From: a virus
Taxonomy: Duplodnaviria; Caudoviricetes
Virus record (IMG/VR): IMGVR_UViG_3300020477_000013
Location: 1-64,000 of that record
Reading direction: 5' to 3' (one strand)
Length of the DNA: 64,000 nucleotides
The notes beneath the pieces were generated by a model that saw only the letters and a program-made list of their open reading frames with translations, ran no database searches and had not been told where the DNA came from. Made by a program: the position numbers and the translations under genes. Each line of letters begins with the position of its first letter. Position 1 is the stretch's first letter. Positions 1 through 64,000 of this stretch are shown here, piece by piece.

Positions 1-1620
1 TTTGGGGGTGCATCTAGCCTAGTCTATGATGACTCAAATGGGCGTGTTGGTATAGGAACACAGAGCCCCGGCCAAATTTTATCAGTTTATGGCAATGTTT
101 CTGGTGACTACGTAACCACGATTGATAATGATCAGTCTAGCGCTGGACATGTTTTAAAACTGCTTACAGATGGAAATGGATCTGGCACCCGGATCCTAGA
201 AATGGAAGATGGTGACGGTGATATAATCTTTAGGGCACGTGCTGATGGGCGTTTTGGATTTGGCCCAGACGGTGTCGACAGCATGGGCGCTGGAACTTTT
301 GTGGTTGGAATTGACAATTCATCTCATACTTCAGACATTGCGATCTCTAGAAGATTGCAGCACCTGGGGGATGGTAACACGTATTTAGATTTTCCCTCAA
401 ATGATACTTTCAATTTAGTAGCAGGAGGTAATTCTTTTCTTAAGTACGATGGAGACATTCTAATAAACAACGCAAACGCGAACGCTGATACAAAGATCAT
501 GGCAGATGATGGAAATGTGGTACTACACGTTGATGCCGGTACAAATAAGGTCGGCATTGGTACAACGTCACCTGATTATGCTTTGGATGTAGTCGGTGAT
601 ATTGGGGTGGACGAATACATCTACCACAACGGAGATGACAATACCTATTTAAGATTTACTGCGGATGTTCTAAGATTATCAGCCGGCGGAAAAGTGGGGC
701 TTTCTCTATCGGAAGGTGCAACCGACCAGGTATTTATTGGTACTACACACAATGCAGAATCAGGTGTTTCGAATAGGTATGACCAAGTGCTCATCCTGTC
801 CGGTGGCGCTGCAACATCCCCCCTAGGGTACGGTTCGGATACAAATTTCTTTGTATCTGGAACAATAGGATCTGAGGGAACTAACGTGATGGGAACAGCC
901 GTATTCGGCGGTGATATGGTTTCCAGTGGAACATTATCAACACAAAATAATCTGGTTGTTGAAGATCATGATGCTGATGAACAAGGGGTTATAACGATAG
1001 GAAATCCTGCTGGTGCAGAGTACTCTACAATAACCACAAACCAGTATGGTAGGCTAACTTTCCAGACCAGGAATGGTGGTAGAGATGGTGAGATCTGGTT
1101 AGACTCATCTGACGATATCATTTTGGATGTTGAAAGTGGCGGCACATTAGAGATGAGGGAAAATAGCACATCATTACTCAAGATAACACCGAATTCAAGT
1201 AACGTTGATATTCAACCTCAGGTTAGTAATAAAGACATAAGGTTGGCATCTCAGGGCGGTAATACACTATTAACCGTAGATTCCAGTGATGATGCAATAA
1301 AAATAGATCGCCGCTTCGGCATGGGATCAGATTCCATAACATCAAGTGGGGCCCTAAATGCAAATACACCGATCAATCTAGTTATTGCAATGTCAACCTC
1401 AAATGTTATAGGGGCCCTGGCAGATCCAGCATTCGCAGGACAAATGAAGGTTATCATCGGCCTGCAAGCTAGCTCAGGGAACACACAGGTGACATATACA
1501 AATGCTGCTGGTAGTACTACGACAAAGGTGCTTACTAACGGCGTCGGTATAATATTATGTTCTTTTGACGCAACCGGTGGCGGCACATACCGCTGGGTAC
1601 CTATAGGCGATGTGAGTTAA
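1..1620 (+). CDS. Tail-fibre/virion fibre-like protein, 5'-truncated
   Basis: Frame 1 is open from base 1 (FGGASSLVYDDSNGRVGIGTQSP...), so the ORF extends upstream of the tracked ATG at 202. It carries repeated VGIGTxSP and HxGDxNTYLxF...AGG motifs typical of beta-rich phage fibres. Confidence 0.7.
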   Translation, partial: FGGASSLVYDDSNGRVGIGTQSPGQILSVYGNVSGDYVTTIDNDQSSAGHVLKLLTDGNGSGTRILEMEDGDGDIIFRARADGRFGFGPDGVDSMGAGTFVVGIDNSSHTSDIAISRRLQHLGDGNTYLDFPSNDTFNLVAGGNSFLKYDGDILINNANANADTKIMADDGNVVLHVDAGTNKVGIGTTSPDYALDVVGDIGVDEYIYHNGDDNTYLRFTADVLRLSAGGKVGLSLSEGATDQVFIGTTHNAESGVSNRYDQVLILSGGAATSPLGYGSDTNFFVSGTIGSEGTNVMGTAVFGGDMVSSGTLSTQNNLVVEDHDADEQGVITIGNPAGAEYSTITTNQYGRLTFQTRNGGRDGEIWLDSSDDIILDVESGGTLEMRENSTSLLKITPNSSNVDIQPQVSNKDIRLASQGGNTLLTVDSSDDAIKIDRRFGMGSDSITSSGALNANTPINLVIAMSTSNVIGALADPAFAGQMKVIIGLQASSGNTQVTYTNAAGSTTTKVLTNGVGIILCSFDATGGGTYRWVPIGDVS

Positions 1621-1691
1621 GAGAATGAAAATAACATGTTTCCTTTTTAAGTTATAGGCGTAGAATTAATAGGGAGGAATATTTAGTTAGT

Positions 1692-3191
1692 ATGGCAGGT
1701 ATTCTAGACAATAAAAAGAGGGTTCTTGACACCCTCATATTACCAACGGGCCGGTTCCAGGCTTTTAATGGCCAAATGCAGTTTAGGTATGTGACCGTGA
1801 CTGATAGGCATGCGTTTTATGAGACCTCTGGCTCTATTGATCCTAACGAGGTAACTGATGCTACGGAAAGAGTATACTTTGAAGCTGTTGCACGCTCACA
1901 AGATCAGATTTGCCTAGAGTCAGATGTTAACGCTGCGATTAAGTTTTCCAGTAATTACCTTGTGCCGGATTCTATTGTTACCGGGCTAGCTATGGAGGAG
2001 TCTCCAGATGGTGCAGGCGTTTGGACTTATAATGGTTCATTTCCCACCGACGCTGATGTCGACTATTTTTCTAGTAAGTTTGCCCAAGAGGTAACAACAG
2101 GAATGACCGGCAGCTATGCAGCACAGCACTTTATATCTTCTGAAGACCCCCTTACACCAGAGCCAGGATTTGAACTTAGTAAAAACAAATTAAGGTGGAG
2201 GAATATAGGCGACGGAGTCTGGCTGCCCTTAAATCGATTCCATTCTCATGAATGGTATGGGCTGGAGTGGCTCTACCCACCCTGGTCAGATTGGCATTTT
2301 TCACATTTACCGAACTATAGTTTTCTTCCACCAATTAATAAGTTACCTGAAGGCGTCTCCTACCGCGATGTCTATCCATGGATTAAGACAGGTATTAACT
2401 ATAATATTACCAACTTGAGCTACGAGGGCTGGAGGCAGACTGTTGAGCCGATTCTAGGTCAACTAGAAGAGTCACAAATATTTGATACGGTCCAAACGAA
2501 AGATGGACCTCGTATGGTAGCATCAGATATTACATCAAATCCAAACGTTGCGTCTATGATTGAAGGTGCACAGTTGGGCTCTTCTGGCGTCCTAGGAAAC
2601 TCTATGATGTTTACTGAAAATATGCTTTGGTCGGGAATGATTGACGAGGAGTTACATCTAAAAATAGACGCAATGTTTCCAGCGGACAGCTTTTATCATC
2701 AAATGTCTACATTGATGAAAAGGCTCGTGTTGCCGCTTGTATTTGTAAAGGGTTTAAGGATGGAAGATTTTGCTGCGGCAAAGTCATGTTTCTTGGGGAA
2801 TTACGCCCAGGATAACTACATAAAACATGCATCTTTAGCTTACGCAACAAATAATTTTGAGCAGTTTGCTAGCCAGCTTTTAAGTAACCATTCTACCCGA
2901 GTAAAGCACATAGAGTTTGAAAAGACATCCAGGGATAATAATATTATCGTCCAGTTATTTGAGTATACGCAACCCGGGTTTTCAGCAGAGATGCAAAGCT
3001 TGGTTAAAAAGCTAACATGCATTGATGCAGGATCTATGCCTGTTAACGGTGATGCACAAAATAGTTCGGTGGATTTATATTATGTCGGAAAATTGTATTC
3101 AGACCCTGAGACTGATGAGCTTAAATTTGGCAAAATTTTTACAATTATCATGAGTGATAATGAGCTTTCACAGTGGAGTGATATAATATGA
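1692..3191 (+). CDS. Putative virion structural protein; N-terminus paralogous to 14741..15448
   Basis: 499-aa ORF. N-terminus MAGILDNKKRVLDTLILPTGR resembles MGFLDNATNNIIIDAVLTDRGR. ATATTTA motif upstream. Confidence 0.55.
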   Translation: MAGILDNKKRVLDTLILPTGRFQAFNGQMQFRYVTVTDRHAFYETSGSIDPNEVTDATERVYFEAVARSQDQICLESDVNAAIKFSSNYLVPDSIVTGLAMEESPDGAGVWTYNGSFPTDADVDYFSSKFAQEVTTGMTGSYAAQHFISSEDPLTPEPGFELSKNKLRWRNIGDGVWLPLNRFHSHEWYGLEWLYPPWSDWHFSHLPNYSFLPPINKLPEGVSYRDVYPWIKTGINYNITNLSYEGWRQTVEPILGQLEESQIFDTVQTKDGPRMVASDITSNPNVASMIEGAQLGSSGVLGNSMMFTENMLWSGMIDEELHLKIDAMFPADSFYHQMSTLMKRLVLPLVFVKGLRMEDFAAAKSCFLGNYAQDNYIKHASLAYATNNFEQFASQLLSNHSTRVKHIEFEKTSRDNNIIVQLFEYTQPGFSAEMQSLVKKLTCIDAGSMPVNGDAQNSSVDLYYVGKLYSDPETDELKFGKIFTIIMSDNELSQWSDII

Positions 3192-5920
3192 CTACATTAA
3201 TGCGTGTAGATACAACCTCTGAAGAGAAAGAGAATATTATTTCTTTACAACGTGATTTCTTTAGGGTAGGTGAAATTAATGAAGAGTTCCAGAGGACATT
3301 TGAAATTCACTTCAGCGCAGATTTGATAAGGGCATTCACAAAAGGATGCCTAAAGTTACAGATAAAAGCATACACAAGATCACCTGATATTAATTTTTCT
3401 ATTCTAGGCTCAGATGCTCCTGTAAATGAGTTGTCTAAACAGCTACAACTTAAGTCGAAGATTTTGCAAAATAGGTGGAAAAATAGAGCTAGCTCAGTTG
3501 TTCTTAGAAAGACGGTGGCTTTATCTAGCGCGATTAACGATGCAGGAAAAGTACCTTTTTTAAAGACAGGCAACACTAATTCTCTTTTTGGACTTTTACC
3601 GGAAAGGAATTTAATAAGAATTAAGCCGATGGCAACAAAAAACATGCTGAGTGTTGGAAACATGTTTTCCGTTACGGTACCTGCTGCCCAGGCCTCTTGT
3701 AATGTCCCTGAAGAAAAAGAGCTAGCCGCACCTGATGCGGCGGAAAATACAATGAACCTTGCAATTCTTAAAAATGTTGATCCTGTTGGAGTATTTAACT
3801 CTAAGGCATATGCATTTCCAATAGAGCCAGCCGAACTTAAATTACAGGGATTATCTCCAAGTATCGCCGGGTATGCCGGTTCGCCCCCCACAAATGCTAA
3901 TACTAAGGCTGGGCCCGGGCTGATAAGCATTCCGCCTACATCAAAGCCTGTCTCGAAAGTTTCAATTAACTCTTTAGGCGCATTTACATCTCCCCATTTT
4001 CCTGCTGGTGTAAACCTCCCTAATATCAAGGCAGATCTAGTCACCTCATTTACTAGCAGAAAGCTAAGGGGTATGCCTCAACTAATTGAGAGGGTCCGGA
4101 CCAGACAATCAGTTGTACCTTTTGCAATTCCCGTTGTTTTCTTGGTGGATGAAAAGAAGCTCCGCGGCTATACAAGGATAAATTTTGAGTTTATTGTATT
4201 CGATGAAAAAAATATAGTAAAGCAGAGAATAGTGAGGCCTGTTAATTTGAGGGCTGCATTTATAGATGCTGGGCGTATATATACCCCTCCTACAGTTGGC
4301 GCTGCCACCAAAAGCGTAACGTCTAACACTATCACAATTACACAAGAGGACCCATCTGGGGTTGGTGCAGACCTCTATAAGAAGGTTATAGACCAGTCTG
4401 TTGATGAAAATAGGTGGTCTGCGGGGCGCTGGGTATACATGGGACACTGGGGCGTCACACCCTCTAAGTCGATTACAATTACTGATGTTAATGTGAGCTC
4501 TACTAAAACGACAATGTATAGGGCATGTGCTGTATCTGATACAAAGGATGTAACAAAAACCTTTGGGTCTGCGATAGTAGAGCCTTCGTCTAGGGCAATG
4601 GTGTCTCCAGTTATAACTGAAGATACTAACAACAGGGGTGTTATGGTTACGCCTGATGCTATTTTATCGGCCAGATCAGTTTCGGATGGTGTAAAGTTAA
4701 CAGCTCATAGGACAACATCTAGCGTTAATAGTATTCTTAAAATCTTCGCAGCGGAACGTAGGTCTGATGCACAGGCGGGGGCATCTGTTCGAATGCCTAT
4801 AGATACAAACACGATGATCCATAGAGCAAGGTCGGGAAGGACATATGAGTATACAACTGAACTTCGTTTAGTTGACGGTACTACAGCGGCCGGTAAGAGC
4901 ACCCTGGTGCATAAGCATCTAGCAAGGAATAGAGCAGATGAAGAGGTAAGAGAAAATATTGGTACAATGGCCATCTCTGTTAAGAATACCGGTATTGATA
5001 ATCAATTAGGGGGCCCCGGGGTTTCTCAAAATATAGGCGTTAATTTCTCTATAAGTGTATCTAATTGGGAAGAGTCATTTGACAGTATGGTGGGTAGTAT
5101 AGCATCAATGATTGGGGCAAAAGAGTCATTCATGAAACAGATAGAGGAGCAGAGATCTAGGTATAGGGACCTTCTGAGGCTTAGTATCGATAGGCATGAC
5201 CTTATATCCGGCCTTTCAGAAAATTTTAATATGATTAATACAGATATAAGAAGCTGGTCAGATAATCATGGGTCTAGGAGGACGTTTGCTATTAGTGCGC
5301 CTGCACCAGGCGGGTCTTACCTTTATAAATTTAGGGTTTTAAGGTTGTCAATAGGCGAATTATTATCTAATGTTACATTTGATGAGACTGATCAAGAGAC
5401 CCTTATAAAGTTTCAAAAACTTGCTAAGACAGAAGGGAATGAGGATCCGCTAAAGGGAAATACTACAAAATCTGAAAAGGAGAGTCAAGTCAAAAAAGGC
5501 GCAGAGTCCGATAGCGATAGAAATGGTTTAGCAAACTTATTTGTTGATTCTCCAACTACAATATACTCAGAGGTAAAAGTTGATATACCGCTTCCAACAT
5601 ATACGGTCAAGAATATTACTGCAAAGGCGTCTAGCGATGGTAGAGATATAATGATAAGATGGTCCGGGAACGGTAATGCTTCGATGGTAGATTCATTTAT
5701 TGTGATGGGTGAGTATGATGGCGTTAAGGCGCCCATCGGAACAACACTTATTGATCGTAATGGCGGCTCCAGTATTAAAGACACAGTGTTGGGGGGCATC
5801 GTGGGAGTAAGGTCTTACTCCGTTATACCGGTATTCAACGATTTCTCGAAAGGTAGGGAATCAGACTCAGTACAAGTTAGGATTGAAAATAATCTAGTGA
5901 GAGGAGAGGGGGTCAGATAA
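3188..5920 (+). CDS. Large hypothetical virion protein with FN3/Ig-like beta-sandwich segments
   Basis: 910-aa ORF, ATGA-coupled to the previous gene. C-terminal VKNITAKASSDGRDIMIRWSG...YSVIPVFND pattern is FN3-like. Confidence 0.5.
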   Translation: MTTLMRVDTTSEEKENIISLQRDFFRVGEINEEFQRTFEIHFSADLIRAFTKGCLKLQIKAYTRSPDINFSILGSDAPVNELSKQLQLKSKILQNRWKNRASSVVLRKTVALSSAINDAGKVPFLKTGNTNSLFGLLPERNLIRIKPMATKNMLSVGNMFSVTVPAAQASCNVPEEKELAAPDAAENTMNLAILKNVDPVGVFNSKAYAFPIEPAELKLQGLSPSIAGYAGSPPTNANTKAGPGLISIPPTSKPVSKVSINSLGAFTSPHFPAGVNLPNIKADLVTSFTSRKLRGMPQLIERVRTRQSVVPFAIPVVFLVDEKKLRGYTRINFEFIVFDEKNIVKQRIVRPVNLRAAFIDAGRIYTPPTVGAATKSVTSNTITITQEDPSGVGADLYKKVIDQSVDENRWSAGRWVYMGHWGVTPSKSITITDVNVSSTKTTMYRACAVSDTKDVTKTFGSAIVEPSSRAMVSPVITEDTNNRGVMVTPDAILSARSVSDGVKLTAHRTTSSVNSILKIFAAERRSDAQAGASVRMPIDTNTMIHRARSGRTYEYTTELRLVDGTTAAGKSTLVHKHLARNRADEEVRENIGTMAISVKNTGIDNQLGGPGVSQNIGVNFSISVSNWEESFDSMVGSIASMIGAKESFMKQIEEQRSRYRDLLRLSIDRHDLISGLSENFNMINTDIRSWSDNHGSRRTFAISAPAPGGSYLYKFRVLRLSIGELLSNVTFDETDQETLIKFQKLAKTEGNEDPLKGNTTKSEKESQVKKGAESDSDRNGLANLFVDSPTTIYSEVKVDIPLPTYTVKNITAKASSDGRDIMIRWSGNGNASMVDSFIVMGEYDGVKAPIGTTLIDRNGGSSIKDTVLGGIVGVRSYSVIPVFNDFSKGRESDSVQVRIENNLVRGEGVR

Positions 5921-8900
5921 TGCCTGTCAACAAGGGAAAAGGGAAGCGGTTTGTAAGAGCGCCGTCTATGCAACCACTAGCCCCCGGTAAATTATCAGTT
6001 GAAGAACAGACACTTAGGTTTCGTACTGGTCCAGCTGCTCAACTTATTGATGTTGCAAAAAGGTCCAGGGCGAAAAAAGCCCATATTAATATCGGTGCGG
6101 ATAGCGTTGCCATTCCTCGGGGCTACAATGCTACATACACAGAATCGCTAGGGGGCGCGTTCAACCCCCAAAAAAAAGGTGACACCGGCCTAGTCGGCTC
6201 CGACGCTAAGGAAGCATCGAGCGCGGTAGATGGTACCGCCCTCCAAGGAGAGGCCTACTCCGAATCTTCATTTATGGGTGCGGCAATGAAGTTTGTGAAT
6301 ATGATGGCCGCCGACGCCCAAGCAGACCTCGCTAACACCCTCGCCATCGCCGGGGCAGGACTTGCTAGCGGCTTCATCTTCGGCGGCGCCGAGCAAGGTG
6401 AATCCGTGGGCGTTGATTATGGGGACTCTGGAGGATATTCAATATATTATTCACCTTCGCCCGCAAAAGCGAAAACACAGACAAATTATGGGCTTCCTCC
6501 ATCGCCCGGGTCCACACTTAATTCTTCTACATTAATGCTCCCGACGTCGGATGATGTAGCAACAGGCGACGGTGTGAGCCCTTATAAGCCTGAGATAATT
6601 GCATCTTTTGACCTGGATCCTTTTATGCCTAGTGGGGCTGCCCATATTATACAAGACCACAATCGTGCCCATGCCGCAAAAGTGTCCCAAGAATTATTTC
6701 ATTTTCGCTTACAGGAGAATGTGTTACTATATGATAGCGCCCTCGGCATGTTTAAGGATTTCTGGCGCTCACTTCCTTCTGAGGGTAACACTACGATTGT
6801 TACCGGTTTAGACATTACTATAAACAAAGCCTCTGAATACGGTAATGCCCCAGAGACACTCCGTATTGATAAGTCACCTGGTGCCGGCGGCGACGGCACA
6901 CCGGCCTCCAGGATGGATTTTGATGTGGCAAACTTTGTCGAGGCATGCCGAAAATTTTATGCTGAGTGTGCTAATTTAGAGAACAATTTTTATATCCATA
7001 ATTTACGTGGTGATGTTATTAACGATTTTATGACGAACAATGCCCCAGGTACCTTCACATACGGGTCTAAGATTCATAAAACAGGGTGGTTCGGGAACTA
7101 TAATATTCCAGAGTTTATGGATGTGTGTTTGGCAATCAACAATAATACATCAGACTTATCGGCATCAAGAATTATTATGCAATTGCTTGTTGACCTTAGG
7201 GCAACTTTAAAATTCCACAGCCCTAACTTATTCGACAGCGCAATATGGGGGTGGTCAGAGTGGCGCAGCCCGGCAGCACAGGCAAACCAGTTACTAGGTG
7301 GTAATCCCCAAAATCCGATGTGGCAAGCAAATCTGCGTAATAATCCTGCTGATATATACACGTTTGATCGTACACAGTTTGGGTGGGCTACAACTGCATC
7401 GACATGGAATGTATCATCATTTTCAGGGTATACACATTTTGTCAATAGTCTACCCACTCAGGCTGAGTCTTTTGGTAGGCAAGGCATGAATTCAAACAGG
7501 GTTAAGCTATTATGCGTAATCTTAGGAAGAGAATTTACGAACTCTGCATCAATGGCAGCAATGAATCAGGCATCAAGTGATAGCGATGATCTAAAGAGTA
7601 CGAAGGGGTTCTACAATGTGCTTAAGCCTCATTTATTTTCATCTGGTGATTCGACATATTACCCGGGTGAGGATTTTATTGATAGGCTTATCGGTGTTCC
7701 TTCGGAGCTAGGTAGAAATATTGCAATTGAGCCTGCGCTCCACGGCCCCGCAGTCTCTATATCCACTGCTTCTGACTTCACGGGAGGTTCAGGGGGTGCC
7801 CATGACTCCGATGGTGTCGTTCGTCTAACCACCCACGATAGCACGTGGCAGCAACTTGGGTCGTCAAAACTAGAGCCTAAAAATGTACCCCCACTACACA
7901 GGCTACTATCACTTAAGAACCGCGCAGGCCAGCCGGCTATTTCGGAGATCCTAGGGAATGATGCTGATCTCGTTTTACCTTTAGAGATGAGAGCTACGGT
8001 GTCGGAGTCGACACACATGAGGACTAGCCCAGGTTGGGATCTATTCTTTAGAAATCTCTGGACTCCTGGTGATGTGGATACGCTAGGTGAGCAACACGAC
8101 GGCCGAGGCCTGTTCGCAAACCGCGCATTCGCAGACTATTGTCAGTTATGGGGATATTCTTCATTATATTTACACCGGGCTGCCCTCAATTGGTCTGATT
8201 CCCTGATATGGAATCATAGCACCGTCGCCGGAAACGAGGAGGGTACCTTCCATCGCCTAACACCTGATGGCGTATACCAGAGAATATTGAAGGGCATTAT
8301 GAACTTTGTTGCGCCTATTGCAAGATCCTCAGGGGGCGGCATTGATCTGGAATATGGCAACGACTTAAAAGTCGATGAAGACTGGTTTAGCAAAGACTGG
8401 GACGCCGGCTCCGTAACCCCAGGCACCAGCTATGCCCATAAGGATCTTTCTCATGGAAATATCGGCTTAACTGTTCTTATGAAGCTTATAGAGCATGATA
8501 CCACAAGTCCAGAAAGAGCATCTCTAATGAGGTGGAGGCTATATCAATTATTCTTGACATATCGAGATGCTAGGCTAAATAATGAAAAACCAGACAAGGC
8601 TGGACATGACGACCTCTATCAAGGCATTGCAGATCCTGCCGGCGATGGTACCACCTTTATGCGCCATTATCGTCCAACTGCATGTGCCACTAATGCTTGG
8701 ATACAGGAAGGGTTTGATGTTACCCAGGGCATCGAGGGAATTCCATTCGGCGCTAGAATTTCTCAAATATTAATGGGCGATTTTGAGTGGTTAGACAATG
8801 CCCACACCGCCGGCCTCCCTATCGAAGGTTATGGTGTCGGGGGCAACAGCGATAACCTGGTGCAAGATGGTGTTACTGATGGTGAGCAAGAGATTCTGTT

Positions 8901-11900
8901 AGCTGGAACCGTTGAGGGTAATTACCAGATTAGGGAACAGCTCATTGAAATATTGGCTTCATATGCCCAATCCCGCCTTTTTCCAATGAGTTTTGATAAC
9001 GCATATATGCAAGGAGGCCTGGCCGACTATACTAGCATTGACTCAAGCTATCAGAAGGTTGCGATTGAGACATCGAATAACGGCCACATCAGTGATCAGA
9101 CAGATGCTATAAACCCGGGCGCAGGCACATCACAGGTATCTTTTATGTATGATGTAGACCTACCAGCCCCGGCATTTGACCTCTTTAGTGGTACGGATCA
9201 TCAAAGTAAACAGTATTTTAAGAAGTTCTTTAAAGAACTTTTGAGAACTGCTGTATCTACGTCTAATTATGAAAAGCCTGATAATATCGTAGTTAATCCA
9301 GACACAGGCGAGACCCTCCACGCCACTGACCTTTTTCACCATGAATGGGAGACTGGGGGTAAGATTCCGCATTGTAATCTATTTGAGGAGATATTTGAAG
9401 TCGTTGATGACCTGTGCCGCAATGCTGCTATGAGAGCCGGCAGGGATGGTGGTGATATGACCGGCATTGATGAAGATGCCCTCCACCCTAAGACAAACTG
9501 GGTATCACATTCCTACATTACAACAGACGATGGGGAGCCACACCTTGCCCCTGATTACGAGATAATATGGAAAGCCCACAGTACAGGCGGCCTAGCAGGA
9601 GGCATCGTCGAAGACTGGGTGGTCAAAGATACAGACGCCGGGGGTAATGGGCCCTCAAGCGGGGGAGATACAAATGTTGATTCCATAACCCCCGGGGAAG
9701 ACACAGTCTCGCAGCCTAATCTGGGATCTGGTCGTGTAATAGTGAAACCCAGGTTGTCTAGGTGGTCAGGATTTGATGATAATACAATATGCGCAATGGT
9801 TTTTGAGGCATTCTGGTCACTAATTACAACAAATGTTTCTTCAACTGTTGCGCAAGTCGACCCACAAATTGATTCCGCTCAAGATGGGACCCTTATTAAG
9901 AGACGATTGCGTGTTAATCCTGAGGCAAACAGGCAACTAGTTGTGTATTTAGGCGTCCTGTGGAAATCTCTAAAGAACCGCGGCCGCGGAAGGTTCGATG
10001 CATTATGGCCAGGGATGTTTGGTGCACAAGACCAAGAATTCTCGATAGATCTCAGCGAGATAAGTGCAAAGGGTGACAGCAACGTCGGCACACATGCCGG
10101 CTCATTATCACTATACCAGACGTTTCTAACACAGGGCGACGCTAGTCTGGGCCCTGTAGATTCACCGGTCAACACAGTAATAAGGAGCTTAAACGTAGGG
10201 TCTTATGTCGGTACCCAGCAAAAGGTGGCGACTGCAGTTGTGTTGCAGAGAATTGTTTCCCAAAATGCTGTTACACATAATTGGATATTGCTAGATGATG
10301 TTAAGTACAAGTTGTCTGAAGAGGAGTATATTATACGCTATATCTGTAGCGCTCTAGAGTCATATGGTAAGAGTTGGGGTGCTGAGCCCGCGAAGCATGT
10401 TCCATCGGTATATAAAGAAATGTTTAACGACTTTATGGCAGTTGCCGCAGATCATGATAACACAAGCGGTATGGATAAAGCTTTTGTGGGAGGTATTGAT
10501 TCCGATGCCGTACACTTGAATAACTTCTCCCACGGCGGGGTGCCGCTTGCATTTTCCCTATATGGAATGGAGTGGGAGCAGATTAATTGTAAGCGGTTTC
10601 AGAGGGTCCGCTCTATCGCGGGCGCACCGAATACCGGTACCTACAAGCCCTTCAAGGCTCCCTATCTGGATGTGCCCAGCGCGGCATTCGACACTCTCGG
10701 CCCAAAACGCACCGCGGCTACTATTACTTCACTGCTAACATCTACCGGTACACCTGCGTGGTGCAAGTTAGCACTTCCATGGGGCTCAAATGTTAGGAAC
10801 ATGGTTTTCGGTATTCCCCGAGGAATGATAGAGCGACTTAGGAGAGCGCCTATAAATTCTGATCGTGTCGGTAAGATACCTGGATTAAGTAATAGGCGGG
10901 TTAGTCGATCAACTATATTGAGGATAAGGGTTTTCCGTAGGGATTTAAGGCAGCCTGGGCTTATATTTTATCCGCTAACATTCGATTTTGACATGAACAT
11001 GTTTGTAGATCATGACCTTGATAACACACAACTCGATGAGCTCATCTCCGGGACCACCGGTGTACCTTCATGGCAAGAAATTTTAAAGAAGACTATTTTT
11101 ACTAGGTTTCCTGATGCACATTCACCGATGGCAAGAAATTCAGATAATAACAAGAGCTTCGAGGACTCTGCAACTCGCTCTTCTGGAGCCGGCGTTGTAT
11201 CTGGCCTAGAGGCGGAGGGATGGACACAGGGCGGAATGGGTATACCATGGCAACCCGAGGATAATCCATACAAAAATTTCCCAGGGTATACTCGGTTTAA
11301 CTCCATTCAGAAAGTAAGGGCAGGAGGAGATCCTTCACAATTTAATAAATCGTATCAGGAAGGTGCACCGTTGACGAGATTGTTGCATAACCACCTTGTT
11401 GATTACACATTAAAAAAATACTATAGTATTTTAACAGGAATGCAGTTTGATGAACTTGCATTCCCCAATGCGAAAATGAGTTGGGTAAATAATTCTTTAA
11501 TCTCTGGTGCAGTTGCTCAGTATGTTCAGGCTCTTATAGATGGCGATGAATTCGGAGGGATGCTCATCCCCCTGGGCGACGCCCAAGCTTCCCTGGCATC
11601 CGGACGCCGACAGTACTTAGCAAATTTGTTTAGGGTAGTAGCCGGTTGTGGCGGCTCTGGTGAATTACCTCCAGAATTCTTTAAGGGTCTTCTTGATGCA
11701 AACGGCTATCAAGTGACAAATAGGGTAGGCATTGCAGGATATGGTATTAGCGAGTTCCCACAATCAAATGAGATGATAAAGAGTGAATATAATGAAAATC
11801 AATCTCTAGATAACCCCACCTTCCAGGCAAATTGGTCTAGGATGATCAACCATAGGTTGTGCGGTATATTGCTCAATACATGGTTTACTGCACCAGAGAG

Positions 11901-12303
11901 ATTGGGATGGCAAATAAAAGCAACAAAGAAATTTGATAGGACTTTTATGGTACCCATTGATATTGACCAGTTCTCTGTAGATATAAACGCATCAAATGCA
12001 GGTGATCCTAATTTCTGTGAAGAATTAAAACAGCAAGGATACCTAATTGGGTATAAGGTCACCGGCGGTGGCCTTATTGAGGACGGCCCTGAGGTCTGGA
12101 AGGTTAACAGGACAGGGGGCCCCCCTCCGGATCCTGATAACATTAACGTGCCTTTTTTCACCGGTGATGCTTCAATGACTGATGTGGTAAATGACAATGT
12201 CTTGCTGGATCAATTTTTCTTTGACTGTGAACTAGTTGATGATGAAGGTGCTAGCAATATCACGGTTGGCGATCCAACTGAGCCCTCACATTCAATGCAT
12301 TAA
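5920..12303 (+). CDS. Very large hypothetical (probably virion) protein, 2127 aa
   Basis: Uninterrupted ORF coupled to the previous stop. Gly/Asp/Ser-rich, with no recognisable enzymatic motif. Lies in a structural-gene context. Confidence 0.55.
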   Translation: MPVNKGKGKRFVRAPSMQPLAPGKLSVEEQTLRFRTGPAAQLIDVAKRSRAKKAHINIGADSVAIPRGYNATYTESLGGAFNPQKKGDTGLVGSDAKEASSAVDGTALQGEAYSESSFMGAAMKFVNMMAADAQADLANTLAIAGAGLASGFIFGGAEQGESVGVDYGDSGGYSIYYSPSPAKAKTQTNYGLPPSPGSTLNSSTLMLPTSDDVATGDGVSPYKPEIIASFDLDPFMPSGAAHIIQDHNRAHAAKVSQELFHFRLQENVLLYDSALGMFKDFWRSLPSEGNTTIVTGLDITINKASEYGNAPETLRIDKSPGAGGDGTPASRMDFDVANFVEACRKFYAECANLENNFYIHNLRGDVINDFMTNNAPGTFTYGSKIHKTGWFGNYNIPEFMDVCLAINNNTSDLSASRIIMQLLVDLRATLKFHSPNLFDSAIWGWSEWRSPAAQANQLLGGNPQNPMWQANLRNNPADIYTFDRTQFGWATTASTWNVSSFSGYTHFVNSLPTQAESFGRQGMNSNRVKLLCVILGREFTNSASMAAMNQASSDSDDLKSTKGFYNVLKPHLFSSGDSTYYPGEDFIDRLIGVPSELGRNIAIEPALHGPAVSISTASDFTGGSGGAHDSDGVVRLTTHDSTWQQLGSSKLEPKNVPPLHRLLSLKNRAGQPAISEILGNDADLVLPLEMRATVSESTHMRTSPGWDLFFRNLWTPGDVDTLGEQHDGRGLFANRAFADYCQLWGYSSLYLHRAALNWSDSLIWNHSTVAGNEEGTFHRLTPDGVYQRILKGIMNFVAPIARSSGGGIDLEYGNDLKVDEDWFSKDWDAGSVTPGTSYAHKDLSHGNIGLTVLMKLIEHDTTSPERASLMRWRLYQLFLTYRDARLNNEKPDKAGHDDLYQGIADPAGDGTTFMRHYRPTACATNAWIQEGFDVTQGIEGIPFGARISQILMGDFEWLDNAHTAGLPIEGYGVGGNSDNLVQDGVTDGEQEILLAGTVEGNYQIREQLIEILASYAQSRLFPMSFDNAYMQGGLADYTSIDSSYQKVAIETSNNGHISDQTDAINPGAGTSQVSFMYDVDLPAPAFDLFSGTDHQSKQYFKKFFKELLRTAVSTSNYEKPDNIVVNPDTGETLHATDLFHHEWETGGKIPHCNLFEEIFEVVDDLCRNAAMRAGRDGGDMTGIDEDALHPKTNWVSHSYITTDDGEPHLAPDYEIIWKAHSTGGLAGGIVEDWVVKDTDAGGNGPSSGGDTNVDSITPGEDTVSQPNLGSGRVIVKPRLSRWSGFDDNTICAMVFEAFWSLITTNVSSTVAQVDPQIDSAQDGTLIKRRLRVNPEANRQLVVYLGVLWKSLKNRGRGRFDALWPGMFGAQDQEFSIDLSEISAKGDSNVGTHAGSLSLYQTFLTQGDASLGPVDSPVNTVIRSLNVGSYVGTQQKVATAVVLQRIVSQNAVTHNWILLDDVKYKLSEEEYIIRYICSALESYGKSWGAEPAKHVPSVYKEMFNDFMAVAADHDNTSGMDKAFVGGIDSDAVHLNNFSHGGVPLAFSLYGMEWEQINCKRFQRVRSIAGAPNTGTYKPFKAPYLDVPSAAFDTLGPKRTAATITSLLTSTGTPAWCKLALPWGSNVRNMVFGIPRGMIERLRRAPINSDRVGKIPGLSNRRVSRSTILRIRVFRRDLRQPGLIFYPLTFDFDMNMFVDHDLDNTQLDELISGTTGVPSWQEILKKTIFTRFPDAHSPMARNSDNNKSFEDSATRSSGAGVVSGLEAEGWTQGGMGIPWQPEDNPYKNFPGYTRFNSIQKVRAGGDPSQFNKSYQEGAPLTRLLHNHLVDYTLKKYYSILTGMQFDELAFPNAKMSWVNNSLISGAVAQYVQALIDGDEFGGMLIPLGDAQASLASGRRQYLANLFRVVAGCGGSGELPPEFFKGLLDANGYQVTNRVGIAGYGISEFPQSNEMIKSEYNENQSLDNPTFQANWSRMINHRLCGILLNTWFTAPERLGWQIKATKKFDRTFMVPIDIDQFSVDINASNAGDPNFCEELKQQGYLIGYKVTGGGLIEDGPEVWKVNRTGGPPPDPDNINVPFFTGDASMTDVVNDNVLLDQFFFDCELVDDEGASNITVGDPTEPSHSMH

Positions 12304-12330
12304 TTATTTTAAAGAGTAGATGAGGAAAAT

Positions 12331-14622
12331 ATGGCAGGAGAGAATGTAGTAGACAAAAATGATGACCTTGCAGGGGTCGTCCCTGGTTTTAATGACGCAG
12401 TCAGTGCAGCGGCAGGATATCCACAGGGTCACCAGCCACTTCAAGATCTGGACTGGAACGCACCCAGGGTATATCCTTCATCTCCTATAAATGAGCTCGG
12501 TGCGCCTTCCCCGTCGGCGATATCGCATGTATTTGTCTATAATTTCTATACAAATAATGAATACAGGGATGACTCAGGAACTTCATTTCAGACGCCTGTG
12601 GGTGTAACAACAGATGAGGGGTGGTATAAGCTACCGACAGGCAATGGCGATGCACCCCTCTATCCTGTAGCTCCTGGTGAATCTTTGGACTATGGGCTTA
12701 TTAGGGCAATAGTTCCTAGGTGGATAGAGCTAACATGGGAACCAGTATCTTTTCAAGTAAACGGTACTTATTTAACTCAACCTGCCGGCTCAAGTAGTAC
12801 TGAAGTAACATATAACAATAGCGGCGAGCAATATTCCATGGGAGGATCGCAGTCAGCAGAGGATGAGATTCGTGCTGCATTACTGAATGGTACAATTGTT
12901 GATGAAGTTACTATATCAGCTAGCCCGATAAATTCCTCGCCGTATGTGTCAATCGTCTTACAGGATGCTAACTTAGGGTTAAGTACCCACAAACTAATTG
13001 ATCAACTCGATCAGTGGAGAGGTATCGCGGCGGTGAGCGGTAAAGTTCCAACGAAAATCCAGTCGCTCGATATCCTCCGTGAGAATAATATATATTCCGG
13101 TGACGTCACAGATGAGACGTCGTTTGCATATGCACTACAGGCAGGGGGATTTGCTAGCGCAGATGAGGGGGCATTTTACGTAGATGAATCGGGTCTACAG
13201 AAAAAGGGTTCATTTATGGGGTCAACTAACGACTCTATACCGTTCGACAGGACGGGTATACGTTGTCTCATAAATTCTAAATTTGTAGGTGACGTTATTA
13301 GAAGGTCAGCCGGAAATTTCTTTGGCCCCTTTTATGACGGGTTTTCAGAAGATAAAAATATCGCTAAGGATATCCAGGATACTGCACGCCTAAACATAGG
13401 TTCTCAAAATCACTTTAGTGAAGATGATTACAATGTTTTAATGGGTACTCATTTAATTTTAGAGGATAGGTCGAAACAATCATCTGGTGAGAAAGAGCAA
13501 TTACAGGAAATTCCCACACAAATGTCTATTACTGATATTGTATGCCAGGGGTATATTTTAGAAAAATGGGAGGCAGGATGGGACGCCGGTGGTACAATGG
13601 TGATGGAAAGAAAAGACCCCATTGTCGTCGGGGGCTCAAACGTTTCATCTGCGTTAGATTTAAAGATAAAGGTGGGTACTCATTACGTTTATCGTCCCCG
13701 TGCTGTCTATAAGGTCAAGTTTAATATTATTGATGAGACCACCAGTCATGCATATGAAACTTCACTATGGTTTTTATCAAAGCCCGGGCCCAGCGCTATA
13801 GCAGAGACCATGAATGCAGCTGTTGATAAGCCACCTCCACCCCCACAGGATATGAGATTTATATGGAATTATGATGATGAACTTTTAACTATACACTGGT
13901 CTCATCCTGCTGAGTGGCAGCGTGATGTTAAATTCTTTAAGATTTACCGCCGACCGTCGATATATGAGGCATATCAGCTAATAGGATTTTATGATTTTAA
14001 TGATGCAATAGACCCGGTGTATATTACCGGCCAGCAGGTTAATAACTCGTTGGTTAAAGCGACTAAGCAGACTTACTTAAGGGACATCGATTTTCGGAAA
14101 GACTCCACATATATTTATGCGATTGCATGTACGGATGCTCACGGTATTTCTTCGAATTTATCTGAGCAGTTTGTCGTTAGTTGGGATCACATGTTAAATA
14201 AACTGAGGGTTGACCTTATATCTGCTCCTGGCGCACCTGAACCGTATCCAAATTTTTATCTAAGAAAAAATATGTCTGATCGTATAGGACAGACAAATTT
14301 AACGTCAGATTTGATCAAGTCATCAGGTAGAAAGCATATGTATATTGCCCTGACACCCGCCGGTTGGCGGCACCCTGTAGGAATGATTGAGTTCCCGAAT
14401 TTACAAGTTAAAAAACCTGATGGCGGAATTAGAAATTTAAATCACATTCTGTGGACACCGGAGTCTGAGGGAGGTAGTGCCCCAAGCAGCTGGAAGGGAG
14501 GGTGGACACCACCCGGCCGGGGAATATATACTATGACAATAGCAAATTTAGATAGGCACTTAATGCAGACGGTGAAGATGATGATTGACTATAATTCCCT
14601 CACAGATCCGTCAGAAACTTGA
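12331..14622 (+). CDS. FN3-domain-containing virion protein
   Basis: 763 aa. PPPPPQDMRFIWNYDDELLTIHWSHP...FKIYRR...YIYAIACTDAHG matches the FN3 strand pattern. GAGG SD upstream. Confidence 0.55.
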   Translation: MAGENVVDKNDDLAGVVPGFNDAVSAAAGYPQGHQPLQDLDWNAPRVYPSSPINELGAPSPSAISHVFVYNFYTNNEYRDDSGTSFQTPVGVTTDEGWYKLPTGNGDAPLYPVAPGESLDYGLIRAIVPRWIELTWEPVSFQVNGTYLTQPAGSSSTEVTYNNSGEQYSMGGSQSAEDEIRAALLNGTIVDEVTISASPINSSPYVSIVLQDANLGLSTHKLIDQLDQWRGIAAVSGKVPTKIQSLDILRENNIYSGDVTDETSFAYALQAGGFASADEGAFYVDESGLQKKGSFMGSTNDSIPFDRTGIRCLINSKFVGDVIRRSAGNFFGPFYDGFSEDKNIAKDIQDTARLNIGSQNHFSEDDYNVLMGTHLILEDRSKQSSGEKEQLQEIPTQMSITDIVCQGYILEKWEAGWDAGGTMVMERKDPIVVGGSNVSSALDLKIKVGTHYVYRPRAVYKVKFNIIDETTSHAYETSLWFLSKPGPSAIAETMNAAVDKPPPPPQDMRFIWNYDDELLTIHWSHPAEWQRDVKFFKIYRRPSIYEAYQLIGFYDFNDAIDPVYITGQQVNNSLVKATKQTYLRDIDFRKDSTYIYAIACTDAHGISSNLSEQFVVSWDHMLNKLRVDLISAPGAPEPYPNFYLRKNMSDRIGQTNLTSDLIKSSGRKHMYIALTPAGWRHPVGMIEFPNLQVKKPDGGIRNLNHILWTPESEGGSAPSSWKGGWTPPGRGIYTMTIANLDRHLMQTVKMMIDYNSLTDPSET

Positions 14623-14740
14623 GATTTTGAGCGATAACATTTTATCAATGTGAGACAACGATGTATTTTTTAGGGGTATAAATGAATAATTGTATAGAAA
14701 TATCGAGACGAATACTTATAAGTGTTCATGGGAGTGAATT

Positions 14741-15448
14741 ATGGGATTTTTAGATAATGCTACCAACAATATCATAATTGATGCTGTTTTAACTGACCGA
14801 GGCCGCCAATTTCTAGCGCAAAATAATGGGTCATTTACTATCACGAAGTTCGCACTTGGTGATGATGAAGTTGACTATAGCATAATAAAGAAATTTGGAA
14901 GGACAGTCGGTAGAGAAAAAATAAGCAAGAACACGCCTGTCCTCGAAGCACAGACTAGGGGAAATTTGGCACTCAAGCACAAATTGCTGAGTTTGAGTAA
15001 TCCCGTACTAATTAGGATGCCTTCTCTAACGTATACGTTGCAAGGGGGGTCGACTGTCTTGACATTAACGAGCCAGTCAGGAACTACATCTAAGTCCAAG
15101 CAGGTTATCGTTGAACAGACTGTCGCAAATCAGGTTGCTGTTGATTCTGAGCTGGTTGATAATTTATTCATAGTTAAAATGGATAACAGGTTTTTAACAA
15201 TTCCAGGAGCAACCCCTTCCGTAAATTCAGACAACATTGCGACGTATGAGCTCAACAGCGATTCAACATCAACATCACAAGGTGGAGGAAAGCTAACATT
15301 TAGTATTGTAGCAAGGACAGTCACTGACCTACAATATTCAGTTAACGGTACCCCCAGCAATAAGAATGTTATCAGATCATATATTAACGTATTCGGGTTT
15401 TATACCGGTGCTCAATTGATAGTAGAAGCACAGATTTCGAAGACGTAA
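14741..15448 (+). CDS. Virion structural protein (resembles N-terminal half of tail-collar/baseplate-attachment domain)
   Basis: 235 aa with IDAVLTDRGRQFLA...ITKFALGDDEVDY motif. ATACTTA and GGAG upstream. Confidence 0.6.
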   Translation: MGFLDNATNNIIIDAVLTDRGRQFLAQNNGSFTITKFALGDDEVDYSIIKKFGRTVGREKISKNTPVLEAQTRGNLALKHKLLSLSNPVLIRMPSLTYTLQGGSTVLTLTSQSGTTSKSKQVIVEQTVANQVAVDSELVDNLFIVKMDNRFLTIPGATPSVNSDNIATYELNSDSTSTSQGGGKLTFSIVARTVTDLQYSVNGTPSNKNVIRSYINVFGFYTGAQLIVEAQISKT

Positions 15449-15472
15449 TTTACAACATGAGGAATTTTAATA

Positions 15473-16771
15473 ATGGCAGTATACAAAGGTATTAGCGATG
15501 CGGATGTACAGACATCTAGGTCGAGTTTAAACCAGCTAATTGACATAGTCCAAGCAGATATATCTGGTTCAACCACCAGGCAAAAATTTCAAGTATTTGT
15601 CACAGGTGGAATTGGGCCTGGGGTGACCTCCTCATTATTTCAGACTGTATATGATCAAAATTACTCATTGCAGACTGCTAACCCCATATTGGATATGACA
15701 TATGGTGTATTTTCGGGCTCCGAGGTGGTTGCTTCATGCTCGCTAGGATCAGATGCAAATGGAAAGTTGTTATTTCCGTCAAGCTCCTTAATGATGAGAG
15801 AAAAGATTAATATCTACAGGCAGTTTTCTCAGCTATTAAATGGTAATGCAACAGGTAGGTTTTATTCTCCATATGGCTCTTCGGATAACCAGGATGCAAT
15901 TGACACTGCACTTTTTATCAATTTTAAGAGGTTATTTGCTCGTGACGCTGTTAAGAGGGAGACATTTGCAATGCAGTTCTTCTCTTCTGGTGCAGCAGTG
16001 AAGGATCCCACTGGTCGAGACTCAGCTGCAAGAAAGGCGCAGTCGCCCTTTGGGGGTGGAGCATACGTCTATACTAACACGAATATTACATCCACAGGCA
16101 GCGCAATGCTAATCACGGACATTGGTGCAGCCGCCAACCTGCAAAATAATGTTTATGGTGGGTCGGTCGGTAAGTTAGTGGATTCTGCAAATACTGCAAA
16201 TAATGTGGGCTTAATTTTCTATGATGATGGAATTGTAGTTCTAAATCTCCAGAAAGTGATGTCAGCTAGTCAGTTTGTCACAGGGGTAATTGATGCCATG
16301 ACGACGGCAACAACTGCCCGGGCTGATGGTGATACATCAATAGCTGCTGGAAAAACAGTTATTGGTTCGTCAGCACAAAATCCGAATGCGATGTTTATTC
16401 CTGACTTCGTTAACTCTGCATCCATAGACAATATTATAGATCATATTGCTATGTGTAGGTTCCAGTCTGGATCTGCAAAGACTGCCGCAACATTCCAGAA
16501 TCAGACGAATATTAACTCAACGTTAATTTTCTGTCGAGCTGGTGCAGGTGACTTTAACTATAGTTCAAATCCAACATTCACGGATAGCTCAAATAACATA
16601 ACAGTCATTTCTCAGGATAATCCAGGACAAAATGAGCGAACATTTACAATGCCGACAACAATTGGCTTATATGACTCAGCTGAAAACCTGCTGGCGGTGG
16701 CTAAATTATCTAGGCCTATTGAGAAGAATGATCAAAAAGACATTGTTTTTCGAGTTAGGTTAGATTTTTAA
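15473..16771 (+). CDS. Virion/baseplate structural protein with tail-collar-like C-terminus
   Basis: 432 aa ending TTIGLYDSAENLLAVAKLSRPIEKNDQKDIVFRVRLDF. Confidence 0.6.
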   Translation: MAVYKGISDADVQTSRSSLNQLIDIVQADISGSTTRQKFQVFVTGGIGPGVTSSLFQTVYDQNYSLQTANPILDMTYGVFSGSEVVASCSLGSDANGKLLFPSSSLMMREKINIYRQFSQLLNGNATGRFYSPYGSSDNQDAIDTALFINFKRLFARDAVKRETFAMQFFSSGAAVKDPTGRDSAARKAQSPFGGGAYVYTNTNITSTGSAMLITDIGAAANLQNNVYGGSVGKLVDSANTANNVGLIFYDDGIVVLNLQKVMSASQFVTGVIDAMTTATTARADGDTSIAAGKTVIGSSAQNPNAMFIPDFVNSASIDNIIDHIAMCRFQSGSAKTAATFQNQTNINSTLIFCRAGAGDFNYSSNPTFTDSSNNITVISQDNPGQNERTFTMPTTIGLYDSAENLLAVAKLSRPIEKNDQKDIVFRVRLDF

Positions 16772-16797
16772 TGCTCTTTGCGGTAGGTTAGTGATGT

Positions 16798-19700
16798 ATG
16801 TCAGTTATTGGATTAACACCTCAAAATTTTGATTATGTAACAATAAAGTTACACCCCAGTCGTTCGTTTTCGTCAAGTTCGTTAGGCACTGCCGGATCAG
16901 TATATGTGTATGCTGAGAGATCGACGGACGAAAAAGATGCATATTTTAGTGTACAACAGCGCTCAGATCTGCAATGGGGTCAAGGTGAGATATATAATAT
17001 CCTGAATATTGCACAAGACATATCAGAAAGAAAGCTCGTGAAGGCCGGTGAATATTCGTCAGCTGGACTACTTTCTGCATCTATCAAAGAGTTGTTTACT
17101 GCATCAGAAAGATTACCTAGTTCAGTCAGGGCATTTCACAAGAAAGACATTAAACGCGTATCACCTTCCCCTTCCCTGACATCAGCTAGTTTTGCAAAAA
17201 ACATGTTTAAGGAGAACATGTTTCCGTATTATCGGTCTCAAATACCGACTGCAAATTGGTCATATACGAATTATAATACATTAAATTTTATGAGTAATGC
17301 CAGGGTGCCGTCTGGTTCATGCATAATATATCCTGCATTTACAGGTACATTTAATATTCAATATGACAAGTCCCTTCCCCACTTCATGTTGGGCTCCGAT
17401 AAGAGCGGTTTGGCCCAACATGATGTTCCAAACGTCTTCGGCATCAGCAAGTACGGGCACCCCGACTACACCAACTGGCCTCTTGGCTCAAAAGCCTATC
17501 CCTTTGCCGGACATAAGGCGCTGGGATCAAAATATACTCCATATTTGCCACACCCAAAATATGGTCCAACTGCACCTCTAACCATGGAAAGCGAAGACGC
17601 CAGGTTTGGGTCCAACCCCCTGTCATACAATGGCGTAGACAATGGGGAGACTAGATCATTTTTTAATAGGACACAATTTACATTCGAATTCTGGATCAAA
17701 CCATCCTATAATGACTTAAATACCGCCGGCAATTTTAAGGCTGGTACTTTAATGCACATGTCATCATGCTATGCTATTAGTCTAGTGAGCGGAAGTGAAA
17801 AAGACTTATACGGCCGCCCGTCTACATTTAGGATGATGCTTCAATTGAGTCACAGTGCAGAGTATCCACCATCATCTATCCTATTAAATGACAGTATGAG
17901 AGGTACATTGGGTACACAGGCATCCAGGCTACCAAAGCCCTATGATCTTATATTCGCCTCATCAAAGAATTCATTAAGGTTTAACCACTGGCACCACGTA
18001 GCGATTAGGTGGGGTAGTGATGCAGTACAAGACGGCATTGGCAGTTTTGTTATTGACGGTAAAACTGACACTGAGTTTCAAATTCAATCCGGTACTGTCT
18101 TTCCACCCCCTTGTGTCGGCGTTGGTAATCGCCGCGGCGCCGACGGGACCGGCGTGATTTCACAATATCCCACCTCACATCCCGATTTTTATAATAGAGC
18201 CCGGTGGTTTATGGGTGCTTCCGGCCGTAATTGGGAAGAGATTTTTAGGAACACTGGAAGGGAAAACCCAAATGCATTATTTGTCGGAAACTTTTATGAG
18301 GGTAGAAATCATGGGTCCAGGAGTGCCTACGCAGATGATGGTAGCTCTATTAGGAGATTTTTTAATACGAATGTAGACAGGAATGAGGGTATTGAGACTG
18401 GATTTGATTTCCCCCAAAATTCCGGGGCCGCTTTTGCTGCCACTGGGCGTGACCCTACAATTTCTAGCTACAGCCTTGTACATCCTCTCCAGGCTGAAGT
18501 CCATGAGATAAGACTGTGGAATACTTACAGGACAATTGATGAGATACAGGATTTTATGGTAAAGGGTCTCGGCCCAAAGGAGGTGAAATATTTCCCTCGT
18601 CCATGGCTTTATCCTCCTCACTACACCAACATCGTCCAGCCCTTCACAAACAAAACCAAATTTTGGTCAACAAACAACGTACTCGACACCTTCAACACTG
18701 CCATTACCGCCGGCGTCGGATCAGATAATTTCTGGGTTACTTTGCAGACAGGCCTGGCACCGCTATGTGTCTACCTTGATGATATACCAAACCTGTTATT
18801 CTATTTGCCTGTCCTCTTTACAAAAAATTCTGGCCCCCATCCTCGTAAGATGCTCATATCACCAGCACAGGTGGCCACCCAGACAACATGCAATCCTTTT
18901 AACGCTGAGCTGTCTTTTAGGACAAATACTACTGAGATCAATCTGCCTAACTTTGTGAGAGATTTTGCCACTGGTCAATACCCTAGGTTGTTTATGTTAA
19001 CCTCATCAGTATATAATGATGATATGGGCTTGAATTTAAGCAGGGCTGACACGTCAAACCTGACGCTACCTGCCAAGCCATGGGATTTTACTGCAGCAAA
19101 ACGTGTTGTCGGCGACGGTTCAGGGTCCCTAGGCCAGTATTTCATGTCCCGTCCTAAAACCGCGTCCGGAGTGAACAGCTTAGCAGAGAGATTCAATCAG
19201 GTAAGGGGCTTGTGGTCCTTAGGCGGATCGGAAGATTATCTCCCTGGAACAACGACTCCTAATCCTGACGCAAAGATGGGCCCAGAGCGACGCAAGGCTA
19301 GCCTTCGTAGGAACCTCACTATCTTGCCATGTGATAACGGAAAGTTTAAGCCTAACTGGATGTTGTTATTGAGTGGAACGGATGTGGCTAAGGTATATGA
19401 TAATCTTGCATGGCAAAATAACACAGTTATCAGGCCAGTTTCAGGGTCTTTAATTGATAAATTTGTTAATGATTTAGGTCATCTCGACTTAAGCGTTATC
19501 GGCCTACAAGACATGTGGTATGTGCATAGTGGTGCTGCCGGTGAAATGACACTTATAACTGATACAGTAGGTAAAGAAAATCCTGAATATGAGCTGGCCC
19601 TTTGCGGTCCTACACCTGAGAGGTGGATGGCGTCTGTTCCTCATCCCACATCTGATGGGGGACATCCAATTGCGAAGTATGTCCCTAGCATGGTTAATAG

Positions 19701-20376
19701 GATTGTCGGGACTCCTTCAATCGTCCAGGCACCGGCACCCACCACCCCGCCCTATGACCCTGACCCAGAGAGGCAGATGGTATATACACCATCCGCATCT
19801 TCAAATGCAGTATCATGGTATGACATATCTAGCTTGTATTATGGTGATAGGATCAAGCCAGGGTCACTTAGGCTACAGGGCAGTGTGGGTTGTATTAATA
19901 TTAACGTCATTGACCTAGGTTTAATGAGCGGCACAATTCCCATGACAATTCGCGATGATGGTAACGGATCATTATACAGGGCTGATGCATTAACCCCACA
20001 TGCAAAATGGAATAATGTGGGTAACGTTTTATACGATGAGGGATTTGTGATAATTAAATCTCCTCACATAGCAGATCTAGGATTGTCTCAAAAAGAAGGC
20101 TGGTCAATAGATTTTGCCGGCGAAAAAAATATGCATATATTGGAGATGATGGTGGAATTACCTGCTGGGCGGTTTACTAGTTCATCAAATCCATCATGGA
20201 AATCTTCATACAGAGCATCAGACCATGTTAGCGACGAAGATAGCCAGTTTGTGTATATTACCGGCCTAAATTTTCATGATGAGAATTTTAATATTATTGC
20301 AAGGTCTAATTTAGCACAGCCTGTTGCCAAGCGAGAAGAAGATAAATTATTCTTTAGGGTAAAGCTAGATTTTTAA
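16798..20376 (+). CDS. LamG/concanavalin A-like domain virion protein (putative receptor-binding), paralog of 15473..16771
   Basis: LamG motifs FTFEFWIKP, WHHVAIRW, SFVIDG, VHEIRLWNTYRTIDEI. C-terminus ITGLNFHDENFNIIARSNLAQPVAKREEDKLFFRVKLDF. Confidence 0.7.
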   Translation: MSVIGLTPQNFDYVTIKLHPSRSFSSSSLGTAGSVYVYAERSTDEKDAYFSVQQRSDLQWGQGEIYNILNIAQDISERKLVKAGEYSSAGLLSASIKELFTASERLPSSVRAFHKKDIKRVSPSPSLTSASFAKNMFKENMFPYYRSQIPTANWSYTNYNTLNFMSNARVPSGSCIIYPAFTGTFNIQYDKSLPHFMLGSDKSGLAQHDVPNVFGISKYGHPDYTNWPLGSKAYPFAGHKALGSKYTPYLPHPKYGPTAPLTMESEDARFGSNPLSYNGVDNGETRSFFNRTQFTFEFWIKPSYNDLNTAGNFKAGTLMHMSSCYAISLVSGSEKDLYGRPSTFRMMLQLSHSAEYPPSSILLNDSMRGTLGTQASRLPKPYDLIFASSKNSLRFNHWHHVAIRWGSDAVQDGIGSFVIDGKTDTEFQIQSGTVFPPPCVGVGNRRGADGTGVISQYPTSHPDFYNRARWFMGASGRNWEEIFRNTGRENPNALFVGNFYEGRNHGSRSAYADDGSSIRRFFNTNVDRNEGIETGFDFPQNSGAAFAATGRDPTISSYSLVHPLQAEVHEIRLWNTYRTIDEIQDFMVKGLGPKEVKYFPRPWLYPPHYTNIVQPFTNKTKFWSTNNVLDTFNTAITAGVGSDNFWVTLQTGLAPLCVYLDDIPNLLFYLPVLFTKNSGPHPRKMLISPAQVATQTTCNPFNAELSFRTNTTEINLPNFVRDFATGQYPRLFMLTSSVYNDDMGLNLSRADTSNLTLPAKPWDFTAAKRVVGDGSGSLGQYFMSRPKTASGVNSLAERFNQVRGLWSLGGSEDYLPGTTTPNPDAKMGPERRKASLRRNLTILPCDNGKFKPNWMLLLSGTDVAKVYDNLAWQNNTVIRPVSGSLIDKFVNDLGHLDLSVIGLQDMWYVHSGAAGEMTLITDTVGKENPEYELALCGPTPERWMASVPHPTSDGGHPIAKYVPSMVNRIVGTPSIVQAPAPTTPPYDPDPERQMVYTPSASSNAVSWYDISSLYYGDRIKPGSLRLQGSVGCININVIDLGLMSGTIPMTIRDDGNGSLYRADALTPHAKWNNVGNVLYDEGFVIIKSPHIADLGLSQKEGWSIDFAGEKNMHILEMMVELPAGRFTSSSNPSWKSSYRASDHVSDEDSQFVYITGLNFHDENFNIIARSNLAQPVAKREEDKLFFRVKLDF

Positions 20377-20942
20377 TGGGACTTATATTAGGACTAGACG
20401 TTTCAACATCATGTACAGGGTGGTGTATTTTACATCATGATGGATCCCTTGCAGAGATGGACAGTATTATATTGACTGGGCATAAAAGTGTCTACAAGAA
20501 GGCCCAGGCTGTCGAAGAGGCATTAACTGATGTTATGATAAGGTATGACATTTCGCATGTCTATATAGAAGAAAATTTACAGTCATTTCGGAGGGGGTTT
20601 TCATCTGCACAAACACTGTCAACGCTAGCTCGATTTAACGGAATTGTTTCTCTTCTATCATATCAGGTATGTGGTATCGAGCCTGTGCATATCAATGTTA
20701 ACGCAGCTAGGAAAGTTTTAGGTATAAAAATACTAAGCAAGAAAAAAGGTGGGGCCCCCACAAAAGAACAGGTCTTTAATTGGGTATCTGGTAATGTTTC
20801 AAATAGCACACATACCTGGCCAAAAAAGACTTTAAAGAGTGGGCCCCGCAAGGGCCAGACGATACTAGACGTATCTAGCTATGATATGGCTGATGCATAT
20901 GTTATATGTGCCGCTGGAATTGAAATGTACAACAACAAGTAA
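20376..20942 (+). CDS. ruvC: RuvC-like Holliday junction resolvase
   Basis: ILGLDVSTSCTGW (catalytic Asp), VYIEE, and C-terminal DMADAYVI give the RuvC acidic tetrad pattern. Confidence 0.85.
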   Translation: MGLILGLDVSTSCTGWCILHHDGSLAEMDSIILTGHKSVYKKAQAVEEALTDVMIRYDISHVYIEENLQSFRRGFSSAQTLSTLARFNGIVSLLSYQVCGIEPVHINVNAARKVLGIKILSKKKGGAPTKEQVFNWVSGNVSNSTHTWPKKTLKSGPRKGQTILDVSSYDMADAYVICAAGIEMYNNK

Positions 20943-20957
20943 CTGTTTACAATTACA

Positions 20958-21932
20958 TTGATGCATTATGATTCTAGCAAATTGAACTTCTTAAAGAGGG
21001 TATTTGGTCCTCATGAGAAATCAAAAGACGGTGTGAATTATGCTTTTAAATGTCCTAATTGCGGAAAGCAGGGTAGTACAAAGAAAAAGCTAGTTATAAA
21101 AATTGATGATGGAGTATACCAGTGTTGGGTTTGTGACATTAAGGGGAAAAACCTAGGTTACCTTATTAAGAAATACAGGCCGTCATCATTTGTGGAATAC
21201 CAGGGTACTTATAGAAACTCCACAAGAGGGTCCAGAAATTATGATATCATGGCCGACGAAGAACAGCTTCTGGAGCTGCCGAATGGGTTTAGGTTGCTTG
21301 CTGTTTCTAACGGGATAGTTGATCCGGATTTTGCTGCTGTTAAAAAATATGCAACTTCTAGGATGATTGATGAAAGAGATTTGTGGTATTTTAAGGTAGG
21401 GACATGTCTTAAGGGTAGGTATAGGAGACGATTAATCGTCCCTTCATTTGACGAAGAGGGCAAGCTGAATTATTATGTTGCAAGAACGATAGACAAAGAT
21501 AATCCCAGGAAGTACTTAAATCCCAGAGTTTCGAAAAGAGATATCATTTTTAACGAGATTAACATTAATTGGAATGAGGAGCTTACCTTAGTGGAAGGCC
21601 CATTCGATTTGATGAAGTGTAATGAAAATTCATCTTGTATTCTAGGTAGTAACTTTAATAAAAAATACAGGCTATTTAAGAAGATAGTTGAAAATAGGAC
21701 TCCAGTATTATTGGCATTAGACCCAGATGCTACAAAGAAAATGCATGATATTGCGATGCTGTTATCTCAATATGGCGTGAGCGTTAGGGTCATTCATATT
21801 AAGGGTCATGAAGATGTTGGGTCAATGACAAAGGGTGAGTTTTTGCATTTAAGGAAAAATGCAGTTTCCTGGAGCGGAAACGATAGATTAATGCATATTA
21901 TCGGTGGTATTAAGAGCGGGTCAATCCTGTGA
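20958..21932 (+). CDS. dnaG: DNA primase (zinc-binding + TOPRIM)
   Basis: CPNC...CWVC zinc domain, RLIVP...YYVAR, KYLNP, LVEGPFD, LALDPDA. Confidence 0.88.
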   Translation: MMHYDSSKLNFLKRVFGPHEKSKDGVNYAFKCPNCGKQGSTKKKLVIKIDDGVYQCWVCDIKGKNLGYLIKKYRPSSFVEYQGTYRNSTRGSRNYDIMADEEQLLELPNGFRLLAVSNGIVDPDFAAVKKYATSRMIDERDLWYFKVGTCLKGRYRRRLIVPSFDEEGKLNYYVARTIDKDNPRKYLNPRVSKRDIIFNEININWNEELTLVEGPFDLMKCNENSSCILGSNFNKKYRLFKKIVENRTPVLLALDPDATKKMHDIAMLLSQYGVSVRVIHIKGHEDVGSMTKGEFLHLRKNAVSWSGNDRLMHIIGGIKSGSIL

Positions 21933-21943
21933 GGTTATGAGAT

Positions 21944-24900
21944 ATGAGTTTTAGATGTGTGCATATAGCGGACGTGCATTTTAGAGGGTTAACTAGGCAC
22001 GAAGAATATCGAGAAACGTTCGAGGGCATGTTTAAAGATGTCCGTGCGTTGAAGCCTGATGTTATCTATGTCGGGGGTGATATAGTTCACTCAAAGACAC
22101 AGGGGATATCACCTGAGTTAATTGATATACTTAGCTGGTGGTTTAAGGCCATGGCTGACATTTGTGATGTTCACATCATTTTAGGGAATCATGATGGCTT
22201 AGTCTTGAACAAGCATCGCCAAGATGCAATATCACCTATTATTAATGCTATAGATCCCCGAGGCGAGAGGCTTCACCTGTACAAGAAATCCGGAACATAC
22301 CCCACAGGTGTTCCTGGTTTTAACTGGTGCGTTTTTTCATGCTTCGATGAAGAGTCATGGGGCGATGTCCGGCCCATAGATGGTGAGATTAATATAGCAT
22401 TGTTTCATGGGGGTGTTGCGGGATCAGCAACAGACATAGAGTGGCAGATTGAGGCAGATGTAGACATGTCATTTTTTAATGACTATGACTTTGCCTTCTT
22501 GGGTGATATTCACAAGATGCAATTCTTAGATGACAATAAAAGAATTGCTTATTGCGGTTCAACAATCCAACAGAACTATGGGGAAACGCCTGGTAAGGGC
22601 TACCTGGTGTGGGATATTCGTACTCGTGACGACTTTGATGTTGAATTTCATGAGGCTAGTCACGCATACCCTTTTGTGACAATAGATTGGTCAGGAGATG
22701 TTGAGGATACAATGATGGTTGCCAGAGCTCATCCAAATCATTCGAGGTTTAGGATTAGGGCCTCTGACATGATATCACAGTCAGAGATAAAGCAACTCCA
22801 TCGTTCACTAAAGAAAGAGAAGTTAGCGCATGAGATAGTTTTTAAGTACGATCAGGCTCAGCGAGATGACCTAGTTCATTCTTCATTTGGCGAAATGACA
22901 AGAGAAGACCTCAGGGATGCAAGAACCCATATGAAACTTATGAGGCAGTTTTATTCTTCTACACATGATTTCTCTGATGAGACATGGGAGAGGGTTGAAA
23001 AGCTAATTAATAAGTTCGTAGCACAGATATCCGTGGAGGATAAATCATCACGAAATTCTAGGTGGTCTATTAAGAGCCTGAGGTTCAACAATATTTTTTC
23101 TTATGGAAAAAATAACTTTATAGATTTTGAGAAGCTAAATGGAATTACTGGGATCTTTGGTAAGAATAGGACAGGAAAGTCTTCTATAGCTGGCACATTA
23201 ATGTACTCTCTCTTTAATACAACCGACAGAGGACCTATCAAGAATTTGCATATTATTAACATGCGCAAAGGTCACTGCTCTGCGACAGTCGATTTCATGG
23301 TTGACGGAAATATGTATCGTACCGATAGGCAATCTGTACGCCACCAGACACGGGCCGGAAAGACTCATGCTGTTACCCACCTAAACCTATCTAGGTTAAA
23401 TTCAGCAGGTGAGATTATTCAGGATCTTAATGGTGAACAGAGAAGAGAGACAGAAAAGAGCCTAAGGAAACTAGTTGGGACGCCAGAAGATTTTTTGCTA
23501 ACATCACTCGCTAGCCAGGGGGAAATGAATTCTTTTATCAAGAATAGGGCAACCCAAAGAAAGGCTATTCTTGCTAAGTTTTTAGATCTTAATATCTTTG
23601 ATAGAATGGCAGACATAGCAAAAGATGAGTCTGCCTCGATAAAAGCGTTGCTAAAAAGAGTACCTGATAAGGATTGGACACAATTAATAGAGAGAAAATC
23701 AGATGTCTTAGTAAAGAAGATACAGTCAAAAGAAGAATTAACTGTAGATCTAGAAAAACAACAGGCTGACCTACAAGAACTACAGATTACCCTAGCGACT
23801 CATCATGATAAGGAGGCTGTTACTGAGGCAGATGTTAATACCCTTGAGCTGAAAATAGGCACTTTTAATGATGACTTATCAAGCTTGGAAAAAAGAGTCT
23901 CCAGCTTACAAGATGAACATGAGTCTTCGCTTGAGAAAGTAGAAAAGATCCAGCTCGTAAAGGAACAATTCCCCATACAGGAGCTAAAAGAGCAACTAGG
24001 AATACAACATGATTTAGAGAAGAGCCTTATAGAGCTTGAGCATGCACATGAAAAAGAGAAAGCACGCCTAAAATCCCAGCACAAATCTGTCAAGATATTA
24101 AGTGAAGTACCTTGCGGCGACATGTTTCCAAAATGTAAATTTATCAAGAATTCGCATAATGACAAATTGTTGCTGGAGTCTCAAGAGGAAAAGACAAAAG
24201 AAATTTTATCTAATGTTCGGGCATCTAGGCGCGCACTTAAAAAGTTATCTGAACAAAGCTTAAGCGAAAAAATTAGAAAATATGACGAAATACTAATGCA
24301 GGAGTCAGAGCTTAAATTAGAGAATTCCAAAAGAGAATTGCAGCTAAGCGATCTGGCAAATCAAAAAAATAAGGTTTCTCGAATTATTAATGAGTCAAAT
24401 CTTGAGCTTACAAGCATGAAATTAAGGGTGTCGGATTCATCTACTGCCAAGCAGGTAAGTGCAATCCGCAGCAAGATAAACTCCATACGAGGGAACATAA
24501 ATAAACTTGATTCTAAGAGGATGTCATGCTCTGAATCAATTGCCTTACTGAAAAAAGAGATTAGAAATTTAAAGAAAGAGAGAGATGAGAATAAGCATCT
24601 CTTAGATGAGTGGAAAAGTTATGAAATAATAACGAACGCAGTCTCTAGAAAGGGGATTCCCCTACAGATTATGAGTGCGCAGTTGCCGATTATTAACATA
24701 GAGATATCTAAGATCCTACAGGGTGTCGTAGGTTTTACGGTTGAGCTTGAGGCTGATCCTGCATCAAATGACATGGATATCTTTATAGATTATGGCGATT
24801 CACGTAGGGTCATAGAGTGTGCATCTGGAATGGAAAAAATGATGGCATCTTTAGCTATTCGTGTTGCATTAATTAATGTATCTGCTTTGCCCAAGACAGA

Positions 24901-25096
24901 TTTATTAATTATTGACGAGGGCTTTGGCGCTTTGGATGATATGAATGTTGAGGCCTGCAACCGGCTACTTGCGTCTTTAAAGAAGTGGTTTAAGAACATA
25001 CTGGTTATTTCGCATGTCGATGCTGTAAAAGATGCTGTAGATAATGTTTTAGAGATAACCACAAAGGGCAAGGATGCACGTGTATTTTATGAATAA
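21944..25096 (+). CDS. sbcCD: Fused SbcD/Mre11 nuclease - SbcC/Rad50 ATPase (gp47-gp46-like single chain)
   Basis: Nuclease motifs HIADVH, GGDIVH, GNHD, LFHG, LGDIHK. Walker A GKNRTGKSS, long coiled coil, signature ASGMEK, Walker B LLIIDEGFGALD, H-loop VISH, all in one 1050-aa ORF. Confidence 0.92.
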   Translation: MSFRCVHIADVHFRGLTRHEEYRETFEGMFKDVRALKPDVIYVGGDIVHSKTQGISPELIDILSWWFKAMADICDVHIILGNHDGLVLNKHRQDAISPIINAIDPRGERLHLYKKSGTYPTGVPGFNWCVFSCFDEESWGDVRPIDGEINIALFHGGVAGSATDIEWQIEADVDMSFFNDYDFAFLGDIHKMQFLDDNKRIAYCGSTIQQNYGETPGKGYLVWDIRTRDDFDVEFHEASHAYPFVTIDWSGDVEDTMMVARAHPNHSRFRIRASDMISQSEIKQLHRSLKKEKLAHEIVFKYDQAQRDDLVHSSFGEMTREDLRDARTHMKLMRQFYSSTHDFSDETWERVEKLINKFVAQISVEDKSSRNSRWSIKSLRFNNIFSYGKNNFIDFEKLNGITGIFGKNRTGKSSIAGTLMYSLFNTTDRGPIKNLHIINMRKGHCSATVDFMVDGNMYRTDRQSVRHQTRAGKTHAVTHLNLSRLNSAGEIIQDLNGEQRRETEKSLRKLVGTPEDFLLTSLASQGEMNSFIKNRATQRKAILAKFLDLNIFDRMADIAKDESASIKALLKRVPDKDWTQLIERKSDVLVKKIQSKEELTVDLEKQQADLQELQITLATHHDKEAVTEADVNTLELKIGTFNDDLSSLEKRVSSLQDEHESSLEKVEKIQLVKEQFPIQELKEQLGIQHDLEKSLIELEHAHEKEKARLKSQHKSVKILSEVPCGDMFPKCKFIKNSHNDKLLLESQEEKTKEILSNVRASRRALKKLSEQSLSEKIRKYDEILMQESELKLENSKRELQLSDLANQKNKVSRIINESNLELTSMKLRVSDSSTAKQVSAIRSKINSIRGNINKLDSKRMSCSESIALLKKEIRNLKKERDENKHLLDEWKSYEIITNAVSRKGIPLQIMSAQLPIINIEISKILQGVVGFTVELEADPASNDMDIFIDYGDSRRVIECASGMEKMMASLAIRVALINVSALPKTDLLIIDEGFGALDDMNVEACNRLLASLKKWFKNILVISHVDAVKDAVDNVLEITTKGKDARVFYE

Positions 25097-25382
25097 CGAT
25101 TGGAAAGAAATATCTAGGAATAGGGAAATGTCAATCGGGAAATTTGGTATTACTATCATCAGACCTAGATCGTATGATGACCCCTACCCCCTTGATTGTC
25201 CGATTTGCAAATTTCTAATTAAGGGCCTTGAGGATATCTATATGCTAGATAAATTTGGGTGCTGCCAAGAGTGTGCTTTTACATGGGCTCAACCCCGCCG
25301 GCATGAGTGGGAAGAGGGTTGGCGCCCGACACTCGAACAAATAAATGATAACAATACCAGACGTCTAGAAGGTATAAAATAG
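25089..25382 (+). CDS. Small Cys-rich hypothetical protein (possible zinc finger)
   Basis: CPIC...CCQEC motif. Likely start is ATG 25089, overlapping the SbcCD stop. Confidence 0.55.
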   Translation: MNNDWKEISRNREMSIGKFGITIIRPRSYDDPYPLDCPICKFLIKGLEDIYMLDKFGCCQECAFTWAQPRRHEWEEGWRPTLEQINDNNTRRLEGIK

Positions 25383-25417
25383 ATAAGGTGTCATAATTAT
25401 AAGAAACGGAGATTCAC

Positions 25418-25792
25418 ATGTTAGATCTAGAAGATATTAATGCATTAGGTAACATACTAGACTTTACGGTCGGAAGTTCAGGGGACGGAAGGACTGGTAT
25501 TGCTAGCTCCCTACAGGGTGATGTTTTGACCCTAAAATTCTCTACCATAGTATACTTTGCTAGCGAGAGAAGTATGAGAGACCAAGTTGATCGTTTAAAT
25601 GACGAGTCAGTGCAGATATTAGCAGATACAGTTTCTAACCTAAAGAAAGAGTTTAAAGACATGACGGGTAACTCCCTTAAGGTCACTGAACTTTCCAACA
25701 AGAGTGACTTAGAGCTTATACAGGCAACAAATAATTCACCTAGAAAGATAGCTTACTACAGAAGATTTGCGGATCTCCAGGTTGATGTCTAA
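25418..25792 (+). CDS. Hypothetical protein immediately upstream of terminase
   Basis: 124 aa with GGAG SD and ATAATTA motif upstream. Its stop overlaps the terminase ATG. Confidence 0.65.
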   Translation: MLDLEDINALGNILDFTVGSSGDGRTGIASSLQGDVLTLKFSTIVYFASERSMRDQVDRLNDESVQILADTVSNLKKEFKDMTGNSLKVTELSNKSDLELIQATNNSPRKIAYYRRFADLQVDV

Positions 25793-27396
25793 TGCCTCCT
25801 GTGAATAAGCAGAGGCAAGTTAAAGAGATCATAAGGTGCGGAAAAGATCCTGTATATTTTTTAAATAAATACGTTAAAATTCAACATCCAACTCGGGGCC
25901 TGATATCATTTAATACCTACCCATTTCAGGATGATTGTCTGCAGCAGTTTGTAGATCACAGGTTCAATATTATTCTTAAGTCTCGCCAGCTTGGTATATC
26001 TACTCTGACTGCCGCATATGCCATATGGCTTTCTATCTTTTATAAGGACAAGAATGTTCTTGTTATTGCGACAAAGCTTAGCGTCGCGATGAATTTTATA
26101 AAAAAGGTAAAGGTAGCTTTAAAGAATTTGCCAAATTGGCTGGTGCTACCTCAAATAGTATCGAATAACAAACAGTCGGTCGAATTTAGCAATGGGTCTA
26201 CGATCAAGGCAATTCCGACATCTGATGATGCAGGTAGATCAGAGGCATTATCACTGTTAATCGTTGATGAGGCAGCATTTGTTAGAAATTTCGATGAGCT
26301 GTGGATGGGCCTATATCCGACGATCTCTACTGGTGGTCGTGCTATTGTTTTATCAACGCCTAATGGCGTTGGGGGACAGTATCATGAACTTTATGTTCGT
26401 GCTGAAGAGAGTACTAACGAGTTTAATCCAATCAAGCTTCCTTGGGACGTGCATCCTGAGCATGATCAAGAGTGGTTTGATAAAGAATCAAAGAATTTTT
26501 CAAAAAAGCAGATTGCACAAGAGTTCTTATGCGATTTTGCCGCTTCAGGCGATACATTTTTAACCGCAGAGGATTTAGAATATATACGAGTCACAGTCCG
26601 ACCGCCAATGGATAGATGGGGTCCTGATATGGGCGTGTGGGTATGGAAATATGCATTGACTGAACACAGTTATGTAATATCAGCAGATGTCGCGCGCGGC
26701 GATGCAGCTGATCATTCTACATTTCAAGTTATAGATACTCATGAGTCAGAGATAGTTGCAGAATACAAGGGGAAATTACCCCCAGATCAATTTGCAATGT
26801 TGCTAAACGAGGCAGGCCGAAGGTATAATAATGCTCTCCTATGCCCTGAGAATAATACATACGGGTATGCTGTCATAATGAAATTAAAGGAGATGGCTTA
26901 TCCTAACTTGTATTTTAAGAATCAAAAAGACAAATATTCATCTTCTTATTCAAACGAGAGTAACATTCACAAGATAGGGTTTACCACAACTGCACAGAGT
27001 AGAAACCAAATTCTGACAAAACTGGAAGAGGTTATTAGGAATAAACATGTCAAGGTATACTCGTCTAGACTTTATGAAGAGCTCAAGACATTCGTCTGGA
27101 TCGGTAGTAAGGCACAAGCGCAGAAGGGTAAAAATGATGATCTAGTTATAGCTACCGCTATAGGTGTGTGGTTATATGATACATCTCCGTCAATTAGCAG
27201 GCACGCTGTTGATGTCAACAAGGCAATGCTGGCAGCATTTGCAGTTAATGACACTAACCAAGGTAAGGTTTCTTCTAGGAGCGAGTGGGTCTCAAAAAGA
27301 CTAAACCCATTTGTACCGGTAGTCCTTAATGACGTTCCAACACCTACAAGCGGATCTCACCACCCTGTGTACGGAGATCTTTCTTGGTTAGTTTAA
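25792..27396 (+). CDS. terL: Terminase large subunit (T4 gp17-like)
   Basis: ILKSRQLGIST (Walker A), LLIVDEAAF (Walker B), STPNG coupling motif, nuclease ADVARGD...D and NDDLV. Confidence 0.95.
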   Translation: MPPVNKQRQVKEIIRCGKDPVYFLNKYVKIQHPTRGLISFNTYPFQDDCLQQFVDHRFNIILKSRQLGISTLTAAYAIWLSIFYKDKNVLVIATKLSVAMNFIKKVKVALKNLPNWLVLPQIVSNNKQSVEFSNGSTIKAIPTSDDAGRSEALSLLIVDEAAFVRNFDELWMGLYPTISTGGRAIVLSTPNGVGGQYHELYVRAEESTNEFNPIKLPWDVHPEHDQEWFDKESKNFSKKQIAQEFLCDFAASGDTFLTAEDLEYIRVTVRPPMDRWGPDMGVWVWKYALTEHSYVISADVARGDAADHSTFQVIDTHESEIVAEYKGKLPPDQFAMLLNEAGRRYNNALLCPENNTYGYAVIMKLKEMAYPNLYFKNQKDKYSSSYSNESNIHKIGFTTTAQSRNQILTKLEEVIRNKHVKVYSSRLYEELKTFVWIGSKAQAQKGKNDDLVIATAIGVWLYDTSPSISRHAVDVNKAMLAAFAVNDTNQGKVSSRSEWVSKRLNPFVPVVLNDVPTPTSGSHHPVYGDLSWLV

Positions 27397-27458
27397 GTTT
27401 ATTGTCTTATTAATCTGACGTACAATAAATAGTTATATTTTCATGGAAAGAGTAAACC

Positions 27459-29441
27459 ATGCCTAGAAAAACACAAAACTTATTCCAGCGATTAACTCAG
27501 CTCTTTAGATCTGGCCCGATTATTAAAAGAAAAGTCAGAAATTTTTCTGAGCCTACCGCGTCGACAGCCCTTGAGCTATTTCAGAGAGCTCATAGTGATG
27601 TCTATAACAGCACACTAAGCTCGTACGGTTCATTCGACCGTATGTCAAGATATAGCGATTTTAGTGAGATGGAGGCGACTCCGGAGATATCGTCTGCATT
27701 AGACATATATTCTGAAGAGACGGTTTCACCTGATGACAAGGGCAGAATACTACACATATATTCAGAAAACCGTCGGATTCATGAGATTTTAGAGAACTTA
27801 TTTTATGATATCTTAAACGTCGAATTTAACCTAGTAATGTGGGTAAGAAATCTATGCAAATATGGCGATTTCTTTTTGTTTAATGACGTTTCCCCAGAGT
27901 ATGGTGTTATCAATGCATATCCGATAGCTATTTCTGAGATTGAAAGAGAAGAAAATTTCGATCCTAATAACCCATCAGCCGTGAGGTTTAGGTGGCTGAC
28001 ACAGGGGAATACAATTTTAGAAAACTGGCAAGTCTCTCACTTTAGATTGCTGGGAAATGATGCATTCTTACCATATGGTACTTCTGTGCTGGAGTCAGCT
28101 AGGAGAATATGGCGTCAGCTTATATTAATTGAAGACGCAATGCTCGTATATCGCGTTATTCGTGCACCTGAGCGACGTGTGTTCTATATAGATGTAGGTA
28201 ATGTACCTCCAGAAGATGTGGCTGGTTACCTTGAGCAAGCACAATCATCCCTTAAGAGAAGCCAGGTGATAGACAAAGATAATGGCAAGGTCGACCTAAG
28301 GTATAACCCCCTTTCGGTTGATGAAGATTATTTCTTACCTGTTAGAGGTGGCGAATCAGGTACAAAGATTGATACGCTAGCAGGTGGTCAAAATACTGCT
28401 GCAATTGAGGATGTTGAATATATCCAGAAGAAATTATTTGCAGCGCTTAAGATACCTCGTGCTTATTTGGGGTATGATGAAGAAATAGGCTCCAAGGCAA
28501 CATTGGCACAGGAAGACATCAGGTTCTCGAGGTCAATTCAGAGAATTCAGAAAACAGTTATTGCTGAACTTAATAAACTAGCTATGATACATCTCTTTTG
28601 TCATGGGTATGAGGGTGATGATTTAATCGATTTTGACTTAAAACTATCTAATCCTTCGTCTGTTGCCCAGCAGCAGAAATTAGAGTTAATTCGTGCTAGG
28701 TTTGAAATTGCAGGTACAGCCCCGGAGGGATTAGTTAGTAGGGACTGGATCAGGAAAAATGTGATGGGCTTGACTGATAATGACATTAAGCAAATCGAGA
28801 AAGAAAAAGAGGAAGATAAGATTAGGGATACTGAACTTGAAGCAGCGGCTACAGGCGGTGATGCGGATGCCGGTGGTGCCGACGCAGGTGGGGGTGACGA
28901 TGCCGGTGGGCTCTTCGCGGCCGATATTCCGACTGGTCAGCTATTAACAGCCGAACCTCCAACAGATCGTGAGGGTTCTGATGATGACCCTAGCGACGAT
29001 GAAGAGGATGATGAGATTATTTCACTGTCTATCGATGATGAAGATGCTCCTGCAAAGGCTCAGCAACAGATAAGGAATGCATTTAATGAGCCAATAAAGA
29101 AGAGAAGAGTGACCCACGCAGGTGCAGATAGATTACATACGCCTGATTTTTTGAGTATGACATCAGTGGGGAAGCCTGCTAGGAACCAAGATTCTCTAAA
29201 CATGCCACATGAGAGGGACTGGTTAAAAAATCCGTTTAAGGAAGGCTCTATGCTTGATCCGACATGGGATGATCTATCGTCAGTTAGTGACGGCAGTCGC
29301 CATGCAAAATTTACTGTTGAGATGGAATCTGTCATAAATAGTCTTCGTGGCGCAATAAATATTAAAGACAATAAAGGTCTTTTGTCTGAAGATGCTGAAG
29401 ATAAATTGGGGGAGCTGGAATCTGATGGGAAAAGCTCATAA
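27459..29441 (+). CDS. gp20: Portal protein (T4 gp20-like) with acidic low-complexity C-terminal extension
   Basis: YGTSVLESARRIWRQL.LIEDAMLVYRVIRAPERRVFYIDVGN, EDYFLPVRGGESGTKIDTLAGG, ALKIPRAYL. Confidence 0.95.
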   Translation: MPRKTQNLFQRLTQLFRSGPIIKRKVRNFSEPTASTALELFQRAHSDVYNSTLSSYGSFDRMSRYSDFSEMEATPEISSALDIYSEETVSPDDKGRILHIYSENRRIHEILENLFYDILNVEFNLVMWVRNLCKYGDFFLFNDVSPEYGVINAYPIAISEIEREENFDPNNPSAVRFRWLTQGNTILENWQVSHFRLLGNDAFLPYGTSVLESARRIWRQLILIEDAMLVYRVIRAPERRVFYIDVGNVPPEDVAGYLEQAQSSLKRSQVIDKDNGKVDLRYNPLSVDEDYFLPVRGGESGTKIDTLAGGQNTAAIEDVEYIQKKLFAALKIPRAYLGYDEEIGSKATLAQEDIRFSRSIQRIQKTVIAELNKLAMIHLFCHGYEGDDLIDFDLKLSNPSSVAQQQKLELIRARFEIAGTAPEGLVSRDWIRKNVMGLTDNDIKQIEKEKEEDKIRDTELEAAATGGDADAGGADAGGGDDAGGLFAADIPTGQLLTAEPPTDREGSDDDPSDDEEDDEIISLSIDDEDAPAKAQQQIRNAFNEPIKKRRVTHAGADRLHTPDFLSMTSVGKPARNQDSLNMPHERDWLKNPFKEGSMLDPTWDDLSSVSDGSRHAKFTVEMESVINSLRGAINIKDNKGLLSEDAEDKLGELESDGKSS

Positions 29442-30285
29442 TAAGAAAAGAAATATAGGGATTATTTTTGAGCAGTTAGTTCGTTATATATCTACTGCTT
29501 TAGTAAATAAAGAGCATAGCCGTGCATCAACTGCGTTAGGGATTATTAGGGAACACTTTAAACCGGGTTCTGAGCTCTATCGTGAATTTAGGTTGTTTAA
29601 TGCATTGGTAAAAACGCGTGTCTCTAGTGAGGGTTTAGCAAATAGAATTTTAGCCGAAGCCCGCGAGGCTAGCAGGGGTGTTGATTCTCATAACCTTAGG
29701 GCTCAAAAGTCTATACTCATAAGAGATATTAACCATCGGTTAAACGATAGAAGCTTTTATTTGCAACGAATAAAAGAATACCGAAGTTATGCAACCATAC
29801 AGACACTGCTAAATGACTGGAGAAGTCCAGGGACGGCAGATTTAGGAAAGGTTGCAAAATATGAGAATAGCGTATGTGGCTGGCTACTTGACGAGTCACA
29901 AGGTTCCGACGAGGGCAAAATTCTTTTAGAGAAAGAAGATGTCAACGTATTAACTGTTAAGATACTGACTGAGAAATTTAATAAGAAATATGGCAATATG
30001 TTGAATGAAGAGCAGCAGGACATAGTAAAGAGATATGTGTTTAGTTTAGATGAGATTGACAGCTCACGATTCGCCAATGACCTGAGCAACATTAGGGTTA
30101 ACACTCTGTTGGAACTCAAGGAATATTCTAAAAATTGTGATAATGAAGTTTTAAATGAGAAGATTAATGAGGTCACAAGTAGGGTTAAAAATCTCGCAAT
30201 TGGGCCCATTGATGATTCCTTAATATCTAGATTTTTAGTTATATCTAAGCTTAAAGAAGAGCTTTTGGAGATGGGTAATGAATAA
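29425..30285 (+). CDS. Hypothetical head-module protein
   Basis: Between portal and protease. MGKAHNKKRNIGIIFEQLVR start at 29425 preferred over 29392. Confidence 0.6.
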   Translation: MGKAHNKKRNIGIIFEQLVRYISTALVNKEHSRASTALGIIREHFKPGSELYREFRLFNALVKTRVSSEGLANRILAEAREASRGVDSHNLRAQKSILIRDINHRLNDRSFYLQRIKEYRSYATIQTLLNDWRSPGTADLGKVAKYENSVCGWLLDESQGSDEGKILLEKEDVNVLTVKILTEKFNKKYGNMLNEEQQDIVKRYVFSLDEIDSSRFANDLSNIRVNTLLELKEYSKNCDNEVLNEKINEVTSRVKNLAIGPIDDSLISRFLVISKLKEELLEMGNE

Positions 30286-30880
30286 TTTGAAGGTTTTATC
30301 TGATTGGACTCCATTTGAATACAACAAAGATATGATTAACGAGTCCAAAGAGAAAAATGATGGTAAGATTTTGCTAAAGGGCGTTCTACAAAAAGCAGAT
30401 ACACTAAATCAAAATGGCCGCCTGTATCCAGCATCAATTTTAGAGCGTGAAGTAAGAAACTATCAGAAATTTATTAGGGAAAATCGTGCCTTAGGCGAGT
30501 GCGACCACCCTGACTCTTCTGTCGTAGAGCTAAAAAATGTTTCTCATATTGTTAGAGAAGCATGGATGGATGGTGACATATGTTATGGTACGGTAGAGCT
30601 ACTGGATACACCATGCGGAAAAATACTCCAGAGCCTAGTAGAGTCAGGTGTGACATTAGGAATATCATCCCGGGGTGTCGGCTCTACTGTGTCGGAAGGT
30701 GACTATCAGGTTGTACAAGATGATTTCCAGCTAATCTGTTGGGACTTTGTCTCTGAGCCCTCTACACCCGGTGCATTTATGATGAAAGAGGGACTAGAAA
30801 TTAACCAGTCTGACTTAAAGCGTTATTTTAATAAGACCGACCGGATTGATCGGTTATTCAACGACATATTGGAATGGTAA
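30278..30880 (+). CDS. gp21: Prohead core protease (T4 gp21-like)
   Basis: NQNGRLYP, ALGECDHP (catalytic His), LGISSRGVGS (catalytic Ser), DFVSEPSTPGAFM. Confidence 0.93.
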   Translation: MNNLKVLSDWTPFEYNKDMINESKEKNDGKILLKGVLQKADTLNQNGRLYPASILEREVRNYQKFIRENRALGECDHPDSSVVELKNVSHIVREAWMDGDICYGTVELLDTPCGKILQSLVESGVTLGISSRGVGSTVSEGDYQVVQDDFQLICWDFVSEPSTPGAFMMKEGLEINQSDLKRYFNKTDRIDRLFNDILEW

Positions 30881-30885
30881 ATTAA

Positions 30886-31308
30886 ATGAGCAAGATATCA
30901 AAATCAAAGCTAAAGACGCTGATTAAAGAATGCTTAGTAGAAATTTTAACTGAGTCTACCCACATACCACAGCCTTCTCAAAATCGGTCTTCCAGGTCAT
31001 CTACTTCGCCCCAAAGGAAAGAGAGACCTAGGCCGCGACCCACTGCAATGGATAATATAAGGTTTGAAAACAACGTTAATTCGACCGTAAACCAGATAAC
31101 TAGTGATCCAATGATGGCATCAATTTTTGCAGACACGGCTGTGACAACGTTACAGGAACAATTAGAGGCTGATTCCAGAGGTCCGTCTACCTCAATGCCC
31201 CTAGATTCAGTTTCACTCATGGTTGACCAAGCTGATCCGATGGATCTATTTGCAGATGTTGCAGATAATTGGGCAACTCTAGCATTTGATGACAAGAAAT
31301 CTCCTTAA
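30886..31308 (+). CDS. Hypothetical head-core protein
   Basis: 140 aa, directly after the protease. KLKTLIKECLVEILTES N-terminus. Confidence 0.6.
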   Translation: MSKISKSKLKTLIKECLVEILTESTHIPQPSQNRSSRSSTSPQRKERPRPRPTAMDNIRFENNVNSTVNQITSDPMMASIFADTAVTTLQEQLEADSRGPSTSMPLDSVSLMVDQADPMDLFADVADNWATLAFDDKKSP

Positions 31309-31384
31309 GATTTCACGAAAATTTGTGAAGAAACTGTGGCTATGAGATATGTATTTGTGTACGCGACCTAAAAGGAGCTGAAAC

Positions 31385-31663
31385 ATGGCGAGAACAAGTA
31401 GACGTAGACTTACACCTGCCCTTCTGAGAAAGATAGTTCTGGAAGAGAAGCGGCGCATGCAAGAAGTTTTGGAGACCGGTGCTGATGATTCCGAGAAAGT
31501 CAAGCCTGAAGAGGTACCTGCTGACAAGCAGGCTGATTCAATAGAGCAAGATATTGACTGGATGAAGGCACTCAAGATAAAAGAGTCCAAGTTAAGAAAA
31601 AGGCTTAAGAGAATTAGCGAAGTTAAGAAGAAGCTTAGGAACAGAGTTATCCGTAAGCTGTAA
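31385..31663 (+). CDS. Small basic/coiled-coil hypothetical head protein
   Basis: 92 aa with AAGGAG SD. Confidence 0.65.
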   Translation: MARTSRRRLTPALLRKIVLEEKRRMQEVLETGADDSEKVKPEEVPADKQADSIEQDIDWMKALKIKESKLRKRLKRISEVKKKLRNRVIRKL

Positions 31664-31674
31664 GGAGAAAATTA

Positions 31675-32187
31675 ATGGCTCGTCGTTATACAATGGTAGA
31701 GTTACCTTCTGCACCACCTGCTGAGCCCGCGATGGGTGCTTCCGGTGTTGGGACGCAGAAGTTGTTTCCCGGATCGCCGATTTACACGCAGAAAGGCACC
31801 GATATAGAAGAATTTACTGATGAAGGTATAAAGGATTGGTATCAGGCCAATGTACTAAATGCCGAAATTAAGTCAGATACATTTGGCACGTTTAGTACTG
31901 AGTTTTTAGGTGCTCCTGATTTGGGTGCTGTAGTCGTAGGGGGAGGTGGGGATCCGTCTACACCCTATACTCCGAATCTTACATCTCCTGGTGAGGGATC
32001 GGTTAACCCTAAGGATCAAAAAGAGATGGATCCAGCATCCTTACCCTCCGCAACTGATGGTACATACGGCTCTGGCGGATCTACTACAAATCCGGCCAAG
32101 ACATCGCCGAAAATTGCCGGCTCTACTTTGGGTGAGTATCTGCTTAAGCCTCCTGGCGAAGCGCAATACCCGGGTACTGGGCGATAG
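31675..32187 (+). CDS. Pro/Gly-rich hypothetical virion protein, paralog A
   Basis: 170 aa with AAGGAG SD. Shares FPxSPI and PNLxSP motifs with the next gene. Confidence 0.6.
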   Translation: MARRYTMVELPSAPPAEPAMGASGVGTQKLFPGSPIYTQKGTDIEEFTDEGIKDWYQANVLNAEIKSDTFGTFSTEFLGAPDLGAVVVGGGGDPSTPYTPNLTSPGEGSVNPKDQKEMDPASLPSATDGTYGSGGSTTNPAKTSPKIAGSTLGEYLLKPPGEAQYPGTGR

Positions 32188-32213
32188 AATTTCTTTCATA
32201 GCTAGGAGACAGC

Positions 32214-32942
32214 GTGAACCACAGGACGGTTGATTTTAATCCAACAGTGGCTAGCCTGGATTTTCTGGAAGATGCTTCGCTATTATCAGTTTCAGATTCT
32301 GTTGAGATAGCGAAGCAGTTTCCGCTAAGTCCAATTATAGGCTCCCACGGAGGCTCTCCAAAGCTAACAGCCAATGAGGTTGCTCGACTATTTCGTTCTG
32401 AGGTTATGAGGTGGGTTTTAACTGAGACTGGCATGGTCGATCCGGATAAAGTGAACCGCGTAGACCCCACTGCTGCAGCCTACTGGGGATTTACGTCACC
32501 GTCAGTTCCCAATTTAGCATACCACCAAGACGGTAAGCAGTCGCTGCCAGAATATGATATTTTAGGTCATGGGTCTGGTGACCCACTAAATTCATTTGTC
32601 CCTAATTTAATGTCGCCAAGCTTAAACACCCCATTTGATCCACTCAATATTCCACAGGGTTGGGATGAGGTAGAGAACACTGCATTATTGAGAAAATCTA
32701 TAGAGATGGTGGACAACCTTAGGGGATCGTCATTTGGATCTGGACCTGGTACCGAGTTATCTCCATACGATGCAGCTAGAAATTTAGCGGGTAGTTCTCC
32801 GTGGAGAGGCGGGTGGAAGGTAAATGCCGAGGATGTAGATGTGGGCATGATTAATTGGTATGAGATGGGATCTAGTGGAATGACAGATAATCATTTAGAA
32901 TTTGATGACATGTCAAACCCTGTACCAGCCGGCGCAGGCTAA
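32214..32942 (+). CDS. Hypothetical virion protein, paralog B (GTG start)
   Basis: 242 aa with AGGAG SD. QFPLSPII and FVPNLMSP motifs. Confidence 0.55.
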   Translation: MNHRTVDFNPTVASLDFLEDASLLSVSDSVEIAKQFPLSPIIGSHGGSPKLTANEVARLFRSEVMRWVLTETGMVDPDKVNRVDPTAAAYWGFTSPSVPNLAYHQDGKQSLPEYDILGHGSGDPLNSFVPNLMSPSLNTPFDPLNIPQGWDEVENTALLRKSIEMVDNLRGSSFGSGPGTELSPYDAARNLAGSSPWRGGWKVNAEDVDVGMINWYEMGSSGMTDNHLEFDDMSNPVPAGAG

Positions 32943-32976
32943 TGTGCACTAGTGATACAACGATATAGTTATTATC

Positions 32977-33603
32977 ATGAGTGGAAAGAGTAAAATAGAT
33001 CAGCGGGGTAGTAACCCGAGCCATAGCCCTGTTTTTCAAGACGACAGGAAAGGGCTAGGGTACGGGCAGACATACCCTACTGGGTTTAATTCCACCAAGA
33101 GTTCACAGACATCATTTCCCTATAGGGATCCTGATCCATACGAAGATGATGAACCGATTGACTCATTCGATGATGATGAATTAGACATATTCATAAAGAA
33201 AGTCAATGGTGATATAATGCCTACAGATTTTATGGCAGGAAATAGCACTGATAGAACTTACTTTGTCGCTGGTAATACTAGGGGCCTAACAGGTGTAATG
33301 GAGTCAGGAGTTCCAGTTGCATCTAACAGCATTAGTGCATTGCCGGGCTGGTCAAAAAAGATTCAAGCCACATCAGGTGGGTATGGAACTAATGCTGCAT
33401 TTACCACGGGGCCTTATAAAAGAACAGGGACAACAATGGGTTATTCACATCGCCCACCACATGATGATGTTTATGATCCTGAAGAAGAATTGACTGCTTT
33501 CACCATTCAAGATATCCTACAGGATGATGAGCGTATCTTGGCTAAGACAAAACTAGTGCAAGATAAGATAGACAGGCTTAACAGGTTAGGTAATAATGTC
33601 TAG
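32977..33603 (+). CDS. Hypothetical protein
   Basis: 208 aa, ATAGTTA motif 5 nt upstream, overlaps the bS21 start. Confidence 0.6.
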   Translation: MSGKSKIDQRGSNPSHSPVFQDDRKGLGYGQTYPTGFNSTKSSQTSFPYRDPDPYEDDEPIDSFDDDELDIFIKKVNGDIMPTDFMAGNSTDRTYFVAGNTRGLTGVMESGVPVASNSISALPGWSKKIQATSGGYGTNAAFTTGPYKRTGTTMGYSHRPPHDDVYDPEEELTAFTIQDILQDDERILAKTKLVQDKIDRLNRLGNNV

Positions 33604-33820
33604 CTCAAGGGTCTACAATGTTGAAGTTCGTCTCGGAAAAAAGACACGCAATTTTAATCAATTACTGCGTAAGTTCATGAAAATGTGTAAAGAAGAAGGC
33701 ATAGTTCGTGAAGTTAAAGACCGCTCTTTTTATGAGTCAAAGGCCCAAAAAAGGCGCAGGAAGAAACATGCATCAAAGATGAGGCACAAGAAAAAGCGCC
33801 TCCAGGTAAAAGATAAGTGA
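33596..33820 (+). CDS. rpsU: Phage-encoded 30S ribosomal protein bS21
   Basis: 74 aa. LLRKFMKMCKEEGIVREVKDRSFYESKAQKRRRKK parallels the bS21 pattern LRRFKR.C...G...E...R.FYEKP...R. Confidence 0.88.
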   Translation: MSSSRVYNVEVRLGKKTRNFNQLLRKFMKMCKEEGIVREVKDRSFYESKAQKRRRKKHASKMRHKKKRLQVKDK

Positions 33821-33869
33821 ATTAGCGGCTTTGATATGTATATTTAAGTTAAACTTCTAGGAGTGTTTT

Positions 33870-35663
33870 ATGTCTAAACTCTTTAAAGAAGCCATCGCTG
33901 AGGCAAAACAGCTTCGGCACCTGGCTGAAGAGAATGCAAAAAATAAGATTATTGAGTCTATGACGCCAAAGATTAGGCACCTGATTGAACAGGAATTAAT
34001 GGATAGCGTCGAAGAAGATATCGTGGATGATCCTGATGGTGCTGGCGTTGGTGATATTTCTCCAATGGGTGATTTACTGCTAGCTGACACTGACACTGAG
34101 GAAGTGGATTCTATGTCATTTGATTTAGATGACCTTGCATCTTCAACGGACAATCCTCTTGTGTCGATACAGGTTGACGGTACCGCGAATATAGGCGTCG
34201 GCGCTGACACCGGTCTAGAGTCAGAGTCTTCTGAGGGGGATGATGATGAGCTTGTTGAGCTGACTAGCGAGTCCGCAAAGGCATTAGCAGGAATTTTAAA
34301 TTCTTCCTCCAGGGGGAAAAGTTCTTTTGTATTAGAAAGAAAAATTCGCCGTTTACAAACTAGGATTGCTAAGTTTGATAGGCTTTTAAGATGGGGAAAC
34401 TTGCAGGGTGCAAGTTCCTCCCTACGAGAGTCTGCCCGTAAACATTACACACAATTGTTAAAAGAAATGATAAGTTTACAGGGAGACGTAATATTTACTG
34501 AAGGAGCGACAGACAAGGATATTCGCTCGGGATTCAATCGACTAGTAAAGGAGATGAGGAAAATGTCAAGGCGACACGCAGAGACTCTATTTAACAGACT
34601 TTTTGAAGGTACTGATGAAGAAATTGAGGAAACAGGGGACGAGCAATTAGATGAGCTTGATCTCGTGTTTGCTGAGGATGACTTAGATGTCTTGGGTGTC
34701 GAGGCGCCTGAGGATGTCGATGTTACAACACTCGATGTTGGCGTTGAAATGGCCGGCGACGAAGAGGGTGGAGAAGAAGTTGACGTTGAAGAAGAGGAGG
34801 AAGAGATCGATCTTGAAGAGCTTGATATAATCCTCTCCGACGAAGACTTAGGCACTCTCGGCGTAGAAGACACAGAGGACGTCGATGTCACGATGCTCGA
34901 TGTTGGTGTTGAAATGGCCGGTGAAGAAGAAGGTGCTGAAGAGGAAGTTGAGATTGAGGATGACGAGGAGTTAGAGATATCCGAGTCTATGCTCCGTCGG
35001 GAACTTCGTCGTATGCGTCGTCTTCGTGAGCAGGATGAGGCAATTGATGCTGATCCTGCATTGGCACATGGAGGAGAAGATCTAGGTGATGTTATCGTTG
35101 ATGTAGATGAAGAAGATCTTATTAACGCACTTGCTGATGAGCTTGGTTCCGCCGACGTCGCCCCAACAGTCGAATCCAGAATACGGCGTAGAGTTGCCAG
35201 CAGGCGACGCTCCAGTCGAATTTCCGAATCTCGAGCCCGCCGCGCACCTAGGCGTCGCGTGGCTAATAAGGTAAATAAGAGCCGCAGAAATCGTGCTCTT
35301 ACCGGTAAGCTGCTTGAATACAAGAAGGCGGTTGGTTCCCTCCGCGGACAGCTTAACGAGATGAACCTGTTTAACGCTAAGCTTCTTTATGTAAATAAGC
35401 TAATGCAGAACAGGAATCTTTCGCCCAAGCAACAGAGGGCAATTGTCGAGGCATTAGATAATGCAAAGACTCTTAGGGAAGCCAAGTTGCTCTATAAGAG
35501 CTTAACTTCATCTCTCAATAAGCGCTCAACGCTTAAAGAGGGAGCAGTTCGCAGGACGCTCGGTTCATCTTCCAGATCAACCCGGTCGGCGCAGCCGTCC
35601 ACTAGTGGTGTTGAGGTAGATCGATGGGCTGTTCTTGCAGGTATTAACAACAAGAACAATTAA
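33870..35663 (+). CDS. Prohead core scaffold protein (gp22-like position), highly acidic
   Basis: Directly upstream of MCP. Helical N-terminus LFKEAIAEAKQLR, acidic middle, coiled-coil C-terminus LNEMNLFNAKLLYVNKL...AKTLREAKLLY. Confidence 0.8.
   Translation: MSKLFKEAIAEAKQLRHLAEENAKNKIIESMTPKIRHLIEQELMDSVEEDIVDDPDGAGVGDISPMGDLLLADTDTEEVDSMSFDLDDLASSTDNPLVSIQVDGTANIGVGADTGLESESSEGDDDELVELTSESAKALAGILNSSSRGKSSFVLERKIRRLQTRIAKFDRLLRWGNLQGASSSLRESARKHYTQLLKEMISLQGDVIFTEGATDKDIRSGFNRLVKEMRKMSRRHAETLFNRLFEGTDEEIEETGDEQLDELDLVFAEDDLDVLGVEAPEDVDVTTLDVGVEMAGDEEGGEEVDVEEEEEEIDLEELDIILSDEDLGTLGVEDTEDVDVTMLDVGVEMAGEEEGAEEEVEIEDDEELEISESMLRRELRRMRRLREQDEAIDADPALAHGGEDLGDVIVDVDEEDLINALADELGSADVAPTVESRIRRRVASRRRSSRISESRARRAPRRRVANKVNKSRRNRALTGKLLEYKKAVGSLRGQLNEMNLFNAKLLYVNKLMQNRNLSPKQQRAIVEALDNAKTLREAKLLYKSLTSSLNKRSTLKEGAVRRTLGSSSRSTRSAQPSTSGVEVDRWAVLAGINNKNN
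34653..34982 (+). repeat. Two-copy 165-nt (55-aa) tandem repeat inside the scaffold
   Basis: GAGCTTGAT at 34653 and 34818. ELD.....DL..LGVE..EDVDVT.LDVGVEMAG.EEG.EE occurs twice. Confidence 0.9.
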
Positions 35664-35706
35664 TCGATTTCAACACATAGTCAAAATTATTTAAGGAGAT
35701 ATAAAG

Positions 35707-37638
35707 ATGGCTAAGAATTTTTCACTAAATCAATTGACGGAGGGCATTCGCCAGCGCCACCTCGGTGCTCAGAACCGTCGTCTCGTTGATAAGTGGTCCC
35801 GTACCGGTCTTCTTCGTGGTTTGGATGGCGTTTCTAGAGAGAACATGTCCAGGCTTCTTGAGAATCAGGCTGGCCAGGTCCTTCGCGAGGCAAATTCACT
35901 TTCAACTGGTGGAGGAAACGTTTCGTCTTCCGGAGACCTTCGAGGCTTTAGCAATATTGCTTTCCCCCTCGTTCGTCGCGTTTTCGGCGGGCTCGTTGCG
36001 AATGAGCTAGTCTCCATCCAGCCAATGAGCCTTCCTTCCGGACTGCTCTTCTACTTGGATTACACATATGGCACCCAGGTTGGCGGCGGCGGCGGCCCCG
36101 GTAATAACAGTGCGGCATACATGTCGGGTACATCCATTTATAACCAGCCCGTTGGTAAGGGCGTAAGGTCAGGTTCACTGGGTATCGGTGGACAGTATAA
36201 CCTTGCTGGTTCGGGTTACTCACGTGTTAACGTAAGCACCGCAAAGGCCCTAGGTTATGGTGCCCTACACGCTTCTGGTGCCTACCAGGGCAACTCTTCG
36301 CTCCAGACGAACAGCAACGATGGTGTCTTCATGCACGCTACAGGTACTGATGGAAAGAACCTCCAGTTCGATCCACAGCTTGTTAATCTCATTGAAGATA
36401 CTCCGGCTGCAATTAATTCTGGTGCTACTTACTTGACGGTTGTTCTTAAGACAGCTGACATGACAGGTTCCGGAGACCAGAAGGGTGATCTTACACTTGC
36501 TAAGGAGTTTGCACTCTACGCGACTAATACAGAGACACTCCCGAATGGTCTTGCAACGATAAGCACCTCTGGTGCTAACGCTGTACAGTCTGGCCAGAAT
36601 CTTTTCAATGTTAGAAGGCTCACACAGGTTGGTGAGTGGGATGGCACAAGCTTTACCCCGAACCCACTTGTTGATAGGGACGCCTCAAATGGCGCTGTTC
36701 TTCTTATTTGCTCTGGTAACGGTCATGACACTTCCGACATGGACAGGGTTAGCCTTAGCTTCCCCCTTGATCCGGTCTTAAGCGCTGGTAGCGATGCTGA
36801 CAGCTTGACAATTCCGACATTTGAGTCTAACTTTGGCACTGATCCTTCTCCGGAGATTCCTGAGATTGATATTAAGGTTGAGTCAATTGCTGTTACCGCC
36901 GTTACACGTAAGTTACGTGCTCGCTGGTCACCAGAATTGGCACAGGATCTCAATGCTTACCACAGCCTTGACGCCGAGGTGGAGCTAACCCAGATTCTTT
37001 CTGAGCAAATTGCTCTAGAGATTGATAGGGAGATCTTGAATGACCTTCTTACCCAGGCAGCAACGACCCGTTACTGGTCACGCGCACCTGGTAAGTTTGT
37101 CAATCGTGAGACTGGTGCTGAGGTCAGCAAGTCTGATTCTCTTGCTCCTGGACCTGCTTTCACCGGTACGGTTCGAGAGTGGTATGAGACTCTTGTCGAG
37201 ACAGTCATTGATGTTGCCAATGAGATTCACAGGTTAACGCTTCGTGGGTCGGCTAACTTCGTTGTGGTTTCACCTGATGTTGCTACTATCCTCGAGGCCT
37301 CGGTCCTTTACAGGCCTGCTTACACCCTCGATGGTGATGGCCAGGTTGGTTCACCGTTCTCACTTGGTGCTGAGAAGGTTGGTACTCTTAGCAACCGCTT
37401 CACAGTCTACAAGGACCCTTACTTCCCACGGAACAAGGTCCTCGTTGGATACAAGGGCGGAAGCTATCTTGAGACTGGCTATGTCTATGCCCCGTATGTA
37501 CCCCTGATTGTTACTCCGACGATCTTTGCTCCTGAGGATTTCACCCCGCGTAAGGGTGTTATGACTCGCTACGGAAAGAAGATGGTTCGCAGCGACTTCT
37601 ATGGTACTGTTACGGTACTTGACCTCAACATCATCTAA
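35707..37638 (+). CDS. gp23: Major capsid protein (T4 gp23-like)
   Basis: FPLVRRVFGGLVANELVSIQPMSLPSGLLFYLDY, TRKLRARWSPELAQDLNAYHSLDAEVELT.ILSEQIALEIDREI, GYVYAPYVPL, KGVMTRYG. Confidence 0.97.
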   Translation: MAKNFSLNQLTEGIRQRHLGAQNRRLVDKWSRTGLLRGLDGVSRENMSRLLENQAGQVLREANSLSTGGGNVSSSGDLRGFSNIAFPLVRRVFGGLVANELVSIQPMSLPSGLLFYLDYTYGTQVGGGGGPGNNSAAYMSGTSIYNQPVGKGVRSGSLGIGGQYNLAGSGYSRVNVSTAKALGYGALHASGAYQGNSSLQTNSNDGVFMHATGTDGKNLQFDPQLVNLIEDTPAAINSGATYLTVVLKTADMTGSGDQKGDLTLAKEFALYATNTETLPNGLATISTSGANAVQSGQNLFNVRRLTQVGEWDGTSFTPNPLVDRDASNGAVLLICSGNGHDTSDMDRVSLSFPLDPVLSAGSDADSLTIPTFESNFGTDPSPEIPEIDIKVESIAVTAVTRKLRARWSPELAQDLNAYHSLDAEVELTQILSEQIALEIDREILNDLLTQAATTRYWSRAPGKFVNRETGAEVSKSDSLAPGPAFTGTVREWYETLVETVIDVANEIHRLTLRGSANFVVVSPDVATILEASVLYRPAYTLDGDGQVGSPFSLGAEKVGTLSNRFTVYKDPYFPRNKVLVGYKGGSYLETGYVYAPYVPLIVTPTIFAPEDFTPRKGVMTRYGKKMVRSDFYGTVTVLDLNII

Positions 37639-37662
37639 TTCTTATTAGAAAGAGATTGAGTT

Positions 37663-37700
37663 AAAGGGCACCCTTTTTTGGGGTGCCCTTTTTTTATTTT
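37663..37700 (+). terminator. Rho-independent terminator after MCP
   Basis: Perfect 11-bp stem AAAGGGCACCC / GGGTGCCCTTT with a 7-nt loop, followed by a T tract. Confidence 0.9.
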
Positions 37701-37734
37701 TAGTTTTTCTTTTTCTTAGTTTAATGTTATAATG

Positions 37735-37742
37735 TATTTATA
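37735..37742 (+). promoter_or_regulatory. Putative late promoter motif (TATTTATA)
   Basis: Variant of the recurring ATANTTA motif, 18 nt before the ATG at 37761, just after a terminator. Confidence 0.5.
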
Positions 37743-37760
37743 GAATTTTGGAGATAAGAG

Positions 37761-38078
37761 ATGCCATCATCTGTGAGAAAGTCTACTAAAGAGAAAGCAG
37801 CCTTAAAAAAGTCCGTTACACCAAAGAGTGTTAGTACTCCAAAGAAGTCGGCAACAAAGAAGGCGGTCACTAGAAAAAAAGCACCTGTGGCTCCACCACA
37901 ATCAACTCCAACAAAGACTACCAGCGCTAATAATACAACAGCTGCTTTAGAGAAAAGAATTGAGGTTCTTGAATCGAGGCTTACAACGCTTGTAAATGCT
38001 CTTCATACTGAGTTTAAGAGAGATATGAGAAAAGGCCCTCGAGGGGTTGCTAAGAGTATCGAGTCACTGCTCTCGTAA
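37761..38078 (+). CDS. Lys/Ala/Thr/Pro-rich basic protein with C-terminal coiled coil (histone H1-like composition)
   Basis: KKSVTPKSVSTPKKSATKKAVTRKKAP tract followed by ALEKRIEVLESRLTTLVNAL. GGAG SD. Confidence 0.7.
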   Translation: MPSSVRKSTKEKAALKKSVTPKSVSTPKKSATKKAVTRKKAPVAPPQSTPTKTTSANNTTAALEKRIEVLESRLTTLVNALHTEFKRDMRKGPRGVAKSIESLLS

Positions 38079-38110
38079 TGTCATTTTAGGCTGCTTTATT
38101 CTACAGTATA

Positions 38111-38117
38111 ATATTTA
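38111..38117 (+). promoter_or_regulatory. Putative late promoter motif ATATTTA
   Basis: 5 nt before the PAS gene ATG. Confidence 0.45.
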
Positions 38118-38122
38118 TCTGT

Positions 38123-38692
38123 ATGGATAAACCTAGTACCACTGGTAGCAATAGGAGTGATAGTTTACAAAAACTACACAAGCTATGTACTGAGCTGAAT
38201 GACAGAGATGATCAGCTTAAAAAAGATATTAATTTATTCGAGAGCTTTTTTACTAATTTTCCAGTCCCAGTAACAATGTGGTCGATAGGTAAAGATCATA
38301 CTGTTTTGTCTAAGAGAGGAAATGCTTTTACATGTGAAGAGGCCTCCACCTTAGATGATATCTTTAAGTGCCCGATTATCCGGGAACAATCAATAAAGAA
38401 ACATGAGCTCGCGCTGGAGGGAGACATAGTATCTTATTTTGTTGCTCACTCTAGCCATGTCTATTGGACTCGCCTGATCCCTAAGAAAAATAATGATGGT
38501 TCTATTGCCGGTGTTGTAGGAATTGCATGGGATGTTACATCGAATGCTATTATGTTATCTTCTCTAGAGAATGTAGTAGAGATGATAGAATCCGGTGAGT
38601 CGTTAGATGATATTAAACAGGAAGCGATGAGAGGAGTATCCAGTAGTCGCCTCAAGGCCCTTTTAGAGGATGAGGAGTCAATTGGTGGGTGA
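38123..38692 (+). CDS. Stand-alone PAS/PAC-domain protein
   Basis: LFESFFTNFPVPVTMW (PAS start), HELALEG (helical connector), YWTRLIPKKNNDGSIAGVVGIAWDVT (PAC motif ending DVT). Confidence 0.75.
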   Translation: MDKPSTTGSNRSDSLQKLHKLCTELNDRDDQLKKDINLFESFFTNFPVPVTMWSIGKDHTVLSKRGNAFTCEEASTLDDIFKCPIIREQSIKKHELALEGDIVSYFVAHSSHVYWTRLIPKKNNDGSIAGVVGIAWDVTSNAIMLSSLENVVEMIESGESLDDIKQEAMRGVSSSRLKALLEDEESIGG

Positions 38693-39011
38693 AGGAAACC
38701 AAAATGGATGGAATGAATATTCCAGACTTGTCTTAAAAGAGCTTGAAACCCTTGCAGATTCTATTGCAGGTTTAAGGTCTGAGCTACAAGAGGTGAAACA
38801 AGAGCTAGCCAAGATGCATGCTAGGGAAGATAAAGTAGACGAGCTTAAGCAGTGGAAAGAGAGGCTTGATGAGGTCTGTTCACCCCCTCAACTAAAAGAG
38901 CTAATAACGGAAGTCGAGAACCTAAAGACTTTTAAGACTAAGGCTATAGCATTTTTTACAGCAGCCCAGATCGCCACTGCACTTTTTGCATGGGCTGTAA
39001 ATTTCTTTTAA
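38685..39011 (+). CDS. Coiled-coil protein with C-terminal membrane anchor
   Basis: Heptad-rich body, then hydrophobic AIAFFTAAQIATALFAWAVNFF. GAGGAG SD favours GTG at 38685 over ATG 38670. Confidence 0.65.
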   Translation: MGEGNQNGWNEYSRLVLKELETLADSIAGLRSELQEVKQELAKMHAREDKVDELKQWKERLDEVCSPPQLKELITEVENLKTFKTKAIAFFTAAQIATALFAWAVNFF

Positions 39012-39060
39012 TTTCATCTGCATGTTGTTTTTTGGTTGTCATTGATCCTATTTATCGGTA

Positions 39061-39120
39061 GGCCCGGTCCAAATAATCACCTGACACCCGCAGGGGATCG
39101 GAATCATCGGGAGCAAGGAG
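39061..39120 (+). ncRNA. Candidate structured 5' leader RNA
   Basis: GC-rich island. CCGGTCC(39064-70) pairs with GGATCGG(39095-101); inner CCTG/CAGG hairpin. Lies between a CTATTTA motif and the AAGGAG SD. Confidence 0.35.
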
Positions 39121-39127
39121 AAAGATT

Positions 39128-39520
39128 ATGCCAAAAGTAGCCTATACAACAAAAAAGGGCCTCGTTCAATCAGGCGGTGGTGGATTCGTTAACGGATATT
39201 TCCAATCAGGTGGTAGTACTACATCAGCTGCCGATTCACTCGCGATTCCCGTAACCCACAGTGTGGTGGCAAAAACAACAGGCGGCGATGCTGAGACCCT
39301 AACACTAGCAAACGGCCAACCCGGACAAGTGTTAACCATTTATATTGCAACAGATGGTGGGGGCGACGGAACGCTGTCTGCGACCACGATGACCGGCTGG
39401 GCGACCATAGTTTTTGCTGACGCCGGTGATCGCGCAGTTCTTCAATATATCGATGATACTATCGGATGGATTATCCTTGGCCTTTCTGGTGTTGCTGGCC
39501 CTCCAGTAACAACTGTATAA
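39128..39520 (+). CDS. Small beta-rich virion decoration/fibre-like protein, paralog 1
   Basis: 130 aa with AAGGAG SD. MPK..YT..KGLVQS N-terminus. Strongly similar to 39540..39920. Confidence 0.6.
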   Translation: MPKVAYTTKKGLVQSGGGGFVNGYFQSGGSTTSAADSLAIPVTHSVVAKTTGGDAETLTLANGQPGQVLTIYIATDGGGDGTLSATTMTGWATIVFADAGDRAVLQYIDDTIGWIILGLSGVAGPPVTTV

Positions 39521-39539
39521 TAGATAAGGGAGAAAGATC

Positions 39540-39920
39540 ATGCCAAAAATGACCTATACGACCTCGAAAGGTCTAGTTCAATCAAGGGGCTCCGGCGCTC
39601 AAAATTTGTACTACATGAATCCAGGAAGCACAACAGGCTCAGGTGCTGGTGCAGTTCCAATCACACATGCATATGTTGCGATGACAGCCGGTGGAACCGT
39701 TGCCTGGACTATTGCCGATGGACTTCCTGGCCAGGTCCTACAAATTTACTCAGTAGATGCAAATACGGGAACACTTACACCCGACACCTCAACAGGTTGG
39801 GCAACGATCGTGTTTACCGACATCGGTGATCGCGCAGTTCTTCAATATATTGATGATACTATCGGGTGGATAATTCTGAGCCTTAGTGGCGTCTCGGCGC
39901 CACCGACTTCAACAGTTTAA
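39540..39920 (+). CDS. Small beta-rich virion decoration/fibre-like protein, paralog 2
   Basis: 126 aa. Shares TGWATIVF.D.GDRAVLQYIDDTIGWIIL with paralog 1. Confidence 0.6.
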   Translation: MPKMTYTTSKGLVQSRGSGAQNLYYMNPGSTTGSGAGAVPITHAYVAMTAGGTVAWTIADGLPGQVLQIYSVDANTGTLTPDTSTGWATIVFTDIGDRAVLQYIDDTIGWIILSLSGVSAPPTSTV

Positions 39921-39944
39921 TATTCGTTGTCTGATGTCCTTAAT

Positions 39945-39979
39945 AGTCCCCTTCCTTCTGGTTGGGGGCTTTTTTTATT
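39945..39979 (+). terminator. Rho-independent terminator
   Basis: AGTCCCC / GGGGGCT stem followed by a T7 tract. Confidence 0.7.
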
Positions 39980-40064
39980 CTTTGCTTGTTATGGTAATTC
40001 ATCATTTTTACTTTAAGAATCGTATACGTACAATAATTATAGCATAACATAAGTGAGATAGAAG

Positions 40065-41231
40065 ATGCCATCTACTGTTAGAAGATCATTGGGGAAAAAA
40101 CCTCCCGAAAAGAAATCTCACAAAAAAGATGAAATAGGAAAGGTTGATATGGTACCTGAGAATGAAAAAGATGATGTATACATCAATACTGATGTTGCTG
40201 GTGACGATTTTGATTTTGTAGAAGCGTATGATGATGATCCTGCTGAGCTTGATGAGAGATTGCTGCCTGATAATACTGCACCTAGCGCAATTTCATGTGG
40301 ATTTCTTGGTATTGGAGGGGGCGGCGGAAAACTCGCCAAGGCATTTATTGACCTAGGCTTTAATAAGACGCTGCTCGTAAATACAACGGCAAAAGACCAA
40401 CCAGGTGGAGTGGATCCCCAGCATTTCTTGCTGGTACCCGGTGCGGATGGGGTAGGTAAGGACATCGAACTTGGCAAGAAGGTCTTAGGTGAACAAAGCG
40501 CTATGGTAGAAGATGCTGTGCGTACCAGGATAGGGACCGTAGATTGGCTCTTTGTCTTGGCCGGCGGCGGGGGCGGCACCGGTAGCGCATGTCATGAGTT
40601 GCATGGTTCCCTGAGTAGATACCTTCAATCCATAGAGTCAGTTGGGAAAGTCGTATATATCGTTACAAAGCCAACTGCTCAAGAGTTGTTAAACCCAACA
40701 ATCTCTAAGAATTATAGCTCGCTGTCTAAGGATGTGGCTGATCACCCTCATATCATCATAGATAATGAGAAACAGCTACAGTTGCTCAGGGGAAAGGTGG
40801 GAATGCTAAATATGTTCCCATCTGCAAATAAGAATTTTGCAAAACTACTATGGCAGGTGCTAAAGCTAGCTTCTGAGCATTCCCCCGTACAGACTTTCGA
40901 CTCTAAGGATTTAGAGCGATGTCTTTCCTGTGATGGCAGGATCGTGTTAGGGAGTACTGTCGTTAGGGATGTAGATAGGAATGACCTAGGATCAATAGTA
41001 TTTCAGGGATGTTTACGATCATCTCCATGCCCTACGCCCAAGGGTTCTACAAAGACTGGTGTTTTACTTCTAGTCGTGGATAATGATATGGCTTCTGACC
41101 CCGACGTCAGCCGCCGTCTAGAATCTGCATTTTCATATGTTGGCGGCCGGGCGGAGACATTATTTTCTGGTGTTTATGTTAAGGAAGGTATACCTGGGCT
41201 AATCGCCATAACCATGCTGGGCGGGTTGTAA
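40065..41231 (+). CDS. FtsZ/tubulin-family GTPase (TubZ/PhuZ/CetZ-like)
   Basis: GFLGIGGGGGKLAK (T1), VNTT.KD, GADGVGKD..LG, AGGGGGTGSA (signature loop), IIIDNE, NKNF, TFDSKD (T7-like). Confidence 0.9.
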   Translation: MPSTVRRSLGKKPPEKKSHKKDEIGKVDMVPENEKDDVYINTDVAGDDFDFVEAYDDDPAELDERLLPDNTAPSAISCGFLGIGGGGGKLAKAFIDLGFNKTLLVNTTAKDQPGGVDPQHFLLVPGADGVGKDIELGKKVLGEQSAMVEDAVRTRIGTVDWLFVLAGGGGGTGSACHELHGSLSRYLQSIESVGKVVYIVTKPTAQELLNPTISKNYSSLSKDVADHPHIIIDNEKQLQLLRGKVGMLNMFPSANKNFAKLLWQVLKLASEHSPVQTFDSKDLERCLSCDGRIVLGSTVVRDVDRNDLGSIVFQGCLRSSPCPTPKGSTKTGVLLLVVDNDMASDPDVSRRLESAFSYVGGRAETLFSGVYVKEGIPGLIAITMLGGL

Positions 41232-41298
41232 GTTATAAAACTATCATATGCACGTCTCGGTTGATATTTATTAAGATAGATCAACTGGAGATGTATGC

Positions 41299-42495
41299 AT
41301 GGCTACCTTCGCTAATACGCTAAACCCAACTCCCTTCGGCTTTTTCGATAGCGACTCAGGCTTTCAGACAGAGGCTGATGCGATGGTGACGTTTGTAAAG
41401 CGTAAGCTTGGTGATGACATCCTATCTGTTGAACTTACAAAAAAACAGATATGGGCGTGTTTCGAGGAGTCTTTTCTAGAATACGGCTCAGTTGTTAACC
41501 AGTACCAGGCTCAATCGCAACTAATGAATTTATTGGGATTCCCTACAGGTAGTGCTTTATCAGGGTCAACGAATATTGGACCTCACGGATATGAGCAAAT
41601 GCTGGGCAGAGAAAATTTTGAATTTATCTTGAGGCAAGCTGAGCCATATGCAATGGACGCCGGACTAGGGGGATCGTACAATACGGTTACCGGTTCAATC
41701 AGCTTAGAGAAAGAAAAGCAGGATTACGATATCTACACAGACCTTAAGGATGCAGATGGTAATCTCATATTTGACAATGCAAAGAATTCTCCAAAGACAA
41801 AATTGAAAATAATGGAAGTCTTCCATTTCTCAGGTCAGGCCGCCTATCGGTTCTTTGATACAACATCGGCAATTAATTATCTAAATAATGAATTCGATTT
41901 TGAGTCGTTTACTCCGGAGACTGTTTTCTATGTGTTACCGGTATTTGAGGATATCTTAAGGGCCGGGCAAATGGATTTATCAAATCGTGTTAGACGATCA
42001 AATTATTCATATCGTATATCAGGTACGAAGATAAGGATATTTCCTGAGCCTACTAAAGAAGACCCAAAAAAGTTATGGATTAGGGTGGCGTTTAATCCGG
42101 ACCCATTTAATCCTGATTATCAAGATGACACAATTTATGGCGTGAGTAATCTATCGAACGTTCCATATGGAAATCTTCAATTCAATAGGGTTAACAGTAT
42201 TGCACGTCAATGGGTGAGGCAATACACGTTGTCTGCCTGTAAAGAATTATTGGGATATATAAGATCTAAGTTTGATTCTGTCCCTATCGCTGACACGACA
42301 CTGAGCCTTAACGGCGGAGATCTAGTATCCCAAGGAAGAGAAGAGAAAACAAATTTAAAGACTGAACTTAAAGAGATGCTTGATACAATGACGTATGGAA
42401 AGCTCATTGCAGCTGAGGCAGAAGAGGTTGAGTCAATGCAGCGTATCCTTAGGAATATCCCAATTCCTAATGGTAAAGCTATTATAATGGGATAG
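41299..42495 (+). CDS. Neck/head-tail adaptor protein (gp13-like)
   Basis: FVKRKLGDDILSVEL...W.R.YTL...KELLG.IRSKF...LNG.DL pattern and position between head and sheath genes. Confidence 0.7.
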   Translation: MATFANTLNPTPFGFFDSDSGFQTEADAMVTFVKRKLGDDILSVELTKKQIWACFEESFLEYGSVVNQYQAQSQLMNLLGFPTGSALSGSTNIGPHGYEQMLGRENFEFILRQAEPYAMDAGLGGSYNTVTGSISLEKEKQDYDIYTDLKDADGNLIFDNAKNSPKTKLKIMEVFHFSGQAAYRFFDTTSAINYLNNEFDFESFTPETVFYVLPVFEDILRAGQMDLSNRVRRSNYSYRISGTKIRIFPEPTKEDPKKLWIRVAFNPDPFNPDYQDDTIYGVSNLSNVPYGNLQFNRVNSIARQWVRQYTLSACKELLGYIRSKFDSVPIADTTLSLNGGDLVSQGREEKTNLKTELKEMLDTMTYGKLIAAEAEEVESMQRILRNIPIPNGKAIIMG

Positions 42496-42505
42496 GGGAT
42501 AGTAG

Positions 42506-43189
42506 TTGGCAAGGTTATTCATAACTCCTAGAGAGATTGACTTCATAGCTGATGTCAATAAAGAAATAGTTAAGGATGTTATCGGGCAAAAGATTTACTA
42601 TTATCATGTTCGTGAAGACTTATCTGACGTTCATGAGGTGTATGAAGAGTCTATGAATAAGGTCTTTGACCCTCCTATCGAGATAGGTGCTAGGGTCACA
42701 TGGGCTCCAGCCGAAGTTCGGACAAACAAATTTGGTCAAGAGAATTACTATAGCATTGAAGTATACCTGCAAAGTAGGGATATGCTAGACAAGGATATCA
42801 CACCTCAAGCTGGAGATTTTTTTAGCTATGGAGATACTTTTTTTGAAGTGACGTCGATAGCAACTCAATCTAATATATACGGCCAAATAGAGCATACGAC
42901 GGGTGTGAAACTTGTCGGTAAACAGTCACGCGAGGGCCTGATTAGTAAGACCCCAATTGGTCCGACTGACGAAAGTTACACGGATCCAGGTGCGGTACAG
43001 ACAGTATTCGTGCAGCAAAGAGGGTTTAAAGAAAATAAGGAAGGTCTCACGGGTGATGTGAGATCACTCCAGAAAAAAGGCGTTGTTACTAAGCCTATAA
43101 CAGGCCCTGCCGAGGTTGCGCCTGCTGGAGGAAATGGCGAAGAAAATGAGATAGGAACGATAGATTCGGCATTCTATTCAGATTCTTAG
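42506..43189 (+). CDS. Neck/head-closure protein (gp14-like), TTG start
   Basis: E....VIGQKIYYY...VYEE...K.F..P pattern. Synteny after gp13-like gene. Confidence 0.6.
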   Translation: MARLFITPREIDFIADVNKEIVKDVIGQKIYYYHVREDLSDVHEVYEESMNKVFDPPIEIGARVTWAPAEVRTNKFGQENYYSIEVYLQSRDMLDKDITPQAGDFFSYGDTFFEVTSIATQSNIYGQIEHTTGVKLVGKQSREGLISKTPIGPTDESYTDPGAVQTVFVQQRGFKENKEGLTGDVRSLQKKGVVTKPITGPAEVAPAGGNGEENEIGTIDSAFYSDS

Positions 43190-43197
43190 GGGTGTAG

Positions 43198-44514
43198 ATG
43201 TCTACTAGGTTTAGCAAACAGGGAGGAAGCAGCGAGTCAATACCTACAGGGTATGAGGGCACTTCTGTACCTGATTTTGAGATTCCTTCCTGTACTATAG
43301 AGGATGTTGACAGAGGACTGTTTAATCTTTTTAATGAAGAAATACCCTTTTATTTCCAACTAGAAGAACAGTCACGAAGGGTACCGGTTATCTTTGCCAC
43401 AGGCGAAAGATTTGCTATATTACGACGCAACAGGCCCTTGAGGGATAAGGCAGGTGCATTAATACTACCTTTAATCTCTATGATAAGGACTTCAATTAGC
43501 CAAGAGGTCTCTAGGGGCTCAGGCCCTGGGCAGACACAACCTCTAGTCGTTAAAAAAAGGCTGGATAAAAGAGACCCGGAGTATCAGCGGCTAATAAATC
43601 GATTAGCACTTAAGAACCAGGATGATGTTGCGACAACATCTCATAAGCTAGAAGGTAAAGGCGACGGAACAAAGCCGGGGACAGTTGGTACCCGTAGGCA
43701 AGTATCTTTATTGACTACCCCTCAGGCAAGAGAGGGTAAGCTATTAACATCGGATCTTAGCAGGAACATATTCGAGATAATTACCATCCCTCCTGTAAAG
43801 CATTTTATGGCTACTTATGAGATTACATTTTGGACCCAATACACACAGCAGATGAATGATATGGCTACTGCTCTTATGAGCTCTTACCAGAATATGCATA
43901 AAAGAACATTCCGGCTTGAGACAGATAAGGGGTACTGGTTTGTTGGCTATGTAACTGCGGACTTAAGTTCAAATAGCAATTTAGATGATTTCACCGACAG
44001 CGAAAGGATCATAAAGTATACATTCACGGTAGAGGTACCGGCATTTATAGTTAATCCTAGCTATCCAGGATCCCCCAATGCGCTTAGGTCGTTTATGTCT
44101 GCACCTGATGTTAATTTTGAAGTAATACAGTCTAGGGGAAATTTAAACAGTGCACCAAAAACCGGTCCTATAAGCGGTGACCCAAATAAATTTATTTTAC
44201 AGGCGCTTGATTCTACTGAAGACGATTTTCCTGGTACATCCCTTGCTGAGGATTCTAAGGCAGGGTCCGACGATAGAAACCTTGAGGGGGGTACCGATGC
44301 TGTAAAAGATAAGACGGCAAATATAGGCGGCGCTACTGCAGGAAAACTTCCTGTCACGGCACCCAAGTTAAAAACTGATCCATTTACAGGTGAAAAATTA
44401 CCGGTTCCTGTACCGGGCAAAGTAACGACCAACAAGGGCGAGACTAGTTATAAGGATCTTAATACAGGAAAGGTCAATATTGAGTTTGGTGACCTAACAG
44501 ATTTAGATTTATGA
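43198..44514 (+). CDS. Tail completion/sheath terminator (gp15-like)
   Basis: VPVIFATGERF, LPLISMIRT, YEITFWTQYTQQMN. Lies immediately before the sheath. Confidence 0.65.
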   Translation: MSTRFSKQGGSSESIPTGYEGTSVPDFEIPSCTIEDVDRGLFNLFNEEIPFYFQLEEQSRRVPVIFATGERFAILRRNRPLRDKAGALILPLISMIRTSISQEVSRGSGPGQTQPLVVKKRLDKRDPEYQRLINRLALKNQDDVATTSHKLEGKGDGTKPGTVGTRRQVSLLTTPQAREGKLLTSDLSRNIFEIITIPPVKHFMATYEITFWTQYTQQMNDMATALMSSYQNMHKRTFRLETDKGYWFVGYVTADLSSNSNLDDFTDSERIIKYTFTVEVPAFIVNPSYPGSPNALRSFMSAPDVNFEVIQSRGNLNSAPKTGPISGDPNKFILQALDSTEDDFPGTSLAEDSKAGSDDRNLEGGTDAVKDKTANIGGATAGKLPVTAPKLKTDPFTGEKLPVPVPGKVTTNKGETSYKDLNTGKVNIEFGDLTDLDL

Positions 44515-44554
44515 TGTTGTATTTAAAGAAAAGGTAATTTAGTAAAAGCTCACA

Positions 44555-44561
44555 ATATTTA
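44555..44561 (+). promoter_or_regulatory. Putative late promoter motif ATATTTA
   Basis: Intergenic, 33 nt before the sheath-1 ATG. Confidence 0.5.
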
Positions 44562-44594
44562 TTTCCGAGAAGTTTAAGTCCAAGGAGACTCTAC

Positions 44595-47500
44595 ATGGCT
44601 GAGCAAACATTTCGTTCACCCGGGTTTTTCGATAATGAGATCGATCTTTCAAACAGAAGTACATCTCCTAGCGGAATTCCAGCGGGTGTTATTGGGACCG
44701 CGAAACGAGGTCCCGCATTTATACCAATCACAGTAGGAAATTTTGCAGATTTCGGAGATCGCTTCGGAAGTTTAGACCCAAATTTGGCGGGTCCCTATGC
44801 TGTTAATGAATTTCTTAAGAATCAGCGTGCATGTACATATGTTCGAGTTTTAGGCTGTGGTGCAAATGAAACCACAAGCGATATAACTACAACTGAGACT
44901 GAGGGAACCGTTAAAAATGCTGGTTTCACAGTTTCAGGTTCAGGGCCTGCTTTAAATAACATTGCTGCTTGGGCAGGCAACGAGCGTGACCGCAGGGCAG
45001 ATGGTGCTGTGCAGTTCTTAATTGCTAGACATTTTGTGTCTGCATCATTCGAAGGTATCGCATTCCCACAGTTTAGTGATAACCAGAGTTTCCCTGGTAC
45101 TGAGTCTGGAAATGATAACATTAACCTAGTACGTGCTGTCCTATTTACCGCGACAGGATCTAGGTTTCATGTCCTTGATTATAATAAGCAATATTCTTCG
45201 GCTAATTGTCTTACCGATGTCGCGTTTATTGCAACGACAGCATCAAATGACAGTGGTGCTAATCCGAACCCATCATTTCCTGCATACTCGTTTAAATTGG
45301 TTCTATCCAATTCAGACGGCAGGGACTTTGCAACGACTGATGGGTCGACAGGTATTAAGGTTTATTCTTGCTCGCTAAATCCGAATGATGAAATATACAT
45401 TTCAAAGGTGTTAAACACAGATCCTTTGAAGTTCCAAGATCATAAGCATGTCTTATATTCTGACTTTGCTGTGGATCATGAGGTTGCACCGCTATCCGTC
45501 ATGGGAGGTCTTAGCCTCGGCGGCGTACAACCAACAATAGCCATCGCATCTGGAAGCTATTTCCGCCCAACTGATAGCGGTAATTCCTCAAAGGTAATGC
45601 AGGAATTGTTCGGTACTTTTGCAACAAGGTACACTAATCCAAAGACAACTTCTATAATATCACAGCCTTTCGGCGAAAAAGAGTGGGATCTTTTCCACGT
45701 TGAGACAATTTCTGATGGTGAAGTTGCAAATGCAAAGTTTAAGTTGTCTGTAAAGAACCTTAAAGCATCAACAAACGATGAATATCCTTTTGGTACGTTT
45801 GACTTAGAGCTTAGGGAAATGGACGATACGGACCTAGACCCACAGGTTATTGAGAAGTGGCCAAATCTTAACATGGACCCAGATAGTGGTAGGTACATCG
45901 CTAGGGTTATCGGTGACAAGAAAGCTTTCTTTAATTTCGACGCTGCGTCAGAGGAAGAGAGAAGAGTTGTTGTCCAGGGTCAATTCCCAAATAAATCTAG
46001 GTTCATAAGGGTAATTCCTAGTACTTTCGTTAAAAATAAAGACGTGCCCAAGGAGGCAATGCCTTTTGGGTTTAGGGGAATTGGGGTCATTAAGACTAAT
46101 GACACGCTAACAGACAGGCTAGATAAAACTATTAACGTCGCAGGTACAAACCTGGGACCCACGCTGATAGGTGCAGATGCAGCGAGACTTTCATTCTGTT
46201 CTGGCTCATATCTTCTCGCATCAAATGCCCAGCCCGAGGGAATATTGCCGGCAGGTCTTAACCTATCAGGCGCTATTGTTCCTCCACTACCGTACAGGTT
46301 CAAATGTACTAGGTATTATATGAAAGGAGCCCAGATAGGCGAAACTGTTAGTTTTGCTGGTGAGCAAGGTGAGGATGAAAGGGCCGACTCTAGGTATTAC
46401 TGGGGAGTCCAAACAGTCAGTGTACCGGCGACAGGGACATTTGGGTCAGGAAATAATGACCTGTTCCGCCCGAATGAAGGTACTACATTTAATGGTATCG
46501 TGAAGGCATATACTAGGTTCGGGGGGATTAAGAAGCTTGACACCTTAGTTACAGGTTCAGGTGCTGATCACTTTAATAGTAATAAGTTTACCCTAGCTAG
46601 GGTGGCATTACCTAATGGCCTCTCTACGACATATCATATAACCGATATTTCTTCTAGCGCAAATGAGCATATGAAGGGCGCTGCCTATATTCGTAATGGT
46701 GTGCCTGAGGTTACAAGATACACGATACCTGAGACCGCCTTGGGGGGACGCGGGAGAATTACATTAGCAACTCTAATCAATTCATCCTCCGTTGTGTTTA
46801 ATCGCTTTACACCCTATGCTAAGTTTACCACCATATTCCATGGTGGGTTTGATGGGTTAAATATCCTAAATGAAGACCAGTTTAGAATGACCGATAAGGC
46901 TTCATCTACGACAACTGGCGGGGGTATGGCAGCAACTGATTATACAGATACAGGCCTAGCAGGTGGAAACCCAGCTGGAACGAAGATTGATAATTCTATC
47001 ATCAGGGCCTATAAGCAAGCAGCGAATATCCTGACTAATCATCATGTGTCTAATGCAAATATTCTGGCAATCCCAGGGATAAGGGATAAGATGATATCTG
47101 ACCATGCCATGGCCAAGTGCGAAGAAAATGGCCAGGTATTTTTCGCGATGGACCTTGAGCCGTTTGACGAAGATGGAAATCGGCTATACAGTGATTCAGT
47201 AAAGCGCCCTGCGGTGCAGACTACTTCTGAGAGATTAGGGCTAAGAAATATAGACAACAATTTTGTTGGGACATATTTCCCTGATGTCTTTATTAATGAT
47301 GCTGTTAATAACCAGGTTGTGAAGGTGCCTGCTTCAATTGCTGCTGTTAGCGCATTGGGATTCAATGACAGTGCCGCAAAGCCATGGTTCGCGCCGGCAG
47401 GCTTTAATCGTGGTTCGCTTGGGTTTGTTTCAAATGTTGATGTTAGGCTATCAGCAGGTGATCGTGATACGCTTTATGATGCAAGGATTAATCCTATCGC

Positions 47501-47882
47501 GACATTCCCCAATAGCGGATTCGTTATTTTTGGCCAGAAGACGCTGCAGGCTGCTAAGACCGCACTCGATCGTATAAACGTACGAAGGATGTTAATCGAG
47601 GTCAAGAGGTTAATTTTTGGGGTGGCTAGGTCTATTTTGTTTGAGCAAAACACTGATGCTACTAGGGCTAGATTTATCTCGCAGGCAACGCCTCTGCTGG
47701 CGCTTGTCCAGGCGGGTCAAGGAATTGAGCAATTCAAAATTGTGATGGATAGTTCCAACAACACCGTTGAGGATGTCGAAGCGAATCGCCTAAATGGGCG
47801 GATCATCGTTGTTCCGACAAGGGCAGTAGAGTTCATCGCGGTTGACTTTATTATAACAGCGTCAGGCGTAAGTTTTGAATAA
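44595..47882 (+). CDS. gp18: Tail sheath protein 1 (gp18-like)
   Basis: SPGFFDNEID, GTAKRGPAFIP, PWFAPAGFNRG, LYDARINPI, FGQKTLQ, LDRINVRRMLI, PTRAVEFIAVDF. Confidence 0.93.
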   Translation: MAEQTFRSPGFFDNEIDLSNRSTSPSGIPAGVIGTAKRGPAFIPITVGNFADFGDRFGSLDPNLAGPYAVNEFLKNQRACTYVRVLGCGANETTSDITTTETEGTVKNAGFTVSGSGPALNNIAAWAGNERDRRADGAVQFLIARHFVSASFEGIAFPQFSDNQSFPGTESGNDNINLVRAVLFTATGSRFHVLDYNKQYSSANCLTDVAFIATTASNDSGANPNPSFPAYSFKLVLSNSDGRDFATTDGSTGIKVYSCSLNPNDEIYISKVLNTDPLKFQDHKHVLYSDFAVDHEVAPLSVMGGLSLGGVQPTIAIASGSYFRPTDSGNSSKVMQELFGTFATRYTNPKTTSIISQPFGEKEWDLFHVETISDGEVANAKFKLSVKNLKASTNDEYPFGTFDLELREMDDTDLDPQVIEKWPNLNMDPDSGRYIARVIGDKKAFFNFDAASEEERRVVVQGQFPNKSRFIRVIPSTFVKNKDVPKEAMPFGFRGIGVIKTNDTLTDRLDKTINVAGTNLGPTLIGADAARLSFCSGSYLLASNAQPEGILPAGLNLSGAIVPPLPYRFKCTRYYMKGAQIGETVSFAGEQGEDERADSRYYWGVQTVSVPATGTFGSGNNDLFRPNEGTTFNGIVKAYTRFGGIKKLDTLVTGSGADHFNSNKFTLARVALPNGLSTTYHITDISSSANEHMKGAAYIRNGVPEVTRYTIPETALGGRGRITLATLINSSSVVFNRFTPYAKFTTIFHGGFDGLNILNEDQFRMTDKASSTTTGGGMAATDYTDTGLAGGNPAGTKIDNSIIRAYKQAANILTNHHVSNANILAIPGIRDKMISDHAMAKCEENGQVFFAMDLEPFDEDGNRLYSDSVKRPAVQTTSERLGLRNIDNNFVGTYFPDVFINDAVNNQVVKVPASIAAVSALGFNDSAAKPWFAPAGFNRGSLGFVSNVDVRLSAGDRDTLYDARINPIATFPNSGFVIFGQKTLQAAKTALDRINVRRMLIEVKRLIFGVARSILFEQNTDATRARFISQATPLLALVQAGQGIEQFKIVMDSSNNTVEDVEANRLNGRIIVVPTRAVEFIAVDFIITASGVSFE

Positions 47883-47922
47883 GAGATACATATAATGGAG
47901 CAATCAATTAGGAGCGCAAAGA

Positions 47923-50900
47923 ATGGGTGAACAAGTTTTTAATAGTGCCGGCATACAAGCTCAAGAGATAGACCTATCAGGTCCTAAGCCTGCAAAGCCG
48001 GAAGGTACACCGGCAGGTGTTATAGGTACTTCTAGAAAGGGAAGGGCATTCGTTCCTATTACTCTCCCGAATATGTCTGAATTTATAGTTAAATTTGGAA
48101 ATACTGACGGGAAACAATTTGCGCCGCTGGCTATGAGGCAGTGGTTTTCAAATGGAGCGCGTGCAGGTACCTTTGTTAGGGTCCTTGGCGCCGGCGATGG
48201 CAAAAAGCGTGTCGAGTCAGGTGATAATTCCGGACGAGTTAATAGAGCAGGATTTGTCGTCGGTGGTCAGGTCATACAGGATAATGGACAGCTAGGAAAT
48301 AATAAATGGGCAGGTGTTAATGCTGCTGGTGGCGGTCATAAGGATGGGACATCAATAGGTAAAGGTATGGCAGGACGTACCTACTTCTTGGGTTGTTTCA
48401 TGTCGGAATCGAAGATTAGCTCGACTATCTTTCGTGAGTCAGGAATTATCCAGGGCTCAACCGCAAATGGTTATGATAATCCCGCTGGTACAGTCAATCC
48501 GTTAACCCAGTCGAAGCCTATCATCCGTGGCGTCTTATTCGCTGCGTCTGGAGTCGCCCTTGGCCTATCGGCTACTATGCACAAGGGTAATGACCCATTC
48601 ACTGATGCATGCGCTATTACGAAGAGGGCTGCCAATTCAGACCAGGGTTTCACGACCGCTGATTACACAGCTGCTGTATTCGGTGGTCAGTCGGGAAGCT
48701 TTACGACGAATGCCGGAGGTTTCCTGGGTGATATTGATAAATCATCAAATGGCGGTGATAAATTTACCATGATCTTGAATGGTATGCCCACCAATGATGA
48801 ATTTAAGAATGTTATTACAGCATCATTTGATCCCAAGGAAAGATCTTATTTCGCAAATGTGTTTAATAAAGATCCTAATAAGTTAGAAAAGGCTGGGCAC
48901 TGGCTTTACACACACTATGACGTCTATCCTGCATATGCAACTATCACAGGCTCAAAGTCAGCGCTATCAGGTACCGATCCAAAAGACTGGGGGGGCCTGG
49001 GTGATATTACAATTGGCTCCGGCCCATCATCCGGTGGTGCACAGATTGCTTTCCTGTTTACAGCGTCGCTAGCAAGAAATAGTGGCAGCGCTGCTAATAC
49101 TGATGCCGACCTTGCATCTTATTTTGACGGGGCTACCTACGGAGTTCCTAACTTTGAGGGCTTCGAGGATAGGTATAGGGCAGCATTTTCCCCCTATGTA
49201 ATATCTCAAGATATGGGTGATGGTGCTAAGAATTTGTTTAAGGTTCATGCTATCTCTGATGGTTTGGGAGGCTATACACCAACCGCTGCTGATCTTCCCC
49301 CTGAGAAAATAAAGATAAGTATTTTAAACCTCAAGAAGTCTAGGTCGACAAATCCCAACCAGCAGTATGGGACATTTGATTTGCTGGTTAGAAAGCTTGA
49401 TGACACTGATAGGAATCAAGTTGTATATGAGAAGCACACAAACCTAGACCTTGACCCCTCTTCTGATAATTACATAGCTAGGAGGATTGGAGATACTCAT
49501 ATATACTGGGATTGGGATAGGGATGAAACAGCTCAAAAACTAGTCGTAGAGGGTAAATATCCTAATTTTTCCAACTATATTAGGGTTGAGATGAATTCAG
49601 AGGTTGACCGAGGCCCGATTGGAATGGAGCCCAAGGCGATGCCGGTCGGTTTCCGCGGTCCTAACCATCTAGTTACATCCGGCTCTGCAATATTTGCTGC
49701 AATGACAGGAGCACTAGGCAGGGTTGGCCCGGGTTCTGCTCCAGGAGCTTTCGCTTCGTCAGAGATCGTTGTTCCGCCGATTCCTTTCCGTAGGCACATT
49801 ATGCGAAAGCGTGGTGTTGCTGACGTCGCTGTTTCATATCTTCACTGGGGTGTACAAACAACAATCCAGGACTCATTGGAAGAGCCCAATAAGAGTTTAC
49901 AGTACAACGATGGTATAGATTCTTACACAAAGTATTTCCCACATTATGCAACAACTTTCGCAAAGGCATGGGTTGGTGATAATGCGGGCGTCTCGATGAA
50001 GGGCGGGACAGTCCTTGACAGTGATAGGTTTAATAATAACATGTTCACACTAGAGCGAGTTCAGGTTGTGACGCAGAGCAGTACTGTCGATTTACCTGAC
50101 CCACTCCAGTGGGCTGCTGCTAGATATCGACGCGATGGAACGTTGGCTGATTTGACAAAATCAGATGATTCAACGCAACCAGGACGATTTATTAATGTTA
50201 AGAAAGATTTCGGTGATTCAACAACACAGTCTTTCCTAAAATTCTCATTCTTCCTCCAGGGTGGCTTCGATGGTACCAACTTGTTTGATAAACAAAAATT
50301 CGAGTTAACAGATCTTGCATGTAGAAGAGAAAAGGATAACACGAACCAGGGTGGTGTCCGAGGCCCAACGGTAATGGCATACAGGAAGGCTATTGATATC
50401 CTTAAGGAGAGAGCCGATGCAGATATTCAGCTGCTCGCTATTCCTGGGCTGAGACATCCTGTTGTCACTGATTACGCAATTGATGCTATTGAGGATCGCT
50501 TTGATGCATTATACATCATGGATATTGAGGAAAAAGATTCTGCAAACATGTATGTTACAGCTTCAGACGTTCAATTAGTTGATGTTACAAATACAGTTAG
50601 AAGATTCGACGATAGGAATTTAGACACATCATTTGCAGCAGCATATTTTCCAAACGTGGTTATCCGCGATGCTGCTACCGCCACAGACTTGACAGTGCCC
50701 CCGACAGTATCTGTCCTCGGCGCATTCGCTCAAAACGACAGGCTGGGCCACCCGTGGTTGGCACCAGCTGGATTCACACGTGGCGCGCTAAAGGATGTTA
50801 TAGACTTGGGCGTAGAGCTTAAGAAGGAAAATATGGATAAGCTGTACCCAAGTGATATTAACCCCATTACTTCATTCCCCGATGCTTCTGGGCCGCTTAT

Positions 50901-51258
50901 ATATGGCCAAAAGACATTACTTCGAGCGCAGTCGGCTTTGGATAGGGTTAATGTTAGGCGCTTATTAATTGAGATTAGAAGAAGGGTTCGTAAGGTTGCG
51001 AACAATATTCTATTTGAGCCCAATCGTGCATCCACGTTAGCTAGGTTCTCCGCTGCGGTTAATCCGATATTATCGAAGATTCAAGCCCAGCAAGGCCTAG
51101 ATAGGTTCAAAGTTCAGATTGATACAACGACAACAACACAGGCGGATGTTGAGAATAACACCATTAGAGGAAAGATATTCTTGCAGCCCACACGTGCTGT
51201 TGAATTTGTCGCTCTTGACTTTGTTGTTACTAACACAATTAGTGACGATATGTTGTAG
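47923..51258 (+). CDS. gp18: Tail sheath protein 2 (gp18-like paralog)
   Basis: SAGIQAQEID, GTSRKGRAFVP, PWLAPAGFTRG, YGQKTL, LDRVNVRRLLI, PTRAVEFVALDF. Confidence 0.93.
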   Translation: MGEQVFNSAGIQAQEIDLSGPKPAKPEGTPAGVIGTSRKGRAFVPITLPNMSEFIVKFGNTDGKQFAPLAMRQWFSNGARAGTFVRVLGAGDGKKRVESGDNSGRVNRAGFVVGGQVIQDNGQLGNNKWAGVNAAGGGHKDGTSIGKGMAGRTYFLGCFMSESKISSTIFRESGIIQGSTANGYDNPAGTVNPLTQSKPIIRGVLFAASGVALGLSATMHKGNDPFTDACAITKRAANSDQGFTTADYTAAVFGGQSGSFTTNAGGFLGDIDKSSNGGDKFTMILNGMPTNDEFKNVITASFDPKERSYFANVFNKDPNKLEKAGHWLYTHYDVYPAYATITGSKSALSGTDPKDWGGLGDITIGSGPSSGGAQIAFLFTASLARNSGSAANTDADLASYFDGATYGVPNFEGFEDRYRAAFSPYVISQDMGDGAKNLFKVHAISDGLGGYTPTAADLPPEKIKISILNLKKSRSTNPNQQYGTFDLLVRKLDDTDRNQVVYEKHTNLDLDPSSDNYIARRIGDTHIYWDWDRDETAQKLVVEGKYPNFSNYIRVEMNSEVDRGPIGMEPKAMPVGFRGPNHLVTSGSAIFAAMTGALGRVGPGSAPGAFASSEIVVPPIPFRRHIMRKRGVADVAVSYLHWGVQTTIQDSLEEPNKSLQYNDGIDSYTKYFPHYATTFAKAWVGDNAGVSMKGGTVLDSDRFNNNMFTLERVQVVTQSSTVDLPDPLQWAAARYRRDGTLADLTKSDDSTQPGRFINVKKDFGDSTTQSFLKFSFFLQGGFDGTNLFDKQKFELTDLACRREKDNTNQGGVRGPTVMAYRKAIDILKERADADIQLLAIPGLRHPVVTDYAIDAIEDRFDALYIMDIEEKDSANMYVTASDVQLVDVTNTVRRFDDRNLDTSFAAAYFPNVVIRDAATATDLTVPPTVSVLGAFAQNDRLGHPWLAPAGFTRGALKDVIDLGVELKKENMDKLYPSDINPITSFPDASGPLIYGQKTLLRAQSALDRVNVRRLLIEIRRRVRKVANNILFEPNRASTLARFSAAVNPILSKIQAQQGLDRFKVQIDTTTTTQADVENNTIRGKIFLQPTRAVEFVALDFVVTNTISDDML

Positions 51259-51285
51259 GATTCGGGCTTTATCGCTCGGGATTAT

Positions 51286-51292
51286 ATATTTA
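51286..51292 (+). promoter_or_regulatory. Putative late promoter motif ATATTTA
   Basis: Intergenic, upstream of the tube gene SD. Confidence 0.5.
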
Positions 51293-51324
51293 GATAAAGA
51301 CAGGTATTTTAGGAGATAGAAAAA

Positions 51325-51813
51325 ATGGCAGAGACTCTTTCAGTCACAGACATGTTACCAAATAAGTTTGAGCCGAAAAGAAAATTTCGGTGGGTTTTCG
51401 CTATAGAAGGTATTGATGCTTTCTTATGCAAAACAGCTGCACGTCCTACGTTTACGACTGGCGAGCAAGAGATTCAATTCATTAATTCTACTAGGTATAT
51501 TGCTGGTAAGACAAAGTTTGAGACAATGAGCGTTAATTTACACGATCCCATTGCTCCTTCTGGTGCGCAGCAGGTTATGGAGTGGATTAGGACACACTTT
51601 GAGTCCGTTTCAGGCCGCGCTGGTTACGCAGATTTTTATAAGCGTGATTGCCAGCTTAAGCTTTTAGATCCTGTGGGTACTGTTGTCGAGCTATGGGATA
51701 TCAAGGGAGCGTGGATAACATCTGCCAACTTTGGAGACCTAGATTACGGCGCAGAGGATCCGATGGAGGTAGCGCTCACTCTCCGATTTGATAACTGTGT
51801 GCTGCAATACTAG
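51325..51813 (+). CDS. gp19: Tail tube protein (gp19-like)
   Basis: 162 aa after the sheaths. FEPKRKFRW, WDIKGAWITSANFGDLDY, LTLRFD. Confidence 0.9.
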   Translation: MAETLSVTDMLPNKFEPKRKFRWVFAIEGIDAFLCKTAARPTFTTGEQEIQFINSTRYIAGKTKFETMSVNLHDPIAPSGAQQVMEWIRTHFESVSGRAGYADFYKRDCQLKLLDPVGTVVELWDIKGAWITSANFGDLDYGAEDPMEVALTLRFDNCVLQY

Positions 51814-51844
51814 GCATTTAGATTATACATTTCTTATAAACTTT

Positions 51845-51878
51845 AAACCCACCATCAATGATGGTGGGTTTTTTATTT
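51845..51878 (+). terminator. Rho-independent terminator after tube gene
   Basis: 12-bp stem AAACCCACCATC / GATGGTGGGTTT followed by a T tract. Confidence 0.88.
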
Positions 51879-51938
51879 ACAATTTGCTCATACTTGTGGA
51901 TATTTAACCATCAAAGCATAGACTTATAGGTGGTTATT

Positions 51939-52793
51939 ATGTCTGAAGAGATGGAGAGATCAGCCCGCAGTGAGATTTTTGGAGGCCAACAGCACCAGCC
52001 TGGTATGCCTACCAGGAATGTAATGAAAGACGATTTTGATTTTGAGGTACCTGTTGAGTCAGTACCTATCCCAACTAGGGGTGTTGTTTATCCTCATGAT
52101 TCTACATTACACTCTAGGGAAACGGTCGACATCAAGGGTATGACTGCACGTGAAGAAGATATCTTAACATCACGGGCCCTTATCAAGAAGGGAACGGTTA
52201 TAACCGAGCTCCTAAGGTCATGTATTACAGATAAGAATATTAACCCCGACGATATGTTGGTGGGTGATAGAAATGCATTAATGACCGCTGTTAGAATTAC
52301 AGGTTATGGAGCCGAATATAATTGTGAGATTTCATGCCCTGAGTGTGGTGAGAAATCAAAGCATGACTTTGATCTAACATCATTACCTATTAAGAGATTG
52401 AAGATTGAGCCTGTTGCCGATGGTACCAATACGTTTGAGGTTGAATTGCCCATGACAAAAAAGACAATAAGGTTTAAATTTCTCACGGGGAATGATGAAC
52501 GAGAGATGGTGGTTACACAAGAGAGAAGAAAGAAGCAAGGCATGAAAGCAGATTCTTTAGTGACCGAAAGGTTCTCTCGTCAGATTGTATCAGTAGGCAC
52601 CGTTAATGAGAAAAACAAGATTAACATGTTTGTCCGGAACATGCCAGCCAGGGATTCGTTATTTTTGAGAAAATACATTGATGATAATGAGCCTGGAATT
52701 GATATGACTAGCTGGATGGTATGCCCACATTGCGATGAGCATTCGGAGGTGCGCCTTCCCATGGGCGCTACGTTTTTTTGGCCTGACGCCTAG
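51939..52793 (+). CDS. Baseplate hub assembly/tail chaperone (gp26-like)
   Basis: VPIPTRG..Y, MTAREEDILT, GDRNALM.AVRITGYG, CPEC and CPHC, ends FFWPDA. AGGTGG SD favours ATG 51939. Confidence 0.75.
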   Translation: MSEEMERSARSEIFGGQQHQPGMPTRNVMKDDFDFEVPVESVPIPTRGVVYPHDSTLHSRETVDIKGMTAREEDILTSRALIKKGTVITELLRSCITDKNINPDDMLVGDRNALMTAVRITGYGAEYNCEISCPECGEKSKHDFDLTSLPIKRLKIEPVADGTNTFEVELPMTKKTIRFKFLTGNDEREMVVTQERRKKQGMKADSLVTERFSRQIVSVGTVNEKNKINMFVRNMPARDSLFLRKYIDDNEPGIDMTSWMVCPHCDEHSEVRLPMGATFFWPDA

Positions 52794-53043
52794 CGATAAA
52801 GAGGTTTTCTTAGAGCAGATATTTGCTCTAATGTACTATATGGGTTTTACATATACGGAGGCGTATACACTACCCATATGGCAGCGGCACTGGTTTATAA
52901 AGAGAACCAATCAAGAGCTAAAACAGGCCAGTGAACAGGATAACGGCGCATCAAGAGCGTTGCATCAAAATACCGGCGAAGCCAGGTCTATGTATAATCG
53001 TGCGAGAAGTCAGGTACCTGCTAAATTAAGAAGGTTCTCTTAG
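52774..53043 (+). CDS. Overlapping +1-frame ORF (tail chaperone extension, probably reached by frameshift)
   Basis: FFGLTPSDKEVFLEQIFALMYYMGFTYTEAYTLPIWQRHWFI begins at the T7 run 52773-52779. The tracked ATG 52735 has no SD. Confidence 0.6.
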   Translation, partial: FFGLTPSDKEVFLEQIFALMYYMGFTYTEAYTLPIWQRHWFIKRTNQELKQASEQDNGASRALHQNTGEARSMYNRARSQVPAKLRRFS

Positions 53044-53073
53044 GCCATATTTATTATTCGGAGGTGTTTTCGT

Positions 53074-53325
53074 ATGGGTAATGATATTAAGAGATTGTCT
53101 GCACTGGCTGCAGCACACATATTAGGTAAAAAGACAAACATAAAACTAACAGGAAGCAAAAAAAAGGTTATGGCTACCAGGAATGTTATTAATGCATCAA
53201 GGAATTTATATGAAGCCATGAACCGCCAAGAGCCTAGGCTAGATGAGGTAAAATTATGTCTCCAAAAGAAGCAAGATGCTGCCAAAGAATTTAAGGTAGA
53301 ATTTGGTCATTCTTGGCCTCTCTGA
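53074..53325 (+). CDS. Small hypothetical protein
   Basis: 83 aa with GGAGGT SD and ATATTTA motif upstream. Confidence 0.65.
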   Translation: MGNDIKRLSALAAAHILGKKTNIKLTGSKKKVMATRNVINASRNLYEAMNRQEPRLDEVKLCLQKKQDAAKEFKVEFGHSWPL

Positions 53326-53391
53326 TCTCTAAAGTGGTTTTACCTAATACTTACATAGGTAAGGCATTGTAGTATACGGGACACATGATAT

Positions 53392-56300
53392 ATGGCCGAT
53401 GAATCAGCAGATCAGTTAGCAATTCAACAACAGATCAATGAAGTGCTCGAGGCCCGGAAGGCTATCCTTAAAGAGATGGAGGCTTCTTACTCGCGCCAGT
53501 CGAAGGTTAGCGCAAGTCTCTGTTCTGCGATGGATCAGTGCCGTGTGTCCGCTGATAAGACACGCCAGTCATCCCAACAACTAAGGAACGGGCTGGAACA
53601 AGCTGCGCAAGAGGCAGAAAATTTAAGCGATGAGCTTGAAGGTGCACAAGAAGAAGCAGAGTCAGCGTCAGACTCTATACAGTCTGCTTCTGGTGGCATA
53701 GGTAGTTTTGTCAAGGCCGGTCTCGGCCTTGCTGGTGTTGCTAGCGTTTTTGGGAAAATTGGAGGTATGGCTGAGGGTCTAGGTGCGATTCTGTCTTCGG
53801 TGACATCCGCTATATGGAACATTGGAACGGCAATTATAGCAATCCCATTTCAGATATTCGGTGCCCTCGTTGATATGGCCCAAGGTGGCGGGGGCTCATC
53901 CGGCCTAAGGGAGGCTATAGAGTCAGTTAGGGAACAGTTTGGTGACCTTGCTAGCAATGAAGGTAAGGCCCTGTACAATACCCTCGGCGATATGCGAAAG
54001 AATATGCGTAATCTTGCCGGTACTGGCTTGAGAATGGGCAAGGTGTTCGGGTATGGCCGGAAGGGAATGGCTGAGTTGCTAAAGGCTAATCTTGAGTTAG
54101 CACAAGCACTGGGCCCGTCATTTAACAAGCTTAAGGGTGTCATAGAGAAAAATTCTGTTGCTATAGCTATGTATGGTAAAGGCCTAGGCTTAGCTGCAGA
54201 ACAACAGGCATATATGCTTAAGCATGCTAAGGCAATGGGTAAAGATCCCGTTAAATACCTAAATGCTGTTGCAAATCAGGCCATTCAGCTTGGAAAGCAG
54301 TTCGGGATTAGCTCAAAAGTTATGGGTAAAGCAGTAGGAGAAATGACTGCTGACGTTGATAATTTCGGTCATATGAGTGTTAAGCAATTAGGTGCAACGG
54401 CTGCATTTGCTTCTAAGCTAGGGATTGAGATTAAGACATTATCTGGGATAGTAGATAAATTCCTCAATTTCGAAGATGCAGCACAGTCAGTTGCTCAACT
54501 AAATCAAGCATTCGGCGCTCAAGTTGACGTTATGAAGTTGATGAATGCCGAAAGCCCTGCACAGCAAATAGACATGATGAGAAAGTCAATGTTCGCTGCA
54601 GGAAAAGATATTAGAAGTATGACCCTGGCTGAGCGGAAGTTGCTAGCACAGACGACAGGGTTACAAGGTGCTGCTCTAGAGCAGGCATTCTCTATAGAAA
54701 ACCAGGGCGTTTCTTACGACAAGATGGCAGAGGCTTCTGAAAAGGCTGCAAAAGCTCAAAAATCTCAAGCTGAGGTAATGAAAGAGCTATCAAAGAATAT
54801 AAAACGCCTAGTTCGCTCAGGCGGCGGCGGTAAGGTCAAGGGTTTCTTTGACGCATTCTCAAAGGGATTTGAGGAAGGCATAATGAGAGCAGGCCCATTC
54901 CGCCAGATGCTTAGGAATATTGCTAGGTCATTGAGGATTACCACATATGCGGGTAGAGCTGTAGGCAGAATGTTCGTTAATATGTTTCCCGGTATAAAGA
55001 AAATGACCGGCGGACTTGCGGATATATTCGATCCTAAGAGATTTCAAAAGTTCATGGATAAAATAAAGGGCGTCTTTAGGACCTTTTTTACTGACGTCGG
55101 TGGTAATAAGCCTGGCAGCGTAAAGAATTTCCTAAAGAGCCTCAAGGATACCTTTATGAACTGGCTTTCAGGTGGTAAAGCTGGTGGGGGTAAGATCTTA
55201 GAGGGCCTCTCTGAATTCTGGAATGCATTTAAACTCATAATCAAGCAAGCGATACCCGTCGTGGTTGAGGGCTTAGTGTGGCTATTCGATCAAATAGCCG
55301 CATTTATAAATAACCCCAGTGTCCTCGTAGGCCCGATGAACGCGATAGGGAATTTCTTTGGTAACCTCTTTGACGAATTCTACTCTGTGATTGAGCCGCA
55401 TGTAAGCAAAATAGGCGATGCATTCATGAAACTAGTTCAGGCATTAGAACCGTATTTTGTACAAGTATATGACTGGATAGGCACAAAGATGTCAGAGCTT
55501 GGGACCGTCTTATGGGATGCGATAACAAATTCATGGGTGGCTAAAGCAGCAATTGGTGCAGCTATAGTGATTGTAGGTGCAAAGTTATTGGGGGTGGTGG
55601 GTGCAGTCTTAGGTACCGTATTTTCCGGCATCGGCGGAATAATCGGCAAAATTAAGGGTCAAGGCGCAGGGAGTTCCTTTATAGACTTCTTAACGGAGTT
55701 TGAGGATGTTGAGTATAGCGATATTGCAAAATTTGCGGCATTGTTGGTGGTAGTCGGTGTCGCGATGGCTGGACTCACACATGCAGTGGTTATACCAACG
55801 ATCGAAGCAATTAGCGCGTCCAAGGGCTTGACACCACAGGCTGCTGCAGGGTATGGCATTATAATGGGTGCCTCACTGTTAGGTGTTATAGGCGTTTTAG
55901 AGATTGCAAAGAGATATCAGGCATTAATGGAGAACCAGGGCTTTCTTAAGAAGATAGGAATTGGCCTTGCTATTATTGCCGGTATAATGCTCATTATGGG
56001 AGGAGTCTTTGCACTCAATACATTTATGCTGGTTAAAGCCATGGGTGACAAAGATGCCGGTGGCGTGGGAAAGGTCTTTAAGGCACTTTCTAGTATGCTT
56101 CAAGCCGTTTTGATCATGATGCCTGTAGCAGCAGTCTTAGGCATAGCAGCAGCAGCATCACCATGGGGCACATTAGGAGTAGCGTTGATAGTCCTGGGGA
56201 TGGGTGTTATCGGGACGCTATTGGTCGCTTTAACATATTGCTTAATACCCGCTATCAAGATGATCGCCGGCATGGATGTCGGAAATCCTGCTGAGTTTGA

Positions 56301-58302
56301 AAAGAAAATGAGAGCATTTGTCTCCATTATTCAAGCATTTCAACCAATACTAGAGATGAATAAAGGGTTTGAAAAAATAGAGGATGCTGATCCTGAACAA
56401 ATAATAAAGATGATACAGGAGAATAACGCAGGTGTTACTGGCGTCCTAAAAGAAATGAGGTTGTTTATCAATGACTTAATTTCAGCCGTTGGTGGCATGA
56501 CTCCAGCCCAGATGGAGAGTGCTAAGGTAGGAGGTAAGATTATTTCATCCGTGTCATCATTATTAGGAGTACTTATCCAACCCTTTGGGCAACTAATAAC
56601 GTCTCTTGAAAAATTGGCCGATGAGGATATAGATGACTTTTCTGAAAAGTTGGCTCCAGCATTTCGCAATTTCAGGATTCAAATGGTAGCGATGGTTAAG
56701 CAGTTAGCTGAGCCCCTTAGGGATCTAATAAAAACAATTTATGATGTTGATATCGACATGTCAGATGCCGATAAGGCAAAGAATAAGATGAACCTTATTA
56801 CACTGGCTGCAAGGGCAGCCGGCGATATGATGAAAGGCTTTACTGCTATGACGGAAGGCATCGGCGCGAATAAGGCATTACAACATGCACTAGATGAATC
56901 GTCCTATACAAGCGCAGAGAAATTTTTTAATAAAGAAGCCGTCCGTGGTGGGAAGGTCGTTAGAGAAGGTGGCCAGGTCACAAAGACAAAGCTTGGAAGG
57001 GTTATGAGGGGTGTAGATAGCGTCATGTCAAAGATTACGGGCTCTATTGGCAAGCACATGCCTACAATTCTCACGAAAGTTTCAGGATTGTATACAACGC
57101 TCAAGACATCATTTGCTGGTGAATCAGATGCATCAATATTGAAAAAGCTGGAACTTGTTACTGCTGCTATCGGTATTGCTGGAAAATTTTCAAAGGTGTT
57201 GGGCGAAACCATGCAGTCTCTAGGTGGAGGTTCGGGTGCGCTAAGCAAGGCAATAAGCGAAGGTACTATCTCTACCCTGCTTTTAGCAGTTACGGAGATT
57301 ACGAATGTCTTATCATCTGATCTCGTTCTTAATTTGGGACTAATGGTTTCCGGAATATCTGCGATAGATATCCCAGAGACTATGAATGATGCGAAAATAA
57401 AATCACTTGGTAGCATAATGGGTATAGCTACATCCTTTGCAACGATAATGAAAGATATTCAAGATAAATTTGGGGAAAAGGAAGTACAGATTGATAAGGG
57501 TAAATTCAAGACGATAGGGGCTAGCTTTGGTGTAATGGGTACCATCGTGACTGAGATGAAACAGCCCCTATCAGACCTAGTCGAGAATATGATTGGGAAG
57601 GACGGTAAAGGCGGCCTCATAGGGAAGATCCCAGCAAAGTTCCAGCGTGGCGTTATAGCTGCTAAAGTAAAGACTCTAGGCTTTATCGCACAAGCCGCGA
57701 AATCATTTACTGGCATAATCGGGGGCATGGTGGGTGATGATGGAACGTCATCTATTTTCGGTACCGTTGCGGTTGCAACAGGCACTTCGCTTAGTTGGAT
57801 AATAGCATTAATGGATAAGGGGATGGCTAAAGCTAACGGGATCCCCATGACGATACCAGAATTTACACAGCACATGGCAAATAAAAAAAATAAGTTATAT
57901 GCCATAGGGTCCAAGACAATTGCTGCAATGGATGATATCCCCGTCTTTATGAATGCATTCAGCAGCGCGATGCCGGCTGTACAGAAGGCAGGCGAAGTCG
58001 CTATTTTGAATCATGCATCAAGTATTGCATCTATAGCGGAACAAATTAATACAATGAATGCTTCACTGAGGAGCATTAAGGCAGGATCGATTGATGTTGC
58101 ATTACAAAATTTCACCAAGGCAGTTGCTGTTGGTGGCAACGACAAGTCATTCAAGGTAAAACCGGCGAACATGACAGTTAATATGACAATCAATATCAAG
58201 ATGGATAGGCATTCAATGGTGAAATACCTTTCAGGTAAGGTAAACTCAAAAACGACCGATCGCCTAAAAATTGCAGATAAGCCTAACAAGGATCCAAAAT
58301 AG
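53392..58302 (+). CDS. Tape measure protein
   Basis: 1636 aa, Ala/Gly/Lys-rich and helical, with central hydrophobic segments. Follows the tube and chaperone genes. Confidence 0.85.
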   Translation: MADESADQLAIQQQINEVLEARKAILKEMEASYSRQSKVSASLCSAMDQCRVSADKTRQSSQQLRNGLEQAAQEAENLSDELEGAQEEAESASDSIQSASGGIGSFVKAGLGLAGVASVFGKIGGMAEGLGAILSSVTSAIWNIGTAIIAIPFQIFGALVDMAQGGGGSSGLREAIESVREQFGDLASNEGKALYNTLGDMRKNMRNLAGTGLRMGKVFGYGRKGMAELLKANLELAQALGPSFNKLKGVIEKNSVAIAMYGKGLGLAAEQQAYMLKHAKAMGKDPVKYLNAVANQAIQLGKQFGISSKVMGKAVGEMTADVDNFGHMSVKQLGATAAFASKLGIEIKTLSGIVDKFLNFEDAAQSVAQLNQAFGAQVDVMKLMNAESPAQQIDMMRKSMFAAGKDIRSMTLAERKLLAQTTGLQGAALEQAFSIENQGVSYDKMAEASEKAAKAQKSQAEVMKELSKNIKRLVRSGGGGKVKGFFDAFSKGFEEGIMRAGPFRQMLRNIARSLRITTYAGRAVGRMFVNMFPGIKKMTGGLADIFDPKRFQKFMDKIKGVFRTFFTDVGGNKPGSVKNFLKSLKDTFMNWLSGGKAGGGKILEGLSEFWNAFKLIIKQAIPVVVEGLVWLFDQIAAFINNPSVLVGPMNAIGNFFGNLFDEFYSVIEPHVSKIGDAFMKLVQALEPYFVQVYDWIGTKMSELGTVLWDAITNSWVAKAAIGAAIVIVGAKLLGVVGAVLGTVFSGIGGIIGKIKGQGAGSSFIDFLTEFEDVEYSDIAKFAALLVVVGVAMAGLTHAVVIPTIEAISASKGLTPQAAAGYGIIMGASLLGVIGVLEIAKRYQALMENQGFLKKIGIGLAIIAGIMLIMGGVFALNTFMLVKAMGDKDAGGVGKVFKALSSMLQAVLIMMPVAAVLGIAAAASPWGTLGVALIVLGMGVIGTLLVALTYCLIPAIKMIAGMDVGNPAEFEKKMRAFVSIIQAFQPILEMNKGFEKIEDADPEQIIKMIQENNAGVTGVLKEMRLFINDLISAVGGMTPAQMESAKVGGKIISSVSSLLGVLIQPFGQLITSLEKLADEDIDDFSEKLAPAFRNFRIQMVAMVKQLAEPLRDLIKTIYDVDIDMSDADKAKNKMNLITLAARAAGDMMKGFTAMTEGIGANKALQHALDESSYTSAEKFFNKEAVRGGKVVREGGQVTKTKLGRVMRGVDSVMSKITGSIGKHMPTILTKVSGLYTTLKTSFAGESDASILKKLELVTAAIGIAGKFSKVLGETMQSLGGGSGALSKAISEGTISTLLLAVTEITNVLSSDLVLNLGLMVSGISAIDIPETMNDAKIKSLGSIMGIATSFATIMKDIQDKFGEKEVQIDKGKFKTIGASFGVMGTIVTEMKQPLSDLVENMIGKDGKGGLIGKIPAKFQRGVIAAKVKTLGFIAQAAKSFTGIIGGMVGDDGTSSIFGTVAVATGTSLSWIIALMDKGMAKANGIPMTIPEFTQHMANKKNKLYAIGSKTIAAMDDIPVFMNAFSSAMPAVQKAGEVAILNHASSIASIAEQINTMNASLRSIKAGSIDVALQNFTKAVAVGGNDKSFKVKPANMTVNMTINIKMDRHSMVKYLSGKVNSKTTDRLKIADKPNKDPK

Positions 58303-58371
58303 CTATTTCACATTCGCTAGGTTTTATATTTATTTAATATTTAGGGAATTGAGTATCGGAGGCAAGTTAAA

Positions 58372-58641
58372 ATGGAAGATAAAGAATTTGAAAATATCAA
58401 CAAAGACGAAGATCTAGACCCGGACTATTTGAGGGCTAGGGATGAAGGTATCCTTGAGGGTGTTTACAAACAACTACATCCTGTTACTAGGGCTTATGTA
58501 GAGAGAAAAGCTAGTGCATTCATGAAGAGCTTCACAGAACACCTAAGGGCAATGGAAAAGGTTGGCGAAGATAAAGATGCTAGAGAAAAAATGTTCCGAA
58601 AACTAAATATCAATCCCAAAGACTCAGGGGGATCTAGGTAA
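58372..58641 (+). CDS. Small hypothetical protein
   Basis: 89 aa with GGAGG SD and two ATATTTA motifs upstream. Confidence 0.6.
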   Translation: MEDKEFENINKDEDLDPDYLRARDEGILEGVYKQLHPVTRAYVERKASAFMKSFTEHLRAMEKVGEDKDAREKMFRKLNINPKDSGGSR

Positions 58642-61600
58642 TGGGTAAAAAGATCAACACCGGAGGCCTTGACGACTCTTCTACTTCGTACGTTATAAAG
58701 AATAGTGGTGAACCGTTCCAGGCCGGTGATGATCTAACTACTGAGACAAAGGAGACGCTAGGGTCTTACCTCAATAAGATACAAAGTGATAGTGCAAATG
58801 CATTCAAGGTCACGAATGTATCTGGGTCTATGACTCCGAAATTTAATCCTCCTCCCATCCCTAACACGACTCCCTCGATAGTTGTGGGAGGCTTTAGCGA
58901 CGATGGTGTAGAATCTTTCATGGAGGTAATCAATAGTATTACTGCGGATTCATGGTCACCGGTCGAGCAGCTTGGTGATAGCTTAAATGGTAATTTTGAA
59001 GATATATCAAAATTTCTAGATAAGGCTGTTAGGTCCGTCGAGGGTCACACTCTTTTAGCTAATGTTGAACCATATGGTGGTTATCAGGGCACAGGCGAAG
59101 GCGTAGGCACAGGGCGCTTCGGCCAGAAGGACCCGGGGTGGGTTCCTGAGACACCAGACGGCGAATTAGTTCCTCCCCATAGAAAGATGCAGAAGCAGAT
59201 CCAGGGAATCTTGGGACACAATCGCTTTAGCCCTGGTAGCGAGAGTCCATTTATTAGGGACGGTTCGTCATCCGTGTCATACGATGACGCGGGTAAGAGG
59301 AATTCTGCTGATCATCTTGTAGGTTATGTCCAGGATGAACTTGGTGTGTGGAAGAGTGGTCCGTCTGCGAAGGCTATTACATTCAATGAAGTAAGAGAGA
59401 TCGGTTTAGCACTAATGGTTAGGGCGACAGGCCATGAATACATGGATGACGGTACACGTACCGGTGCACTTAACGTTGCGAATGTAGGTGATGCATTGCT
59501 GGCGCCGACAGGTGTACAGCTGCAGATCACAAGGGTATGGACAGACAAGATAACGACAAGGGATGTTATGAATGACCTAGGCATCTATGGTGACCTGGGT
59601 CGCTTTACCATTCCTGATTCTGAATTTCATCCGGGCATCGATCCTGCAACAGGGCAAATAAAAGATGACAGGGGGGATGAAGGGATATTTGGGTATAAGG
59701 GCCCTAGCGCTAATGCATCAAGTTACGGTTCTTTAAATTCTCCGCACGAGCCATTTGACGGGCCGGCTCCCCTAGGGATGATTATTCTTGCTGCGACTAC
59801 AATCGTCAGCATTATACTAATATCATGGGGTATTAATGCTGCTATTGGTACCGCTACCGGAGCCGAAGCGGCCGGTGTGAAGGCAAAAGACAGGAGCAAC
59901 CTAGACGCCCTAGGACGTTCCCCTGCACCCACATGGGGAGGTACTTATGGTAAGTCATCGCCCAAGACGGAGAGTTGGAATTTTGTATTACAGCTTTTGG
60001 GTATTCCTAATTTGACAAACCGATTCGACGCATGCTTTTTTCATGGAATACAGGCATTTTACGGATTTGCAGAAGGTGACCTAGAAGAAATGACGTCAGG
60101 GAACTCTAACCCTACTCCTGAGTTTATTATCGAGTCTGCGCTCAATCTGTTATTGTCTTCTGGCTACTATGCAAATATTATGAGGGCTGTTGCAAGGGAT
60201 ATTGAGCAAATCACACATGCCGGTGAAAAGATGGCCGCTGATATTCCAACGGCACCTGTCACTGCTGGTTTCGAGGGTGTTTTCGGGATCATTGAGGCTC
60301 TTGTCACTTCCACTACGTGGAGGTTTATCATGACGATATGTACTATAGGTGACAAGGTGATTAACGCAGATTTCGGCGTCATGTCAATTGTCCCTGGTCG
60401 AGGCCAGGTACTTTCAAAGGCAAAAGTCTACCCATCGAACCGCATTTACAAGAGCAGAAAGCACCAGGGTCAATCCACCCTTGCATGGGCACAATCTCAA
60501 GTGCCTTCTTTATTTTTGCTTCCAGCCGCGTTCCAGACAGCTGTTACAGAGATGGGTGCCATGGCACCGCAATATGGCGTCACGAAATTTGCTGCTATGG
60601 GATCATCGGATATTGACAAGTACACCGGTACAGGTGCGGTAGTTATAGCTGGAAAGAGCATAAAGGGAAAGGATGGCAAATCAAAGTCAGCCAGCATTCT
60701 TTCTTCTGAATATGTAAGGAAGATGGAGGACTGGCTGGAGTCCGAATATTATCCATTTTATTTTCATGACTTACGAACGAATGAGATTATCGGCTTTCAT
60801 GCATTCTTGTCTTCTCTTGGTGAGTCATTTTCACCAAACTGGAACAGTACCGGCGGCGTAGGCAGGATAGATGATGTTAATACATATGTAAAGACAGATA
60901 GGACGATAGATATTTCCTTCGTTGTTGCATCTACAAGTAAAGAAGATTTCCAGAACATGTGGTGGAAAATAAACAAGCTTGTTTCGATGGTTTACCCACA
61001 GTGGACGCCAGGTAAAATGATGGAGGGCCCGTCTGGCCGACGATTCCGCATGCCGTTTTCCCAAATTCCATCGGCATCTCCAATCATTCGGATGAGAATA
61101 GGCGATATGGTAAAATCTAATTACTCTAGGTTTAATCTTGCTCGTCTTTTCGGGGTGGGAGATGCTGCAGTAAAGGAGGCTTTTTCAAAAGCTGCTGGTG
61201 ACGCAATTACCGCCGCCCAGGTTAAGAAGAGAGATGATAAGATATTAGAGCTTAAAGCTGCGAAGATATCGGAATTTAAAAGTGTCTACGATACCGTCGA
61301 CGATGGGGAACCTAGTTGGAAATGGGTAGAGGGCATGATTGTCCAGCCTAAAAAAGATGTGACGATCCTGATTACTGAGCGTGACAAAAAGGGGAACGGC
61401 GCTTACGAGAAAAAAAACTACAGAAAAAGGAAGGGTGCACCTGGAATGTATGCCATTATTGACAAGGTCCACCCCCATCCTGCACCCTCAGAGGATGCAA
61501 CACCTGAAGAATACGAAGCCTGGTTAGAATCATCTCCAAAGTTAGACGTAATTTTTCAAGATCCCGAAGTTACAGATAGTCCAGGCCATACGTATATTGT

Positions 61601-62195
61601 GGGCGGAAGTCACTCGAAATTTAAACTAAAGGCACCGGTTATGGACGGCGAGAATTTCGTCGGTGTTCCGGAACTCATGTACCTCAAGAAGTGGAAAGCT
61701 GATATCGTTAAGCAGGCAAATGACGAGGCATCTGTCAAGCCTCCAAAAGATCCTGCCTCTGGGTTAGATAAATTTTTTACTGATGATAATGCCGTTGTTA
61801 GATCGTTTGAGGCAACAGCCGGCCGAGGCCTCGCTGGCGTTATCACGAGCCTCACATTCGATTACGCAAACAGCACGTATGAGACAGAAATGGGTAATAG
61901 GGGCGCAAAATTCATGACAGTTAACCTGGCCTTTAAGGTAATACATGATATCACACCCGGTCTGGCACATACTGGTATGCTACGTGCACCTACACACCCT
62001 GTTGGGGACATTGTTAATCAGACATTCGGCGAGCCATGGGAGACCGATGGCATGATGTCAAAGAAACAGGCATATAAAAATCAACAGCTCGGCCTTAATC
62101 AACTGTATTCAGAAGAAGCGCAGGATGGAACAAAGAAACCTGCAGATGCAGATAAGGCAGTCAGCCCAAAGAATCCAGCTAACCCAGGGTCTTGA
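58641..62195 (+). CDS. Large baseplate/tail-tube-initiator-like protein (gp48/gp54-like domain in C-terminal half)
   Basis: PFYFHDLRTNEIIGFHAFLSSLGESFSPNW...GRID...RTIDISFVV...SPIIRMRIGD...GLAGVITSLTFDY. Position after tape measure. Confidence 0.65.
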   Translation: MGKKINTGGLDDSSTSYVIKNSGEPFQAGDDLTTETKETLGSYLNKIQSDSANAFKVTNVSGSMTPKFNPPPIPNTTPSIVVGGFSDDGVESFMEVINSITADSWSPVEQLGDSLNGNFEDISKFLDKAVRSVEGHTLLANVEPYGGYQGTGEGVGTGRFGQKDPGWVPETPDGELVPPHRKMQKQIQGILGHNRFSPGSESPFIRDGSSSVSYDDAGKRNSADHLVGYVQDELGVWKSGPSAKAITFNEVREIGLALMVRATGHEYMDDGTRTGALNVANVGDALLAPTGVQLQITRVWTDKITTRDVMNDLGIYGDLGRFTIPDSEFHPGIDPATGQIKDDRGDEGIFGYKGPSANASSYGSLNSPHEPFDGPAPLGMIILAATTIVSIILISWGINAAIGTATGAEAAGVKAKDRSNLDALGRSPAPTWGGTYGKSSPKTESWNFVLQLLGIPNLTNRFDACFFHGIQAFYGFAEGDLEEMTSGNSNPTPEFIIESALNLLLSSGYYANIMRAVARDIEQITHAGEKMAADIPTAPVTAGFEGVFGIIEALVTSTTWRFIMTICTIGDKVINADFGVMSIVPGRGQVLSKAKVYPSNRIYKSRKHQGQSTLAWAQSQVPSLFLLPAAFQTAVTEMGAMAPQYGVTKFAAMGSSDIDKYTGTGAVVIAGKSIKGKDGKSKSASILSSEYVRKMEDWLESEYYPFYFHDLRTNEIIGFHAFLSSLGESFSPNWNSTGGVGRIDDVNTYVKTDRTIDISFVVASTSKEDFQNMWWKINKLVSMVYPQWTPGKMMEGPSGRRFRMPFSQIPSASPIIRMRIGDMVKSNYSRFNLARLFGVGDAAVKEAFSKAAGDAITAAQVKKRDDKILELKAAKISEFKSVYDTVDDGEPSWKWVEGMIVQPKKDVTILITERDKKGNGAYEKKNYRKRKGAPGMYAIIDKVHPHPAPSEDATPEEYEAWLESSPKLDVIFQDPEVTDSPGHTYIVGGSHSKFKLKAPVMDGENFVGVPELMYLKKWKADIVKQANDEASVKPPKDPASGLDKFFTDDNAVVRSFEATAGRGLAGVITSLTFDYANSTYETEMGNRGAKFMTVNLAFKVIHDITPGLAHTGMLRAPTHPVGDIVNQTFGEPWETDGMMSKKQAYKNQQLGLNQLYSEEAQDGTKKPADADKAVSPKNPANPGS

Positions 62196-62207
62196 TAGGA
62201 GTAGATT

Positions 62208-62504
62208 ATGGCATTTTCAAGATACGATCGTTCACCTAAAATAGATTTAGGTAAGATGGTGGGTACATCAAAGTACATACCGGTCTTACAACAGGCTATA
62301 AAACTAGGATTAATTGAGGTAGAAGATGTAGTAGTTTCAAAAGCTCAGCGTCTTGATGTTGTCGCCGGACGAACCTGGGGAGATGGTAGGTATTGGTGGA
62401 TTATCGCTGCTTGTTCCGGAATAGGCTGGGGAATGCAGGTGCCTCCCGGTACTGTTCTAAAAGTGCCTATAAATTTGGGTGATATAGAGAGTTTAGTGGG
62501 GTAG
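62208..62504 (+). CDS. LysM-like / tail protein X-like baseplate protein
   Basis: QRLDVVAGRTWGDGRYWWIIA...VPPGTVLKVP. Confidence 0.75.
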   Translation: MAFSRYDRSPKIDLGKMVGTSKYIPVLQQAIKLGLIEVEDVVVSKAQRLDVVAGRTWGDGRYWWIIAACSGIGWGMQVPPGTVLKVPINLGDIESLVG

Positions 62505-62511
62505 CGTTTAT

Positions 62512-64000
62512 ATGACTGATAGTTACGATAAGGATCTACAGCAGATAGGAAAATATTTTGGCGTTCCCACACGTGACAGTAAGGTTATGTTTCTACAGAG
62601 CCTTGAGGCACTTTCGGGCGAGTCATTTAATAAGCTGGTGGGTTCTTCAAATGAGCTAGATAAGATGATCTCAAGTATCCAGTCACCTACCACACTCGGC
62701 CCCTCCGCCAGAGTAATTTACCAGCAACTGAATAATTTATCAACGTCAAAAAATAAAGATGCTGCAGGCGCTGCGATCAAGGATGTTGTCGGTAAGATGA
62801 TTGACGTTACTTGGGTGCACCCACAAACCGCTACTCACCCTGGGATAAACGAGTATATTAACCCTGTTTCAAGCTTTTGGACACAGGGGACTCCGGATGG
62901 TAAGTCTAATACGCCGGCAACGATCAAGAGTATGATGTCTGAAGAGACTCTGGGCGACATTAATAGCAAGCATTTTAAGCCTACCCTGACAGCCCCTAAT
63001 TTGTCGGTAATACAGATATACGACTCTAGACGAACACCATCTTCTACAGATACGGGCGCAGTACAACTTTTCTTAAATTCTATACCCACGATAGAATTAA
63101 GCATGTGCGTTCCATTTTTGGATGTTACTGTTGTCGAGAAAGGCCCTGCCTTAGATTATAATAATAAAGTACAGTCAATGGGTATAGTTCGTACACTAAT
63201 GGGCACGACGAATGTTGGTACTGATCAAAGTCATCCAAACTGGATCCTTGCGAATGCTGTAGATTCAGGGGTTCTGTCAACAATTAGGGAAAATGAACGT
63301 GCAATTCAGAATGGCGTTAACAAGGCTGGTAGGATTGAGACGACCGGGCAAGGCAAGGGCGTTTTTTCTTTTTCTTCTTCTGGGATGGAGATGTTTCTAG
63401 CTCCCCAGACTCTTACACCAAATGATGTATACCAGGATAAAGCAATAGGCGTATCGCCAAGTGGAAAAAATAAAGCATCTGCAAATAAGTCTGAGGCTGA
63501 ATCCGCTCAAGCAAATTCTCAAGCTGGAGCAGGTGGAAGGCCGGCCCCTATTTTAGATAGGTTTAGGCCGCTAGCATCGATTGAGTCATTCAACGTCAGT
63601 ATCAAATCCACCGTGGGGTTTTTATCATTTAAGACTGCTGAATTAGTCATAGTGTTACATGATCGATCTCGCCTTCATGAAATTGCCCCCCTTGTCCGGC
63701 CTGATATTTTCGGTGCTGGAAAAGTTAGGATGATGATTGAATATGGTTGGTCTCATCCAGCAGGAAGTCATAGTACACACTATAGCTTTTTCGGAAGGTT
63801 TTTAGACGGGCTTCGTGTCAAAGAGATGTTCAATGTTGTAAATTCATCATATTCTTTTGACGAAGACGGGAGTGTCAAGATTAGCCTGACACTGTCGACG
63901 GCCGGGGGTACATCGCTGGGAGCGATTATGATTCCTGAGTCGCCAAAGCTTGCTCAAGCAAGGGTCGCGATGGACAACTTGGTAGAGGCAATTAATAGGC
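62512..64000 (+). CDS. Baseplate hub-like protein (gp27/gp44-like), 3'-truncated; absent from the ORF track
   Basis: ATG at 62512, open to the window end in the stretches I translated. LASIESFNVSIK...AELVIVLHD...IEYGWSHP...FNVVNSSYSFDEDGSVKISLTL. Confidence 0.65.
   Translation, partial: MTDSYDKDLQQIGKYFGVPTRDSKVMFLQSLEALSGESFNKLVGSSNELDKMISSIQSPTTLGPSARVIYQQLNNLSTSKNKDAAGAAIKDVVGKMIDVTWVHPQTATHPGINEYINPVSSFWTQGTPDGKSNTPATIKSMMSEETLGDINSKHFKPTLTAPNLSVIQIYDSRRTPSSTDTGAVQLFLNSIPTIELSMCVPFLDVTVVEKGPALDYNNKVQSMGIVRTLMGTTNVGTDQSHPNWILANAVDSGVLSTIRENERAIQNGVNKAGRIETTGQGKGVFSFSSSGMEMFLAPQTLTPNDVYQDKAIGVSPSGKNKASANKSEAESAQANSQAGAGGRPAPILDRFRPLASIESFNVSIKSTVGFLSFKTAELVIVLHDRSRLHEIAPLVRPDIFGAGKVRMMIEYGWSHPAGSHSTHYSFFGRFLDGLRVKEMFNVVNSSYSFDEDGSVKISLTLSTAGGTSLGAIMIPESPKLAQARVAMDNLVEAINR

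Follow-up and report, generated by a model that had tools for sequence, protein, structure and literature searches.

The 64,000-nucleotide stretch of DNA analysed here, hereafter the window, comes from an uncultured marine giant phage of the T4 type and carries a gp23-type major capsid gene at positions 35707-37638 (Pfam Gp23, 9.6e-77), which is followed on the plus strand by an intrinsic terminator with a 12-bp stem, 7 G-C pairs and a subsequent T run (37663-37691). The next gene (37761-38078, plus strand) encodes a protein of 105 amino acids. Farther downstream, a hairpin search detected a weaker terminator-like structure (39951-39968, plus strand) 5' of the gene for a 388-aa FtsZ/TubZ-like GTPase (40065-41231, plus strand), and both genes are, as the initial annotation had it, the first ones after a terminator-like hairpin. 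The four open reading frames between them (38123-39920, plus strand) code for a 189-aa protein, which matched no family in Pfam, PHROG or NCBIfam, a 113-aa coiled-coil protein and the paralogues p130 and p126. Both genes fall within a gap that is bounded by the capsid gene on one side and by a gene for a 398-aa protein on the other.

The starts of the two genes resemble each other at the DNA level. The reported identity of 26 out of 33 nucleotides between 37751-37783 and 40055-40087 (both plus strand) could be reproduced, as could the common N-terminus MPS(S/T)VR(K/R)S of the encoded proteins and the Lys-rich tract that follows it in both of them. Each copy comprises the 10-nt Shine-Dalgarno (SD) spacer, the ATG and codons 2-8. 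The first copy has a GGAG at 37749-37752, read from the sequence 8 nt 5' of the ATG, with an anti-SD duplex energy of -6.4 kcal/mol, and the second one a weak GAGA (-5.5 kcal/mol). Searching with a degenerate pattern that fits both copies, and tolerating as many as 3 mismatches, yielded only these two sites in the 64-kb window and none in 100 shuffles, and among the real genes of the whole 201,585-bp record only these two start with M-P-S-[ST]-V. As an empirical null, start windows from -10 to +23 of 262 crude gene calls were compared in approximately 34,000 pairs; only 10 pairs reached at least 26/33, and the other nine belong to obvious leader or paralogue families. Chance does not account for the match.

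In a local comparison the similarity is limited to about -10 to +24, and past codon 8 homology lacks significance, with shuffle p values of 0.25 (residues) and 0.06 (bases). Upstream, the two genes are alike only in a promoter-like TA[T/A]TTATAG motif and in the repeat itself. Since 8 of the 10 non-coding bases match and the likeness stops after codon 8, copying of DNA fits better than convergence on a peptide. Moreover, the MPSSVRKS of the 105-aa protein is closest to the MPSTVRRS of the FtsZ-like protein in the same genome, while relatives have MAST.., MGSS.. and similar starts, and the bases upstream of the leader in their FtsZ-like genes differ from those found here. A point on the other side is that the seven mismatches among the 33 positions change residues only between S and T or K and R, and that three more codon differences within codons 1-8 are silent. 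These few sites give a hint of selection on the leader peptide in both genes.

Behind the eight copied residues, the 105-aa protein has a Lys/Pro/Thr-rich basic tract to approximately residue 56 and a short coiled coil at approximately residues 61-89. Its earlier description as a basic coiled-coil protein is justified, with 24 Lys and Arg against 7 Asp and Glu residues and a heptad pattern that can be read from the sequence at residues 63-85. Among approximately 5.8 billion protein clusters a single homologue was found, 90% identical to it. The two genes are separated by 8 synonymous and 11 non-synonymous codon differences, most of them within the basic tract, with one residue change in the coiled coil when the alignment is read by eye. 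Pfam, PHROG and NCBIfam searches assigned the protein to no family and, in particular, detected no winged-helix or other DNA-binding family. No homologue was found among the IMG/VR relatives, and the gene was not found in five large related phage records, which are incomplete metagenomic assemblies (one of them 92% complete). A tblastn search of 50,697 GenBank phage records with the 105-aa and the FtsZ-like protein gave no match for either, and the ESM Atlas contained no structural look-alikes of the 105-aa protein above chance (pLDDT of the Atlas model 0.46). The 105-aa gene is nearly an orphan and a novelty at strain level, and it is probably young and fast-evolving.

In the FtsZ/tubulin fold, the H7 helix connects a Rossmann-type GTPase domain to a C-terminal domain. 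The AlphaFold model of the 388-aa protein, built on a 123-sequence alignment (pLDDT 86, pTM 0.80), shows a two-domain core at approximately residues 75-386 and aligns over some 320-365 columns with CetZ, FtsZ and TubZ in Foldseek (CetZ 3zid, 2.5e-19, and Bacillus subtilis FtsZ, 3.3e-19, with target TM-scores of 0.66-0.78; then TubZ). The family profile matches FtsZ (1.5e-8) and TubZ of Clostridium phage c-st (4.5e-6) in the PDB. Residues 82-89, GIGGGGGK, correspond to the T1 loop (G-G-G-G-x-G), and residues 167-175, GGGGGTGSA, contain the T4 signature G-G-G-T-G-[ST]; both stretches are (near-)invariant in the 123 sequences. In this superfamily, acidic residues of the T7 loop complete the GTPase site of the next subunit; here D279 and D282 are invariant and align with the D-x-x-D of Staphylococcus aureus FtsZ. 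Further invariant residues include G84, G85, G87, G169, G171, G173 and S174. The fold of the 388-aa protein is thus of the FtsZ/CetZ/TubZ type, and the protein shares with FtsZ and CetZ the two domains, the G-rich T1 loop, the GGGTGS signature and the two aligned T7-loop Asp residues. With Pfam Tubulin (PF00091) it scores 23.8 bits; the gathering score is 33, which several family members exceed. A bona fide cell-division FtsZ can be rejected: the TIGR00065 equivalog score of 24.8 bits is far below the cut-off of 295.2, and just two residues follow the last strand of the model. That strand comprises residues 379-386 of 388, consistent with the initial annotation as a tail-less tubulin-like protein.

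Residues 1-44 of the FtsZ-like protein stay disordered in the model despite the deep alignment, and the leader forms the tip of this basic arm. Most family members begin with a conserved peptide of the approximate form M-A-S-x-x-W-S-L-x-G-K/R, which is followed by a disordered linker of variable length and an acidic DDFDF motif; in our sequence the corresponding acidic-aromatic motif DDFDFVEAYDDDP at residues 47-59 (40203-40241, plus strand) is (near-)invariant across the 123 sequences, and most of the distant members are headed by related acidic motifs. The leader is kept in relatives: among the nearest 120 FtsZ-like homologues, no fewer than 80 show the consensus M-A-S-[TGS]-[TV]-W-[SN]-L-Y-G-[KR], or approximately 100 if non-matching N-termini (near-variants, non-ATG starts) are read by eye. 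Its Ser codons alternate between TCN and AGY among the relatives, it is retained even behind TTG starts, and its best-conserved positions after Ser3 form a Trp/Leu/Gly block. The leader is a real peptide under selection and was already present in the ancestor of the FtsZ-like family. In one distant member such a leader is fused to approximately 180 residues of histone-H1-like repeats.

Furthermore, the gene contains a second likely start. An SD-like AGGAAAGG precedes the in-frame ATG of Met29 (40136-40151, plus strand), and a Met occupies this alignment position in 113 of the 123 sequences of the family. An SD-like purine run lies 5' of the equivalent Met at 10/10 loci examined, and at 9/10 the anti-SD duplex is stronger there than at the first start. 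In four lineages the protein starts near the internal Met, without arm and leader. Since the better SD belongs to the internal start at this conserved Met29, the gene probably gives rise to a minor long form with the arm and a major short form.

The neighbourhood of the two genes is highly variable. The stretch from the capsid gene to the 398-aa gene is filled differently in each lineage compared, where all related records are incomplete metagenomic assemblies. In G003, the closest relative by head genes, the same intervening genes occur in changed order (three p130-like genes, the 189-aa homologue and p113), and both the 105-aa and the FtsZ-like gene are absent from the gap. In G001 and G005 the gap holds another gene, of 106 aa, which in G001 follows the capsid gene; comparison of its G001 product with the 105-aa protein gave a shuffle p of ~0.01-0.02 and an hhalign probability of 32% over 17 coiled-coil columns only. 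The gap of G002 is empty. The FtsZ-like gene follows immediately behind the capsid terminator in L010 and L015 and is far from the head genes in many relatives; altogether three genomic contexts of this gene were found, and they share no neighbour. An Hc1-like 65-aa gene, which precedes the FtsZ-like gene in one of these contexts, was considered as a partner and rejected, as it is unlinked to the FtsZ-like gene in G001 and G002, missing from this record and not Lys-rich. Judged by capsid (74% identity) and 398-aa gene (80%), G003 is the closest relative, with 69% identity in the FtsZ-like gene, whereas in G002 the FtsZ-like gene is 80% identical against 63% for both capsid and 398-aa gene. These discordant histories imply that the FtsZ-like gene travels as a cassette.

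The initial annotation regarded the 105-aa protein as a partner of the tubulin-like protein. As a conserved arrangement this fails: apart from one near-identical relative the 105-aa gene is missing from the relatives, so it is not a conserved partner, and the co-occurrence of both genes, whose absence had been set beforehand as a refuting result, was looked for and not found in relatives. Hence, the two genes are not a conserved two-component cytoskeletal system. The proposal that the shared leader acts as a targeting signal has fared differently for the two proteins. The FtsZ-like family keeps the peptide, which there caps a disordered arm, the position that would be expected of a docking or targeting peptide in such a model, but the 105-aa copy comprises leader residues 1-8 only and lacks the conserved L-x-G-K part of the family.

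We consider it reasonably probable that the 33-nt repeat represents a lineage-specific partial duplication of the start of the FtsZ-like gene. In this reading the RBS-to-ATG spacer and the first eight codons were copied within the hypervariable, freely rearranged gap between the capsid and the 398-aa gene and now also head the 105-aa gene. The copied piece encodes the beginning of the conserved N-terminal peptide of the family; the arm leads into the invariant acidic motif, behind which lies a GTPase core apparently capable of polymerising. A scarce long isoform with the arm and an abundant short isoform from Met29 are most probably made, and the long form could serve as anchor or docking subunit in filaments in which the short form predominates. 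The 105-aa protein would have obtained a working start and eight arm residues, not the Leu-Gly-Lys part. At most it is a late addition, perhaps sharing the basic-peptide target of the FtsZ-like protein. The duplication, the conservation of the peptide, the fold, the missing co-occurrence and the internal start signal are direct results, whereas the two isoforms, the anchoring role and any function of the copied residues are inferred.

A possible, though unlikely, alternative is that the leader is a portable address tag. The eight residues would direct both proteins to the same site or partner, and a recent, lineage-specific two-part system would have arisen in which the coiled-coil protein, as a putative DNA binder, is recruited to the anchor of the long isoform. 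The conservation of the leader at the amino-acid level in the FtsZ-like family, the silent or conservative nature of the differences between the copies and the disorder of the arm, as usual for docking peptides, are consistent with such a role, and the basic tract behind both leaders may point to a functional link between leader and tract, for which the histone-H1-like fusion can be compared. However, the copy in the 105-aa protein is without the Trp/Leu/Gly block, and that protein has but a single near-identical relative. Moreover, a scan of public contigs for the pattern revealed no second leader on a non-FtsZ gene: the commonest variant gave 1 match in viral and 11 in metagenome contigs, four of them FtsZ-like and the rest short or GC-rich chance ORFs. 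The only near match in the whole records of the relatives is a five-residue coincidence with different codons, and two 'MASTS/MTSSI' matches in G002 were discarded as internal Met codons of long genes.

It is very unlikely that the two proteins form a conserved pair of filament and adaptor that bind each other directly, like TubZ and TubR. Both genes belong to the late region and have similar promoter-like motifs and terminators, and a small basic protein would be expected for a DNA-binding adaptor, but this reading conflicts with the lack of co-occurrence, of a constant neighbour in the three contexts and of a detectable DNA-binding family in the 105-aa protein, and four lineages are wholly without leader. 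A complex prediction with both proteins returned no answer (score 0.00, partner pLDDT 45) and speaks neither for nor against pairing. The TubZ-TubR-tubC partition system comprises a GTPase with a C-terminal tail, an adjacent gene for a small DNA-binding adaptor and a centromere. TubZ, known from plasmids and Clostridium phage c-st, is likewise a phage- or plasmid-borne member of the superfamily, and distant members of the FtsZ-like family match Pfam TubZ-like_C. Nevertheless, a partition system of this type was rejected, as our protein has no long C-terminal helix or tail able to bind TubR, no adjacent small DNA-binding gene is kept across the three contexts, and the 105-aa protein is missing from relatives.

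Highly improbable, too, is a shared translation-initiation region, i.e. an RNA-level repeat through which one regulator or structure controls both late genes. The repeat covers spacer and start codon, and both copies can form a small hairpin over the AUG, but these folds are no stabler than those of shuffled sequences (z = +0.37 and -0.51; between -0.51 and +1.0 when the starts of three relatives are included) and are not conserved in relatives, which keep the peptide and not the bases. A search for a RegA-type repressor gave no match in the record and none in the control genomes either and is hence uninformative.

T4-type capsid-targeting leaders on cargo proteins end in a Leu/Ile-x-Glu site of the head protease, and a third capsid-loading leader, by which both proteins would enter the head like the products of the genome's two large leader families (MKITKRQLRRII and MKLLREYIRSLL), is extremely improbable: dozens of genes in this genome have shared N-terminal leaders, copied as gene starts at the DNA level onto otherwise unrelated proteins as in T4, and both our genes lie beside head genes, but here there are only two carriers with another sequence type and no protease motif after the leader, the L-D-E at residues 62-64 as the only Leu/Ile-x-Glu site of the FtsZ-like arm is not conserved, and the large family of one carrier keeps the peptide wherever its gene sits, often distant from the head genes.

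The conserved C-terminal peptide of FtsZ binds FtsA or ZipA. The phage protein possesses neither this peptide nor the C-terminal linker; unlike in FtsZ and CetZ, a variable linker and a conserved terminal peptide are found at its N-terminus, and it is encoded by a phage among late genes. PhuZ of the nucleus-forming jumbo phages is a tubulin-like GTPase of phages as well. In these PhiKZ-type phages its filament contacts depend on an acidic tail at the C-terminus, of which the acidic aromatic motif outside the core here is reminiscent. However, the acidic motif of the FtsZ-like family is N-terminal, and an identity with PhuZ was rejected, given the missing C-terminal tail, the T4 gp23-type instead of PhiKZ-type capsid and the weaker structural match (query TM-score 0.48 versus 0.62-0.70 for 'FtsZ' entries of uncultured phages).

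The FtsZ-like family is very abundant in marine metagenomes, with at least 998 clusters at 90% identity (E <=1e-20) and 954 representatives at 50% identity (E <=0.001). A survey of marine jumbo phages found tubulin homologues confined to PhiKZ-like groups (PMC9123017), a paper on jumbo-phage genomics treats only PhuZ- and TubZ-type proteins (PMC7824862), and neither of the two describes such a family in T4-type phages, for which it is apparently new to the literature. Its layout of terminal peptide, variable linker, acidic motif and core corresponds to FtsZ mirrored end for end, and the conserved internal start suggests that filament and anchor subunits could be obtained from one gene. It is conceivable, albeit decidedly doubtful, that the family has shifted its partner-binding peptide to the N-terminus and makes it only on the scarce long isoform, and that this peptide, as a portable address tag, was copied in one lineage onto a histone-H1-like coiled-coil protein, bringing a DNA binder to the anchor point of the filament; if true, address tag and long isoform together would form a novel type of positioning system for the late stage of phage infection. 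In our preferred reading as a partial duplication, the copied start would provide an example of how a new phage gene gains a working start from its neighbour.

The 201,585-bp IMG/VR virus record, with an estimated completeness of 73%, carries nearly all of its genes on the plus strand, and a T4-type structural module is present in the window, which covers the first 64 kb of the record, with a 643-aa capsid protein at 35707-37638 (Pfam Gp23 match, 9.6e-77). The initial annotation reported a 33-nt repeat at the starts of a 105-aa basic coiled-coil gene (37761..38078, plus strand) and a 388-aa FtsZ/TubZ-like gene (40065..41231, plus strand). This repeat is real: the stretches 37751-37783 and 40055-40087 read as quoted and are identical at 26 of 33 positions, and each gene is indeed the first one 3' of a terminator-like hairpin. 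A degenerate pattern allowing up to three mismatches matched only these two sites and found nothing in 100 shuffles; likewise, only two real genes in the whole record start with M-P-S-[ST]-V. Among approximately 34,000 pairwise comparisons of gene-start windows, only 10 pairs reached at least 26/33, and the other nine all fall inside obvious leader or paralogue families. The similarity is limited to about -10 to +24, and past codon 8 of both genes it was tested and is not significant. The two proteins have only residues 1-8 in common (MPSSVRKS and MPSTVRRS), followed at residues 9-10 by Thr-Lys in the 105-aa and Leu-Gly in the FtsZ-like protein.

Pfam Tubulin matches the 388-aa protein with a score under the cut-off. 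A profile built from 14 homologues matches FtsZ at 1.5e-8 and also hits CetZ and the TubZ of phage c-st. The first structural model of the protein matched CetZ, FtsZ and TubZ across both domains with E-values down to 1e-19, and an AlphaFold model based on 123 sequences has a pLDDT of 86. Among the catalytic features, the T1 loop, the GGGTGS signature and the two Asp residues of the T7 loop are invariant. In the model the chain stops two residues past the last strand, so the protein is tail-less, as proposed. It is not a cell-division FtsZ, scoring 24.8 bits where the cut-off is 295. The closest entries in a viral structure library are uncultured-phage 'FtsZ' proteins, whereas PhuZ is more distant. 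The family comprises at least 998 clusters at 90% identity (E <= 1e-20), or 954 representatives at 50% identity (E <= 0.001), and among its distant members there are matches to Pfam Tubulin, Tubulin_2 and TubZ-like_C. A survey of marine jumbo phages reports tubulin from PhiKZ-like groups only (PMC9123017), and PhuZ- and TubZ-type proteins are the only ones treated by a jumbo-phage overview (PMC7824862).

The copied piece is part of an N-terminal peptide that is conserved in this phage family. The peptide, with the consensus M-A-S-[TGS]-[TV]-W-[SN]-L-Y-G-[KR], heads at least 80 of the 120 closest homologues, or approximately 100 of 120 if near-variants and non-ATG starts are included (non-matching N-termini read by eye). 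In the relatives' leaders, Ser is encoded now by TCN, now by AGY, and the codons for Ala and Thr are variable as well, so that selection acts on the peptide and not on the bases. The peptide is retained even behind a TTG start codon, as observed in two lineages (L001:6001 and L006:5950). Because gene callers then choose an internal Met, the N-termini of the family are inconsistent in database entries. The peptide is followed by a linker of very variable length and then by the invariant acidic DDFDFVEAYDDDP; this motif starts anywhere from residue 38 to 70 in the close set, and at approximately 92-95 in the loci L010 and L015; four lineages have neither peptide nor linker. One subclade's arm reads MGSSTYSLVGKKPPKPKK and that of the window phage MPSTVRRSLGKKPPEKK; these are plainly the same arm. 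Despite the deep alignment, residues 1-44 are disordered in the AlphaFold model.

The 105-aa protein has a much narrower distribution. No protein family matching it was found, and among approximately 5.8 billion protein clusters it has a single relative, 90% identical and encoded on a 983-bp contig; another contig from the same sample carries an FtsZ-like gene with 96% identity in unchanged gene order. Further material of this lineage comes from sample 3300002242 and from a 288-kb contig that encodes an identical FtsZ-like protein. The two 105-aa genes differ by 8 synonymous and 11 non-synonymous codons, with the replacements almost all in the Lys-rich tract and one residue change in the coiled coil (alignment read by eye), a pattern pointing to a real but fast-evolving gene. 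It was found neither in IMG/VR relatives, nor within 6 kb of any related FtsZ-like gene, nor in five large related records. Therefore, the suggestion that both proteins form a conserved two-component cytoskeletal system failed the co-occurrence test.

What lies in the gap between the capsid gene and the 398-aa gene changes from one examined lineage to the next. The FtsZ-like gene lies immediately 3' of the capsid terminator in L010 and L015; the gap of the related phage G003 holds three p130-like paralogues, a homologue of the 189-aa gene and p113, without the FtsZ-like and 105-aa genes; an unrelated-looking 106-aa Ser/Thr/Lys-rich coiled-coil gene occupies it in G001 and G005, and no genes are found there in G002. 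Elsewhere, the FtsZ-like gene is located 3' of a tRNA- or tmRNA-like gene (3' end read by eye) or in a third region, and no neighbour is common to all contexts. Moreover, G003 is 74% identical to the window in the capsid protein, 80% in the 398-aa gene and 69% in the FtsZ-like gene, G002 63%, 63% and 80%, respectively. These discordant histories indicate that the FtsZ-like gene moves as a cassette. In one conserved context, at L065:3176-5284 and its equivalents in L007, L008, L016 and L018, where the gene follows a likely tmRNA gene (3' end read), a 62-65-aa gene resembling the Hc1 N-terminal domain lies upstream of the tmRNA and a convergent 87-aa gene resembling sigma-70 region 4 downstream.

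Several small gene families were observed as well. The paralogues p130 (39128-39520) and p126 (39540-39920) share the start MPK..YTT.KGLVQS and, by eye, a similar 5' leader ending in GGAGCAAGGAGAAAGAT(T/C)ATG; three 160-aa paralogues with the same kind of leader lie directly 3' of the capsid gene in G003 (L061), and one is present in L015. All appear to belong to one variable family of small, late structural proteins. The post-capsid slot of G001 (L035:13222-13539) and G005 holds a different family (P0152-P0154), whose members open with a conserved MATAKTSSTRK, continue through a Ser/Thr tract that varies and a coiled coil, and close with a conserved RMGIRQHVISGLGI; build and length are as in the 105-aa protein, and at 32% in hhalign homology is not demonstrable. 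A 150-aa gene of G001 (225939, in L041), which has a promoter-like motif and a GGAG of its own, opens with MASTIS, sharing the first five residues with the FtsZ-like leader MASTILRSY of that phage in different codons, which is probably a coincidence. Beyond the window (about 82-89, 120, 146-160 and 190-198 kb), many genes have common N-terminal leaders (MKITKRQLRRII approximately 20, MKLLREYIRSLL approximately 7 and MKVGDLVKF several in the crude gene set).

The repeat takes in non-coding bases, the 105-aa leader is nearest to the FtsZ-like leader of its own genome, and the two copies border 2.3 kb of variable genes; all this points to a local duplication of the gene start while the hot spot was being rearranged, which would have supplied the 105-aa gene with a working start. 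Since the copies differ by 21%, the duplication predates the divergence from the 96-97% identical strain. The eight shared residues may still serve as an address tag. Where the two copies differ, the changes are silent or conservative, a basic tract follows the leader in both proteins, and one distant family member joins such a leader to approximately 180 residues of H1-like repeats; however, the 105-aa copy lacks the peptide's best-conserved part, and no second leader capture was found in the relatives' records and public contigs scanned. This distant member (P0093, 566 aa) consists of the leader MAGRTTSRTAKRS, tandem TATARKRTTTKAKAKP repeats and the FtsZ-like core, i.e. a histone-H1/AlgP-like arm fused to a GTPase. 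A capsid-loading tag is an unlikely explanation of the leader, which has only two carriers in the whole record, and RNA structure is an unlikely explanation of the repeat.

Within the otherwise variable linker of the FtsZ-like proteins, 113 of 123 sequences have Met in one column, which is Met29 (ATG at 40149) in the window protein. In each of the ten loci examined, the Glu/Lys codons 5' of this column spell a run resembling a Shine-Dalgarno site, and the predicted anti-SD duplex amounts to -5.5 to -9.3 kcal/mol at the internal Met compared to +0.2 to -6.1 at the first start; nine of the ten loci have the stronger duplex at the internal site, and in the window the two sites are equal. Furthermore, the leaderless lineages begin near the Met29 column, and most of the distant family members open with an acidic motif, 24-34 residues ahead of the core. 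From these start signals we infer that the gene would yield two products: a long form (about 388 residues) that carries the basic arm and is scarce, and a short form (about 360 residues) that is abundant. The FtsZ-like family hence probably has two isoforms.
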